64,000 nt of DNA from a virus (IMGVR_UViG_3300010340_001122), one strand, 5' to 3'. Positions 1 through 64,000 are shown, counted from the stretch's first letter. Notes: generated by a model not told the origin, from the sequence alone. Made by a program: numbers and translations.

Positions 1-130
1 TACTTTCAGGATTAAGAGTATTTATAAGATATTTGATATCATCTTTTGTTCCGATGATATCAATATCTTTAACTTCTCTTTTTAAGTCTGGGAAATGATA
101 ATTTAGTGCTTTAGATCCAACTACTAACAT
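1..130 (-). CDS. Nucleotidyltransferase-like protein, partial (runs off window start)
   Basis: Translated by hand: MLVVGSKALNYHFPDLKREVKDIDII, with GS and DxD motifs of Pol-beta-type NTases. Confidence 0.55.
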   Translation of the reverse strand, partial: MLVVGSKALNYHFPDLKREVKDIDIIGTKDDIKYLINTLNPES

Positions 131-142
131 AGTTTAAATTTT

Positions 143-376
143 TTAGTAAGAGTATGAACTTTCATCATCATATGGATAGGAAACTAACCCGGTCTCATTA
201 AATGATTCTCGATTTTCAGGCATAAGATTTGCATCAATTTTGATACCAAATTCATTTTTATTTAACTCTTCAATGATCTTATTAAACTCAGATCTACCAA
301 TTGATTCGTTTGTAAAACTATCAATTGCATAATCAAGTCTATCATATAGTTCTTCTACTTTTTCAATTTTCATCAT
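143..376 (-). CDS. Hypothetical protein
   Basis: 77 aa ORF in a minus-strand gene run. Confidence 0.6.
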   Translation of the reverse strand: MMKIEKVEELYDRLDYAIDSFTNESIGRSEFNKIIEELNKNEFGIKIDANLMPENRESFNETGLVSYPYDDESSYSY

Positions 377-605
377 TATTTAAAATTTTATTAAGTTTAC
401 TATCTCTGATTTCTTTTGTTGATATAAATCTCGCCACGTTAAATGAGTATCCTGGATGTTCTGTCACGTAAATAACAGTCTCACCATATTCATTTCGGCA
501 TTTATCTACTGTGTATTCTTTCCCCCTTTCAAGGTAGCTGTTACTAGCGATTATACAGGTTATTTTATCACCTGATTCATAAGTTTTATTTGATGTAATT
601 TCCAT
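363..605 (-). CDS. Hypothetical protein with C-terminal RDxKLxxIL tag
   Basis: Ends IRDSKLNKILNNDEN; ATG is 4 nt downstream of TACATTTG. Confidence 0.7.
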   Translation of the reverse strand: MEITSNKTYESGDKITCIIASNSYLERGKEYTVDKCRNEYGETVIYVTEHPGYSFNVARFISTKEIRDSKLNKILNNDEN

Positions 606-609
606 CTTG

Positions 610-639
610 CAAATGTATTAATTTTTTTTTCTATTCAAA
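610..639 (-). promoter_or_regulatory. Bacteroidota-type housekeeping promoter
   Basis: TTTG-N18-TACATTTG on the minus strand. Confidence 0.6.
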
Positions 640-843
640 AATTTTTTTTATTTTGATATGTCTTTTTATTTTCATATAAAAGTTTTTATGAATTGATATT
701 GTTGCCATGTTAAATCCTTTAGGTTTTATAAAAATAGTTTCACCGATCAATTCTTCTTTATCAATATCAATTCTTTCAAAAAATAATATATTGACCGTAT
801 AATCTATACCACTAATTGAAATAGGTATTTTATCTTCATCCAT
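631..843 (-). CDS. Hypothetical protein
   Basis: 70 aa ORF ending IKRHIKIKKIFE, resembling the C-terminal tag. Confidence 0.55.
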   Translation of the reverse strand: MDEDKIPISISGIDYTVNILFFERIDIDKEELIGETIFIKPKGFNMATISIHKNFYMKIKRHIKIKKIFE

Positions 844-934
844 ATTTTTTTAATACTTGAATGACTAAAAGTTTTCAAAAATTGAAAATGAGTTCAAAAA
901 TATAATATATATGTTAGAAATATTACTAAACGAT

Positions 935-2599
935 ATGAAATGGATTAAATCTAGAAAAAAATTTATTACAGAAGAAGCCAAGATAAGAGATGTTATTACG
1001 GCTAAACAAAGAGAAGTAGTTAAATCTAAATGGGCTGAAAGATATTTGGACTATGAAGAGATTGAAGCTACTGAAAATATTAAACAAGGAAAATGGAAGT
1101 TATCAGAAGAAGATAAGAGATTAGCTTTGGGTACATTTTTTACCGCTAATATGGATAGTGTTTTTGCTGTATTTGAAAATCTTCCTGCTAAATTTATAGA
1201 GTCTCTAAATAATTCAGTCGATTTAGATCTATTAAAAGGTGATGATAAGTGGGCAAAAATACTTAATAATTTTGATATTAGTAAACCTACTATTAATCAA
1301 ATATCTGTTTTAACTGATGCTATTTTTAGAAAAATATCAGTTGGTGAAACTCAAGCATCAGAAGTTATCCTAAGAGATGATAATGGTCGTCCTATTATGG
1401 GAGAAGACAATAGACCACAAAAAGTTAGAAAAGAACCAGGTGAGATTGTTTATTCTAAGAATTTAACTAATATAAATGCTTTTGTGGAAGATTTTAATAG
1501 ATGTTTTCCAGATTCATCTGTAAATGCTGAATCATTTACAAGTGGTGATATATCAAGAGTTGTAAGTAAATCAAGAGAGGATTTTAGTGGTGAGAGATAT
1601 CAAGTAGAAGTTGATGTTTATGGTAGAGATATGTATCTTTCTATACAACACAAAGCTAAAGATATTTTAAATATGTCTATATCAAGATTTTATTCTTCTT
1701 GTCAAAATCTTTATACAGGTGGATATAGAGAAAAGGTATTAGGTAATGTTTTTGATCCTAATTCAATTCCAGCATTTTTACTTTTTGATTCTAGCATTCA
1801 CAATGAAAGAGGCGAGCTTATATCAGATACTCTTCCGTTATCACGTATGATGATTAGAAATATTGAATCATTTAGTGGAAATGATTCTCAGATTTTCTTT
1901 GACAGAGCTTATCCAGATAGAATGAAAGATGTATTTAGTAAATTAGTTGAAAAATATTCTGATAATAAAGAAAATTATAAAGATGGTAGATATCTATTTA
2001 CACCAGATTTACCAGATGAAGAAGTTGGTAATTTATCAACACCATATATGGATAGATTAGGACTAGAGATTGGTAAATATATTGGTGTTAATGCGAATAA
2101 GATTTATTTAAGTGGATCCTTTGATTGGAGTAAAACTAAAATATCACCGAAAGCTAGAATTAAAGAAGTTGTGATAGAAACAACAAGTGTTCCTAAAAAC
2201 TTTTTTGAATTGCCATTTACTCCTGAGTGGGTTAAATTTAAATTTATAACTATATTATCAGCTACTCCATTTAAAAACTTTAAAACAACATCATTAGCTT
2301 TTGATAAATGTAGATTTAATAATTCAGTTCTTTTAGAATTTAAAAATATCATACCAGATCTTAAAAAGATTCAAATTAATGCTTGTGATATCAAAGACTT
2401 AACATTATCTAAATTAGAGGGTATAGATGAATTACATTTGATATACACTTTAGACCCTTCAGATTTAGAGGTTGCTCTACAAGGAGTTAGTGTTAAAAAA
2501 CTAGTATTATCAGGAGATTTAGTTTCTGAAAATAAAGAATATATCAAATCATTAAAATCACAAGGTGTGAAGATAGAAATAGTTGGACCAGTAATATGA
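935..2599 (+). CDS. Large hypothetical protein with LRR-like C-terminus
   Basis: Probable start MKWIKSRKKFITE downstream of TAATATATA; C-terminal LxxLxI-type repeats. Confidence 0.75.
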   Translation: MKWIKSRKKFITEEAKIRDVITAKQREVVKSKWAERYLDYEEIEATENIKQGKWKLSEEDKRLALGTFFTANMDSVFAVFENLPAKFIESLNNSVDLDLLKGDDKWAKILNNFDISKPTINQISVLTDAIFRKISVGETQASEVILRDDNGRPIMGEDNRPQKVRKEPGEIVYSKNLTNINAFVEDFNRCFPDSSVNAESFTSGDISRVVSKSREDFSGERYQVEVDVYGRDMYLSIQHKAKDILNMSISRFYSSCQNLYTGGYREKVLGNVFDPNSIPAFLLFDSSIHNERGELISDTLPLSRMMIRNIESFSGNDSQIFFDRAYPDRMKDVFSKLVEKYSDNKENYKDGRYLFTPDLPDEEVGNLSTPYMDRLGLEIGKYIGVNANKIYLSGSFDWSKTKISPKARIKEVVIETTSVPKNFFELPFTPEWVKFKFITILSATPFKNFKTTSLAFDKCRFNNSVLLEFKNIIPDLKKIQINACDIKDLTLSKLEGIDELHLIYTLDPSDLEVALQGVSVKKLVLSGDLVSENKEYIKSLKSQGVKIEIVGPVI

Positions 2600-4260
2600 G
2601 TAATTTAAAATATATTAAGCTTTTTGAAGCGTTTGAGTCAATTAAATTGACCAAAACATTAGGATTTATTGATAAAAGTGCTAAAGATAATTTTATATCA
2701 CAATTAAAGTCAATAGCCAACAAAATGGATTTTCCACTTTCAAAATACACTGATGATTATTTTCAATATCTACCTTTTAAAAAGGCACTTGACTTGAATC
2801 AAACTATTGAGGATCAACCGTGTGATGCTACATCAAGAGCGGAGTTTCCACAATATGCTATAGAAGGTGAGACTTGTCAAGGAGGTAGACTAAAAAGATT
2901 ATGGGGAGCTAGACCTAGAAGTGTTGTCTGTCCAGCTTGTGATGGTACTGGTATAAAGAAAAAAACGAAATTTGATATTAAATGGATAAAATTCTGGTTT
3001 AATAGAGATGGTAAATATGTTGCAATAACTGGTACAGATGGTAGAGTAAGAGATCAAATTTTGGATAGATCAGGATTTAATTTACCTGATGTATCTGGTA
3101 TAAGAGAAACATCACAGGATATTAATGATTATAAGACTGTTACTGAGGTAAGAAGTCCATCAGAGATATCAAAATTTCCAAGTGGTACTTTTATAAAAAT
3201 AAATATTGAGCGTACCGAACTAATTGGTAGAATTTGGAATGACAGAAGTGGTTCTTATGTTATTCAGAATACTAATGATGGTGGAGATTCGAATGAAACC
3301 AATGATTGGCGAATGTATGGTAGATACTCGTGGAGTGTAGGCGGAGGTGATTATAGAGGAACTCCAGTTATTCTTATTCCAAAAGGTGTAGAGTTTTCAA
3401 AAGATGATGAGCAAGTTGACCCATATACTTGGAACGCAACAATTGATCTTAGAAGATTTGTTCTTGATAGTGATCGAAACATGAAGATAAAATTATCTGA
3501 TGCTCATTTTGCAATAGTATTGGATTATCTTGAATTGAAGAAGTCAGGATTTAAAACTAAACAACAAATATCTACTGAAAGAGGTGAGCAAAAATCAGGA
3601 GCAACTGCTTTCATCAGTGATGAAGAAGTAAGAAAAGCTAATATTAGCAGATATATTGAAACTATTACGAAAAATATTTCATTATCTTCAGATTTTTCCA
3701 ATATGAGTAGTATGGTATTTAGATTTTTCGGATTTGGTAATTTTGGATATTATGTACTAAGAGGAAGACATTTTAGTGATTTCAATTCACTATTGACCTA
3801 TATATATAGATTCTTAAAAGAGACTGATGAGTCAGATAAAAAGGACTATTATGATTCAATAGTTAGTTATATAAAAAGAAAATCTGAAGTAAATACAGAA
3901 TTTAATATAAATGTTGATAAAGTGATTAAAGATTTTTATAGTAAATCATCACCAAGTGATAAAAAATTAGAGATGATGAAAAAGATTGAAGAATTAAATC
4001 GAATTATTTATAATAAATTTAAGTCTTCTAAAATTGAATGTCTTGAAGATTTAGAAGTTTTTTATCAAAAAATTGAGAGTATAAGAAATATTTGGAAAAA
4101 TTCTGATAGATTTGATAAATCTAAAAAAATCTACTATGCAATTGAACAACTAAGTGATGATTATAGATTCAGTAGATATATGAATGATGTAAATGATAGA
4201 GATGTTGATTCTATATTAGAGGAATTGGATAGGTTTATTAAAGTTATTGAACGAATATAA
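2596..4260 (+). CDS. Hypothetical protein with DnaJ-type zinc-finger motif
   Basis: CPACDGTG motif; N-terminus LKYIKLFEAFE; ATGA overlap with upstream gene. Confidence 0.75.
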   Translation: MSNLKYIKLFEAFESIKLTKTLGFIDKSAKDNFISQLKSIANKMDFPLSKYTDDYFQYLPFKKALDLNQTIEDQPCDATSRAEFPQYAIEGETCQGGRLKRLWGARPRSVVCPACDGTGIKKKTKFDIKWIKFWFNRDGKYVAITGTDGRVRDQILDRSGFNLPDVSGIRETSQDINDYKTVTEVRSPSEISKFPSGTFIKINIERTELIGRIWNDRSGSYVIQNTNDGGDSNETNDWRMYGRYSWSVGGGDYRGTPVILIPKGVEFSKDDEQVDPYTWNATIDLRRFVLDSDRNMKIKLSDAHFAIVLDYLELKKSGFKTKQQISTERGEQKSGATAFISDEEVRKANISRYIETITKNISLSSDFSNMSSMVFRFFGFGNFGYYVLRGRHFSDFNSLLTYIYRFLKETDESDKKDYYDSIVSYIKRKSEVNTEFNINVDKVIKDFYSKSSPSDKKLEMMKKIEELNRIIYNKFKSSKIECLEDLEVFYQKIESIRNIWKNSDRFDKSKKIYYAIEQLSDDYRFSRYMNDVNDRDVDSILEELDRFIKVIERI

Positions 4261-4335
4261 TAAATGATTACTAAAACAACATGGTATTTTACCATATAAT
4301 TTGTATAGTTAAATTATTTACATTATATTAGTAAT

Positions 4336-4851
4336 ATGATAGATCCGAAACAATTTGGAAATTCTGAAAAAGATCCAGTTTATGGATATTTGGAAAATCC
4401 TCGTGAACTTATTTTTATTGACATGGATGGAGTCTTAGCAGACGCTGAAGCTAAGATGGAATACTGGAGTCAAAAACTTGGAATGACAACAACTGAACTC
4501 TTTAAAAAGAAGTTGTATCATATGCCTGGTTTCTATGCTGACCTACCACCAATGCCAGGTGCCCCAGAAGCTTTTGAGAAACTTTGTGAAAAATATGAAG
4601 TTTATATTTTAACCGCACCAAGTTGGGAAAATCCATCTTGTTATACTGATAAACGATTATGGGTAGAAAAATATCTTGGTCAATCTGCTTATAAAAGATT
4701 GATTATATCAAATGATAAGTCACTTTTCTCAGGAAAAGCTCTAATAGATGATAGAACAAAGTATGGTGTTACTAAATTTGGTGGTGAACATATACATTTT
4801 GGAAGTGAATCTTTTCCAAATTGGGAATCAGTATTGAAATATCTAATCTAA
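4336..4851 (+). CDS. 5'(3')-deoxyribonucleotidase (NT5C, HAD family)
   Basis: FIDMDGVLAD, ILTAP, K..WV.KYL and LIDD motifs. Confidence 0.9.
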   Translation: MIDPKQFGNSEKDPVYGYLENPRELIFIDMDGVLADAEAKMEYWSQKLGMTTTELFKKKLYHMPGFYADLPPMPGAPEAFEKLCEKYEVYILTAPSWENPSCYTDKRLWVEKYLGQSAYKRLIISNDKSLFSGKALIDDRTKYGVTKFGGEHIHFGSESFPNWESVLKYLI

Positions 4852-4952
4852 TGAATAAACTAATAAAGTTTTTCGAAATTAAGTTTGGTTGGTTTTTCAT
4901 CAACGGTAATAAACAAGATGCCTGGGAAAGGTACTTGAAAAATAAATATAAA

Positions 4953-5159
4953 CTACCTTAATATTTTTGGTGTTCCGATCAACGAACTATCTGATAAAGG
5001 ATACCACCTAAAGTGTGTAGTGTCTACATACATTAGACGTTCTCTTCTCTCCACCCTTTCATTTCTTCTAATATTTCTCTGCATCTTTCTATATTCTTTT
5101 GGTATATGTGGTTTACTACAAGAAAAAAATATTAAAATAAAAATTGAAAGATATCTCAT
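4953..5159 (-). CDS. Small putative lipoprotein
   Basis: MRYLSIFILIFFSC lipobox-like signal. Confidence 0.5.
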   Translation of the reverse strand: MRYLSIFILIFFSCSKPHIPKEYRKMQRNIRRNERVERRERLMYVDTTHFRWYPLSDSSLIGTPKILR

Positions 5160-5178
5160 AATGTTATATATTTGTTTT

Positions 5179-5682
5179 ATGAAAAACATTTTTATCCTTC
5201 TTTGTCTGATTGTTTCAATCTCTTCTTGTAAAACTCGTGAAATCATGAGTAAAGGACTTATCAGTGAATATAATCTAACTGACGAAATACTTCTAAATAC
5301 TGAGGTCTATGTGACTGATCCTATTCGATTAGTGTTTGATACTACTATTCAGACTCCAGACAATAGAAAGGGGTTTATATCAGTTGAACAAAATCAAATT
5401 GTTGAGAAAGTTAATGTTAGAGTACAATCTAAAGGAATAATTACAAGTATTGATTATTTTGGTAAAAACTTAGTAGTTGGAGTTCTTTTTGAAAGAAAGG
5501 CAGAACCTATTTATTTTTCTATGAGTAAAAGAGGAGTTCTTGAATTAGTTGTTATTAAAAATAAAGTTAGATATAATGATCACAACTATGATTTAGTTTC
5601 TAATGAAATTCCTTACCTAGAAGTTATTGTTAAAAAGAATAAAAGACTAAATAAGTCTAAAGTTGTTATGACTGGTTATTGA
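5179..5682 (+). CDS. Putative lipoprotein
   Basis: MKNIFILLCLIVSISSCK signal; ATG is 4 nt after TATATTTG (5167-5174). Confidence 0.7.
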   Translation: MKNIFILLCLIVSISSCKTREIMSKGLISEYNLTDEILLNTEVYVTDPIRLVFDTTIQTPDNRKGFISVEQNQIVEKVNVRVQSKGIITSIDYFGKNLVVGVLFERKAEPIYFSMSKRGVLELVVIKNKVRYNDHNYDLVSNEIPYLEVIVKKNKRLNKSKVVMTGY

Positions 5683-6490
5683 TATAATCAATCATTTTTT
5701 CAATTAGTATATCTGCCTTATTAAAGAATTCAGAATTTCTGTCCATATCTAGATTAGCTTGGTAATAATCGATTCCTTCATTTATATAGAAGGATTCAAC
5801 TAAATCATCTGGTGCATTTATTCCAGAGTATCTACATTGATAGACAAGCGGCATAACCGCATTTCTAACATCCCAATTAGTATCACCAGTATCTGGTTGA
5901 TTACCATCATAATCATTAGCACCATTATCACCGTGTGCGTAAAATCCTACCCATTTACCTTCAAGATGGTTTTTAAGCATATCTTTATATTGACCACTTA
6001 GTTCGGCCTCTCCAGTCAAATCAGAGTTTTTGATATTTTTTTTCCCAAAAATTTGAACAGCTTGTTCTTTAGTGATTGTTTGATTAGCACAAACTAATCT
6101 ATCAAACATTGCCTTTACCTGTGTTGAAACCGAATACCAATGTATTGGAGTTATGATTATAAAACCATCACAAGATTCCAACTTATCATAGATATCAGCA
6201 TCATACATTAAATCGGGTAGTTTCTGTGAGTTCTTTGAATAACACGAACATTTCCAATGACAATGCATTCCGTTCGCGGTTGAGATACAACCTTTACAAG
6301 GTTGTATATTTACTTGACCGACACTTAAATCTATTATTTCTAGATTTGCAAAAGGTATCCATCTATCTATAAGATATTCAGCAACTTTTTGACTTTTGGG
6401 TATTTGATTGGCACAACTATTTTCTTTTCTTGGAGATCCCTGAAATATTAAAATATTTGGTTTACTATCTGAAATTTTTCTGATTATCAT
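5666..6490 (-). CDS. Flavodoxin-fold NADPH-dependent FMN reductase / iron-sulfur flavoprotein-like
   Basis: GSPR, CKGC..C..C..C cluster, TPIHWYSVSTQVKAMFDRL. Confidence 0.85.
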   Translation of the reverse strand: MIIRKISDSKPNILIFQGSPRKENSCANQIPKSQKVAEYLIDRWIPFANLEIIDLSVGQVNIQPCKGCISTANGMHCHWKCSCYSKNSQKLPDLMYDADIYDKLESCDGFIIITPIHWYSVSTQVKAMFDRLVCANQTITKEQAVQIFGKKNIKNSDLTGEAELSGQYKDMLKNHLEGKWVGFYAHGDNGANDYDGNQPDTGDTNWDVRNAVMPLVYQCRYSGINAPDDLVESFYINEGIDYYQANLDMDRNSEFFNKADILIEKMIDYINNQS

Positions 6491-6506
6491 ATATTATATA
6501 TTAAAA

Positions 6507-7496
6507 TCATTCTGTATATATTGGACCTGTACTAATATTATTAGTTAAGTTTAATTGAATTGTATCTTTAATTAATATTCCACAATTTTCTACTACTGCT
6601 ATATATTGTGTTGTTGTTTGATCACAAACATTTATAATTGGTGAGCTACTAATAAAATTACCATTAATATCAGTCCATCTGAAAGAACTTGATATTGAAC
6701 CACTTGGTGAAAATCTCCAAGCCTCTGGTGTGTTTAATATAGTCCAATTTCCGGTATTTCTACCAGGAGGAGCATATCCTATTGTTCCTAAATCATTTTG
6801 TATACCAAGACAAGCTCTACCACCGTTCCAAGATCCACATGTTTGTTTTCTTTCTACATGTATCTCAATTATATTTGTTAATTCATATAATATAATCTGA
6901 AATTTAGATCGATTCAAGATACAATTATAATGTGGTATATTATTATACGATATTACAAATTTTCTACAAGGATAAGTTCCAGATAAACCATATCGAACTT
7001 CACCACAATTTGGTTGACAAGGTTCAGTAGGATCTGATGCTGCTGATGGATCTATATCATGATATAATCCAATCATAGGTCTTGGAAATCCCGGAGCTGG
7101 AGTTGCCCAATTTGTAGGTATTGGGTTAGTAAATGGCCATGGACAATATAAACCACTATAAGATAAATTGAAAGATATAACACCATTTGTTCCCAAAACA
7201 AACTGATTATATTGTTGTCCAAAAAAACAAAAGGTAAAGGGTAAATTTATAATACCGGACCATCTATCATCAATTGGTATAGTATATAGAATTCCTGATG
7301 TATATGAGAGTGGATTATATGGGATTGATGTTATATTATAAGAAGTAGTCTCATTGAATATAGAATAGTTTGCTATTAAATTTCTACATGTATCTGTACA
7401 TGATAAGTTTTGATCAGATCCAGCATTTAGAAAAGCACATTGTGTATAACTTATTTTAACTGAAAATAACAATATAACTAAAAATAAATACTTCAT
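6507..7496 (-). CDS. Secreted Bacteroidota adhesin-like protein
   Basis: Signal peptide; NAGSDQ, DDRWSGIINLPFTFCFFG, FQIILYE.TN.IE and GIQN motifs like Bacteroidota surface proteins. Confidence 0.65.
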   Translation of the reverse strand: MKYLFLVILLFSVKISYTQCAFLNAGSDQNLSCTDTCRNLIANYSIFNETTSYNITSIPYNPLSYTSGILYTIPIDDRWSGIINLPFTFCFFGQQYNQFVLGTNGVISFNLSYSGLYCPWPFTNPIPTNWATPAPGFPRPMIGLYHDIDPSAASDPTEPCQPNCGEVRYGLSGTYPCRKFVISYNNIPHYNCILNRSKFQIILYELTNIIEIHVERKQTCGSWNGGRACLGIQNDLGTIGYAPPGRNTGNWTILNTPEAWRFSPSGSISSSFRWTDINGNFISSSPIINVCDQTTTQYIAVVENCGILIKDTIQLNLTNNISTGPIYTE

Positions 7497-7573
7497 TTTA
7501 ATTATATCAACATATATTTTTAAGTTTTCAACTTTATATTATAATTTTTCTATAAAATAAAAAATAATATAAT

Positions 7574-8275
7574 ATGCCAAAAGCTTTAGTAGTAAACAAA
7601 GAGAATATAGTTCCAAAGGAAACTTATTATCTACTTATAGTAGATGCATCATCATCTATGAATCCTTTAACAAAATCTACAATTAGTGGAGTAAATGAAC
7701 AAATAGATTCTATTAAACAACTTGAAAAAGAATTCCCAGATCAAAAATATAATATGTCATTTATGCATTTTAATAATACAGTAACTATTGAATATACAGA
7801 TCGTCAATCGAGTGCGTTAGAACATATCTCAGAAACCAATTATAAGTGTTCTGGAATGACTGCTCTATTAGATGCTATTGGAGTAGGAGTTCGTGATTTA
7901 AATGAGAAAATAGGTGATAAGATTGCGTCTGGTGAGGCAGCAGCAGTTGTTGTTATAGTAACAGATGGTGAAGAAAATGCATCAAGAGAATTTGATGGAT
8001 CAAAAGTGAAATCAATGATTGAAGAATTACAAGCAACAAATCGATGGACATTCACATTTGTTGGTGCTAATATTGACTCAATATCAACTGCATCAAGATA
8101 TGGAATTAATGTTAAAAATGTCATGCAATTCTCTGGTGATGAACTTTCAAATAAAAAAGTATATGCGTCAATGGCAAAATCATTTAAGTCAAGAGCAGTA
8201 TCGATGGATTCGGGTGTATCATATCAATCTGATACATTCTTAGCTGATGAAGATAAAGATGTAACAAGTAAATAA
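7574..8275 (+). CDS. von Willebrand factor A domain protein
   Basis: MIDAS DASSSM, TALLDAIG, VTDGEENAS, FVGAN. Confidence 0.9.
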   Translation: MPKALVVNKENIVPKETYYLLIVDASSSMNPLTKSTISGVNEQIDSIKQLEKEFPDQKYNMSFMHFNNTVTIEYTDRQSSALEHISETNYKCSGMTALLDAIGVGVRDLNEKIGDKIASGEAAAVVVIVTDGEENASREFDGSKVKSMIEELQATNRWTFTFVGANIDSISTASRYGINVKNVMQFSGDELSNKKVYASMAKSFKSRAVSMDSGVSYQSDTFLADEDKDVTSK

Positions 8276-8279
8276 TTAT

Positions 8280-8305
8280 AAAACCCACTCAAATGAGTGG
8301 GTTTT
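8280..8305. terminator. Bidirectional intrinsic terminator
   Basis: AAAACCCACTCA-AA-TGAGTGGGTTTT between convergent genes. Confidence 0.85.
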
Positions 8306-8600
8306 ATTTTTTAAATACTGTTGGTAAAATATCAATATTATATTTTTTAGCAACTGTAATCACAAGTGGGAGTAATAAAGATGATCCAGGTATAACTGTA
8401 AATGGAATTCCTATTCCTAAAATTTTAATGAAATCTATCATTTGATATCTAAATTTTTCTTTATCTTCTTTAGATATTTTTTCACCCATAGCATATCTTT
8501 TTAAGATAATTGCTGCCTCAGATTTTTCATAACCTTGTAGTTTTATCCTTTTAAGAAAGTCAACTATTGCTAGGTTTAATTTAGTAAGTTCTTTTTTCAT
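8304..8600 (-). CDS. Small membrane protein, LETM1-like
   Basis: KILGIGIPFTVIPGSSLLLP hydrophobic hairpin. Confidence 0.55.
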   Translation of the reverse strand: MKKELTKLNLAIVDFLKRIKLQGYEKSEAAIILKRYAMGEKISKEDKEKFRYQMIDFIKILGIGIPFTVIPGSSLLLPLVITVAKKYNIDILPTVFKK

Positions 8601-9382
8601 CAGATAGATGCTAAAAACATTTTACTTTCCTTTTCTCTTCTTAGTGCTAATCCTGGAAATTTCTTACTAATTTTAAATTTTTTAATACTATTACCAGTTG
8701 CTGAATAGTCACCTTTTTTAAGATGCTTAACAACTTCTGATCTTCTTAATCCACCAACACCTGCGTTAAATGCGATTGAAACCAAAGCATCAAACATACT
8801 TTGTGTTATTGGAACAACAACATCATCATCTTTTTCCCAGTCTTTAAACATTCTTCTAACACCGTCTGCTGCCTCTTTTAAATCTTCTTTAAGAAAAGCA
8901 TCAGCTTGTTCTGGTGTTATTTTTTGACCTACTCTAATTTCTGATCTAGCAATTTTTTCAGCGTGTCCATATCCAACAGTAATCATGCCATCACCGATTT
9001 TATAAGCTTTTAATTTACACTTTTCTTCTTTCTTAATATGATTCCAACCATCTTTAGATAACTTCCATTCATATCCTTTTTTATATTTTTCTTGTTTATC
9101 TTCGCATAATTCTGTTGCTATTTGCTTGGTTTCATTATCAGCTGAAGATGAGTTAATAATTTGAACAACATTAGTAACAGTATTAAATAATAAAAGAGAT
9201 CCAATTGCGTATTTTATTATTTTTCTTTTAGCTTCTTTAGATAAACCTTTTATTTTTCTAAGTGTATTATCCCAAATTGACTTTATATCCGCTGATTCAT
9301 TAATAGAATAGTCAATATACTCGATTATTTGATTAACTATTAGTTCTTCATTATAACTCTTAAAAGACGAAATGTGTTTCAT
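8600..9382 (-). CDS. GH24 phage lysozyme with N-terminal extension
   Basis: EE..LKAY..GDG.ITVGYGH, ITQSMFDALVSIAFNAG, GLALRREKE. Confidence 0.88.
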   Translation of the reverse strand: MKHISSFKSYNEELIVNQIIEYIDYSINESADIKSIWDNTLRKIKGLSKEAKRKIIKYAIGSLLLFNTVTNVVQIINSSSADNETKQIATELCEDKQEKYKKGYEWKLSKDGWNHIKKEEKCKLKAYKIGDGMITVGYGHAEKIARSEIRVGQKITPEQADAFLKEDLKEAADGVRRMFKDWEKDDDVVVPITQSMFDALVSIAFNAGVGGLRRSEVVKHLKKGDYSATGNSIKKFKISKKFPGLALRREKESKMFLASI

Positions 9383-9427
9383 ATTTGTATATATAAAATA
9401 AAAGATTTTATTTTTAATATATAACTT

Positions 9428-9619
9428 ATGAAAAATATCAAAACATATTTAGAATTTAAAGAACCTACTGTTGAGTGGGAACAATTAGCAAAAGATTTTC
9501 GTGAAGATAAAACTTATGATGAAAAAACATCTTTAGCTGCTAATCCATTTGATGCAAAAGATATTAAAGAAATTCAACCAGCCAATATGGTTATTAAAGA
9601 TAAGAAGAAAGAAGATTAA
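9428..9619 (+). CDS. Hypothetical protein
   Basis: MKNIKTYLEFKE N-terminal tag after TAATATATA. Confidence 0.6.
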   Translation: MKNIKTYLEFKEPTVEWEQLAKDFREDKTYDEKTSLAANPFDAKDIKEIQPANMVIKDKKKED

Positions 9620-9840
9620 TTTTTAAAAATCAAATCTATTTTTAGATCTCTACTTTCATCTATTGACATGAAATATCCGGCGTAATAAAACTGATTATTT
9701 TCAAAATCATCAATTATAATATATCCTGGATTTCCATGATAAAATCCAGCTGGATTAGTAGAAGATAAATCATCAATAACTTCATATACCTTTAAATATG
9801 TAAGTGTTGATATATCGTTTACTTTACAAACAACTTTCAT
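9616..9840 (-). CDS. Hypothetical protein with C-terminal tag
   Basis: Likely start MKVVCK; ends SRDLKIDLIFKN. Confidence 0.6.
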   Translation of the reverse strand: MKVVCKVNDISTLTYLKVYEVIDDLSSTNPAGFYHGNPGYIIIDDFENNQFYYAGYFMSIDESRDLKIDLIFKN

Positions 9841-10036
9841 TTTCAATTGATCCGATACAAACATTATTTTTATCAATTTTGTTATTTATTCCCCAGGTAT
9901 CATTTATAATCATATGACAAGCATGAACTCCACTCTGAATATATCCCTTTTCTGTCATTTTAGAAACATACCCAGGCCACTTTTCACTATGCACTGATTT
10001 AGTGTTCCATGGACATTCTTTACAAGATTTTCTCAT
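9824..10036 (-). CDS. Small Cys/His-rich protein
   Basis: CKECPW...HACH...C.G. Confidence 0.6.
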   Translation of the reverse strand: MRKSCKECPWNTKSVHSEKWPGYVSKMTEKGYIQSGVHACHMIINDTWGINNKIDKNNVCIGSIENESCL

Positions 10037-10311
10037 TTCAATATAAGTTTAATTCTTTCATCACGTTCATCTTCTTTGGTGACTATTCTGTAAATAGAAT
10101 TTAAAGTTCTAAATTCTTTATCACCAATTAATTCAGTAATTGGTGTTGTTCTCAATTCTGGAAATCCTAAATCATTAAACAAATAAAAAGACATACCAAC
10201 TTCTGGCCAATTTTCGAATTGACCAGAAAAAATATCACCGGTTTTAATTTGCATATATATTTCATCTTTGTTTGAAATATTCTTTATTTTAAAGACTTTT
10301 GCTTTTATCAT
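10033..10311 (-). CDS. Hypothetical protein with C-terminal tag
   Basis: Ends ERDERIKLILK. Confidence 0.65.
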   Translation of the reverse strand: MIKAKVFKIKNISNKDEIYMQIKTGDIFSGQFENWPEVGMSFYLFNDLGFPELRTTPITELIGDKEFRTLNSIYRIVTKEDERDERIKLILK

Positions 10312-10334
10312 ATTAAAAATTAAATATATAATGT

Positions 10335-10631
10335 ATGAAGAAAGGTAATGGTAACAAGGATGATAGTTTTATTGATGAAATTGTTTTAACATTTTCAAAT
10401 AAAAAGTCTTTGCTAAGTTCTAAAAAAATTGAAAGATTTGTTATATTTAACGTTTTTTTAGTTTTAACTATATTTTATATTTGGAAAAATATTGATACTA
10501 TGGATACAAGAGATTTTATTGAAATAACTCTTGTTTGGTTAGGTTATGGCGGTTATAATTCTTTTATGAGTTTTAAAGATAAAAAATTAGATTCTCAAGA
10601 ATCGGGTCCTGATGATCCTAATCTTGTTTGA
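10335..10631 (+). CDS. Two-TM membrane protein (holin-like)
   Basis: Two hydrophobic segments and a charged tail; about 1 kb from the lysozyme. Confidence 0.5.
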   Translation: MKKGNGNKDDSFIDEIVLTFSNKKSLLSSKKIERFVIFNVFLVLTIFYIWKNIDTMDTRDFIEITLVWLGYGGYNSFMSFKDKKLDSQESGPDDPNLV

Positions 10632-11025
10632 TAAAATATAACCATACAAAATCAGTATATTCAATCATTAGAAATGTTATTAGTTGATTAGTTGATCCAA
10701 TGCTACAATGAAATATAGATTCCTTATCAGATATTAAAAATGTCCTAAATCTATTAGTTATCTTTGGATCATCTGGTGAAACACCAATGTAATCAATTTC
10801 ACAATTAATAATATCATATTCTTTTATTTCTGAAGAGTATATTTTTATTTTATTATCATTTATATCTACTAATATATCACAATAAATTGAAGATTCTCTA
10901 ATCCATGTTACTGAATCTTTATTGTTTTTAATACCTCTAACAAATTTATATGATTTTAAAGAATCTTGAGAAAAAATTGTTGTTGATAAAATCAGTGATG
11001 TTAATAACGTTATTATTTTAATCAT
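10618..11025 (-). CDS. Secreted hypothetical protein
   Basis: Signal peptide ending IFSQ, typical of Bacteroidota. Confidence 0.65.
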   Translation of the reverse strand: MIKIITLLTSLILSTTIFSQDSLKSYKFVRGIKNNKDSVTWIRESSIYCDILVDINDNKIKIYSSEIKEYDIINCEIDYIGVSPDDPKITNRFRTFLISDKESIFHCSIGSTNQLITFLMIEYTDFVWLYFIKQD

Positions 11026-11122
11026 TAAAAATTAATTTTTACAAATATAGTATTATATTTTTAAATTTGAAAATTGTTCTTATTATTCTTATTTAATATA
11101 TAAGATAAATCAATAAATTAAC

Positions 11123-13024
11123 TTGGCTTATATTCAACAAGAAAATCCGATGCCATTTGTGGGTGGATATATAACCTTTGAGGTTGATAATAATGATTGG
11201 GCTACTTTTGGTCAAACTGTTTTAGTTTCCACACCAAATCCTGGATCTATTATTATAGGATATTTCACTATTTATAATATTATCTTTTCACCAAGACTGT
11301 TATTGGTATGCATTAACGATCCTTTATATACATCATATAATTTGCCACCAACAACCCCTATACCACAAGGATGCTATATAGGACCTGGAGCGCCACCACT
11401 TGGTCCAGCTGGATCCAGTGGTGTGCAAGGACCTACTGGACCAAGTGGTGGTCCACAAGGACCTCAAGGAAATACTGGAGTTCAGGGACCACAAGGACCA
11501 TCTGGATCTCAAGGATCACAAGGACTCCAAGGAAATACTGGGTCTCAAGGAAATACTGGAGTTCAAGGACCACAAGGACCATCTGGATCTCAAGGACCAC
11601 AAGGACTCCAAGGAAATACTGGAGTTCAAGGACCACAAGGACCATCTGGATCTCAAGGACCACAAGGACTCCAAGGAAATACTGGAGTTCAAGGACCACA
11701 AGGACCATCTGGATCTCAAGGACCACAAGGACTCCAAGGAAATACTGGAGTTCAAGGAAATACTGGAGTTCAAGGACCACAAGGACCATCTGGATCTCAA
11801 GGAACACAAGGACTCCAAGGAAATACTGGGTCTCAAGGAAATACTGGAGTTCAAGGACCACAAGGACCCGGAATAGAAGTCACAAATTTTTCTGATGATA
11901 GAGTTTTAACATCTGATGGGACACAATATGGAGCAAATGCTGAAGATAATTTAACATTTGATGGATATTTATTAACAGTTATTGGTAGTGCGACTATATC
12001 TGGTACACTAAGTGTTTCTGGATATAGTTTTCCAAATTTTGATGGGTTAGATGGCCAATTTATATACACAAATGGAGATGGGATTTTAGGATGGACTTAT
12101 TCGATTGGTGGTAGTGGATCAGTTGGACCTCAAGGAGATCCAGGACCACAAGGAGATGCAGGATCACCAGGACCACAAGGAGATCCAGGACCACAAGGAG
12201 ATGCTGGATCACCGGGACCTCAAGGAGATCCAGGACCACAAGGAGATGCTGGATCACCAGGACCACAAGGAGATCCGGGACCACAAGGAGATGCTGGATC
12301 ACCGGGACCACAAGGAGATCCGGGACCACAAGGAGATGCTGGATCACCGGGACCTCAAGGAGATCCAGGACCTCAAGGAGATCCAGGACCTCAAGGAAAT
12401 ACAGGACCACAAGGAAATACAGGACCACAAGGAAATACAGGACCACAAGGAAATACAGGACCTCAAGGAAATACAGGACCACAAGGAAATACAGGACCAC
12501 AAGGATCTGGTGGTGGAGATACAGGGCCACAAGGAAATACAGGACCACAAGGATCTGGAACAATTGGAAATACAGGACCTCAAGGAAATACAGGACCACA
12601 AGGATCTGGTGGTGGAAATACAGGACCTCAAGGAAATACAGGACCACAAGGATCTGGTGGTGGAAATACAGGACCTCAAGGAAATACAGGACCATCCGGT
12701 GAAAGCACTGTAGTTTCACTGACAGATGTCTCATCAATATCAACAGATGCTTCTTTGGGTAATGTCTTTTATGTTACATTAGGTGGAAATAGAACTCTTT
12801 CAAATCCAACCAATCCTACAAGTGGTAAAAGAATTATTTGGAGAATTAAACAAGATGCTACTGGGGGTAGATCTATTTCTTTGGATACGAAATTTAGACT
12901 TGGCACAGATATAACGTCTGTTGTACTTTCAACATCCCCTGATGTGACTGATTATATAGGTGCTATATATAATGCTCAAGATGATAAATGGGATATTATA
13001 GCATTTGTTAAAGGGTTCTCTTAA
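11123..13024 (+). CDS. Collagen-like tail fibre protein
   Basis: Two Gly-X-Y blocks ([12 protein letters not shown]); C-terminal [14 protein letters not shown]...QDATGGR domain; TTG start. Confidence 0.85.
11400..11870 (+). repeat. Collagen repeat block 1
   Basis: Tandem 54-nt-type units built from 9-nt Gly-X-Y codons. Confidence 0.9.
12125..12700 (+). repeat. Collagen repeat block 2
   Basis: Tandem 45-nt ([15 protein letters not shown]) and 18-nt (GPQGNT) units. Confidence 0.9.
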
Positions 13025-13041
13025 AAATAATAAATAGTATT

Positions 13042-13221
13042 ATGTGGACATATGAATATATTAATAAATCTATTTCATCAGATTCGTACATTCGAACACT
13101 AGTTGTTTATATTGATACCATCGAATATGCTCGAGAATATGTTAAAATGTTTGAAGATGATGAAACAAAATGGGATGATTTTGCAAATTCACATATATTA
13201 TATTTAAAATCGATGTTATAA
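13042..13221 (+). CDS. Small protein in fibre module (59 aa, not in ORF track)
   Basis: MWTYEYINK...LKSML fills the gap between the two fibre genes. Confidence 0.55.
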   Translation: MWTYEYINKSISSDSYIRTLVVYIDTIEYAREYVKMFEDDETKWDDFANSHILYLKSML

Positions 13222-13224
13222 AAA

Positions 13225-15762
13225 ATGGCGTATCTGTTAAGTAAACAAAGTGGAAATTGGTCTTCGTCATCAACATGGGAGGTCGCAGGATTTACCTCTA
13301 TAGTAGTTGCAGCTGCGTTGAGTGTAACTACAGCTTATGTTGCTAGTTCATCATCTACACCAGGAGCAATAACAATGACAGGAGTTTGGTTATATTTATA
13401 TAGTAGAGCGACCACACCATCTGGTACAGTAGATATTCAACTTTGGAACAGCACATCATCTGTTCAAGTAGCAATAGTTACAGTGAATATCAGTGATTTA
13501 CCAAAAACTCCGGTTTTGGGAGCAGGTAGAGGTATTTTTTTTAGATTTTCATCACCAGTAATACTTCTAGCAGCAACATCATATCAGATTAGGATAAAAG
13601 CTACTTCTGCTAATAAAGTTGCATTTTGGAGAACTGCAACAAGTTCGACAGATTGGGCAAGAATATTTGTAACCTCAACTAACGCTACTCCAAGTGTTTC
13701 AGATATTATGTTTATACAAGGTAGTTATGACGGAGTTGGATCTTCGACAGATATAACAGTAACTATGGATAATAATAATTCCACTTTATACGGAGCTGTA
13801 ATGACAGGACTCAAGGGAACTTTAGATTGGGTAACGAACGCATCAACTGAACTTAGATTAAATGGTGAAGTTTGGTCAGCTTCTTCTGTTTCATTATTAG
13901 TATCAGCGGGTACTTTTAAAATGGGTTCAACATCATCAAGAATCGAATCTGGATTTACGGCTAGTTTAATAATAGATGCTGGTGTATTAAGTGCAAAAAG
14001 AATTCAAGTTCAATATGGTGAATTCATAGCGGCTGGGTCAACTATGTCTTATACTTGGACAACGCTTGACTCAGATGTATCAATTGGTAGTACATCAGCA
14101 ACCACATCCGTTGCAACTGGATGGGGTATTGGGAGTGATATAGTCATTTCACCAACGATTAGACATACTAGTACATCAACGACGATACAATATGATCGTA
14201 GAACTCTAACATCAGTATCTGGTACGAGTTTAGGCTTTTCATCATTAACATATCCACACTCCGGAACAGGTGATATATCAGCAGATGTGATAAATTTAAG
14301 TAGAAATTGTAAAATAAAATCATTGGTTCCAACTTTAAGAACTTATATGTTGGGATCTAGTTTAGATTCTAATATAAACCTAAATGATGTTGAATTTATA
14401 AATTTTGGATCAGGTCAATCATCAACAGGTGCTATAACTTTTAATGGTGGAGGTGCTTCCGGATCACTATATGTTAAAAACTGTTCATTTAATGATTGTT
14501 CTAGTGGAGTTGTTTTTACAACAACGACCAATTTTTATAATTGTATCGTCGATAATTGTGTATATAGTACAAGAGCTGCAACTACTGGTGCTCTTGTATA
14601 TCATGGATCATTAGTAACTACTCAACCAATATCTATAAATTCATATATATCAAATAATTGTATGATTTTTGGTGGAACATCATCTCAAGCAGGTGGGATA
14701 ATATTATACAATAACGCAATAGATGTTGAAAATAATAGTATATCAGGAATTCAAATAGCTTCTAGTTTTCAATATGGACAAGCAATAACTTATATTATAA
14801 GTGGTAAATTTAATAATAATATTGGAAGATTTTGTGGAAATGGACTTTTACTATATTTTGCTGATTCTTTAATAACTGGTTATCATCCAACTGGTAATAA
14901 ATCAATATTTAATTTAGGATATGGATTTTATTTACCAGGAATAACAAATACTAGAATTAATGATTTAGTTGCAATTGGTAATTCTACCAATCTATTAGGT
15001 GCATATTCTGTCAGCGCAACCACCAAAAATGTTATAATCAATAATGCTAATATACAGAGCGATTCAACATACACAAGTGCTGTTGGACTTTTATTATCTT
15101 TAAGTACTTATCCATCTAGATCCGCGTCAGTAGAATTAACTTTTAATAATTGCAATATTGGAAACTCGGAGTCACATACAACAGCTGATATCAGATTTTC
15201 AGCTGATTCAGATCAAGATTGTAATTTATTATTTAACAATTGTGGTTTAGGATCATCAATAGAAGTTTCACAACCACAATATATGTCCATAAACTCTAAA
15301 GTGGCTTTTCAACGAGTTGATCAAGTTAATGGTGCTCATAGAACATACTATAAGAACGGATTAGTTATTTTAGATACAACTATTTATAGGTCATCCGGGA
15401 AAAGTGTTAGATTGACACCATCAACAACATCACTTCAAAATTTTGGACTAAAAAAAATCCCAGTTAGAGAAGGAACAACCCCATCTATATCTGTGTGGGT
15501 TAGAAAATCAGAAACATCTGATGGTTCAGATTATAACGGAACACAACCTAGATTATGGTTAAAAAACAACCAAGCTATTGCAAACTTCGGAACATATGAT
15601 GATATCATATTAGCCACCGCGTCAGGTACTAATGGGGTTTGGGAGCAACTAAGTGCTACCTTACCTGTTATCTCATATGAAGACACAGCATTTGAGGTAT
15701 ATTTAGATTGTAGTGGAACATCAGGATGGGTTAATGTGGATGATTGGAGGGTCTCACTATAA
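13225..15762 (+). CDS. Large S/T/G-rich tail fibre/spike protein with beta-helix region
   Basis: SGNWSSSSTW start; ADVINLSRN; repeated N/C/I beta-helix-like rungs. Confidence 0.7.
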   Translation: MAYLLSKQSGNWSSSSTWEVAGFTSIVVAAALSVTTAYVASSSSTPGAITMTGVWLYLYSRATTPSGTVDIQLWNSTSSVQVAIVTVNISDLPKTPVLGAGRGIFFRFSSPVILLAATSYQIRIKATSANKVAFWRTATSSTDWARIFVTSTNATPSVSDIMFIQGSYDGVGSSTDITVTMDNNNSTLYGAVMTGLKGTLDWVTNASTELRLNGEVWSASSVSLLVSAGTFKMGSTSSRIESGFTASLIIDAGVLSAKRIQVQYGEFIAAGSTMSYTWTTLDSDVSIGSTSATTSVATGWGIGSDIVISPTIRHTSTSTTIQYDRRTLTSVSGTSLGFSSLTYPHSGTGDISADVINLSRNCKIKSLVPTLRTYMLGSSLDSNINLNDVEFINFGSGQSSTGAITFNGGGASGSLYVKNCSFNDCSSGVVFTTTTNFYNCIVDNCVYSTRAATTGALVYHGSLVTTQPISINSYISNNCMIFGGTSSQAGGIILYNNAIDVENNSISGIQIASSFQYGQAITYIISGKFNNNIGRFCGNGLLLYFADSLITGYHPTGNKSIFNLGYGFYLPGITNTRINDLVAIGNSTNLLGAYSVSATTKNVIINNANIQSDSTYTSAVGLLLSLSTYPSRSASVELTFNNCNIGNSESHTTADIRFSADSDQDCNLLFNNCGLGSSIEVSQPQYMSINSKVAFQRVDQVNGAHRTYYKNGLVILDTTIYRSSGKSVRLTPSTTSLQNFGLKKIPVREGTTPSISVWVRKSETSDGSDYNGTQPRLWLKNNQAIANFGTYDDIILATASGTNGVWEQLSATLPVISYEDTAFEVYLDCSGTSGWVNVDDWRVSL

Positions 15763-15932
15763 TGAATAATAGTTCAGACAACGGCCAAGAATCTATCTGG
15801 ATAGATGGTATACCTTATACATCATATAATACCGGACTTCCAGTTAAAGAGGAGTGTTTCTGGGTAGATGGTGAGAGTTTTATATTTTTAATGTCTGATC
15901 CAACTGATGGATCATTTTTAGAATTTTTCTAA
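15762..15932 (+). CDS. Small acidic protein
   Basis: Twofold E..W.DG repeat; start overlaps upstream stop. Confidence 0.5.
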   Translation: MNNSSDNGQESIWIDGIPYTSYNTGLPVKEECFWVDGESFIFLMSDPTDGSFLEFF

Positions 15933-16444
15933 TCTGATTTTCTTTTTCCAAATAAGAAAGATATGCTTGCTCCAAATTGTGGTTTAATATTAATCAAATC
16001 ACTTTGTGATGATACTCTTAAATCTAAAGAGATTCTATCAATATCAGCACCAATACCTACAATTGGTGCAATATAGTTTGGATTTGATTTATATGTTAAT
16101 GTATTTAAACCTCTTTTGGTGGATCCGATAAATGATAGATCAGATCTTAATTCACCACCTATATTAAATCTTATAGTTCTAAGTGCTCTAATTCCAAATA
16201 AAATAGGAATTCTCATTTCAGAAAATTGTGATTTTTTGGAATCCCAAGTTAAATTTACTTCGGGTTGAATATATTTCCAATTTTTTATTCTTCGAACAGT
16301 GAATCCAAATTGCAAAGTGTTGTATTCAAATTTTTCCGAATTACTTACTAATCCAATATTGGGTCCATAATTTGTTATGGGCTTATTTTGTCCAAACGAT
16401 AATGAAAATATAAAGACTAAAATAACTGTTAGTAGATTTTTCAT
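15929..16444 (-). CDS. Outer-membrane beta-barrel protein (PorT-like)
   Basis: Signal peptide; YGPNIG, YIQPEVN, IPILFG, SLDLR and FGASISFLF amphipathic strands. Confidence 0.7.
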   Translation of the reverse strand: MKNLLTVILVFIFSLSFGQNKPITNYGPNIGLVSNSEKFEYNTLQFGFTVRRIKNWKYIQPEVNLTWDSKKSQFSEMRIPILFGIRALRTIRFNIGGELRSDLSFIGSTKRGLNTLTYKSNPNYIAPIVGIGADIDRISLDLRVSSQSDLINIKPQFGASISFLFGKRKSD

Positions 16445-16504
16445 TCAATAAATATAATGAAATTTTTAAAACTTGCCAACTTTTTTACTATAAAATAATA
16501 ATAT

Positions 16505-16852
16505 ATGGTTCTAATATTTAACATAATAATTCAAATTTTTTGGGTAATCTTCATTTTGTTTATCTGGTTCAAAACAGATGCTTTTATTCAATATGTTAAA
16601 CTCTTTAAACTTAGTAGAATAACTAAGGTAAATTTATGGGAATCTTATCGATTATCAAATCCTAAAATTACTTATTTAGAATATATATCTATAAAATATC
16701 GTAATTTTTTCACTAAACTTATAACTTGTAAGCCTTGTCTAACTTTTTGGATAGTTTTAATTTTAGTTTTAATTTTTAATTCAGTGTATCTATTTCCAAT
16801 AATATATATGTTATCTTATATAATATATAAAATACTAGAAAAATATGTCTAA
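16505..16852 (+). CDS. Membrane protein with CxxC
   Basis: KLITCKPCLTFW plus hydrophobic segments. Confidence 0.6.
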   Translation: MVLIFNIIIQIFWVIFILFIWFKTDAFIQYVKLFKLSRITKVNLWESYRLSNPKITYLEYISIKYRNFFTKLITCKPCLTFWIVLILVLIFNSVYLFPIIYMLSYIIYKILEKYV

Positions 16853-17126
16853 TTTTGAAGTAACAAGAAGTTTAGTTATAAATTCTCCTCAAGAGTTTTA
16901 TAAAATAGTTAAAGACTCTGGTATAGATATTAAAAATTTAATACCATTTATGGATAGAATTGAATTATTTCTATATGGTTGTCCTTGTGAGGCAGAAACA
17001 CATTGGGATCAAACAATTTTAGAATATCGTAAAATATCTAAATTAAATTTAGATGAATTGAAAGATAAAATTGGATGTATTTCAATTCAATTTCATCTTG
17101 ATGGCACTATATTATTTAATATTTAA
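16845..17126 (+). CDS. Hypothetical protein
   Basis: 93 aa with GCPC; overlaps upstream stop. Confidence 0.6.
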   Translation: MSNFEVTRSLVINSPQEFYKIVKDSGIDIKNLIPFMDRIELFLYGCPCEAETHWDQTILEYRKISKLNLDELKDKIGCISIQFHLDGTILFNI

Positions 17127-18031
17127 TATTTTTTAATTTTACTAAGTAGATTTGTAAAATCTACTTTCCAATCTTTAAAATAAGTATCTAGAGACCCGAT
17201 AGCAGTATCGATAATAACCCGTCTAATATTTGGATCATCATACATTTTTTTTAACCCCCATACATGTTTAATGTTCCAAGACATATATTGATTAGTGATA
17301 TCAAATCCGATCCTGGGAATCCATTCACTTCCTATATTATCAGATTTTATATGTGGTTGGTATATGTTAGGTATAAGTGTTCCAACATTCATTCCTAATG
17401 TATGTGCTATTGTTGGTAACAAACGTTGCTCAATAAAAATAGTATCAACTGACATTTCTTTTTTAATACTATCTTTATTATTTTGTATTACTTTCAAACT
17501 CCATTTATACCATTCATTTATTAAATTTTTTGAATTTAAGTATAAAAATGCACAATTTATTGGAACAATAGACCAATTAAAGAGTTTCAAATCTTTATTA
17601 TTCATGAAATTATTAGGATCGATATAAGGATTATCCGGATGATTTAAACTTTGCTCCGGATGGTAACCTATAAATTGAAAGTCCGAATCTATATTTATAG
17701 GCTCTTGTATCCAAAGATCAGTATCTATAATAACAAAATCTTTATCTTTTTTTGATATATCAAATGCCGCTTCTATTTTACAGAAACTCCAATATTTGTT
17801 AAGATATTCTTTATACGGTATTTTATCTAAACACTCTGTGTTTATTTCATCATAGAGATTATCTATTCCCCATTTTTTTATGAAGTTTAAATACTCAGAG
17901 TTACAATAAAGACTCATTTTGCCTTCATTTTTTTTCCAAAATAAAATTGAAGCAATCTGAACAAGATAATTTATCTCTTCAAAATCACTATCAATATTTT
18001 TGGATTGATAAAAAACATGATATCCATTCAT
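17123..18031 (-). CDS. Putative GT-A fold glycosyltransferase
   Basis: WSFCKI, IIDTDLW (DxD), NCAFL, EQRLL, HVWG. Confidence 0.65.
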   Translation of the reverse strand: MNGYHVFYQSKNIDSDFEEINYLVQIASILFWKKNEGKMSLYCNSEYLNFIKKWGIDNLYDEINTECLDKIPYKEYLNKYWSFCKIEAAFDISKKDKDFVIIDTDLWIQEPINIDSDFQFIGYHPEQSLNHPDNPYIDPNNFMNNKDLKLFNWSIVPINCAFLYLNSKNLINEWYKWSLKVIQNNKDSIKKEMSVDTIFIEQRLLPTIAHTLGMNVGTLIPNIYQPHIKSDNIGSEWIPRIGFDITNQYMSWNIKHVWGLKKMYDDPNIRRVIIDTAIGSLDTYFKDWKVDFTNLLSKIKKY

Positions 18032-18064
18032 AAAACTTATATAATTTTTTTTAATATCAGTTTT

Positions 18065-18247
18065 ATGTATAACGAACTAAAATCTACAATAAAAGAAATA
18101 AAAAAATCTAAGTCTAAAAATTCTCAAACAAATAAACATATACAATATTCACAATATGTTGCAGAACATATTGATAAAACAATAAAATATACAGATTATT
18201 TGGCTGAACAGTGTTATATATCAACAAGTTACCATGAATATAAATGA
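18065..18247 (+). CDS. Hypothetical protein
   Basis: Twofold Y..Y.AE repeat. Confidence 0.5.
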   Translation: MYNELKSTIKEIKKSKSKNSQTNKHIQYSQYVAEHIDKTIKYTDYLAEQCYISTSYHEYK

Positions 18248-18941
18248 TTATTTTGATAAAATTTATCTTTTAAATTTACACAAAAGGAAAGATAGGCTAA
18301 ATAAGTCAACTGCTAAATTAGATAGTTTAAATATAAAATATGATGTATTTAATGGTACTGATGGTTCTGTTATTCAGAAATTATGGAATAAATTAGATAA
18401 TCCAAATTTCACAAATCCTAATTATGTTGGATGTGCTATTTCACATCTATCAATTTATCAAGATGCTTTACACAATGAATATGAAAAGATTCTTATTATA
18501 GAAGATGATAATTTAATTCATAATGAAGTTGTGAATATATTTGATAGTTTAATTATACCAGACTGGTCAGATTTATTTTATCTTGGATATATACCATTGA
18601 ATGATGATTGTAGTATGTGGGATTATTCATTTGGTATTCAAGGACATAATTTTATATGTGATAAGATATTTAAACCCACAAATCTTTGGGGATTATTTGC
18701 TTATGGTATAAAGTCTGATCTTATGAGAGAAATGGTAAACTTATATAATCAAGAATTTCCAATGGAAATTGATAGGTACTTTGTTAATAATATACAAAAA
18801 AGGGGAAATTCGATTGCGATTTCCCCTCAATTATTTTGTTGCGATGATAATATTTATTCTGATAATTTAGGATTCACACCACCAAATATGACTCAAAAAT
18901 CTATAGATACTCGATTTGCAAATATATCAGATTATATCTAA
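18234..18941 (+). CDS. Glycosyltransferase family 25
   Basis: IYLLNL..RKDR, GCAISHL, ILIIEDD, LFYLG. Confidence 0.85.
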   Translation: MNINDYFDKIYLLNLHKRKDRLNKSTAKLDSLNIKYDVFNGTDGSVIQKLWNKLDNPNFTNPNYVGCAISHLSIYQDALHNEYEKILIIEDDNLIHNEVVNIFDSLIIPDWSDLFYLGYIPLNDDCSMWDYSFGIQGHNFICDKIFKPTNLWGLFAYGIKSDLMREMVNLYNQEFPMEIDRYFVNNIQKRGNSIAISPQLFCCDDNIYSDNLGFTPPNMTQKSIDTRFANISDYI

Positions 18942-19501
18942 TCTAAAATACTTAAGAGTGTTTCATCTCTTCTAAGTGTTCTTAATTCTTTATCTATCGA
19001 CTCTTTAATTATTTGGTAATGTGAAAACTGTTCATCATATTTATCTTGATTTTTATCACAAACAATTTTCCATAGATATTGTTTTATCAAAATCGAGATA
19101 TCTTTATTAGATTCAGTTTCATCATATGAAATAACACCTTCTTTACTTCTAACATGAAATCCAGCCACTACTAGAGTATTTATATCTCTTGATCTTAACC
19201 TTGTATTTATTTTTATTGATTTCTGTGGGTTACTAAAATGGAATTCATAAAGATCATAGGAATAATTGTAGAAGTCTAATGTCCAGTTTTCAATAGTCAT
19301 TGAATTTAGAACATCTCTTAATGTTTTATTATCTGGATCTACATCATTATAATTTGGCAATGCTTTCAATTTCGGAAGAACCACATAATTATCTTTAATT
19401 ATCTTTTCAAGTTTTTCTAATTTGATAGATTCTAACTTAAAAAGAATAATAACACAAAATGCTATTGAAAGCATTGCAAGAAAAATTGAAAAAAATATCA
19501 T
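18938..19501 (-). CDS. Membrane-anchored hypothetical protein with C-terminal tag
   Basis: N-terminal TM; ends LRRDETLLSILD. Confidence 0.65.
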   Translation of the reverse strand: MIFFSIFLAMLSIAFCVIILFKLESIKLEKLEKIIKDNYVVLPKLKALPNYNDVDPDNKTLRDVLNSMTIENWTLDFYNYSYDLYEFHFSNPQKSIKINTRLRSRDINTLVVAGFHVRSKEGVISYDETESNKDISILIKQYLWKIVCDKNQDKYDEQFSHYQIIKESIDKELRTLRRDETLLSILD

Positions 19502-19920
19502 ATATTATATACCAATTTACCATTTACATATCCATATGCATCAACCATTTTATCTAAACGACCTTCGACACGGTACATATAGTTAGATAATAACTGACGA
19601 ATATTTTTATTACCACCAGTATTATCAGAATGAACAAACCAATCAGGTAATTTCTTACCATGATCCATACAATAATTGATTAAGAATTCAGCAGCATCTT
19701 TACCAGTCAATTCTTTTTCGTTTATATCATAGGAGCTAATATCATGGTCAAATGATATAAAATTGATATAGTCAAAATTATTTTTTAATATATCTATAAA
19801 TTGATGATAGTCACGAGCAATAACCCAGTTATTAGCTTTACCAACACCATTACCAAGACCTCGATAATTGTTATGAACAATTGTTGGATCTTTTCTTTTA
19901 TCATCGAGGAATAACCACAT
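19498..19920 (-). CDS. Cyclic-phosphate-processing receiver-like domain protein
   Basis: LFLDDKR, ISFDHD, TGKDAA, VHSDNTGG. Confidence 0.75.
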   Translation of the reverse strand: MWLFLDDKRKDPTIVHNNYRGLGNGVGKANNWVIARDYHQFIDILKNNFDYINFISFDHDISSYDINEKELTGKDAAEFLINYCMDHGKKLPDWFVHSDNTGGNKNIRQLLSNYMYRVEGRLDKMVDAYGYVNGKLVYNI

Positions 19921-19945
19921 AATTTTTACATTTTAACGAATATAA

Positions 19946-20281
19946 TTAAATAAACTCAATATACCTAATTGTTAGATTAAGTTTTTCAGCAAGCTCAATC
20001 TCTCCTTTTACACCAGTAGATTGATCCCAACCATCTATCATATAAACCCATAGTTCATCAGATTTATATAAAAAAGATTCGCAGAAATTTTTCCAAAATT
20101 TCCAATCACCTGGCATATCTCTAAATTTTAAAAGGTTATGTCCATAGAAAATAGGAGAAATGACAACATTACCCTCAGAAATAAGTTCGGCACACTTGTT
20201 AGCAGTTTGTGCATACCTTTTTTCTATAACATCTTTATCTTTATGTGTATATGGTGTTGCTAAATAGATTACTTTACTCAT
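19946..20281 (-). CDS. Nucleoside 2-deoxyribosyltransferase-like (DUF1937-type) protein
   Basis: IYLATPY, SPI, GWDQSTGVKGEIELA. Confidence 0.75.
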   Translation of the reverse strand: MSKVIYLATPYTHKDKDVIEKRYAQTANKCAELISEGNVVISPIFYGHNLLKFRDMPGDWKFWKNFCESFLYKSDELWVYMIDGWDQSTGVKGEIELAEKLNLTIRYIEFI

Positions 20282-20282
20282 A

Positions 20283-20483
20283 TTAATTACAATTACATTT
20301 AGATTTTACAAAGTTAATAAAATTAAATATTTCACCTTGTTTTGTTTTTATACAAATATCTCCTCTATATTCGACAAAAGAATAATCACTATTCAACATA
20401 AGTTGACTAGCGATTATCTTTTGTTTAGAATTAAATTTATTTAAAATAGGCTTTAATTTTATAAGTATATCAGTATTTTTCAC
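20283..20483 (-). CDS. Hypothetical protein
   Basis: 66 aa ORF in operon. Confidence 0.5.
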   Translation of the reverse strand: MKNTDILIKLKPILNKFNSKQKIIASQLMLNSDYSFVEYRGDICIKTKQGEIFNFINFVKSKCNCN

Positions 20484-20493
20484 ATATTATATA

Positions 20494-20925
20494 TTACAAT
20501 GGTAATCCCTTAACAGGATTAGATTGCATAACAAACATTAGAAATAGTGGAAGAGGACCATCAGAATTCATAATGATATTATTTTGGTACTCATATCTAC
20601 CAGAGTAGAGATTTTTACCATTAAACAACATAATAATATCATTATCTGAGTTTCCATAACTTCGATAAATCATGTTATTTTTGATAGTATATAATACTTT
20701 ACTCCAAATTTCATATTGACCATCATAGATGTATTTCCCATCAAATGTTAGGATAACGCTTCCAATATTAGGATATTCTCCTTTATAAAGGCGTTTACCA
20801 TCCCAAGTATATTTAATATCACTTCTTCGAGCATATCTTCCTTCATAGATATGACGACCATCAAAAGTGAAAACTTGATCATTTTGATTTCTATATTGAC
20901 CTCGGAAAATATTAATATTTGACAT
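20494..20925 (-). CDS. Beta-repeat protein
   Basis: About 6 repeats of T(F/W)DG..(I/L)Y.G.Y. Confidence 0.65.
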   Translation of the reverse strand: MSNINIFRGQYRNQNDQVFTFDGRHIYEGRYARRSDIKYTWDGKRLYKGEYPNIGSVILTFDGKYIYDGQYEIWSKVLYTIKNNMIYRSYGNSDNDIIMLFNGKNLYSGRYEYQNNIIMNSDGPLPLFLMFVMQSNPVKGLPL

Positions 20926-20993
20926 TTTTCAGTGTTTGTATTACAAATATACAAAAAAATATAAACAAAAAAAATCTTTTAAGTATAATTTAC

Positions 20994-21353
20994 ATGTTTA
21001 CTTCTACGAAAATTATAGTTAAAGACTCACCAGTTCATGGTAAGGGAGTTTTCGCAACCGATACGATATTATCGGGAGAAGTTATTGAGGAATGTCATTT
21101 TATTCATTTAAATGAACCAGATTTTTCAAAATTAGATAGTTCACTAAAAGAATACACTTTTTCTTGGCCGTTATTCCATAATAATTCACATGCTGTTGTT
21201 TTAGGATTTGGTAGTATTTATAATCATCGAGATAATAATAATGCTACTTGGAAAACAAACTTAGAAAAAAATTGTTATACTTTTATCGCTATTAAAGATA
21301 TAAATCCAGGTGAGGAGATATTTACAAATTATATGAGATCCACATCCTTTTAA
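20994..21353 (+). CDS. SET domain protein (lysine methyltransferase fold)
   Basis: HGKGVFA, GEVIEEC, YNH, IKDINPGEEIFTNY. Confidence 0.88.
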   Translation: MFTSTKIIVKDSPVHGKGVFATDTILSGEVIEECHFIHLNEPDFSKLDSSLKEYTFSWPLFHNNSHAVVLGFGSIYNHRDNNNATWKTNLEKNCYTFIAIKDINPGEEIFTNYMRSTSF

Positions 21354-21354
21354 T

Positions 21355-21588
21355 ATGAAAGAGGCAAAACAATCTATTAGTTTAATAAATGTATTAGTTA
21401 TAGTTTTTGCAACATTAAAACTAACTAATAACATAAATTGGTCTTGGTGGTGGGTATTTTCACCATATTGGATTCCAGTTATAATTATTATTTCTATAAC
21501 AATTATCTCTTTCTTTATTTCCCTTATTTATTTAGCAAATACTGGAAAAAGCATAGATGAATTTATTAAAAAATATACAAAAAATTAG
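21355..21588 (+). CDS. Small transmembrane protein
   Basis: LKLT..INWSWWWVFSPYW motif. Confidence 0.7.
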   Translation: MKEAKQSISLINVLVIVFATLKLTNNINWSWWWVFSPYWIPVIIIISITIISFFISLIYLANTGKSIDEFIKKYTKN

Positions 21589-21664
21589 TAAACTTTTAAA
21601 ACCTTGATTGATTCTATGTATATAAATATCAATGAAGAAATTCATAGAAAAAACAATAAACAAA

Positions 21665-21940
21665 ATGAATAAAGCAGATTTAGTTACCGAAATTTCTAGC
21701 AAAACCGGTTTAACAAAAACTAAAGTTGGTGAAGTGGTTGATACCATTGTTGAATCTATTCAAGGTGCTCTTGCAAACGGTGATAAAGTAACTCTAGTTG
21801 GTTTCGGAACTTTTGACACCATCACACGTAAGGCTCGTAAAGGTCGTAATCCAAAAACTGGTGCTGAACTTAACATCCCTTCTAAAAGAGCAGCTCGTTT
21901 TAAGGCAGGCGCAGGTCTTTCAAATGTTGTTAATTCTTAA
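21665..21940 (+). CDS. hup: HU family DNA-binding protein
   Basis: MNKADLV, VTLVGFGTF, RKARKGRNPKTG, FKAG. Confidence 0.95.
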   Translation: MNKADLVTEISSKTGLTKTKVGEVVDTIVESIQGALANGDKVTLVGFGTFDTITRKARKGRNPKTGAELNIPSKRAARFKAGAGLSNVVNS

Positions 21941-21960
21941 TAAGAATTTTTAACGATAAA

Positions 21961-21985
21961 AAAACCCCTCAAATTGAGGGGTTTT
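21961..21985. terminator. Bidirectional intrinsic terminator
   Basis: AAAACCCCTCAA-A-TTGAGGGGTTTT between convergent genes; similar to the 8280 terminator. Confidence 0.85.
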
Positions 21986-22489
21986 CTATTTTATAGGACA
22001 TCTACCATCTTTATGTAAAAACATAATATCTTCTTTAGATATATTTATTCCATCAAATTTATTGAAAAAAATAACAAGTTCATCTAAACTAGAATCATCA
22101 AATGCAAAAACTGTGTTTGATGGGTCAAATTTTGAATCTTTCGTTGTACATTGAATAACAGATACTCTATTAGGAGATTGAATACTAAATTCTGATTCCA
22201 TATAATTACCCCAAGTAATATCAACTGATATTTTGAAATTTTTAGATGTAACTGGTTTTGTAAAGTAGATATCAAATTCTAGACAATCAGATTCTCCCCA
22301 TATTTCACCTTGTTTAAGTGTATATGTGATTTGAATCATATCAAAATGTTTCATGATATTTGTTTCTTTATCACAAACAAATTCATATGATTTATCATCA
22401 TATATCATGATAAGTTCTTTTGGAACAATTTTGTGCCAATCTATATTATAAATATTTACTGATTCGTTAAATTTTCTAAGGTGTTTCAT
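21986..22489 (-). CDS. Hypothetical protein with N-terminal tag
   Basis: MKHLRKFNES; TAATATATA upstream. Confidence 0.7.
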   Translation of the reverse strand: MKHLRKFNESVNIYNIDWHKIVPKELIMIYDDKSYEFVCDKETNIMKHFDMIQITYTLKQGEIWGESDCLEFDIYFTKPVTSKNFKISVDITWGNYMESEFSIQSPNRVSVIQCTTKDSKFDPSNTVFAFDDSSLDELVIFFNKFDGINISKEDIMFLHKDGRCPIK

Positions 22490-22499
22490 ACCTTATATA

Positions 22500-22655
22500 T
22501 TATTTGCGAATTTCACGAACTATACGTTCGCAAAAGTGACAAACAATAACAGGCCCCTTTGGTGACATTACAACTTCTCTTTCACAATTAGACTCACAAT
22601 CTTTTGTTCCTTGTGGTGCATATTCTCTTACTGGCTTACTTGGTCTTTTTTCCAT
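22500..22655 (-). CDS. Small zinc-ribbon-like protein (51 aa, not in ORF track)
   Basis: MEKRPSK...CESNC...CHFCERIVREIRK. Confidence 0.55.
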   Translation of the reverse strand: MEKRPSKPVREYAPQGTKDCESNCEREVVMSPKGPVIVCHFCERIVREIRK

Positions 22656-22942
22656 TATTGTAATATTTTTTTTATTTTTATATCTCTAGAAAGAGTCTTC
22701 ATCTCACTCTGAGAAAGTTTTTTTATTAAACTAGCATGTTTATAAGTACCATCTTCTAAAAGATAAAAAGCTTGTCTTCTTTTATATTGAATTGATTCTA
22801 CCGTATAAATTTTACCTTCAAATGTTATTACATAGGGTAGTCCCAACTTTTCAAGTTCTAAAAGATATGAATTATCAAATTTTGTTTCTGCGATTTTAAA
22901 AATTTTAAAGGTTACAAATACAAATATATAAAAATAAAACAA
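22655..22942 (-). CDS. Hypothetical protein with C-terminal tag (start uncertain)
   Basis: Ends SRDIKIKKILQ. Confidence 0.5.
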   Translation of the reverse strand: MFYFYIFVFVTFKIFKIAETKFDNSYLLELEKLGLPYVITFEGKIYTVESIQYKRRQAFYLLEDGTYKHASLIKKLSQSEMKTLSRDIKIKKILQ

Positions 22943-22945
22943 ACC

Positions 22946-23779
22946 ATGAAGAATTTATTAATATTTCTAATATCCGTTTTTCTAACTTCTTGTTCTACTT
23001 ATAGTTCATATCAAGTTAATCCTAATTCATATACCGCAGTTGTTGTTGAAGATCCAATAACATATAGTATATATGATAATAATTTAGTATATTGGAACTC
23101 ACCTTATTACTCACCATACAACACGGTTCTAATTTTTAGTAACTACCAATATCAATATTATAATTGGAGTTGGAACACTTACTATTGGTCATCTAATTGG
23201 TATGCTTGGAATAACTGGAACCCTTATCAAAATTGGAATGGTTGGAACTATTCTAATAACTGGAATGGTTGGAACTATTCTAATAACTGGAACGGTTGGA
23301 ACTATTCTAATAACTGGAACAACTGGGGATGTCAAAATAATAACATCTATATAAATAATAATTATTTCGGTGGTAAAAAATCATATAATTATGGATTGGG
23401 TGGTAAATATACAAACACGGAAAAATTTAAATTAAAGCCTTACACACAAACTAGTTCGGAAAAGTCACTCAGACCAGAAAATGTACATATTAATAAGGTA
23501 GAAGAAACTCTAAAATTTAGACCGATTCAACAATCTAGACCAGAAACTAGACCTGTTCAACAATATAACTCACAATCTAGACCGATTCAATCTAGACCAG
23601 AAACTAGACCGATTCAATCTAGACCAGAAACTAGACCGGTTCAACAATCTAGACCAGAAACTAGACCGGTTCAACAATCTAGACCAGAAACTAGACCTGT
23701 TCAACAATCTAGACCAGAAACTAGACCTGTTCAACAATACAAAACACAATCTAGACCGATTCAACAAAATAGAAAATAA
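22946..23779 (+). CDS. Lipoprotein with W/N/Y-rich and QQSRPETRPV low-complexity repeats
   Basis: FLTSC lipobox; NWNGWNYSN x3; C-terminal tandem repeats. Confidence 0.75.
   Translation: MKNLLIFLISVFLTSCSTYSSYQVNPNSYTAVVVEDPITYSIYDNNLVYWNSPYYSPYNTVLIFSNYQYQYYNWSWNTYYWSSNWYAWNNWNPYQNWNGWNYSNNWNGWNYSNNWNGWNYSNNWNNWGCQNNNIYINNNYFGGKKSYNYGLGGKYTNTEKFKLKPYTQTSSEKSLRPENVHINKVEETLKFRPIQQSRPETRPVQQYNSQSRPIQSRPETRPIQSRPETRPVQQSRPETRPVQQSRPETRPVQQSRPETRPVQQYKTQSRPIQQNRK
23518..23768 (+). repeat. 27-30 nt coding tandem repeat
   Basis: caatctagaccagaaactagacc(g/t)gttcaa units. Confidence 0.85.
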
Positions 23780-23780
23780 A

Positions 23781-23812
23781 TTTGGTGGTTTAAAAAAGTT
23801 GATATATATTTG
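23781..23812 (+). promoter_or_regulatory. Bacteroidota-type promoter
   Basis: TTTG-N20-TATATTTG; ATG follows after 4 nt. Confidence 0.75.
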
Positions 23813-23816
23813 TAAT

Positions 23817-23990
23817 ATGAAAAATGAGCACAAAAATATTGATTTGGGTTTGGGACCAGGTGGTATTAATTGTCCTTGTTGTACAGATAATCCTCATAAA
23901 CGTGTTTCAGAAAAAACCTTTTATAATAGGAAAGCAAGAAAGAAGTTAAAATTTAAACTCTTAAATGAGTTAAAAACACTAGAAAAGTAA
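23817..23990 (+). CDS. Small basic protein with CPCC
   Basis: GPGGINCPCC...RKARKKLK. Confidence 0.6.
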   Translation: MKNEHKNIDLGLGPGGINCPCCTDNPHKRVSEKTFYNRKARKKLKFKLLNELKTLEK

Positions 23991-24007
23991 AAATAAATAA
24001 AAAATAA

Positions 24008-24038
24008 TTTGACATTATAGAAAACTTTTGTATATTTG
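24008..24038 (+). promoter_or_regulatory. Bacteroidota-type promoter of tRNA array 1
   Basis: TTTG-N19-TATATTTG; a TAATATATA motif also lies at 24071-24079. Confidence 0.8.
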
Positions 24039-24086
24039 TAATGTAAAAGAAACAAGAGAGAAACAATTTTTAATATATAAGAAATC

Positions 24087-24194
24087 ATGACAACAGTTCG
24101 TACACATAAATCTTTTAGTAAATCGTTTAAATGGCATTTTAAAAGCCATCGATTCGGTACTAAGAACGAACTGCCAAAAAATGAGATAGTGTAA
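24087..24194 (+). CDS. Leader peptide 1 (35 aa, H/K/F/W/S-rich)
   Basis: MTTVRTHKSFSKSFKWHFKSHRFGTKNELPKNEIV*, between promoter and terminator. Confidence 0.75.
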   Translation: MTTVRTHKSFSKSFKWHFKSHRFGTKNELPKNEIV

Positions 24195-24221
24195 TCTCGT
24201 AATTTTTGATAGTGAAATTCC

Positions 24222-24259
24222 AAAAACCCGAATACAAAAGATTCGGGTTTTTTGTTTTT
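24222..24259 (+). terminator. Attenuator terminator 1
   Basis: AAAAACCCGAAT-ACAAAAG-ATTCGGGTTTTTTGTTTTT directly before the first tRNA. Confidence 0.85.
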
Positions 24260-24263
24260 ATAT

Positions 24264-24356
24264 GGTGTCAGTAGCCGGTAATTGGTAACCGACCAGATTG
24301 TGGCTCTGGAATGACTTCAAAAAAGTCTTTTGCGGGTTCGAGTCCCGTCTGACACC
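24264..24356 (+). tRNA. tRNA-His(GTG) with long variable arm
   Basis: G-1, GTGTCAG/CTGACAC, CCAGA-TTGTGGC-TCTGG, V-arm GACTT/AAGTC, TTCGAGT, C73. Confidence 0.8.
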
Positions 24357-24361
24357 CAAAT

Positions 24362-24434
24362 GGAGCCTAAGCTAACTTGGTAGAAGCACTGGTCTGAAAA
24401 ACCAGAGGACCCGGATCGTAACCGGGAGGTTCCA
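24362..24434 (+). tRNA. tRNA-Phe(GAA)
   Basis: GGAGCCT/AGGTTCC, CTGGT-CTGAAAA-ACCAG; atypical T-loop ATCGTAA. Confidence 0.85.
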
Positions 24435-24441
24435 CAAAAAT

Positions 24442-24515
24442 GGTGATTGTAGCTCAATCGGTAGAGCGCAGGTTTGTGGCACCTGAGGCAGCGGGATCGA
24501 AACCCGTCATTCACC
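24442..24515 (+). tRNA. tRNA-His(GTG)
   Basis: G-1, CAGGT-TTGTGGC-ACCTG, T-loop ATCGAAA, C73. Confidence 0.88.
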
Positions 24516-24524
24516 CAAAAAAAT

Positions 24525-24614
24525 GTACTCGCTCATAGGCGTGACCAGGCGGCTCCAACCCGCTCTCCGAAAGGGGTCTAACGATTGGTGAGGGTTCGAA
24601 TCCCTACGGGTATG
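24525..24614 (+). tRNA. tRNA-Trp(CCA), atypical (reduced D-arm, long variable region)
   Basis: GTACTCG/CGGGTAT, GGCGG-CTCCAAC-CCGCT, CTCC-GAAA-GGGG, TTCGAAT, G73. Confidence 0.7.
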
Positions 24615-24619
24615 CAAAA

Positions 24620-24692
24620 GGTTTCATAGCTCAGTTGGTAGAGCGTCGCCCTGAAGAGGCGAGCGTCGGCGGTTCAAGTCCGTCTGAAACCA
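24620..24692 (+). tRNA. tRNA-Phe(GAA)
   Basis: Canonical cloverleaf; TCGCC-CTGAAGA-GGCGA. Confidence 0.92.
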
Positions 24693-24698
24693 CAAACT

Positions 24699-24769
24699 AC
24701 GGGTGACAGGCTTGGTGTCGGTGGGATCTCCAAAATCTTCACGAGCTACTTCGATTGTAGCCACCCGTG
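24699..24769 (+). tRNA. tRNA-Trp(CCA)
   Basis: ACGGGTG/CACCCGT, GGGAT-CTCCAAA-ATCTT, GCTAC-TTCGATT-GTAGC, G73. Confidence 0.8.
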
Positions 24770-24776
24770 CTAAGTA

Positions 24777-24884
24777 CATAAAAATGGAATAAACAATGAT
24801 AATAGAATAGATAATTTAGAATTTTTATGTCCAAATTGTCATTCACAAACTGAAAATTACGCAGGTAAAAATAAATTAAATTAA
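24777..24884 (+). pseudogene. C-terminal remnant of HNH endonuclease
   Basis: HKNGINNDNRIDNLEFLCPNCHSQTENYAGKN* with no start codon. Confidence 0.8.
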
Positions 24885-24887
24885 AAA

Positions 24888-24926
24888 ATGAGAACTATTA
24901 CAATAAAACGAAAATGTAAACGATAG
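24888..24926 (+). CDS. Possible K/R-rich leader peptide before the tRNA-Lys cluster
   Basis: MRTITIKRKCKR*, followed by hairpin GGCAAATG/CATTTGCC (24926-24957). Confidence 0.45.
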   Translation: MRTITIKRKCKR

Positions 24927-24971
24927 GCAAATGTTCCACATATACGGACCATTTGCCAATAAAAAACAAAT

Positions 24972-25046
24972 GATTCCGTAGCAAAATGTGGCTTTGCTCC
25001 TGGCTTTTAACCAGGCTAAAAGTGAGTTCGACTCTCACCGGGATCA
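24972..25046 (+). tRNA. tRNA-Lys(TTT)
   Basis: GATTCCG/CGGGATC, CCTGG-CTTTTAA-CCAGG, GTGAG-TTCGACT-CTCAC. Confidence 0.85.
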
Positions 25047-25091
25047 CAAAAATGTGTTCGTCGAGATTTAAATTCTCCAGACACATAATAT

Positions 25092-25175
25092 CCGTCCGTG
25101 AGTGAGCGACCGAAACTATCAGACTTTTAATCTGACTCCTAAAGGACAACACTGGTTTGAATCCAGTCGGACGGA
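25092..25175 (+). tRNA. tRNA-Lys(TTT) with long variable arm
   Basis: CCGTCCG/CGGACGG, TCAGA-CTTTTAA-TCTGA, V-arm TCCT/AGGA, T-loop TTTGAAT. Confidence 0.75.
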
Positions 25176-25181
25176 CAAAAT

Positions 25182-25267
25182 AACTCAGTTCCCGTAGCTG
25201 GCCGAACGGCTCCGACTCTTAATCGGATTGCGAAAGCACAACGAGGGTTCAAATCCCTCCTGAGTTA
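25182..25267 (+). tRNA. tRNA-Lys(CTT) with long variable arm
   Basis: AACTCAG/CTGAGTT, TCCGA-CTCTTAA-TCGGA, V-arm TGC-GAAA-GCA. Confidence 0.8.
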
Positions 25268-25328
25268 CAAAAATCCGAACTCACGTTTAACTTCTTAAAG
25301 GAAGATACTTATTTTTTATATATAATAT

Positions 25329-26222
25329 ATGAAAATAAATGATATAAACTGGGAAGAGGTTCAACTATTCTACAATAATGATAAAAACTGGAGTGATGTA
25401 TGTAAATATTTTAATATCAGTCAAAATTTAATTATAAGTGCAAAAAAACTAGGACTATTTATTAGTAGAAGTAAATCAGAATCGATTTCTATTTCACTTA
25501 GAAAAACTCCGAGGAAGCATTCAGAAGAAACAAAGAAAAAAATAAGTGAGATAAGAAAAAAGTATTTACAAGAGAATCCAGATAAAGTTCCATATAAATT
25601 GAATCATAGTAGTAAAGAATCATATCCTGAGAAATACTTTACTGAAGTATTTGGAAATGAAGGAATAGAAGTTGTTAAATCTTTTAATATCGGAATTTAT
25701 GAACTAGATTTTTGCATATTAGATAAAAAAATTGATATAGAAATCGATGGTAGTCAACATTATTATGATGAAAAAATAGTTGAGAGTGATAAACGTAGAA
25801 ATAAATTTCTTGAAGATAATGGATGGGATATCATAAGAATAAACTGGTCTGATTATCAAAAACTTGGTTTTGAATATAAAAAAGAATACATTTCAAATTT
25901 AAAAAGTTATATAAATGATTTAATAGACACTAAACCATTTTTTGAGGTTCCTATTAAAGAAAAAAAAATTAAAGAAAAAAAACAAAGAGTTGAGAATAAA
26001 AATAAAAAAATAAAAAAAGAATATTTATGTAAATATTGTGAAAGTAAATGTACTTGGTCTAAAGATAGGTGTGAACCTTGCTACAGAAAACAAAGTAGAA
26101 AAGTAGAAAGACCATCTTTAGAGCAATTGAAAATAGACATAGAAAATTTAGGATATTTAGGAACTGGTAGAAAATATGGAGTAAGTGATAATAGTATAAG
26201 AAAATGGATAAAATCCATTTAA
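25329..26222 (+). CDS. DUF559/Vsr-like homing-type endonuclease with NUMOD3-like motif, Zn finger and HTH
   Basis: RKHSEETKKKISE; YELDF...IEIDGSQH...D..RN.FL...GW.IIRI.W; C-terminal YGVSDNSIRKW. Confidence 0.8.
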   Translation: MKINDINWEEVQLFYNNDKNWSDVCKYFNISQNLIISAKKLGLFISRSKSESISISLRKTPRKHSEETKKKISEIRKKYLQENPDKVPYKLNHSSKESYPEKYFTEVFGNEGIEVVKSFNIGIYELDFCILDKKIDIEIDGSQHYYDEKIVESDKRRNKFLEDNGWDIIRINWSDYQKLGFEYKKEYISNLKSYINDLIDTKPFFEVPIKEKKIKEKKQRVENKNKKIKKEYLCKYCESKCTWSKDRCEPCYRKQSRKVERPSLEQLKIDIENLGYLGTGRKYGVSDNSIRKWIKSI

Positions 26223-26231
26223 AATAAATTT

Positions 26232-26363
26232 GGGGAGGTAGCTCAGTGGTAGAGTATAGCTACACTCTTTTGAAACTTTACCTCTGAAAAGAGTGTTGAT
26301 CGAAAGAGTTACTTCGTATATTTTGAACATATAAGGTCGTTGGTTCGAATCCAACCCTCCCCA
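26232..26363 (+). ncRNA. tRNA-framed ncRNA with extra domain (Y RNA-like candidate)
   Basis: GGGGAGG/CCTCCCC acceptor, canonical D and T arms, about 60 nt structured insert before a TATAT-TTTGAAC-ATATA arm. Confidence 0.7.
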
Positions 26364-26385
26364 CAAACTTTAAAAATAAAAAATT

Positions 26386-26682
26386 ATGGACTCATTTTCA
26401 ATTACATTGAATAGATTGAGAGATATGATTAACTCTAGATTACGACCTGGTATTGATAAAGTATGGGTACAAGGAGTAAGTGCATCAAATGCTAGATTAG
26501 TCTTCACTATTTTTTTTAGCGATCCTACCCAAACTCCACTCAATTGTGGTTATGTGATGAGATTCACAAATGTTAAAAACTTTAGACATTATCGATCTGA
26601 TGGGGATCCAGATAATGAGTTTAGATTACTCGAAGTATATATGGACCAGTTTATGAAAATATTAGGCGATATAATTGAATAA
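26386..26682 (+). CDS. Hypothetical protein
   Basis: 98 aa ORF with A-rich initiation region. Confidence 0.6.
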   Translation: MDSFSITLNRLRDMINSRLRPGIDKVWVQGVSASNARLVFTIFFSDPTQTPLNCGYVMRFTNVKNFRHYRSDGDPDNEFRLLEVYMDQFMKILGDIIE

Positions 26683-26720
26683 AAAATCAACTAAAAGTAT
26701 TTTTTGTTATATATTTGCAT

Positions 26721-27278
26721 ATGTGGTTTAGAAAAAATAAAATAAAAGAAGAAAAATCATCTGTGGTAAAAGATACAGATGATTTTTTAGAAAAGTATAA
26801 ACAGAGTAGAAAAGAGATTGTACATATGCAATCTCAATATCAAGATTATATTTTAAGATCGTTAGAGTTAGATTTTATCGATTATAAAGAAAATCTTGAA
26901 AAAAATTGGCCCAATTTTGAATCGAACACATGTGAATTTTGGAATTTATCAAAATCATCAATCACATCAAGAAGTTCAGAACTCAAATTGATTAAATCAA
27001 ATAATGGTGATAGTATAAAAATTGAAGTTGAATTTAACTTTGATGAATCAAAACTAACTTTTAATATTACTAAACTAGTAAGTATAATGGGGTATGAATA
27101 TACAAATTTAAAAAAAGAAATATTTGAAAATATTATCTTTAAATATTATATGTGTTACCTATACAAAAAAACTAACCTAGTAAGAGATGAGACCAAGGTT
27201 AATTTTCAAAGGATGCTAGATATTATTGGTAAATCAACTAAAAGAGATGCAATGATTAATAAAATTTTAAATGGATAA
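26721..27278 (+). CDS. Hypothetical protein with C-terminal tag
   Basis: ATG is 3 nt after TATATTTG (26710-26717); ends KRDAMINKILNG. Confidence 0.65.
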   Translation: MWFRKNKIKEEKSSVVKDTDDFLEKYKQSRKEIVHMQSQYQDYILRSLELDFIDYKENLEKNWPNFESNTCEFWNLSKSSITSRSSELKLIKSNNGDSIKIEVEFNFDESKLTFNITKLVSIMGYEYTNLKKEIFENIIFKYYMCYLYKKTNLVRDETKVNFQRMLDIIGKSTKRDAMINKILNG

Positions 27279-27508
27279 AAAAATATTAGTAAAGAAAACT
27301 GGTGATATTTTAACCACTTCAAATAATGAACTTCAAATTAAGATTATGAATTTTGAATTTGATTTAGAATATAACATCAAAGATAAGATTGAAAATAAGA
27401 TCACGTTCACACATCCAGGCGATTCTAAAACAAATCGAGAAGGTAAATATTATCTGATGCGGATTTTAAGACTCATTTTCAGTCAGTTAAAAAATAGTTG
27501 AAAATAAA

Positions 27509-27540
27509 TTTGGTTTGTATTGTTTTTGTATGTACATTTG
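27509..27540 (+). promoter_or_regulatory. Bacteroidota-type promoter inside the insertion
   Basis: TTTG-N20-TACATTTG. Confidence 0.7.
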
Positions 27541-27585
27541 CATTACAATAATTAAGTAATCAATCACTTTCGATGCAGCCAGCCG

Positions 27586-27704
27586 GAATTGCCGAAGGTG
27601 GGGATTACTTGCACAACAGCCCATCAGAAGCACAAAAGTTCAATGTAGTGCAATTGCTTATTAGTGGAACGTCAGCCCCCACTTTTGGCAATACCTTGTT
27701 AGCG
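27586..27704 (+). repeat. attC-like site 1 (5'-truncated)
   Basis: ATTGCCGAAGGTGGGG / CCCCACTTTTGGCAAT inverted arms ending in GTTAGCG core; no left ..TAAC. Confidence 0.65.
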
Positions 27705-27743
27705 GTATGTGCTTATTGTCAAACGTAAATTAAAATTAATAAA

Positions 27744-28028
27744 ATGAAACAAGCAATTTGGAAATTTGAAACACCATTTGAAGATAAGTTTTCACTTCAA
27801 ATGCCAAAAGGTTCTGAAATACTTTCAGTTCAGCAAGACCAAAAAACTATGATACCTTGTATATGGGCTTTGGTTTATCCAGAAAATGAAAAAGAGGAAA
27901 GGTTTTTTGAACTTTTCGGAACTGGACATCCTATTCACAATGATATGGGAATTGAAAGAAAGTATGTCGGAACTTATCAATATCAACGTGGTGAATTTGT
28001 CGGACACATTTTTGAACGGGTGTCGTAG
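27744..28028 (+). CDS. Cassette-borne small beta-rich protein
   Basis: IWKF...MPKGSEILSVQ...IWALV...GTGH...YVGTYQ...HIFE. Confidence 0.8.
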   Translation: MKQAIWKFETPFEDKFSLQMPKGSEILSVQQDQKTMIPCIWALVYPENEKEERFFELFGTGHPIHNDMGIERKYVGTYQYQRGEFVGHIFERVS

Positions 28029-28034
28029 CATTAC

Positions 28035-28166
28035 CGCTAACGTTAAAGCATTGGCGAATAAGGGGCATTTGAAAGACAAATGTTCAGCCTTTGCAGAATG
28101 TTTCATAGTAGCACAAAAGTTGAATTAACATCGTCAAGCCCCTTTTTTGCCAATGCAATGTTAGTG
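28035..28166 (+). repeat. attC-like site 2
   Basis: CGCTAAC...GCATTGGCGAATAAGGGGC / GCCCCTTTTTTGCCAATGC...GTTAGTG; shares AGCACAAAAGTT with site 1. Confidence 0.75.
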
Positions 28167-28250
28167 GATAGGTGAAAATGGTAATATTTATCATGAATCT
28201 GAGGTAATTGTTGGACTGGATGAAATTAGAGAATATAAAATTGAAAATAA

Positions 28251-34964: not shown

Positions 34965-35723
34965 TTATGGTTCATAAATTATAATATCAGGAATTCTTTT
35001 TTTAATTACTTGACACCATTTTTCTTCTTTCTCTATTAAAATATATCGTCTATTTGTATTTTTTGCTGCTAAACCGGTAGTTCCACTCCCAGATGTATTA
35101 TCTAATACTAAATCACCCTCATTTGTATATGTTTTTATCAAATATTCACAAAGTGCTAATGGCTTTTGGGTTGGATGTATTGTTCCATCTAATTTATTTT
35201 TTTGTTTATCTGATGAAAAAACTAAAACAGATCTTGGATATCTATCAGTATCACCTCCGCCTGATATAATACGATTCATTTCTCCATATAATTCAGTTTT
35301 ATTCTGAACTTCTGGCCTTTTTGTATATGAGTGCATCGGTTTATGACCAGTAGTTTTTTGAGGATTGTAAGTTGGTGGGTTTTTATAGAAGACTAAGATA
35401 TTCTCATGTGATTTCATAGGCATCTTCTTAGCATTCAGCCATCCAGTTGCTTGTGTTTTTTCCCAGATCCATTCATACTTTAACCAATCTAAATTTGAAC
35501 AACCTAAAACTTTATCAAATGGTGTTTGTGCAAATAATAAAATAGCACCATTATCTTTAATAATTCTTTTATAATGTTCCCATAATAAATTTAAATCTAA
35601 TTGAATATCCCATTTCGCTCTTGTCGTATTATATGGTAAGTCACATAATATTAAATCTATTGATTTATCTTTAATTCTAGGAAATATATTAAAGCAATCA
35701 TCTTGATAAAGTATATTTTCCAT
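34965..35723 (-). CDS. DNA N4/N6 methyltransferase (beta class)
   Basis: CDLPY...HPTQKP...DNTSGSGTT. Confidence 0.92.
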   Translation of the reverse strand: MENILYQDDCFNIFPRIKDKSIDLILCDLPYNTTRAKWDIQLDLNLLWEHYKRIIKDNGAILLFAQTPFDKVLGCSNLDWLKYEWIWEKTQATGWLNAKKMPMKSHENILVFYKNPPTYNPQKTTGHKPMHSYTKRPEVQNKTELYGEMNRIISGGGDTDRYPRSVLVFSSDKQKNKLDGTIHPTQKPLALCEYLIKTYTNEGDLVLDNTSGSGTTGLAAKNTNRRYILIEKEEKWCQVIKKRIPDIIIYEP

Positions 35724-35724
35724 T

Positions 35725-36927
<1,203 letters not shown>

Positions 36928-36966
36928 TTAACATTATTTTATAGATTTATAATAAAATAAGTTTAT

Positions 36967-37551
36967 TTAAGGTAAGTTTAATTTATATAGTTTATTCTCA
37001 TAATCATATGATACCATTCCTATCTTGAACAATTCAAATACTATTTTCTCTGATTTTGCATGGCAATTGTTATGTTGTGTAATAGTGCATAAATCTAAAT
37101 TGGATATGTTATTATTAAGTTTATCTCCATCTATATGATGTACCACTTCATCTTTATACAATTGTCTACCTATCTTTTCTTGTATTAAATAAATATGTTC
37201 TCTTATTCTACCTCCATATGTATTGGAGTATTTATACTCTGATCCGACATATATGGATATATACCCAGATGAATCTATGATTTTTGTACCCAATAAACTT
37301 CTTCTTCTATTATCCAGTCCTATTTGTCCAATTTTTCCTGCAAAGGATTGAGAGTCACCACAAGAATTACAGAAGTGTTTGAAATTATTATTTGCTCTTT
37401 TTTTTGAAAAGTTATCAGTAGTTCTTTCAAATTTTAATCCACAGTTATCACAAGATAAGTGGAAGACTTTTTTTCTACGAGTTTTTTTGTAATTTTTATG
37501 AGAGCCTTTAACCTCATACTCATTCTCAATATACGAAATTTCAATGAACAT
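36967..37551 (-). CDS. HNH homing endonuclease with Zn ribbon
   Basis: CDNCG...FCNSC; EH...IGR.L...EVVHHIDGDKLNN.ISNL...H...H. Confidence 0.88.
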   Translation of the reverse strand: MFIEISYIENEYEVKGSHKNYKKTRRKKVFHLSCDNCGLKFERTTDNFSKKRANNNFKHFCNSCGDSQSFAGKIGQIGLDNRRRSLLGTKIIDSSGYISIYVGSEYKYSNTYGGRIREHIYLIQEKIGRQLYKDEVVHHIDGDKLNNNISNLDLCTITQHNNCHAKSEKIVFELFKIGMVSYDYENKLYKLNLP

Positions 37552-37625
37552 AGTTTGTCTTTTTTATTTTATATATTAAAATCCAAAAGACATATTTATT
37601 TATTAATATATTCAGACATTTGTAT

Positions 37626-37952
37626 TTATATGGAGAATGATTCACCACAACCACAAACCCTCTTAGAATTTGGATTTATCCACTCAAAACCTTTACCGTT
37701 TAGACCATCGGAGTAGTCTAGTTCTGTTCCAATTAAATATAATAATGATTTTTTATTTGTTGCAATTTTCAAATCAAGATGTTCAAATATTTCATCATCA
37801 TCATTTGATTTGTTTGTCAAGTCCATGTTATATTTCAGCCCAGAGCATCCACCACCAACAACTTCAACTCTTAAAAAATAAGTTGAATCGTAGTTAGATT
37901 CTTTAATAAGGTGTTTGACTTTCTGATATGCTTTTTCAGATAGTGTGATCAT
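37626..37952 (-). CDS. iscA: A-type Fe-S carrier protein (IscA/HesB)
   Basis: LRV.V.GGGCSG..Y, LDYSDGL.GKGF...NPN....CGCGESF. Confidence 0.95.
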   Translation of the reverse strand: MITLSEKAYQKVKHLIKESNYDSTYFLRVEVVGGGCSGLKYNMDLTNKSNDDDEIFEHLDLKIATNKKSLLYLIGTELDYSDGLNGKGFEWINPNSKRVCGCGESFSI

Positions 37953-37954
37953 GA

Positions 37955-38578
37955 TTACTTGCTTAAAAGTTTAATTAAATCTTCTGTTATTTTAGAAATT
38001 AATTTTTTACCAGAAGCAATTTCAACATTTGGAATATTTTTTATTGAAGAAAATTCTTGGGCGCCACCGACCTCAATACATTCAATAAGTTTAATCATAT
38101 TTGGATCTTTAGAATATTGGTTCAAATAAAAAGTTTTCAATTCAAGAACAAATTTAACCATATCAAATCCTTTTTTATTATTATACTTAACCATCTGAAG
38201 CTCATTATCTTGCTTTTCAATAAGAATATACCAAATTGAGTTTTTAGAAATCTTAACATTTTCTAAAAAATTATAAGCTTTAGAAGCTTTTGTTTTTTTA
38301 GGAAATTTAGCAACTTTACCATAAAGTTTCACTTGATTATCTTCATTAGTTTTTTCACCCATTGTATTTTCTAATTCAATATTTTGATCTTTAGGTATAA
38401 TACCTTTACGAGATGGCATTTTTTGTATTTTTTTTGATGTATTTGTAATGTTTGGATTACCTGGTCTATCAGAATCTGTGACAGGCTCAACACTAAGTTT
38501 AACTTCTTCTAATTCTTTTTTTTCACTTTTCATATCTGTGAATTTTTTGAATCCTGATATTTTTTTATTATCTGCCAT
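37955..38578 (-). CDS. Hypothetical protein
   Basis: 207 aa; TAATATATA upstream. Confidence 0.7.
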   Translation of the reverse strand: MADNKKISGFKKFTDMKSEKKELEEVKLSVEPVTDSDRPGNPNITNTSKKIQKMPSRKGIIPKDQNIELENTMGEKTNEDNQVKLYGKVAKFPKKTKASKAYNFLENVKISKNSIWYILIEKQDNELQMVKYNNKKGFDMVKFVLELKTFYLNQYSKDPNMIKLIECIEVGGAQEFSSIKNIPNVEIASGKKLISKITEDLIKLLSK

Positions 38579-38632
38579 AGTTCTCTGATTTTCTTGTCTA
38601 TTATATATTATATAATAATAATGGTTTTTTGT

Positions 38633-38887
38633 TTATCCATTATGTTTATAGTAATATTTATCAACCATATAATTTTTAAAATTTTTAACAACATTCATTT
38701 GATCAAATAGTAATGATACTAAAGGTTGCATTTTATTCAACCATCCACTCATCATATCATTTTCATACATATATGGTGATAGTGAAGAATTTAATATTTG
38801 TTTTTCATAATTAACATATTGATCATTATTATCATGTCTGTGCTTCAAATAATGTAATTCCGGTATATCTTTTCTTTCGTATAACAT
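38633..38887 (-). CDS. Hypothetical protein (baseplate region)
   Basis: 84 aa ORF in structural operon. Confidence 0.6.
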   Translation of the reverse strand: MLYERKDIPELHYLKHRHDNNDQYVNYEKQILNSSLSPYMYENDMMSGWLNKMQPLVSLLFDQMNVVKNFKNYMVDKYYYKHNG

Positions 38888-38888
38888 A

Positions 38889-39596
38889 TTAAAATTTAAT
38901 TGATTTTATTTTTGGATTTTTAAGTTTAAATCTTTTATTATCAATTTTTGTAAAACTATCATAAGTAATTTCTTCAAAATAATCATTACAGAATTCTTTT
39001 AACAGACTTATTTGTTTTAAATAAACAGATTCTTCTTCTTTTAATGTGAATGTTAAATAATAATCATTATTAATTTTACTAAAATTAAATTCATTAAAAT
39101 AATTACCACCAATATAATCTGATATTAGATTTTTAAAGATATAATAGTAATCATCAGCGGATGGATCATTTTTAATAAAATTTACCAATATAGTTTGCCA
39201 ACTTGAACAACTTCCATGATCTAGTCTAATAAAGGACTGAGAATCTAAAATATTATTAACTCTATCAACCATAGATTTCAATTCACTTATAAAATCTACA
39301 AAATTTGAAAAATCATCATTACTAAATAAACATTTTTTAAAAGTAGTATATCTAAACTCCATTTCATAACCACATTTTACGACATCACCATCCCCAAAAT
39401 CATCGTAATTACGATTATCTTGATCAATATCATTGTTATTATCAAAATTATATCCCGAAAAATAAATATTATTCAATTTTATATCCAAACCTATATCTGA
39501 TAATCCAGTAAATATATCTTTAATACTCGATATTTCTTCTTCTATAAAAAGAATATCCGTTTTTTCATTTTCGAATATTTTTTTCAAATACCTCAT
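38889..39596 (-). CDS. Hypothetical protein with N-terminal tag
   Basis: MRYLKKIFEN...IKDIF. Confidence 0.65.
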   Translation of the reverse strand: MRYLKKIFENEKTDILFIEEEISSIKDIFTGLSDIGLDIKLNNIYFSGYNFDNNNDIDQDNRNYDDFGDGDVVKCGYEMEFRYTTFKKCLFSNDDFSNFVDFISELKSMVDRVNNILDSQSFIRLDHGSCSSWQTILVNFIKNDPSADDYYYIFKNLISDYIGGNYFNEFNFSKINNDYYLTFTLKEEESVYLKQISLLKEFCNDYFEEITYDSFTKIDNKRFKLKNPKIKSIKF

Positions 39597-41359
39597 ACCA
39601 CATTATTTCTCAATTTTGAATCAACAACACCTTTCTTTATTATATTAATTGATTTAAGTCCTGTGCTATCCATCTCATCTGAAAAATAAATTCCATTTCT
39701 ATCATACCAACCTCCTCTTATAATAGGAATTTCTTGAGGTTCAAATATAATATCACCCAAAACAGGATCTAATCCTAAAGTCGCATTGGGTTTATAGTCG
39801 GGATTTGTTTTAACAACTTCTATTCCAGAATTTGCAACAGGTATATCTTTATTTTTATTTGCACTTATATTAACATCAAATTTAGTCTCATTCATTCGTT
39901 TATCTTCTTGTCTTTTAATTTCTTCTCTATGATACTCCTCATTCTTTTTACAGATAAATTGCACATCAACTGAATGCACATCATTAATATTAGAAATTAT
40001 TTTAACTAAATCGGACTTAGGTATTCTATCAATTCTACTAAAATTTAAAAAATATTCCGAAACAACATCTATAACCTGAGATTGAACAGAATCATCAGTT
40101 GAGTCTGAATATCTTATGATAAATATATTCATCATATAATATGATAGTTTAGGTGAATCAATTCTATATTTTTTACTAATTTGTATATTACCATTTGTTC
40201 TTAAATATTTATCTATTTTAGATTTCTCATACCTATCTAATTCAAATGCTTTTACACCAACACTGAAATAATCAGCATTTTGATTTTTAAATAATCTTAT
40301 ATTTGGTGTTGCAACTATATAAACAATTCCCAAATCTTCGTAAGCATTAACATGTGAAAATACTCCTAGTTTTTTTATTTCATAAGCATATTGTTGTGGT
40401 AAACCCAAAACAAAATTATTTGAAACTATTGGTAATATATTTTTAGTAAATGTGACACTCTCTTTATTAGCGCCAAAATTAATATCATTAAATATTGCAA
40501 CATCAAATATCTTAGAAGCGTCGATAGTAGCACCAAATCCATCAATTGCATCATCTAAAAATTTCCAATCGTTGAATGTTCTTCTAAAAATATTTCCATC
40601 AGCGCCATCTGACACTATATAAGTAACTGAAATATTTGATCCAATTGTTGGTATTGATCCAAAACCACCATTTCCAAATATTATATCAATACCACCGTTA
40701 AATCCTGTTCTAACAACACAAGCTTCTTCATTAGGTTTTAACTCATATAAATGTTTTTTTGTTGTCCAATATGAACCATTTACTAAGACTTCGTAATTAA
40801 AATTCTCTATATCTTGTCTACCAGTCAATGAAACTTGAAAAGTCTGATTTGGATTCCCGGTTCCAGTAAATATGGTTGTTTTGAATTTACCTTGTATAAT
40901 AGGTAAAAATATTTGAGTATTTTTATTAACCATATATGTAATCTTGTCTTGTCCTAAATTAAGAGAATAATCTAATGAATTAGTTTTATTTTTTAATCCA
41001 CTTTTATTATTAAAAGTAATTCTTCCTCCTTTAAGTTCTTTTTCTAAGTCCACACCTGGTTTAACTGTTAATTTTAAGTTACCAGTTGCTGATATATTTC
41101 TACCTGGAATATGTCCAGCAAAAATAGCAGCATTTTTAATGATAGATTCATTGAGTGAATTTGGCTCACTTAAATCGAATTGTTTTATAGAATTTTTTAA
41201 ATATAAAAAAGATAATTGATGAAGATTTTCTAAAACTCCAAGAATTTGACCATATGGTGAAGCTGGAGAATATAAAAAACTAGATTTATTATGTTCTAAT
41301 TTTAAAAATCTTTCAACTTCTCCTTTAATATTACTAAATGAAATCTCAACAAACTTCAT
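39593..41359 (-). CDS. Baseplate wedge subunit (T4 gp6-like)
   Basis: FTGTG.PNQ.F, V.VNG..W, IIFGNG.FG.IP..G..I.V.Y..SDG.DGN, G...ES. Confidence 0.75.
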   Translation of the reverse strand: MKFVEISFSNIKGEVERFLKLEHNKSSFLYSPASPYGQILGVLENLHQLSFLYLKNSIKQFDLSEPNSLNESIIKNAAIFAGHIPGRNISATGNLKLTVKPGVDLEKELKGGRITFNNKSGLKNKTNSLDYSLNLGQDKITYMVNKNTQIFLPIIQGKFKTTIFTGTGNPNQTFQVSLTGRQDIENFNYEVLVNGSYWTTKKHLYELKPNEEACVVRTGFNGGIDIIFGNGGFGSIPTIGSNISVTYIVSDGADGNIFRRTFNDWKFLDDAIDGFGATIDASKIFDVAIFNDINFGANKESVTFTKNILPIVSNNFVLGLPQQYAYEIKKLGVFSHVNAYEDLGIVYIVATPNIRLFKNQNADYFSVGVKAFELDRYEKSKIDKYLRTNGNIQISKKYRIDSPKLSYYMMNIFIIRYSDSTDDSVQSQVIDVVSEYFLNFSRIDRIPKSDLVKIISNINDVHSVDVQFICKKNEEYHREEIKRQEDKRMNETKFDVNISANKNKDIPVANSGIEVVKTNPDYKPNATLGLDPVLGDIIFEPQEIPIIRGGWYDRNGIYFSDEMDSTGLKSINIIKKGVVDSKLRNNVV

Positions 41360-41366
41360 GATTTAA

Positions 41367-41684
41367 TTAATTTTTTAAATATTCTTCTGAAAATCTATTA
41401 TTTATGATAATATCATCAATTATTAATCCAATACTTTCTACATCAGTATTTCTAGATATTAGATCAGAATTTTCATTTAGAGGATTTGAGTAATAATAAA
41501 AATTAAAATTATAGATATTATCAATATTTCTATAAGGAATAATAATTTTAACTTCTTTTGATTCTTTAATTAAGATTTCAAAATAATTTCCAAATTTCAA
41601 AGATGATTTTTCTTTTATTTCAACATCTTCATGTTTAGAAGAAAGTATTGAATGAATTCTATTAATATTATAACGAATATCCAT
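41367..41684 (-). CDS. Hypothetical protein
   Basis: 105 aa; TAATATATA upstream. Confidence 0.6.
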   Translation of the reverse strand: MDIRYNINRIHSILSSKHEDVEIKEKSSLKFGNYFEILIKESKEVKIIIPYRNIDNIYNFNFYYYSNPLNENSDLISRNTDVESIGLIIDDIIINNRFSEEYLKN

Positions 41685-41772
41685 AAGTTATTTAATTTTT
41701 AATTATATATTAATTGGGATATACCTTCTTAATATATAATTAAGAAGTGTTATTCACTATAATATTAAAATA

Positions 41773-41866
41773 TGACTTAGGACCGCTAAGTTACAGACCA
41801 TGATGTGATTCGCTATCTCCATCAAGTGTCGCAAATCCCTTAGAATTTAAACACTAAGGGATTTTT
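41773..41866 (+). ncRNA. Candidate small structured RNA plus terminator
   Basis: TGACTTAG/CTAAGTTA; TGATG/CATCA with TTCGCTA loop; AAATCCCTTAG/CTAAGGGATTTTT. Confidence 0.45.
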
Positions 41867-41892
41867 GTTGTTATTAAATTAATATATATTAT

Positions 41893-42618
41893 ATGGAGAT
41901 GCAAGATTTATACAAGATGTTGGAGGCTTATGGGATTAGAGGAGCAATATTTGGAATTATATTTTTCATTATTGGGACAATTATTAAAAGTAGTTGGTTT
42001 TCAGAATGGTGGTCCAAGACAACTGACAAAATTATTCAATTTTTTATGAAAAAGAAAGTTAAAGAAATTCCACATGGTGAAATTTCTGAGTCAGATATTA
42101 TAAATCATGACATTTTCAACTATATAGATTTTTGGACATATTCTAAAGTTCCAACTTTTCAATTTTCAACCGATTATAGAACAGTAATATTTAAAAAATA
42201 TTTAACTATTTTTTTAAAATGTTATAAAAAAGGACTCTCAGATTTTGTTCAAAATAGAGATTATCATAACATGGATCAATCACATCTTTGGAAGAGTTTA
42301 TTAGAATTAATAAATCGAATTGTATGGGATTATGAAAAAGAATGTGAAGAAGTAGGTATTCCGAAAATTATTCTTTTAAAGATGAAATCAAAAAATAATG
42401 ATACTATAACATTAACTATTGATTTAATTGAAAGTATTTCTAATTCTCAATTCTATGAAAGTGAAAAGAATCTTTTAAAAATGTATTCTATATTAAATAT
42501 TTTACTTTCAATATTAGAAAATACAATTTCAAATTCTCAAAGTGTTTGTAATTCAATAAATGGTCAATTAAAGGGTTTAAGTATAGTAGAAGGTGGTAAG
42601 AATTATAAAGAGCCTTAA
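41893..42618 (+). CDS. Membrane-anchored protein
   Basis: N-terminal TM followed by a helical soluble domain. Confidence 0.65.
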   Translation: MEMQDLYKMLEAYGIRGAIFGIIFFIIGTIIKSSWFSEWWSKTTDKIIQFFMKKKVKEIPHGEISESDIINHDIFNYIDFWTYSKVPTFQFSTDYRTVIFKKYLTIFLKCYKKGLSDFVQNRDYHNMDQSHLWKSLLELINRIVWDYEKECEEVGIPKIILLKMKSKNNDTITLTIDLIESISNSQFYESEKNLLKMYSILNILLSILENTISNSQSVCNSINGQLKGLSIVEGGKNYKEP

Positions 42619-43169
42619 TCCATTAAATTTATTATGTCATCAACCTCAAAATCTGGGTCTGTGATTTTCAAATCATAATCTCTGAAATCATTAAAATCTA
42701 ACTCATCAGCTTCTAGTCTTCTCATTACGGAATCATTATTATCATTTCTTCTAAGAATTCTACTTTCTCTTACTTTTCTATCTATATCAAGATAAACGAC
42801 AAAACACTTTTTTCTAAAAATAACATCTATTTGATTTAATTCACCAGGAGTCATTATAAATGCTTGTGAATTATTAAAATCTTCTTTTAAGATTCCATAT
42901 TTCCAAAGTTCTTTCTTATCATTAAAAAAATCTTGAGTCACAATTAAATCTAAATTATTAAATTCATCAAGTGTTTTAAAATAATAAGTGACACCATCTG
43001 TTTCATTTTCTCTTTTAGGTCTTGATGTTACTTTAATAGAAGTTTCTAATCCCTTCTTCCTCAATTCTCTTAATAGATGATCTTTACCTGATCCGGATTT
43101 ACCAACAATAATTAATTTTTCTAATTTATCATTTAACACATTAAAAGTTATATTTATATGGTATATCAA
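42615..43169 (-). CDS. gmk: Guanylate kinase (start uncertain)
   Basis: GKSGSGKD, TSRPKRENETDGVTYYF, KYG, R...R.D...RRL..D. Confidence 0.88.
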   Translation of the reverse strand: MIYHINITFNVLNDKLEKLIIVGKSGSGKDHLLRELRKKGLETSIKVTSRPKRENETDGVTYYFKTLDEFNNLDLIVTQDFFNDKKELWKYGILKEDFNNSQAFIMTPGELNQIDVIFRKKCFVVYLDIDRKVRESRILRRNDNNDSVMRRLEADELDFNDFRDYDLKITDPDFEVDDIINLMD

Positions 43170-43185
43170 ATAAATATTAAAATGT

Positions 43186-43947
43186 TTAGGTTACCCAAGA
43201 TATATCAAATTCTGGATTTAAACAAAATTGAATATAATTAACTATATCTTTTTTATTATCATAATAACCTGTACTACGATGTCTATTGTAGTTTTTATGT
43301 ATTTTATATCTACCGGCATCTTCTGGTTTAGATGGTGGATAAACCCAATTTGTTGAAGAAGTTAATTCTACACCATTTATTTTAATATTTAAAAAATCTT
43401 CAATTGTTTTTTTCTGGTATGATTCAAGTTCTTCTTGATTTTTAAAATAAATATTTAATAATTTATTTATTCCAGTGGATGACATTGTTATTGTGCAATT
43501 TTTAGGTATTTTTAAGTATTCTTTTAAATTATCAAAATCTAATCTTAATAAACCATCTTTTCCTATTTTCCAAAAATCTCCAGACTCTGGTGTTCCTTCA
43601 TTTATATAAAGATCAATTTGAAGATCTCCATCACTATATTCACTATAATCAAAATTAATATCAATTTCTTCTGTGTGAGCTTTTCTTAGTCGTTCTAAAC
43701 TTTCTTTTATTTTTGATAAAACATCAAAATGTTTTTTCTTTTGATTAAAAAAATTATCAAATGATGAAGATGATGTTTTATCACATGGAACTGTACAACA
43801 TATTATTACAGATGACTTATATTCTTCTGCAAATTGTTCAGAATCTGCCAATTCCGCAATATCTTCATCAAATAAATCTTGAAAACATTCTTTAGCATTT
43901 TCAAGTAATTCTTCATTTTTGAAATTTTCAAATAATTTAATCCTCAT
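43186..43947 (-). CDS. Hypothetical protein with N-terminal tag
   Basis: MRIKLFENFKNEE. Confidence 0.7.
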   Translation of the reverse strand: MRIKLFENFKNEELLENAKECFQDLFDEDIAELADSEQFAEEYKSSVIICCTVPCDKTSSSSFDNFFNQKKKHFDVLSKIKESLERLRKAHTEEIDINFDYSEYSDGDLQIDLYINEGTPESGDFWKIGKDGLLRLDFDNLKEYLKIPKNCTITMSSTGINKLLNIYFKNQEELESYQKKTIEDFLNIKINGVELTSSTNWVYPPSKPEDAGRYKIHKNYNRHRSTGYYDNKKDIVNYIQFCLNPEFDISWVT

Positions 43948-43957
43948 GTTAAAACTA

Positions 43958-44794
43958 TTAAGAATTTTTTATAATATTTGTTATTTCAGATTTAATTTTA
44001 CCAAGTTCAGTATATTCAAACTCTTTTGGAAATTTATTTCCTTGTTTTTTAACACCTATATAATCTTCTCTGAACATAACTTGTGCGATATGTTCTCCAT
44101 CATAGTGAATTTCAAAATCACTACCAATTTTTTTAATTTTTGCACCCAATCCAGAAATATGAGATTCTATCTTATCTTGAAAAGATGATATTTTAATATC
44201 TCTATCTTTTGATGTAATTGCTTTATAAGCTTTGCCTTCTTTAACTTTTGTTACTTTTGTAGTAATATCTTTTTTCTCAAAATCGCTAAAATTCATTATC
44301 TTCCCTGAAGATTTTTTATTGGATATCATATCTTTAATTGTTTTCATATCTAATTGTTTATGTCTTGATTTTTTAGTGATTACATTTGGATCTCCTTCTC
44401 TTTTCTTTCTCATTCCAGATGGAATAGGCATTTTTTGAAACATTCTATTCGCACCACTCGGATTATAAGGTGCGGATATATCTCCCGATCCACCAGACCC
44501 ACCACCATTAATCCAATTAACTCCATTTAAGGATCCTGGAAAGGCTGATGGTTGTGATGATACAACTGCTCCCATTCCAGCAGTTGTTGCATTTGCAAGT
44601 GATACACCACCACCTCCAAATCCAACACTAGATGATCCGGCAGATCCAGAAGGACCTCCGGTAGCCGTGTCTTCAAAAATTCTTTCTTTTTTATCGATAA
44701 TTTTTTTCACTAATTCGATATCGGAAATATTATAATTTCCCTTTTCCATTTTTTCAAGTAGAACATAAAGTTCGTATAAAGAAATATTTTTCAT
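43958..44794 (-). CDS. Hypothetical protein with Gly/Ser-rich segment
   Basis: EDTATGGPSG...; TAATATA upstream. Confidence 0.7.
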   Translation of the reverse strand: MKNISLYELYVLLEKMEKGNYNISDIELVKKIIDKKERIFEDTATGGPSGSAGSSSVGFGGGGVSLANATTAGMGAVVSSQPSAFPGSLNGVNWINGGGSGGSGDISAPYNPSGANRMFQKMPIPSGMRKKREGDPNVITKKSRHKQLDMKTIKDMISNKKSSGKIMNFSDFEKKDITTKVTKVKEGKAYKAITSKDRDIKISSFQDKIESHISGLGAKIKKIGSDFEIHYDGEHIAQVMFREDYIGVKKQGNKFPKEFEYTELGKIKSEITNIIKNS

Positions 44795-44856
44795 CTATAA
44801 GTCTGTTATTTTATTATATATTAAAACATCAATGTATTATTTTAATATGAATATAA

Positions 44857-45447
44857 ATGGCCAATCTTAAATATTTAGAATTTCAAAGATTAATTAAAGA
44901 ATTACAATTTGTTGAAACAGATTATCTATACCAATCAGAGATAATAAATCAAACTGATAAATTATTTTTAGATTCAGTAAATGTTGTTCTTGATAAATAT
45001 CCTGATCTTAAAAATATATGGACAGAAAAGCAGTTTTCTGAAGAATCTTCAAAAAATGATGATTCTATAATAGATGTTGAGATCAATGCTGAAATAGTAC
45101 CTACTAAACCCAAACATAGTTCCGAAATTAAAAAAATTTATAGAGAAATTGTAAAATCCACACATCCAGATAAAATCAAAAATTCAAAATTAAATGAATT
45201 ATATTTAGAAGCTACAGGGGCTTATGAGTCAAATGATTTAATTACATTATATAAAGTTTGTTCTGATCTAATGATAGATTTTGAATGGTCAGATGATGAG
45301 ATAATGAGAATTAAAGAAAGAGTTGAAAAATATAGAAATCAAATTAATTTTTTAGAATCAACATATACTTTTAAATGGTTAAAATCTGATGATGATGATG
45401 AGAAATTAAAAATAATTTTAAAATTTATTGAAAATAAAATTAAATAA
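44857..45447 (+). CDS. J-domain-containing protein
   Basis: IKKIYREIVKSTHPDK...AYE. Confidence 0.75.
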   Translation: MANLKYLEFQRLIKELQFVETDYLYQSEIINQTDKLFLDSVNVVLDKYPDLKNIWTEKQFSEESSKNDDSIIDVEINAEIVPTKPKHSSEIKKIYREIVKSTHPDKIKNSKLNELYLEATGAYESNDLITLYKVCSDLMIDFEWSDDEIMRIKERVEKYRNQINFLESTYTFKWLKSDDDDEKLKIILKFIENKIK

Positions 45448-46069
45448 TATTTAAAGTTACTTTATTATTGTCTAGAATTTCTTGTAGTTCTTCTTTTCTA
45501 AATGTTTTTTTATAAACATCATTACTTTTATCTGAATTTTGAAGTTCCCAATCATTCCCATTAGAAGTTGAGTAAATATAATTCTGATCTCCATCAACTA
45601 TTTCAATTGTTCTACTAGTTAATTTATCATAAAACTTTTTAATATCATCTTTAACTTTAAAAAGTTTAGTTTCATCCCATTTTTTCAAGGTTTCATTCCA
45701 AGTTTGGAAAAGAATATATTCTGGATTTTCTAATTCACTAGAATTAAAGTCATAAAGAAACATAAATTTACAAGGCTTATTAACAAATGTTTGAAAATCA
45801 TCAGAATTTTGTATTGTTGATTTTTTCAATCCAATAGATGACAATGAATTAATAAATTCTGTATTATCAGATAAGATATCTAAATCTAATTTATTTTTAA
45901 AGTCATCAGATAACTTAATTGTGGTTATCAAATCTACCCTTTCTGCTGATATTGATGTCATTAAAACATCATGCCATATATTTAATGATTCCATTAAATC
46001 TATTTGATTATATGTTAAATCAATATGTAATGATTCTTTATATTTTTTAAATCCTTTAATCCATCTCAT
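45440..46069 (-). CDS. Hypothetical protein with N-terminal tag
   Basis: MRWIKGFKKYKES; TAATATATA upstream. Confidence 0.7.
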   Translation of the reverse strand: MRWIKGFKKYKESLHIDLTYNQIDLMESLNIWHDVLMTSISAERVDLITTIKLSDDFKNKLDLDILSDNTEFINSLSSIGLKKSTIQNSDDFQTFVNKPCKFMFLYDFNSSELENPEYILFQTWNETLKKWDETKLFKVKDDIKKFYDKLTSRTIEIVDGDQNYIYSTSNGNDWELQNSDKSNDVYKKTFRKEELQEILDNNKVTLNII

Positions 46070-46102
46070 TTATTATATATTAATTACATTTAATCATATC
46101 TA

Positions 46103-48379
46103 TCATTCCGGAGAAGCCTGATCGTTAGGAGAGAGTTCATTAACATTATTTTCATTATTATTAACTCCTGATTTTTTATCTTTTCTTGATTTAGGTTCTT
46201 TAGATTCTTCTTGTAATAATGAAAGTTCTCTTTTTATAGCTTTCACTATTTGTTGAGTCTTACCTCCATCATAATCAAATTCGATACTTGTAATCAACCA
46301 GTCTCCAGATATTCTTTTATAAAATTCGTTTTGTATAGTAGGAGTTTGTTTTTGTGGAGAAAAATAAATAGGTATTTTTTGATAAACATAAAGATTAAAA
46401 TTATTACTAGGTAGTTTTAATACACAAGATACTTTAGTAATATCATCTAAATTTTGTCTATTCTGTGGTATTGAATAATTGAAGTTTTTATGAACATTTC
46501 CTTTACCATCATCGAATAAATCAAATTTACCAACATAGATATTATTAGTGTTCTCTTCAAAAAATTTTTCATCATTTACTGCGCCTTTTAATATTATCGA
46601 CTTACTACCATCTGATGTTTGTGATTCGACATCAAATATTAGTAATTCTTTTTTTATTGAATCATAATATTTAGTTCTTGTTCTATATGCCTTCTCTAAA
46701 GAAATTTTTGTTGATTTATTAACTATATCAAATTCTGAAAAATAAGCAATTGATTCTTTTATACTTCTATCATTAGATAAAATAAGATTTGTTGTTTCTT
46801 CATCTACATCAGGATCTTCTTCAGTTAGAAATTTATATCCAAATCCAGTTATCATTTTATCCTGTGAAACATCTCTTTCTAATTCTTTATTTAAATCCAT
46901 ATAACATAAATTATAATAATAATCAACATAACAATATTGAAAAGATGTTTCGGAAACATATGAGTTATTAATAACGTTTTCAATAAATTCTAAATTTTTA
47001 AAACCTGAATTTATCCAAGTCATTTTATCATCACTATTATTTATATTTGAACAAAATCCTAATTCGCAAATTTTAGCAACTTCCTGTAAGGTCTCATGTG
47101 ATGTTTTAGACCCGTAACTTAGAAATTTTCTCAAAAATATTTGAGGAATATTACATATTCCAGAGATAACATAAGTATTATTACCACTATCTTTAAAATC
47201 TAAAACTTTAAAATCCATATTTATTGATCTCAAATTTAAAGATTTCGAATTTAAATATATTGAAACAGTTGTATCATCATGTGGAAATCCATCTTCTCTA
47301 AGAATTCCCCAACTATCCAAAACAGTCATCTCTATAGCCGGTAAAATACCTTTATGATATAAATTAAATTTTAAAACATCTTGATATGAGATTTGAACAC
47401 CATTATACCAAACAAAAGGCATATAACCCGCTTGTTTAGCAATCTTACCCTTATCATTTCCACTAGCTTCAATATCAAATTGAATATTTGTGGGTTTAAT
47501 ATATGGTTTAAAAAATTGTGTTAGGTTTTTTATAGGCTGCCCATTATTTATTGGAGCATTATCAAAATCATTATCAGAAAATGTATTATCCTGTTCATTT
47601 TGATTTTCCTGTTCCTGTATTTTATTATCTGATGTATTATCAGGAGGTGGTGCAGTTGTTCCTTCTGGATTTTTTTCCAAATATTCAATTAAAAATCCAT
47701 GACATATTTTAGCTTTATCATAGTTATATCTAACGACTTGACTATTTGTTGAATTACTAAAACCAGAAGTCATATTTATTATACATAATAAAGCTTCATT
47801 CCAATCATTAAAATCATTAACAGATGATTTTCTAAATTTACTTTTTATTTTATCTTTACTTTTGAAATCACCATCAACGTAAAATGCAACACAAGAAACA
47901 GATGCTGGTCCTATTTGATTGAGTAAATCTGGATTTTCAAGTAATCCTGGTATATTTTTACCATATGATTTATAATTACTTTTAAAAGTAATTTGATTAA
48001 ATCCTCTTCCTCTATATTTCCACCCATCTCCTGGATTCTGATTACCCCCACGAGGTGATCCATAAATATAATTAGCTATTTTTTCTGGTTTTTTTGCATA
48101 ATCATTGGCATTAGTACCTGGTTTGGTATTTTTACCTCCAAAATATGAAGGAAATGTTTTTTTGAGTCCAGAGGCACTATAATTTAGATTTTCATTCTGA
48201 GGTATAAATCCTGATTCTTTTGATATGGTTGCTAAAATTGCAGCAATAATATACTTATTAGTAACACCTCTTCTTTTACATTCACCAATTATAGAATCTA
48301 CCGCTTGTTTATTAAAATTTCTTTTATTACCATCAGTTCCTTTAGCAACTATATTTCCATTTTTTATTTCGTAAGACAT
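46103..48379 (-). CDS. GH19 lysozyme-like domain fused to probable baseplate hub/tail protein
   Basis: KESG, ENLNYS..GL, ANYIYG, DGWKYRGRGFNQIT; C-terminal ISGDWLITSI hub-like motif. Confidence 0.75.
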   Translation of the reverse strand: MSYEIKNGNIVAKGTDGNKRNFNKQAVDSIIGECKRRGVTNKYIIAAILATISKESGFIPQNENLNYSASGLKKTFPSYFGGKNTKPGTNANDYAKKPEKIANYIYGSPRGGNQNPGDGWKYRGRGFNQITFKSNYKSYGKNIPGLLENPDLLNQIGPASVSCVAFYVDGDFKSKDKIKSKFRKSSVNDFNDWNEALLCIINMTSGFSNSTNSQVVRYNYDKAKICHGFLIEYLEKNPEGTTAPPPDNTSDNKIQEQENQNEQDNTFSDNDFDNAPINNGQPIKNLTQFFKPYIKPTNIQFDIEASGNDKGKIAKQAGYMPFVWYNGVQISYQDVLKFNLYHKGILPAIEMTVLDSWGILREDGFPHDDTTVSIYLNSKSLNLRSINMDFKVLDFKDSGNNTYVISGICNIPQIFLRKFLSYGSKTSHETLQEVAKICELGFCSNINNSDDKMTWINSGFKNLEFIENVINNSYVSETSFQYCYVDYYYNLCYMDLNKELERDVSQDKMITGFGYKFLTEEDPDVDEETTNLILSNDRSIKESIAYFSEFDIVNKSTKISLEKAYRTRTKYYDSIKKELLIFDVESQTSDGSKSIILKGAVNDEKFFEENTNNIYVGKFDLFDDGKGNVHKNFNYSIPQNRQNLDDITKVSCVLKLPSNNFNLYVYQKIPIYFSPQKQTPTIQNEFYKRISGDWLITSIEFDYDGGKTQQIVKAIKRELSLLQEESKEPKSRKDKKSGVNNNENNVNELSPNDQASPE

Positions 48380-48385
48380 AATAGG

Positions 48386-48862
48386 TTATTTATTAAATAA
48401 TCCACTTCCGATCTTAATCGTGTCTCCTGATACAACAACTTGTTCAGTTGGTTTGTCCATTATAGTTGGTGGTAAAGAATAATTCTCCTCAACATACTTC
48501 TGTCTTGATGGATCTGGTGCTGAAGCTTTATTACCACTTGATAAACTAACTTGAACATTGTTATTTTTACTATCTTTTAATCTAAGTTCCGCGATAGAAT
48601 CAGCGCTTGGATAAATAATTATAGTTCCTTCCTTAACATTCAATGGATTACTTATATTATTAATATTTAAAATAATATCAATATAATCAACATTTCCATA
48701 TATGGACTGACAGATCAAATCTACTCTCATTTCTTCTCCTTTTTGAATTTTATATTCACCGAAATTCAAACCATCAAATGTTGATCTAAAGGTTAATTTA
48801 GTTAAATCATATAAATTATCATTTGTAGATTTTTTAAGTTTATCTATATCATCTATTTTCAT
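48386..48862 (-). CDS. Baseplate wedge protein (gp53/LysM-like)
   Basis: Y.IQ.GEEMRVDLI...IYG....DIIL.IN.I.NPL....G..I.YP. Confidence 0.7.
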   Translation of the reverse strand: MKIDDIDKLKKSTNDNLYDLTKLTFRSTFDGLNFGEYKIQKGEEMRVDLICQSIYGNVDYIDIILNINNISNPLNVKEGTIIIYPSADSIAELRLKDSKNNNVQVSLSSGNKASAPDPSRQKYVEENYSLPPTIMDKPTEQVVVSGDTIKIGSGLFNK

Positions 48863-48863
48863 A

Positions 48864-50828
48864 TTATATAATTAATTTATCACCAACTTGAAGGAAGTCC
48901 GGATCACTATCTTGTCCTGATTTAACAATACCGTCTGCCTCGGCTGGATTTTTATTTTTATTTTTAGCAATAATTCTATTTTTCTCAGCATTTATTTCAG
49001 CATTTGTAGCATTTGGTCCTAATTTATTTTTAGCTATTTTCCAAATACTATCACCTGGCTTAACTGTATATTCTTCCTCACTTGATGTTGGTAATTCTGT
49101 TTTACCTAAAACTGGTTCTGAACTATTAGGATCAGGATTAACAGTCTGACCAGTTGTTGAGTCTGTGCCAGTTGAATTTTCACTACCAACTTTTGATTGG
49201 TCAGAACTAGATTGTACAACACCTGTTGAATTAGATTGAGTGTCTTCCTCTTTACTATCTGTTGGTGATACTGATGGTGATGCACCAGTTGTATTTGTAT
49301 CAATTTTATTAGTATTTTGTGTTGGTGGATATCCTGGATCTGGGTCAGCGTTCCAAAATGTTGGATGCTCGTTAGAAACTCTTACTCCACTACAACTTAA
49401 TTTCTCCATTATCTCATCTGTTCCTAGGTTTCTTGCACTCACAAGAGTAAATTCACATTCTATAAATGATGGTAAATCATTAAAAGCTAATTGTGGTCCA
49501 AAATTGACAGTCACATCTTGAGTTAACATATCACCACTTGAAAATATTGGTCTAAGTGGATTACCAATTGTAATATGCCATGGAGTTGATGGTAAACCCG
49601 TTAAAGTTGTAACAACACCAAGTGCTTGTATTCTATATTTTTTGATAACAGTATCGGCAAAGTTCTTTAATATACCTCCTATTTTAGTTTGAGTAGATAA
49701 AATTAAATTATCATTTTTTTCTTTTTCCGCTTTTGCTATTTCATCCTCATCTTTTGAACTATCAGAAGATCCTGAATCCTTCTCACCATAGGTCGAGTCA
49801 AAGAATTTACCAATTATAACAGCCACTTCGGTTATTATAGTTTTTAATGAATCTACAAATGCTTGTACAACTTTTTTTATTAATTCAGTTGCACCACCTG
49901 GCTTTAAAAAATCCTTTAAAACACCATCGAGTTTTCCTAAACTAGATCTTTTACCTAAATAAAAAACAGCCTGTGATCCACCAAATGATAATATAGTCTG
50001 TAAAATATCATAATAAATTAGGGTTGGATCAACACCTGATATGAATTTTTGTTCCCAAGAACATTTAACTTTAACAGAAAATTTACCAGTTAATCCTGAA
50101 CCTGCTTGATCTTCTTTAATTAATTGTCTTTGTTTAGATTCTTTAATTAAATTTGGAGTTCCTGATGGAATTATATCTGTTGATTTTGGATCGATAAATC
50201 CAGCTTTTGTTAATATCTGTCTTTGAAGACCTTCTGTGAATCCAGGAAGTGGAACTGCATTCATACCAGCTGATAAAACATCACCTAGTTTAAAATCAAT
50301 AGATTTTAGTCCTAGATCATCACCAACATCATTTAATAGTTCTTTAAATGATGGTTGTGAATCTACCCAAACCTCACCAAAGTTAAATGATAGTATATTT
50401 TCAGTATCTGGTACCCAGGAAATAAGCGTTGATATTGGTTCAGTATTTATATTAACACCAGCGAAGGTCAAATCATCAATAACAGGATGATCAAATCTTC
50501 TACAAACTACTAATCTGTTATTTGGATAAACACCAAAATCCCTACAATAGGCAAAATCTGCCCATTTTAGTTTCATTGTGTTATATTTTTCTAATTGTGT
50601 GATGATATTTGAAGTTGATATCTCATATACCGCATCCGCGTGAACCACATCTACCGATTCAAAACTTAATGGGTGTTTAACAAATCCATTTTCATTTTCA
50701 GGACTTTTATTTAAAAAGTTTTTTGTACTAAATCTTGATCCTTGAGGCCCATTTGTGCTACCAGACTGTTGATAACTGAATGATCCTTCTGATACTAGAC
50801 CTAGTGGTGATGCTGTATATTTAGCCAT
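48864..50828 (-). CDS. Tail/baseplate protein with C-terminal LysM domain
   Basis: WHITIGNPL.PI; S/T linker; YTVKPGDSIWKIA...LQVGDKLII. Confidence 0.75.
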   Translation of the reverse strand: MAKYTASPLGLVSEGSFSYQQSGSTNGPQGSRFSTKNFLNKSPENENGFVKHPLSFESVDVVHADAVYEISTSNIITQLEKYNTMKLKWADFAYCRDFGVYPNNRLVVCRRFDHPVIDDLTFAGVNINTEPISTLISWVPDTENILSFNFGEVWVDSQPSFKELLNDVGDDLGLKSIDFKLGDVLSAGMNAVPLPGFTEGLQRQILTKAGFIDPKSTDIIPSGTPNLIKESKQRQLIKEDQAGSGLTGKFSVKVKCSWEQKFISGVDPTLIYYDILQTILSFGGSQAVFYLGKRSSLGKLDGVLKDFLKPGGATELIKKVVQAFVDSLKTIITEVAVIIGKFFDSTYGEKDSGSSDSSKDEDEIAKAEKEKNDNLILSTQTKIGGILKNFADTVIKKYRIQALGVVTTLTGLPSTPWHITIGNPLRPIFSSGDMLTQDVTVNFGPQLAFNDLPSFIECEFTLVSARNLGTDEIMEKLSCSGVRVSNEHPTFWNADPDPGYPPTQNTNKIDTNTTGASPSVSPTDSKEEDTQSNSTGVVQSSSDQSKVGSENSTGTDSTTGQTVNPDPNSSEPVLGKTELPTSSEEEYTVKPGDSIWKIAKNKLGPNATNAEINAEKNRIIAKNKNKNPAEADGIVKSGQDSDPDFLQVGDKLII

Positions 50829-50868
50829 AATTTATCTATAATTATTTATAGATTTATATATTATGTAA

Positions 50869-51276
50869 TCAGTAATCTCTTATTATTTGTGAGTTTGAAA
50901 ATTTTGAAAGGTTTGAAAAAACATCATCCATGACTTCTTGATTTTTTCTAAATTCATTGTAGAATATTAAAACATTAAAATCATTTCCACCTAGTATCTT
51001 CTTTAAATTGAGTAGTTTTTCTATTGAGAATTCGTTATCAAAATCGGGAATATAATAAATATCCTTTTTCCTATCTATTGCTTGTTGTATTTTATTGAAA
51101 ATTAAAATTTTTAAATAAGTTCTATCATTTTTAAAATTGACTTCCTCTTCTTCGATAATCTTTTTAATATCGATTATATACTTATTCTTTATTCTATTGA
51201 CTTTAATAAACTTATCAAATTTTTTCCTTGTTTTACAGTAAACACAAAAAAACGTCATTTTATTATCTATGTCCAT
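50869..51276 (-). CDS. Hypothetical protein
   Basis: 135 aa ORF. Confidence 0.6.
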   Translation of the reverse strand: MDIDNKMTFFCVYCKTRKKFDKFIKVNRIKNKYIIDIKKIIEEEEVNFKNDRTYLKILIFNKIQQAIDRKKDIYYIPDFDNEFSIEKLLNLKKILGGNDFNVLIFYNEFRKNQEVMDDVFSNLSKFSNSQIIRDY

Positions 51277-51376
51277 ATTAGACTACTCATTTTCTTTTAA
51301 TATTTTTATATATTCATCAACATGTCTTTCCTTCATAATATGTTAATTAAGATGTATATTTTAATATATAACCAAT

Positions 51377-52753
51377 ATGAAAAAGTATTCCGAGAAATTT
51401 ATTCATGAGTATAGTAAGCTAGCAACAGCTAAGATTGGATTTGAATTTGAATTCTATATGAAAGATTTATCTTTCTATAAAACTATGGAGTTATTAAATA
51501 AAGAACTCGCTCCCGTTAAGGTACACGGTTTTAGACAGTATCACTCAGATTTTAAACCCGATGATAAAAACTTTAAAATAGAACCAGATTTATCAGGAGG
51601 ATCAAACATGGTTGAGTTAGTAACCGGACCAATGCATTATAATGATGCTAAATTCTATTTAATAAAAATATTGAAATTTATCCAAAACTACGGATACACA
51701 AATGATAAATCATCAATACATTTTAACCTTTCATTTTTTGGTGAGAAAAATCTAAATGATTTAAATGTTTTAAAATTAATATTAAATACTGATGAGGATG
51801 AAATTTATAGATTTTATCCTTCAAGAAAAGATAATATTTATGCCAAGTCTGTGAAGAAAGTTATACCATTTAAAGAATATGACTTTTTTAATATACCAAT
51901 TGATTCCGTTAAAAATAATTTAATTCTTCCGGATGATAAATATTATGGAATAAATTTCTTAAATATTAATAATAATAAAGAAAGTCAAAGAGTTGAATAC
52001 CGATATATTGGTGGAAAAGACTATGAATTAAATATTGGTAATATTGTTTATTTCTTAGATAGATTCATACTAGATACTTACAATTCAATTGATGTTGGAT
52101 TTAACCAAAATGATGCTGATAAATTGGAAAAATACTTAGAAGATAATATTGGTAAATTTAAAACATTTTCTAAATATGATAACTTCATTGTTGAATTTCC
52201 AACTATTCAAATACAAATCGATCAAAACCATATGTATGAATTAGTTAGTTCATATTTTGGTAGAATATACGAAAAACTGTGGGATATAGTTGAAGGTACT
52301 GATAATTTAAAAGATTGTATTATAAATTATATCACTGAGACACAAAAGATGGAAATTGTAGATGCTCAAATTAAATCTAATCTACCAATTGATTCTTTTG
52401 AATTTGTAAATTGTACAATATTAGATGGTATTTATGATAATTGTAATTTTTATGGATGTGAAATAAATAATACTCAAATATCTACATCCAAAATCGAATC
52501 ATCCGATGTTAATGGGAGTAAAGTTTTAAGTTGTAGGGTTGAAAATTCAACCTTAGTTAATTGTTATTTCATGAATGGATTCCTGAATGGTGATATGAAT
52601 GGTGGTATATTCAGAAGTGGTGAGTTAGGTCCATACGCATCTATATCACCTGATACTAAAATCGTTGGTAGCTCTGATAACTTCTTTGATACAAGATTTG
52701 ACTCACAAGATAAAGGCGATAAAAAAGGAGTTATAGATACATATAAAAAATGA
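51377..52753 (+). CDS. Putative amidoligase (COOH-NH2 ligase fold) with beta-helix tail
   Basis: IGFEFEF, EPD.S, ELVTGP, SSIHFNLS, KYYGIN, VEYRYIGG. Confidence 0.75.
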   Translation: MKKYSEKFIHEYSKLATAKIGFEFEFYMKDLSFYKTMELLNKELAPVKVHGFRQYHSDFKPDDKNFKIEPDLSGGSNMVELVTGPMHYNDAKFYLIKILKFIQNYGYTNDKSSIHFNLSFFGEKNLNDLNVLKLILNTDEDEIYRFYPSRKDNIYAKSVKKVIPFKEYDFFNIPIDSVKNNLILPDDKYYGINFLNINNNKESQRVEYRYIGGKDYELNIGNIVYFLDRFILDTYNSIDVGFNQNDADKLEKYLEDNIGKFKTFSKYDNFIVEFPTIQIQIDQNHMYELVSSYFGRIYEKLWDIVEGTDNLKDCIINYITETQKMEIVDAQIKSNLPIDSFEFVNCTILDGIYDNCNFYGCEINNTQISTSKIESSDVNGSKVLSCRVENSTLVNCYFMNGFLNGDMNGGIFRSGELGPYASISPDTKIVGSSDNFFDTRFDSQDKGDKKGVIDTYKK

Positions 52754-53115
52754 TTCATTTAAAACAGTTTGAAAATAGAGAAGAAATCTGGAATGTCAAT
52801 AGAGAAGATATAAAAGAAATATTTAATGACTTCATAGATGAGTTTGAACTTATAATAACTTTTGGTAAAAAACTACAAAAATCTAGTTTATCCACTGGAC
52901 CAGATATAGTATTTGGATTTAAACCATATATACAAATAAGATTAATATCTTTAGATAAAACTAGTCCTTATAGATTAAGTCAGTATATTAATTCTGGGGA
53001 ATTTTCAGAAAGAAAAAAAGAGATTACCTCTAAACTAGATTATAATGATTTATTCATTAATGAAGTTTACATTGAGGTTAGTTCAATAATATTTTTAATA
53101 TATACAAAAAAATAG
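52750..53115 (+). CDS. Hypothetical protein with N-terminal tag
   Basis: MIHLKQFEN...IKEIF.DF.DE. Confidence 0.65.
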   Translation: MIHLKQFENREEIWNVNREDIKEIFNDFIDEFELIITFGKKLQKSSLSTGPDIVFGFKPYIQIRLISLDKTSPYRLSQYINSGEFSERKKEITSKLDYNDLFINEVYIEVSSIIFLIYTKK

Positions 53116-53123
53116 TAAATTAT

Positions 53124-54944
53124 ATGCAAAATTATAATTCATTCGTAAATGAAGAAGTGGGTATAAGAAATATCAAGAAAATAATCGGTGATATGAAAAC
53201 CGCTGAAATATATTTTCATAAAGATTTAGATGGTGTCACATCAGCACTTGCAATGAAATATTTCCTTGAAACATATTATCAAGTAAAAACTGTTGATGCT
53301 CACCAAATTCAATATGGTGGTATGGAATTTGCTATTAAAAATCATAAAGAAGGAAATTTATGTATTTTAGTTGATTTTGCACATGGTAAGCCAATGTTTC
53401 AAATACAATCTGATCACCATGATAAACAAGTAGGAGCTGGTGATACTCAAGCAACCTATTTTAAATCAGCTAGATCAAATGTTGAGATCATTTCTGGTGA
53501 AATTTCTTACTCAGATGTATTTACACCCGGTGATGTTGAGTTAATAAAAACTGTTGATTCTGCTAATTTCCTCACACATAATATAAAACCAGAAGATATT
53601 CAAAATTCTATTTTTAAATTTAAAAGAGAGTTATCAGGAGAGAAGAATAGATTTATGATGGGATTTGTTGTCAATAGATTATTATTAGCTTATAAAAATA
53701 AGAGAATTAGTGTTAAAAGTATGGATGGTAAGAGAGATCATATTAATAAAAATATTCTTGAGTGTATGGTTTTAGATTGTAACCCATCATTATACTCAAT
53801 GTTTAATAATATTAGACATTATGTTAATAATTCACGTGTATCTGATAGAGCTGGAGTTTTAGCTAAGCCAGATGTTTTAATGCAAAATCTCACTAATTAT
53901 ATAGAAAGAATGAAAAATTATAGATTCATTGAAGATCCAGATACTGGAGATGTTAGTGAATTTGATCCAACAAGTAGAAAACATCAATTCCTTTCATCTG
54001 TTAAAGGTGCAAAAGTTGGCAAAGGTGTTCATTATGATGATAAACATAAAATTATTATTCAATATGGTGGTGGTAATATGATGCAACCTGGATCATATGA
54101 TAGATATGTGCCTTTTAAAAACTTCCCAGATGCTAATTTTATTTGTATAATTTGGGCAATGGGTCTTATACAAGTAAGTTGTAATCCGTTTAAAGAAAAG
54201 AAATTAAAAGATATTAATCTTGGTGAAATTGCAAAAGAAGTTGTTTCCAAACATCAACCAATATTAACTAAAATTCTTGTTTCTTTAGATTGTATAAAAA
54301 AAGAATTTGAAACTTCACAAGATTGGAAGAAAATGCAAAAAGAAGAAGGTCCAGATTATGTTGGTGTTGGTTTTAAATATTCTGATTTAGAAGCTTTTTA
54401 TAATGATTGTGTTTATAAAAATGGAGAATTGGTTGATATAAATAATTCGAGTGTTAAAAGTGCAATGAATACAATCTATGATAAACTAGATGATAAACAA
54501 TTAAATATTCTTAAAGAATATAAAATTCCAGTTTGGGAACTTGTAACTAGAAACTCTGGAGGACATCCATCTATTACGAACTTACAAGGATGGGGATTCT
54601 TAAAATATAATAGCAATGCTATGAATGCCGCTTATGAAACTGATAAATACACAGATGTTATGAAAAAAGTGGCTCGTGAGTTTGTCGATAATCTTAAAGA
54701 TAAAGTAGAGTTATTTGAACAAGGCAAATCCGTTGAGTATGATACGAAAGGTGTTGAATTTACTGGACAAGATACTAATGAAAATTATGAATATTTTTTA
54801 GTTAATAAAGAAGGTAAAAGTAATAAAGTAACTAAAGATGATTTTGTTAAAGCTGGAGTTTCTAAAGCAATGAGACCTGATAAACCGGTTACCATTGATA
54901 GTGATAATAAGAGAATTATTGCAAAGTTTGAAAAATTTAGATAA
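53124..54944 (+). CDS. DHH-family phosphoesterase
   Basis: FH.DLDG..SA, LVDF, SDHH, SGGH. Confidence 0.8.
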   Translation: MQNYNSFVNEEVGIRNIKKIIGDMKTAEIYFHKDLDGVTSALAMKYFLETYYQVKTVDAHQIQYGGMEFAIKNHKEGNLCILVDFAHGKPMFQIQSDHHDKQVGAGDTQATYFKSARSNVEIISGEISYSDVFTPGDVELIKTVDSANFLTHNIKPEDIQNSIFKFKRELSGEKNRFMMGFVVNRLLLAYKNKRISVKSMDGKRDHINKNILECMVLDCNPSLYSMFNNIRHYVNNSRVSDRAGVLAKPDVLMQNLTNYIERMKNYRFIEDPDTGDVSEFDPTSRKHQFLSSVKGAKVGKGVHYDDKHKIIIQYGGGNMMQPGSYDRYVPFKNFPDANFICIIWAMGLIQVSCNPFKEKKLKDINLGEIAKEVVSKHQPILTKILVSLDCIKKEFETSQDWKKMQKEEGPDYVGVGFKYSDLEAFYNDCVYKNGELVDINNSSVKSAMNTIYDKLDDKQLNILKEYKIPVWELVTRNSGGHPSITNLQGWGFLKYNSNAMNAAYETDKYTDVMKKVAREFVDNLKDKVELFEQGKSVEYDTKGVEFTGQDTNENYEYFLVNKEGKSNKVTKDDFVKAGVSKAMRPDKPVTIDSDNKRIIAKFEKFR

Positions 54945-54984
54945 ATTATTTTTTATTTGTATATTTAGTATTTAAATATTTAAA

Positions 54985-55590
54985 ATGATACCAACAGCGG
55001 AAGAAGTAATTAAAAGATCAAAAATACACCCAGTTCGTGTAAAAAACATCTATATATTTGGTAGTCAAGTATATGGGACTGCAACATATGGATCAGATTG
55101 GGATTTTATCATGATTGCTAATACACCAAATACCAATCAAGAAATTAGATCTGGTGATTTTAACATACATGTTATGACGGAAGAGCAATTTCTTAAAAAT
55201 CTAAAAGAACACCATTCGAGTTCAGTAGAAGCCTTTTTCACACCAAAAGAATTTAGACTACAAGAAGATATTAAATTTGATTGGAAGCCAAATATATCAT
55301 CTTTAAGACATTCATTTTCTCATATATCATCTAATTCCTGGGTTAAGTGTAAAAAGAAAATGGAACAAGGTGATTATTATATTGGTGTTAAATCATTATT
55401 TCATAGCTTAAGGATTCCTTTATTTGGAATACAAATTACCAAAACTGGTAATATTAATGATTTTTCAGAAGCTAATTTCATTCATGATAAAATATTTTCT
55501 AAAGAATGGACTTGGGAAGAATTAGACTCAGAGTTTAGAGGGTTAAGAAATAATATACTTAGTAAATTTAGAGCTGTTACTCAAAAGTAA
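54985..55590 (+). CDS. Nucleotidyltransferase with helical C-terminal domain
   Basis: IYIFGSQVYG....SDWDF; KSLFHSLR. Confidence 0.8.
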   Translation: MIPTAEEVIKRSKIHPVRVKNIYIFGSQVYGTATYGSDWDFIMIANTPNTNQEIRSGDFNIHVMTEEQFLKNLKEHHSSSVEAFFTPKEFRLQEDIKFDWKPNISSLRHSFSHISSNSWVKCKKKMEQGDYYIGVKSLFHSLRIPLFGIQITKTGNINDFSEANFIHDKIFSKEWTWEELDSEFRGLRNNILSKFRAVTQK

Positions 55591-55591
55591 T

Positions 55592-56155
55592 TTATTTTTC
55601 TGATTTATTAAATTTATCCAAATATTTCTCTGACATTTTTCTTATTATATCCGAATTAAAGTTATTATCATTCATCAAGGATTCGCAAGCTTTATATCTT
55701 AAAAAAACATTTTCAGATTTTTTAATTCTGTTTGCTGATCTTTCACACTGTTCCATTAAAAGATTTGTATCATATTTATATTTATTATATAAGGTTTTAA
55801 TAGCTAATTTATGTTTAAAAAGCCCTAATGGTTGTGATTTTATTAAATCTATTTCCTCATCAATTACTTGCCAATCTTTTATTTTATATTTTAAAGATTC
55901 TAATAATTTTGTCTTATCTTTATTAGAAGAATCACTTAAAAGGTCTAGAAGAGCTTCTAAAAATAATTCTTTACCAGCCACTTTCATAGTTCCAGCAACA
56001 TGATATCTTGTTATGGGTCCATACATCTGAACCTTTAAGAAATCATCCATAAGTCTCATAACTTTAGTTTTAAAGATATCCTCCTCATTTATTTTGATTT
56101 CAACTTTTGGCTCTTGATTAATTTTCTGACCTGTTACATTTGAGAATTTTTTCAT
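55592..56155 (-). CDS. Hypothetical protein with N-terminal tag
   Basis: Likely start MKKFSNV after TAATATATA. Confidence 0.65.
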   Translation of the reverse strand: MKKFSNVTGQKINQEPKVEIKINEEDIFKTKVMRLMDDFLKVQMYGPITRYHVAGTMKVAGKELFLEALLDLLSDSSNKDKTKLLESLKYKIKDWQVIDEEIDLIKSQPLGLFKHKLAIKTLYNKYKYDTNLLMEQCERSANRIKKSENVFLRYKACESLMNDNNFNSDIIRKMSEKYLDKFNKSEK

Positions 56156-56165
56156 AGTGTATATA

Positions 56166-56549
56166 TTAAATTTGAATTGTAATTTTAACATTGATATCTA
56201 TTATTGAATAATCCCCTCCAAAATATTTATTTTCTTGTATTGATTCAAAACGGTGATAAACTTTTCCAATTGATCTTAAATGGCTTATTATATTTTGTAT
56301 ATTATTACTATGTTCTGATAAATATGTTAAATAATCATTATCATGTGATGATTTTTTATTTGTTAGTAGTATTTCTATTTTATAAATTCCTTTTGTATCA
56401 TTAAACTTATCAATATATACAACGTATTCTTCATCTTTTAAATCTACTAATATATCATTAATATTATTAATATCATTTTCTGTGAAGTAATCTCTCGCCA
56501 TGACTTTTCTCTTTGCAGCAGATTCATACAATTTGGAAAACTTTCTCAT
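56166..56549 (-). CDS. Hypothetical protein (paralog of 56551-56982)
   Basis: MRKFSKLYES; INDIL.D.KD; NIQN.ISHL..IGKV.H shared. Confidence 0.7.
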   Translation of the reverse strand: MRKFSKLYESAAKRKVMARDYFTENDINNINDILVDLKDEEYVVYIDKFNDTKGIYKIEILLTNKKSSHDNDYLTYLSEHSNNIQNIISHLRSIGKVYHRFESIQENKYFGGDYSIIDINVKITIQI

Positions 56550-56550
56550 A

Positions 56551-56982
56551 TTAATTTGGAAATATTTTAATTGAAGAAGCCATATTTACTCTACAATTCT
56601 TTTTAAAAAATCTATCTTCTAAATTTGATCCGTTTAAATATTCTCTCGAATACTCGATGGTTGTTTTATGAAAGACTTTTCCAATATCTTCTAAATGTGA
56701 AATAACATTTTGTATATTTTTATTAAAAAAATCCGATTCTGAAAAAAAATCATTATTATCTGATCTTTTACTATTGATTATAATAATCTCAATCCATACA
56801 AAAGTTAATTTTTCTCTCCAATCTGGTATATCTATACCATATGATAGTCCATTTGAACCCATGTTTGTTATTTTAACATCAAATTCTTCATCATCTTTAA
56901 AATCTGATAATATATCATTAACTTTATCGATATCACTTTTATCAAAATTAGCCGATTCGTTTATTTTTGAAAACTTCTTCAT
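56551..56982 (-). CDS. Hypothetical protein (paralog of 56166-56549)
   Basis: MKKFSKINES; shared motifs as above. Confidence 0.7.
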   Translation of the reverse strand: MKKFSKINESANFDKSDIDKVNDILSDFKDDEEFDVKITNMGSNGLSYGIDIPDWREKLTFVWIEIIIINSKRSDNNDFFSESDFFNKNIQNVISHLEDIGKVFHKTTIEYSREYLNGSNLEDRFFKKNCRVNMASSIKIFPN

Positions 56983-57001
56983 AGACTATATATTAAAACA
57001 A

Positions 57002-57028
57002 AAAAGTCAGAGAGAACTCTGACTTTTT
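57002..57028 (-). terminator. Intrinsic terminator
   Basis: AAAAAGTCAGAG-AGAA-CTCTGACTTTTT. Confidence 0.8.
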
Positions 57029-57035
57029 AATTTAA

Positions 57036-57251
57036 TTAGATCGTTTTTCTATAATCTTGAACATCATCTCTGATTTCTTGAGATTTTTTCTTAATCTCTT
57101 GCATAAATTTTCTAATTCTAGTAGCGGCAGTTTTATTTCCTTTAACGAAGAATTTATCAAATTCATCTTTAAGTAAATACTTTTTACCATCTATTTCAAT
57201 TTCTTCGGTTAATAACCTCAAAAGTTGATCATATTTATCAATGTACTCCAT
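57036..57251 (-). CDS. Histone H1-like (Hc1-type) protein
   Basis: KF..KGNKTAATRIRK....K...QEIR.DVQ, as in Bacteroidota Hc1-like proteins. Confidence 0.75.
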   Translation of the reverse strand: MEYIDKYDQLLRLLTEEIEIDGKKYLLKDEFDKFFVKGNKTAATRIRKFMQEIKKKSQEIRDDVQDYRKTI

Positions 57252-57294
57252 AAAAGTTTATTTTTTTAGTATATATTTCGTTTAGTATTTCCTA

Positions 57295-57777
57295 TTACTT
57301 TTTTATAGGTGTTTTTCTTGTAGTCGTTTTAGCAGAAGGCTTTTTTTCTTTTCTTTCTTTTGCTAAAGCTGCAGATTTTTTTCTTATTTCAGCCTTTTTT
57401 GCCAATTCTGGTGCTGCTTTTTCTTTACTATCTTTTTCAAGTTGATCTTTTATTTTATCAACTTCTTCTTTAGTTAAATCCATATAATAATATGGATAGC
57501 TTCTACCAGATTTAAAATCTTTAACACTAATATATTTAAAAGTTTTCTTTAACTCTTTATCGTTTTGATAAGCATGTATAGCATCAGTAGCGTTCTGACT
57601 AGACATATCATTATTTTTAAAATATTGAATTATACCAGACGCTGAATATATACTTTTTTGTGATTTATCTGATACTTTAACAGATGGTTTTTCAGAAAGA
57701 AGTTTTCCTAAAGTGTCTATTATATCTTTTTTGTCTTTTCTAGCTTCATTAATGAAGTCTGTGAATTTTAAAATCAT
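57295..57777 (-). CDS. Hypothetical protein with N-terminal tag and basic tail
   Basis: MILKFTDFINE; K/A-rich C-terminus. Confidence 0.7.
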   Translation of the reverse strand: MILKFTDFINEARKDKKDIIDTLGKLLSEKPSVKVSDKSQKSIYSASGIIQYFKNNDMSSQNATDAIHAYQNDKELKKTFKYISVKDFKSGRSYPYYYMDLTKEEVDKIKDQLEKDSKEKAAPELAKKAEIRKKSAALAKERKEKKPSAKTTTRKTPIKK

Positions 57778-57823
57778 ATCTAGTATTTTAATTTATTTTA
57801 TATATAAAATACCAAATATGATT

Positions 57824-58177
57824 TTAATTAATTATATCAGATTTTTCAGGTATTTTATTTGGTATCAAATTACCACTAATTCTCTCCTTCCAAGTTAATT
57901 TTCTTGGTTTGGATATTTGGTCCATATCATTCTGAATATTTGCCTTTTCAGTTTGTGTTAGTATTAACTCTTTTTTAATACTCTCTATTGAACTATTCAA
58001 TATTCTGTTCTCTGATTCACTATTTGTCTTATATAATTGAAAATTACCATAAAGAATTTTATAAAAAAGTCTAAATTTAAATATTAAATATTTATAATCC
58101 TCTGGTCTATGATTTTCATTTATATCTGAAGTCATTAAATACTCCAATATTTCATCATCTTTTAGTTCTGATATCAT
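57824..58177 (-). CDS. Hypothetical coiled-coil protein
   Basis: 117 aa; RKLTWKERISG. Confidence 0.65.
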   Translation of the reverse strand: MISELKDDEILEYLMTSDINENHRPEDYKYLIFKFRLFYKILYGNFQLYKTNSESENRILNSSIESIKKELILTQTEKANIQNDMDQISKPRKLTWKERISGNLIPNKIPEKSDIIN

Positions 58178-58185
58178 AATAATAT

Positions 58186-59244
58186 TTATTTTAAACCTAA
58201 ATCGTCCTTTGAAGATTTTTTCTTTTTAGATCTCATAACATCTAAAAGTTTAGACTCACTTTTATGCTTTTTATTTATACCAATTGATTTACTCAATTCA
58301 GTTGCCATATCAGGAGGTATCATATCAAATTCTATAACATCTATTAAATTATTACAATCTAATAGATTCTCATCCAATTCTTCCTCATATACATTAAATA
58401 CTAATAAAAAATGAACATTTAAATGATCTGAGATAAAACCATCAACCAATTGTAAAATATTATTAGTGAAATAACTCATTTTACCATAAGCAGGATTATA
58501 AAGAAATTCACAATCATCTATAATTATAAGAGTTTTATCAAATTTTGATAAAACATTTTTAAAATCCGGACTATTAATTGTTTGATCTATCATATTAGTT
58601 GGAATAAAAATAGACATTCTATCTACTTTAGAAGCAACATATTTACAAATATTTGTTTTACCCAATCCTCTATCACCAGTAAATATACTTAATCCTTTAT
58701 TTTCTTTTTTAATAGTTTTTATTAATTTTTCAACATTTTTAATAACCATATCCGAATACATATTCTCAATAACTATATCTTCTTCAATGAATAATGGCTC
58801 TAAATCTATTGTATTATTAGTAATAGAGATTGTATTTGTTTTATTAATATTTAAATTATCATAATCAACAATACATTCAGTTATTTGAGCGATTAATTTT
58901 TCTATATCTTCCAGTTGATTTGTATTTTTATAGTAAAAACAAACCTCATTTACAATGAAATCTTCGGATTGTTTATTAATAATTACATATGATAACCAAA
59001 TATTTTCACTAATTTGTAAAAGCACTTTTTCATTTATGATATAATTATCATCACTTGGAATATATTCTGTTAAAAAGTTTTTTTCTAAATTTTCAGAAGA
59101 AGAAAAGTTATCAACTATATCATTAAATTCTTTCCCAGAGAACCTATCATGTAGGAGAACTCTACTGGGCCTTGATTTCATTGATTCAAAGATAATTAAA
59201 AAATCATTTATTCCAGGATCCTCTTGATTTATGTTTATATTCAT
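58186..59244 (-). CDS. AAA-family ATPase-like protein
   Basis: GDRGLGKT Walker A, IIIDDCE Walker B, ILQLVDG. Confidence 0.75.
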   Translation of the reverse strand: MNININQEDPGINDFLIIFESMKSRPSRVLLHDRFSGKEFNDIVDNFSSSENLEKNFLTEYIPSDDNYIINEKVLLQISENIWLSYVIINKQSEDFIVNEVCFYYKNTNQLEDIEKLIAQITECIVDYDNLNINKTNTISITNNTIDLEPLFIEEDIVIENMYSDMVIKNVEKLIKTIKKENKGLSIFTGDRGLGKTNICKYVASKVDRMSIFIPTNMIDQTINSPDFKNVLSKFDKTLIIIDDCEFLYNPAYGKMSYFTNNILQLVDGFISDHLNVHFLLVFNVYEEELDENLLDCNNLIDVIEFDMIPPDMATELSKSIGINKKHKSESKLLDVMRSKKKKSSKDDLGLK

Positions 59245-59489
59245 GTCATTTTTATTAATTTTTTATTAATATATAATAAAACATCAAATTTTTAGATGCT
59301 ATTAGAAAAAGATACAAATATAAAATCGATTTTATTAATTAATGACTATTTGAGTATTTGTAAGTTACAAAATCCAAATTGTTATAAAACTAAACTTGTC
59401 AGATTATATCTGACACATAGGTTAAACTCAATTAATAATTTAAAACCTAGTAAACCTAATTTTATATCTTATATTTTTACTTTATTATT

Positions 59490-59708
59490 TTAAATAATGG
59501 GACCACTACTCAAGTCTATCTGAGGACCTTGTGTAATTGGATTAATTTGTGGCAAATTATCAAAAAGTCCTTTTTGTTTTTCTTGTTCTATAAGACTCAT
59601 TATCATTTCTCTTTGATACTTTTCCTGTTTTTTCTTATCCTGTGATATTTTTTGTTTTCTCGCTTGAGATTTTTTCTTATGATCTTTTCTTTGTTTTGAT
59701 TTTGGCAT
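59490..59708 (-). CDS. Small basic protein
   Basis: MPKSKQRKDHKKK. Confidence 0.6.
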   Translation of the reverse strand: MPKSKQRKDHKKKSQARKQKISQDKKKQEKYQREMIMSLIEQEKQKGLFDNLPQINPITQGPQIDLSSGPII

Positions 59709-59745
59709 ATCTTTAAAATTTAATATTTTAATTTATAGTATTTTT

Positions 59746-62700
59746 CTATTCAAGTGTTTCAAAATTTAAAAAATCAAAATCTAATCCTTTATTTTGTTCT
59801 ATTAATTTTTGAACCGATTCTCGATCTAAATCTTTTCTAACACTACCATCTGGTAATTTTACCTCATATATAAAATCATATGATGATCCTGTTGTCTCAT
59901 CTGATTTAGCCACACTTAACTCAGAATCTTTAAATAATCCACTAACCAAATCTCTTAGATCTCTCATATCAACATTTTCTGGTATTTTTTTACATAATTT
60001 AATCAAAGGTGGTGGGATTACAGCAGTTATACCCATTATAGACCAAATTAACATAATAAATGAATTTATTATTTTCTCTATAAAACAAAGAAATACGTTA
60101 AATATTCTAAAAGGTCTTAAACACAAATCTCGATACTGCTTTGCTGTATAGACTGGTAATTTAGCTTCAAATCCCACACTCAAAAACTCATTCAAATCAG
60201 CTATCACATAATCATCAGGTATTAGATACCTGCTAACATTTGGAACACTTCCGAAAAGTGGATTAGGCACATTAACTGCAGTGCACCATTCCATTAGTTT
60301 TTCTGGCTTAAATTTTATACCAGCTAATTCTAATATTCCTTTTGGTGTGAAAAATTGCATAATCCATTTAAATGATAAAAACTCAGCAATCAAACCTGGA
60401 AATTTTATCGGATTAACTAATTTTTTAAAAAAATCTACTAACCATTTAATTATACTAAAAACCACTTTTAATGGTAATGTTACTATACCTAATATTAGCT
60501 TAAATAAAGGTTGTGAAACTATATTTATTTTCGATTTTAATGCTTTTATTTTATCTAATAATAATTTTTTTAATGAATCTTTTGAATTATCATTTTTATC
60601 AATCATATCATATGCTTGTTGATATTTATCAGAAGCCAATTGTAAACTATCCAAAGGATTAGATGCTGTTCCTGAGAAGTCTATTTCAGATGTTTTATTA
60701 ATTAATTCGTCAGCTTCTCTAATGGTTTGTTCTATTTTCTGTGTTATATAAATATATTTATAATCAACTCCTTTAATAAATTTACCTGTTGAATATGTTG
60801 TTGTAACTTCTTCATAATATTCAACTTCTCCGTTTTTTGAAACTATTTTGTTCTTAATCGATTCATCTGGTTTAGTTAGGTCTATATTCTTTATTAATTT
60901 ATCATCTTTTTGATTTTGATCATTATTTTTATTTATTTCAAATTCATTAAAAAATTTATCAATATTCATATTAGTTGGTGAGTTAGAAAATATTGGCTTT
61001 ATAGGAACTCCACCATTAAATGCGTTAGTTATATTTAAATCTAGTCCAAATAATATTCCAAAAAATCCTATTAATGCCGGACCATCTATTACAAATTTAA
61101 AATCAGCATCATTATCAACATATAAATAATTTCCAATTTCTGATGATTTAACAAATTTTTTCATCTCTTCTAAAATTGAATATTTATCATCAATATTGGC
61201 ATTTTTAAAATTAGTTCTGAAATTATCCACTTTACTAATTATGTCAGTTACTCTTGGACTAAAAATCATAAAATGATCTTCTAATTTTGACTGTATTATT
61301 GTTGTGACAAACGATGCCGGATTTTTAATTAAAGAAATTAATTTATTTATTGCTGGAAAAAGCTTAACCGATAAATCTATTGTTAGTTCAATCATAACTT
61401 TAGTTATACCAACCGCCGCTGGCATTCTATAAAACCCTCCCCCGCTTGCTGACGAATTTGAGGATCCAACATTCGATTTATTTTCATCCTCTTCATTTTT
61501 TGATTTTTTATAGCCCTCGATTATATAATATGGTTCTATATCCAATTCAGTCATTTGAGATCTTCTATTATATCCAATAAATTGTGGATTATCAGGTTCT
61601 ATTATAGGATTGCCTTTGTCATCTAAGATTGGACTATTTTTATTATCAAAACAGGGTCCTCCTTTCCAACCAGCACCATATCTTCCTTTTGAGTATAACT
61701 TATCACTAGTTGATAACTCTTGTAAATTTTTGTTTAAAATTGATTTAATATCATAGTCTTTTGAGTTTATTAATTTTATACCAGAACCTGACTCACTTAA
61801 TTCTATCTGAAATCTTGGCAGGTCACTAATTGATATTGATGATGTTAAAGATGGAATATAAATCTCATCTATACCCTCTTCTTGAGATGAACCTAGATTT
61901 ATACTTAGTGTATTTTGTTTAAAAAACAGAGGTAAAATATTTACGCCATCTATTGATGTTGTATTATTAACAACTAATTCAAATATGATCCATTTATTAA
62001 CAAACCCATTTATTAATTCTAATTTAATATGTCCTAAATTAGGTGTTTTTAACGTAATTAAATTAGAACTTATTGTTGATGTTTCTATTGTATAATACTT
62101 ATAGAAATAGACACCAGCATCTAACTTTTCTATTGATTTTTTTAATAAGGATGATCCAGTAGGTGTTAGAATTCCCGCTACAATTGCTGATTTTCCTAAA
62201 GAAATTGACTCATCTAGTAAAACTTTATTTATAACTTTTTTATTCCAATACTTATATGTCAATTTTTCTACTCTAAAAGAATTTGACGAATTGGATAATC
62301 TAGATATACCTGTATCAATTTTTTCTAATTTAGTAGATTCAATCCTATCATTTACTGCTTCTGATAAAAATATCAGTCCATTTTCTTTCAGTCTATTTGA
62401 TAAGTCCTCACTTAAAGAATCATAGTTATTATTAATATTATTACTATAATCTTTATCTGGATAATATCTACCTGATAATAAATAGGGGATATTTATCATT
62501 TTTTGTATTTCGGATGGTAAATTATTAGATTCAAAATAGACTTTAAAATTGAATTCCAAATTTGTTTCATATTTTTCACCCGTAGTATTATCAAAATAAA
62601 CATTCCAATTTACCAAATCATATGATTCAAGATTATTATATGTATTTAAATTATCTCCTCGACTCACATCAATTGAAAATGGTAATGAATTACCAGATTT

Positions 62701-64000
62701 TGAAAAAATTTTAATAGTAAATTTATTTTTAACAAATGTTTTAATATTTGAATTTTTTTCCAAAGCTTTGTTAGCTGATATTTTACCATCTTCTGTTGTT
62801 ATGATACCATCGTTATATTTTAATCTTAAAACTGGATCTATTTTTATAACTTTAATATCATAATCACCCTCTGGATCAATCCATACTATTTTTCCATCTA
62901 TATCAAATCTCATTGGCTTGAATATCCTTCTTAATTCGTTTGGCAATTGATCATTCGGTGCCGTTGAATTATAGGACCAATCCTTTGAATCTATACCATT
63001 ATAATATGATGATTTAAAATCAGCATATTTTATAAGGTTTCTTAATTGTTCAACTATCTTATCATTTGGCAATTTTTCACTGAATAGTTTTTCTACTTGT
63101 TGAAGTATTTCAACTCTATCCTCTGCTGATACATTATTTTTATCAAATGATTGTTTAGTTAAAAATAAATAATATTCTCTATATTCATTTATGCTTGATG
63201 TTTCAAATTCCACAAAAAAATCATCCTCTAAATATTTTAAATATTGATTTTCTTCTTTATCAAAATTTATCACATCTTTATATTTTATTTTATCCCAACC
63301 ATCACCTGGACTATCTTTTTGTTTTAAAATTTTTCCATTTTTTTTCCAAGAATATATTGGAGAATCAAGAGTTTGCCAATTAATGGTGTTTCTATAATCA
63401 ATTGATTTATCAAAAATCCATTTTTCATTTTTTATCCAAGGAGCTTTTTCAAAAATTGACTCTTTTTTTTCTAACTCTGTTCCATTATAATTGATTCCCC
63501 AATATTGAACTTTTGAATTTGGATCAATTGCTGTTCCATTTTTATTAAAAATACCTAGAACTATTCTATCTGGAGAGTAATCAATCTCTGTTGACTCTGT
63601 AGGTGTTTTAAACTCTGGTAATTCTTGATCAGAGTCTATATCAATATATTTATAAATATAGTTTTCAGTTGGTTCAAATATTCCAGTTGAATAAATTGTT
63701 GATATTGTAACATATGTAAAGATTTTATTATCAAATGATTCAACTAATTTGTTATTCTCATTTAAAAATTCCTTTTTAACTTTAGTATATTTACCATTCT
63801 TATCAATTTTGAAACCATCCCCTTTTTGTAAAAGAGTAGAAAGATTATTTAATTTTTTAAAAACCTCTTCACTATTTTTATATCCCAAAGCTGGTGGTGT
63901 CCCATAAGGTCCCAAGGAACCACTAAGTGGTCCATTTCCTTTAGGTTTTCTAGATTTTATAGCAAGAGCTAAAGCGGGATTTGTGGCTGCTCCAATTAAA
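59746..64000 (-). CDS. Very large probable virion protein, 5'-partial
   Basis: More than 1400 aa; the frame stays open past 63915 to the window edge. Confidence 0.75.
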   Translation of the reverse strand, partial: LIGAATNPALALAIKSRKPKGNGPLSGSLGPYGTPPALGYKNSEEVFKKLNNLSTLLQKGDGFKIDKNGKYTKVKKEFLNENNKLVESFDNKIFTYVTISTIYSTGIFEPTENYIYKYIDIDSDQELPEFKTPTESTEIDYSPDRIVLGIFNKNGTAIDPNSKVQYWGINYNGTELEKKESIFEKAPWIKNEKWIFDKSIDYRNTINWQTLDSPIYSWKKNGKILKQKDSPGDGWDKIKYKDVINFDKEENQYLKYLEDDFFVEFETSSINEYREYYLFLTKQSFDKNNVSAEDRVEILQQVEKLFSEKLPNDKIVEQLRNLIKYADFKSSYYNGIDSKDWSYNSTAPNDQLPNELRRIFKPMRFDIDGKIVWIDPEGDYDIKVIKIDPVLRLKYNDGIITTEDGKISANKALEKNSNIKTFVKNKFTIKIFSKSGNSLPFSIDVSRGDNLNTYNNLESYDLVNWNVYFDNTTGEKYETNLEFNFKVYFESNNLPSEIQKMINIPYLLSGRYYPDKDYSNNINNNYDSLSEDLSNRLKENGLIFLSEAVNDRIESTKLEKIDTGISRLSNSSNSFRVEKLTYKYWNKKVINKVLLDESISLGKSAIVAGILTPTGSSLLKKSIEKLDAGVYFYKYYTIETSTISSNLITLKTPNLGHIKLELINGFVNKWIIFELVVNNTTSIDGVNILPLFFKQNTLSINLGSSQEEGIDEIYIPSLTSSISISDLPRFQIELSESGSGIKLINSKDYDIKSILNKNLQELSTSDKLYSKGRYGAGWKGGPCFDNKNSPILDDKGNPIIEPDNPQFIGYNRRSQMTELDIEPYYIIEGYKKSKNEEDENKSNVGSSNSSASGGGFYRMPAAVGITKVMIELTIDLSVKLFPAINKLISLIKNPASFVTTIIQSKLEDHFMIFSPRVTDIISKVDNFRTNFKNANIDDKYSILEEMKKFVKSSEIGNYLYVDNDADFKFVIDGPALIGFFGILFGLDLNITNAFNGGVPIKPIFSNSPTNMNIDKFFNEFEINKNNDQNQKDDKLIKNIDLTKPDESIKNKIVSKNGEVEYYEEVTTTYSTGKFIKGVDYKYIYITQKIEQTIREADELINKTSEIDFSGTASNPLDSLQLASDKYQQAYDMIDKNDNSKDSLKKLLLDKIKALKSKINIVSQPLFKLILGIVTLPLKVVFSIIKWLVDFFKKLVNPIKFPGLIAEFLSFKWIMQFFTPKGILELAGIKFKPEKLMEWCTAVNVPNPLFGSVPNVSRYLIPDDYVIADLNEFLSVGFEAKLPVYTAKQYRDLCLRPFRIFNVFLCFIEKIINSFIMLIWSIMGITAVIPPPLIKLCKKIPENVDMRDLRDLVSGLFKDSELSVAKSDETTGSSYDFIYEVKLPDGSVRKDLDRESVQKLIEQNKGLDFDFLNFETLE

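Follow-up and report, generated by a model that had tools for sequence, protein, structure and literature searches.

A tRNA operon of nine genes in the DNA of a huge phage (IMGVR_UViG_3300010340_001122) was found to be preceded by an element that is very likely a leader-peptide (ribosome-mediated) transcription attenuator gating the operon. The DNA analysed was one stretch of 64,000 nucleotides, referred to below as the window, and positions are counted from its first letter. The phage probably makes its His, Phe, Trp, and Lys tRNAs only when ribosomes decode the corresponding codons slowly. These conclusions were reached by comparison and modelling, with no experiment and no expression data.

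The window has a G+C content of about 27% and encodes tail-fibre, baseplate, and endolysin-like proteins together with a PurZ-like enzyme. The nearest relatives in the phage collection were LR745206.1 and LR756502.1, the genomes of uncultured huge phages (634 kb and 642 kb). Both genomes come from a study in which Bacteroidetes hosts were predicted for the largest genomes, assigned to the 'Mahaphage' clade (PMC7162821), and the Bacteroidota-style promoters of the window are consistent with this prediction.

Three further observations were made in the window. ORF 35725-36909 on the minus strand matched PHROG 1211 (E = 7e-104), a family annotated as 2-aminooxy adenylosuccinate synthetase; this apparently PurZ-like product hints that the phage may carry 2-aminoadenine in place of adenine in its DNA. 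Approximately eight tandem 30-nt repeats (23520-23760; repeat unit approximately S-R-P-E-T-R-P-V-Q-Q) lie inside ORF 22946-23779 and form the C-terminus of a 277-aa protein without a Pfam match. In the region 27509-28175, two structured stretches of higher G+C content (approximately 27560-27730 and 28030-28170) lie downstream of a promoter (27509-27540), on either side of a DUF7352 ORF (27744-28028), and long-range inverted repeats (GTTAGCGGTA/TACCGCTAAC and a 19-nt pair at 28048/28138) link the two stretches. No credible Rfam match was found for this region, a single sub-threshold match to a miRNA family being the only one, and its structure remains unexplained.

Table 1. Features of the tRNA attenuator and of a second leader unit in the window
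Feature	Position	Strand	Description
Host-type promoter	24008-24038	+	-33 TTTG and -7 TATATTTG, Bacteroidota style; alternatively readable as TTGACA-16-TATATT
Conserved 5'-UTR box	24070-24085	+	16 nt, TTAATATATAAGAAAT; directly 5' of the ATG; common to leaders of different classes
Leader ORF	24087-24194	+	35 codons and TAA
Complete 1:2 hairpin	24094-24173	+	Includes outer stem CAGTTCGT/ACGAACTG; -19.5 kcal/mol
Effective sensing codons 7-18	24105-24140	+	HKSFSKSFKWHF; an A site here frees segment 2 in masked folding
Segment 1	24113-24125	+	TTTTAGTA..ATCG, codons F-S-K-S; pairs with segment 2 as anti-antiterminator
Segment 2	24150-24165	+	Holds ATTCGG (24152-24157), a copy of the terminator 3' arm, and TACTAAGA, pairing with segment 1
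Middle hairpin	24175-24208	+	24175-24187 with 24194-24208; TAA (24192-24194) at apex; -9.3 kcal/mol; nested in 2:3
Intrinsic terminator	24222-24259	+	12-bp stem, 24222-24233 with 24241-24252; -13.2 kcal/mol; then T-run
Segment 3	24228-24233	+	CCGAAT, within terminator 5' arm
tRNA array	24265-25268	+	Nine genes, beginning 5 nt after the terminator T-run: His(GUG), Phe(GAA), His(GUG), Trp(CCA), Phe(GAA), Trp(CCA), Lys(UUU), Lys(UUU), Lys(CUU); both Trp(CCA) at relaxed threshold only
Second unit	28251-28420		Promoter with TATATTTGTAAT box, leader, and terminator; ORF 28298-28366, 22 codons, Ser run and one Arg; terminator 28381-28414

The features of the element are listed in Table 1. Sites of the form TTTG..TAnnTTTG occur only 7 times on the plus strand of the 64 kb window. 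The TATATTTGTAAT box is common to four promoters in the window, and the box of the promoter at 24008-24038 recurs before the leaders at 28275 and 31026. As expected of a leader-peptide attenuator, a short ORF with a start codon lies between the promoter and the terminator. The original prediction described a leader tract in which 12 of 17 consecutive residues are H, K, F, or W, with Ser at four of the remaining five positions; translation of the ORF agreed on both counts and placed the tract at leader residues 7-23. Given a combined background of 0.171 for these four residues in the long ORFs of the window, the binomial probability of 12/17 is 1.6e-6. Among 46,407 stop-free 17-mers from the six frames of the window, 3 reached this count, and all four residues were present only in the leader 17-mer. 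The leader thus shows the enrichment in cognate codons that marks attenuators of this kind, an enrichment supported also by the diagonal matrix and the in-frame match described below.

An intrinsic terminator standing between a leader and the genes it controls is a further mark of attenuators, and here it lies 5 nt before the first tRNA. Nine tRNAs of the four specificities had been proposed to follow the leader, and seven of them (His, Phe, His, Phe, Lys, Lys, Lys) were called by ARAGORN and Rfam at default settings. The two Trp(CCA) genes, at 24528-24615 and 24699-24770, were seen only when the ARAGORN threshold was relaxed; Trp(CCA) genes of the relatives pass the default threshold. A search of 24195-25330, from the leader end to past the end of the array, gave no TAnnTTTG -7 box; therefore, transcription of the tRNAs by the host polymerase must cross the terminator. 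A promoter for a phage polymerase inside the array cannot be excluded.

One detail of the original prediction, a TGA loop in the last element of the array, was not borne out, the last contiguous element (25182-25268) being Lys(CUU). A TGA loop was found only in an atypical tRNA-like gene (26232-26363) approximately 1 kb beyond the array and behind an endonuclease ORF, which is probably the source of the claim. This gene scored 50 bits as an Rfam tRNA and has approximately 60 extra nt in the anticodon-arm region, with TTTGAA loops (UGA at the anticodon position); ARAGORN made no call for it. Lengths of 85-93 nt were seen for His and Lys tRNAs (24265-24357, 25092-25176, and 25182-25268), and Lys tRNAs of equal length occur in the relatives; we take the surplus to be a long extra arm, which is unusual for tRNAs whose arm is normally short. 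Homing-endonuclease genes or remnants interrupt the tRNA arrays at 24773-24885, 25329-26222, and 28553-29401 and account for the gaps in them; they include an HNH remnant, with blastn matches to phage HNH genes, and two endonuclease ORFs of the DUF559/MTES_1575 type.

The RNA elements follow the classical layout, with a 1:2 anti-antiterminator, a 2:3 antiterminator, and a 3:4 terminator, plus an extra middle hairpin around the stop codon. The proposal that an ATTCGG motif in segment 2 copies the terminator 3' arm (where the motif lies at 24241-24246) and can pair with CCGAAT in segment 3 was confirmed in all positions. The inner hairpin topped by the stop codon, also proposed earlier, was present in the minimum-free-energy fold, as was the 1:2 helix, which had been absent from that account. 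The fold of the leader was more stable than those of 200 shuffled sequences, none of which was as stable (z-score -5.9). In single-sequence folds of orthologues, the invariant F-S-K-S codons (TTTAGTAAATCG, segment 1) pair with the block copying the terminator arm (GTTCGGTACTGAA, segment 2). Three Ser codons lie in the sensing window and the array has no Ser tRNA; the conservation of these codons is better explained by the 1:2 pairing than by a Ser tRNA.

Orthologues were retrieved with the conserved 16-nt box before the ATG and with a degenerate pattern for the coding core of the leader. Leaders of this class (class 1) were found at 21 loci, representing 16 distinct sequences, on IMG/VR contigs of huge phages of up to 508 kb and in the two complete genomes of 634 kb and 642 kb; of the 26 IMG/VR stretches matched by the pattern, 19 had a true leader. 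Where the fetched DNA extends far enough, the orthologous leaders precede a terminator and then arrays of His, Phe, Lys, and Trp tRNAs that vary in order and copy number; at one locus, Ser tRNAs are additionally present and His is absent. The same pattern, searched in 185,579 prokaryote species represented by a single genome each, gave 36 matches, all of them by chance and without a leader ORF, indicating that the element belongs to these phages.

Covariation was computed on the alignment of the 16 sequences. The terminator was paired in 100% of cases, and 7 of its 8 pairs had changed in both partners; for the antiterminator the figure was 95.8%, both partners having changed in 4 of 6 pairs (AT/GC, TA/CG, CG/TA, and GC/AT). 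Compensatory changes across homologous leaders, which had been put forward as a check, are thus present both in the terminator and in the ATTCGG:CCGAAT antiterminator. As an attenuator demands, the antiterminator takes up part of the 5' arm of the terminator, and the two cannot form together. Taken as wholes, the two named structures were 91-93% paired, compared with 31-44% when the partner columns were slid by 1-3; the structure composed of 2:3 and the middle hairpin was 91% paired. The 1:2 helix, with 92.6% of cells paired over the 16 sequences, was mostly invariant and showed little covariation of its own. It formed part of the minimum-free-energy fold in the window and in most orthologues and overlaps the regulatory codons, as is expected of an anti-antiterminator.

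In two orthologues (L012 and L020), segments 1 to 4 change jointly at one position (G to A, C to T, G to A, and C to T), giving TCAAG/CTTGG/CCAAG/CTTGG; in L030, segment 1 retains the G, forming a G-U wobble. Two others (L027 and L028) pair in a shifted register, as judged by eye, and this pairing is outside the figures given above. A helix analogous to the middle hairpin, GTATTG/CAATAT, encloses the stop codon in most orthologues. De novo prediction with RNAalifold returned the terminator and two local hairpins with little covariation, and neither 1:2 nor 2:3 was recovered. The parts of the element, their mutually exclusive pairings, and their covariation could be demonstrated from the sequence and by comparison, as could the in-frame match between leader and cargo given below.

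The influence of a ribosome was modelled by folding the nascent RNA ending just before the terminator 3' arm, with 30 nt masked around each A site. The predicted probability of 2:3, defined as the six ATTCGG:CCGAAT pairs, was 0.0003 without a ribosome and approximately 0.12 with the A site on codons 1-6; it rose to 0.73-0.93 on codons 7-18, fell to 0.22 on codon 19, and was 0 from codon 20 to the stop. Constrained folding with ribosome footprints, another check put forward with the original prediction, thus freed the antiterminator when the A site lay on codons 7-18 of the HKFW tract. The effective window covers 9 of the 12 H/K/F/W codons, codons 19-23 being too near segment 2. In all 14 orthologues modelled, the 3' edge of the stall window fell at codons 17-19, right after the K-W-F motif. 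In 4 of the 14, 2:3 was predicted even without a ribosome (probability above 0.9), and in several the model also permits 2:3 with the ribosome at the stop codon. An alternative measure, pairing of the terminator 5' arm with anything upstream, was dropped because A-rich arms pair promiscuously and the measure was too noisy; the specific 2:3 pairs were used in its place.

When the complete terminator was included in the model, its probability was 0.99 at every ribosome position. Enforcing 2:3 cost 14 kcal/mol in the absence of a ribosome; with one placed on K12, the cost was 7 kcal/mol. The antiterminator has only 6 bp. Escherichia coli trpL, taken from the K-12 genome sequence and run with the identical script, gave 0.08 without a ribosome, 0.44-0.87 at W10, W11, R12, and T13, and 0.08 at the stop; with its terminator, the equilibrium probability of termination was 1.0 throughout. 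An antiterminator unable to compete had been named as a result that would refute the prediction. At equilibrium it indeed does not compete; since trpL behaves alike, the point cannot be judged at equilibrium, and the preference for the terminator means that the switch must be kinetic, as in trp. Dependence of read-through on ribosome position rests on modelling only, with the trpL control in agreement. The central idea of the original prediction, that stalling in the HKFW tract frees the antiterminator as an OR gate, held in its sequence-level predictions, in masked folding, and in covariation, with the restriction that not all 12 codons are effective.

The following mechanism is proposed. Host RNA polymerase would initiate at the host-type promoter and transcribe the leader. 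Without a ribosome, segment 1 would pair with segment 2, the terminator would form, and the tRNA genes would stay silent. An unhindered ribosome would cover segment 2 and then melt the middle hairpin at the stop codon, so that ATTCGG could not capture CCGAAT and termination would follow. A ribosome waiting at codons 7-18 for His-, Lys-, Phe-, or Trp-tRNA would occupy segment 1, leaving segment 2 free and allowing the middle hairpin to fold; ATTCGG would then pair with CCGAAT before synthesis of the terminator 3' arm, and the polymerase would go on to transcribe all nine tRNAs. A shortfall in a single one of the four decoding capacities would suffice for read-through (an OR gate), and the new tRNAs would speed up the ribosome and close the switch by negative feedback. 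The stop codon lies approximately 35 nt beyond segment 2; thus, termination without stalling would rest on timing and on opening of the middle hairpin, whereas in trp the ribosome occludes segment 2 directly. Translation of the ORF, read-through induced by stalling, and the physiological trigger (codon demand, tRNA destruction, or starvation) are inferred.

The match between leader and cargo, which we regard as the strongest line of evidence, extends beyond class 1. Every tRNA preceded by a terminator was surveyed in all fetched loci, and, counting class 1, at least seven leader classes were found whose composition follows the tRNA content. Those besides class 1 included Ser/Arg leaders before Arg/Ser arrays; the leader QVNPQPQDQD before Gln-Pro-Asp-Gln-Pro-Asp tRNAs; YYYEAYEE before Glu/Tyr tRNAs; IAIIGGGAGAG before Ile/Gly/Ala tRNAs; IEAIGYAYEAG before Tyr/Glu/Ile/Gly/Ala tRNAs; Asn/Leu/Ile/Thr/Val/Cys/Arg leaders before exactly the corresponding tRNAs; a Gln-run leader before a Gln-only array; and an Asp/Pro leader before an Asp/Pro array. 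The score matrix of leaders against arrays was diagonal, and for six classes the observed score was reached by 1 of 720 permutations, the true assignment only. On two IMG/VR contigs (L075 and L148), a separate array of Gln tRNAs lies behind a pure Gln-run leader, and the adjacent Asp/Pro leader is depleted of Gln; judged from these sequences, this is a natural 'split' experiment in which leaders co-evolve with their cargo.

The second unit of the window (Table 1) precedes Arg(UCG), Ser(UGA), Arg(GCG), and Ser(GGA) tRNAs at 28424-30000, and orthologues of this Ser/Arg unit were found in L001, L002, L012, L030, L034, L106, and L139. A third unit (31003-31200) consists of a promoter with the TATATTTGTAAT box, an 11-codon ORF (31069-31104; Y-Y and N-D), and two tandem terminator-like hairpins. 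Its cargo, extending to 34201, comprises HNH and GIY-YIG genes, one of each, along with two genes for RNA ligases (Pfam PF09414, E = 4e-9 and 5e-26); it may be a leader-gated tRNA-repair module, its pairings being untested. In LR745206.1, a tRNA-Met(CAU) (position 46871 of L154, approximately 364.9 kb) lies directly 3' of the conserved TTTTTAATATATA box and has neither a leader ORF nor a terminator. This ungated gene indicates that not all tRNAs of these phages are under such control.

Three other explanations were considered. In the one that survives best, the attenuator hardware is the same and the signal is amino-acid starvation, sensed as uncharged tRNA, with the array a co-opted cargo without feedback or the element serving mainly to insulate and time early transcription. 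Classical attenuators do respond to the level of charged tRNA, and a lack of tRNA looks the same to them as a lack of amino acid; the host-type promoter is for that reason probably early. Extra tRNA does not, however, relieve starvation for an amino acid, and a precise match of leader to cargo in at least seven classes is hard to explain without feedback from tRNA supply. The choice of codons within the leaders also bears on this question. For Arg and Ile, the leaders prefer codons that the anticodons of the array itself can read (16 of 21 versus 6.1 expected for Arg, and 12 of 14 versus 6.5 expected for Ile), which speaks against starvation as the signal; no such preference was found for Ser, Gly, or Pro leader codons. 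We consider this explanation unlikely.

A switch independent of translation, in which the leader RNA senses tRNAs directly through T-box-like codon-anticodon contacts or binds a protein and the ORF is incidental, is less likely still. The frame of the match argues against it. For codons 5-20 of 39 distinct leaders, matched residues numbered 326 in the ORF frame versus 76 and 69 in the other two, and the ORF frame was strictly the best in 37 of the 39; a match confined to the ORF frame argues for sensing via translation and not for nucleotide similarity. All 16 distinct orthologues retain the ATG and a reading frame open for 28-39 codons, the modelled stall window coincides with the cognate codons, and the occurrence of many cognate codons in runs is a hallmark of ribosome sensing and not of a single specifier codon. 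The strong structure of the leader and the conservation across classes of the 5'-UTR box, which could be a binding site, would suit such a switch, as would the fact that T-box leaders likewise control translation-related genes by antitermination; against this, the T-box family (RF00230) gave no match at E<=1 in 24000-25340, and no other riboswitch in Rfam was matched even at that threshold.

The last explanation, an ordinary small gene with its own terminator followed by an array transcribed independently (for example through an unrecognised promoter of a phage RNA polymerase, or through constitutive leak), with the codon match an A+T-rich coincidence, has as its support that K and F are common in A+T-rich frames, that two further 17-mers of the window also reach 12/17, that phage-specific promoters were not searched, and that the terminator is always favoured at equilibrium, and we hold it to be hardly tenable, since the match repeats for at least seven sets of amino acids, rare ones included (W, H, C, Q, and P), the matrix is diagonal and the match follows the splits of arrays, only 5 nt separate the T-run from a first tRNA in an array lacking a host-type -7 box, and such a gene would not need a segment 2 covarying with its terminator.

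As an attenuator, the element resembles E. coli trpL, hisL, pheL, and leuL in its short promoter-proximal ORF, in the cognate codons inside segment 1, in the intrinsic terminator, and in the mutually exclusive 1:2, 2:3, and 3:4 pairings, with segment 2 copying the terminator 3' arm; with trpL it also shares the ribosome-mask profile. Unlike the attenuators of amino-acid operons, it is borne by a phage, carries tRNA genes in place of biosynthetic enzymes as cargo, and has its stop codon beyond segment 2, in the extra middle hairpin. Among the Rfam leader families, only Thr_leader matched, below threshold (21.3 bits versus a gathering score of 55, E = 0.32) and in the terminator region only, which indicates no sequence relationship to known amino-acid leaders. 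To our knowledge, the leader-peptide attenuators described so far all regulate genes for amino-acid biosynthesis or synthetases. With nine tRNA genes as cargo, the phage element departs from them in this respect; the difference is a historical and not a mechanistic feature of the attenuator class.

Leaders that sense several amino acids are known: that of ilvGMEDA senses Leu, Val, and Ile, and the thr leader senses Thr and Ile. The phage leader is like these in having mixed codons in one leader, and the OR logic by which any single shortage derepresses them is proposed for it too. The amino acids sensed by ilvGMEDA and thr leaders belong to a shared pathway, whereas in the phages the grouping follows the tRNA genes of the array and shifts as arrays split or merge. 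Components of the translation apparatus are also under such control, the pheM leader attenuating pheST and T-box leaders controlling aminoacyl-tRNA synthetase genes. In these systems, as is proposed for the phage element, the state of the cognate tRNA governs antitermination of genes belonging to the translation machinery; they regulate synthetases and not tRNA genes, and the T-box binds tRNA directly, without a ribosome.

That a leader attenuator can report the speed of codon reading, tRNA effects included, has been established experimentally with the his-leader 'speedometer' (PMC4046918, PMC11805395). This property is what the phage switch would exploit; the 'speedometer' is, unlike it, an engineered Salmonella assay and not a natural regulator of tRNA genes. 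E. coli pheV, as a tRNA-Phe gene that might have a Phe-rich leader, was considered as a precedent and rejected, the K-12 upstream sequence containing neither a Phe-rich ORF nor an attenuator. Full-text searches of the literature turned up no account of tRNA genes controlled by leader-peptide attenuation, and a search of the text of PMC7162821 for 'attenuat', 'leader', and 'terminator' gave nothing on attenuators before tRNA genes. The mechanism is thus classical; what is new is the tRNA cargo, the phage carrier, and the modular multi-amino-acid leaders matched to their arrays.

Phage tRNA genes are usually discussed as static supplements for codon usage or as decoys against tRNA-cleaving defences, and we know of essentially no description of how they are regulated. 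A tentative further reading, which we regard as possible and no more than that, is that the leaders form the sensing arm of a counter-defence circuit, in which depletion of particular tRNAs during infection, by host anticodon nucleases or other defences that deplete tRNAs, leads to stalling in the matching leader and stalling turns on the matching block of replacement tRNAs; the similar leader at 31069 may switch on the tRNA-repair RNA ligases. If this reading were true, huge phages would monitor the decoding capacity of the cell for each codon family and repair it on demand.

The composition of a leader can be used to predict the identity of odd, hard-to-call tRNAs in arrays, and the leaders would offer synthetic biology natural, modular, codon-specific sensors of translation speed. 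Classical attenuation is extended here to a new cargo, tRNA genes, and to a new carrier, viruses. With a family of attenuators each matched to its codons, huge phages would be gauging the decoding of each codon group in real time and topping up only what falls short; this provides a testable model for why dozens of tRNAs are carried by these phages.
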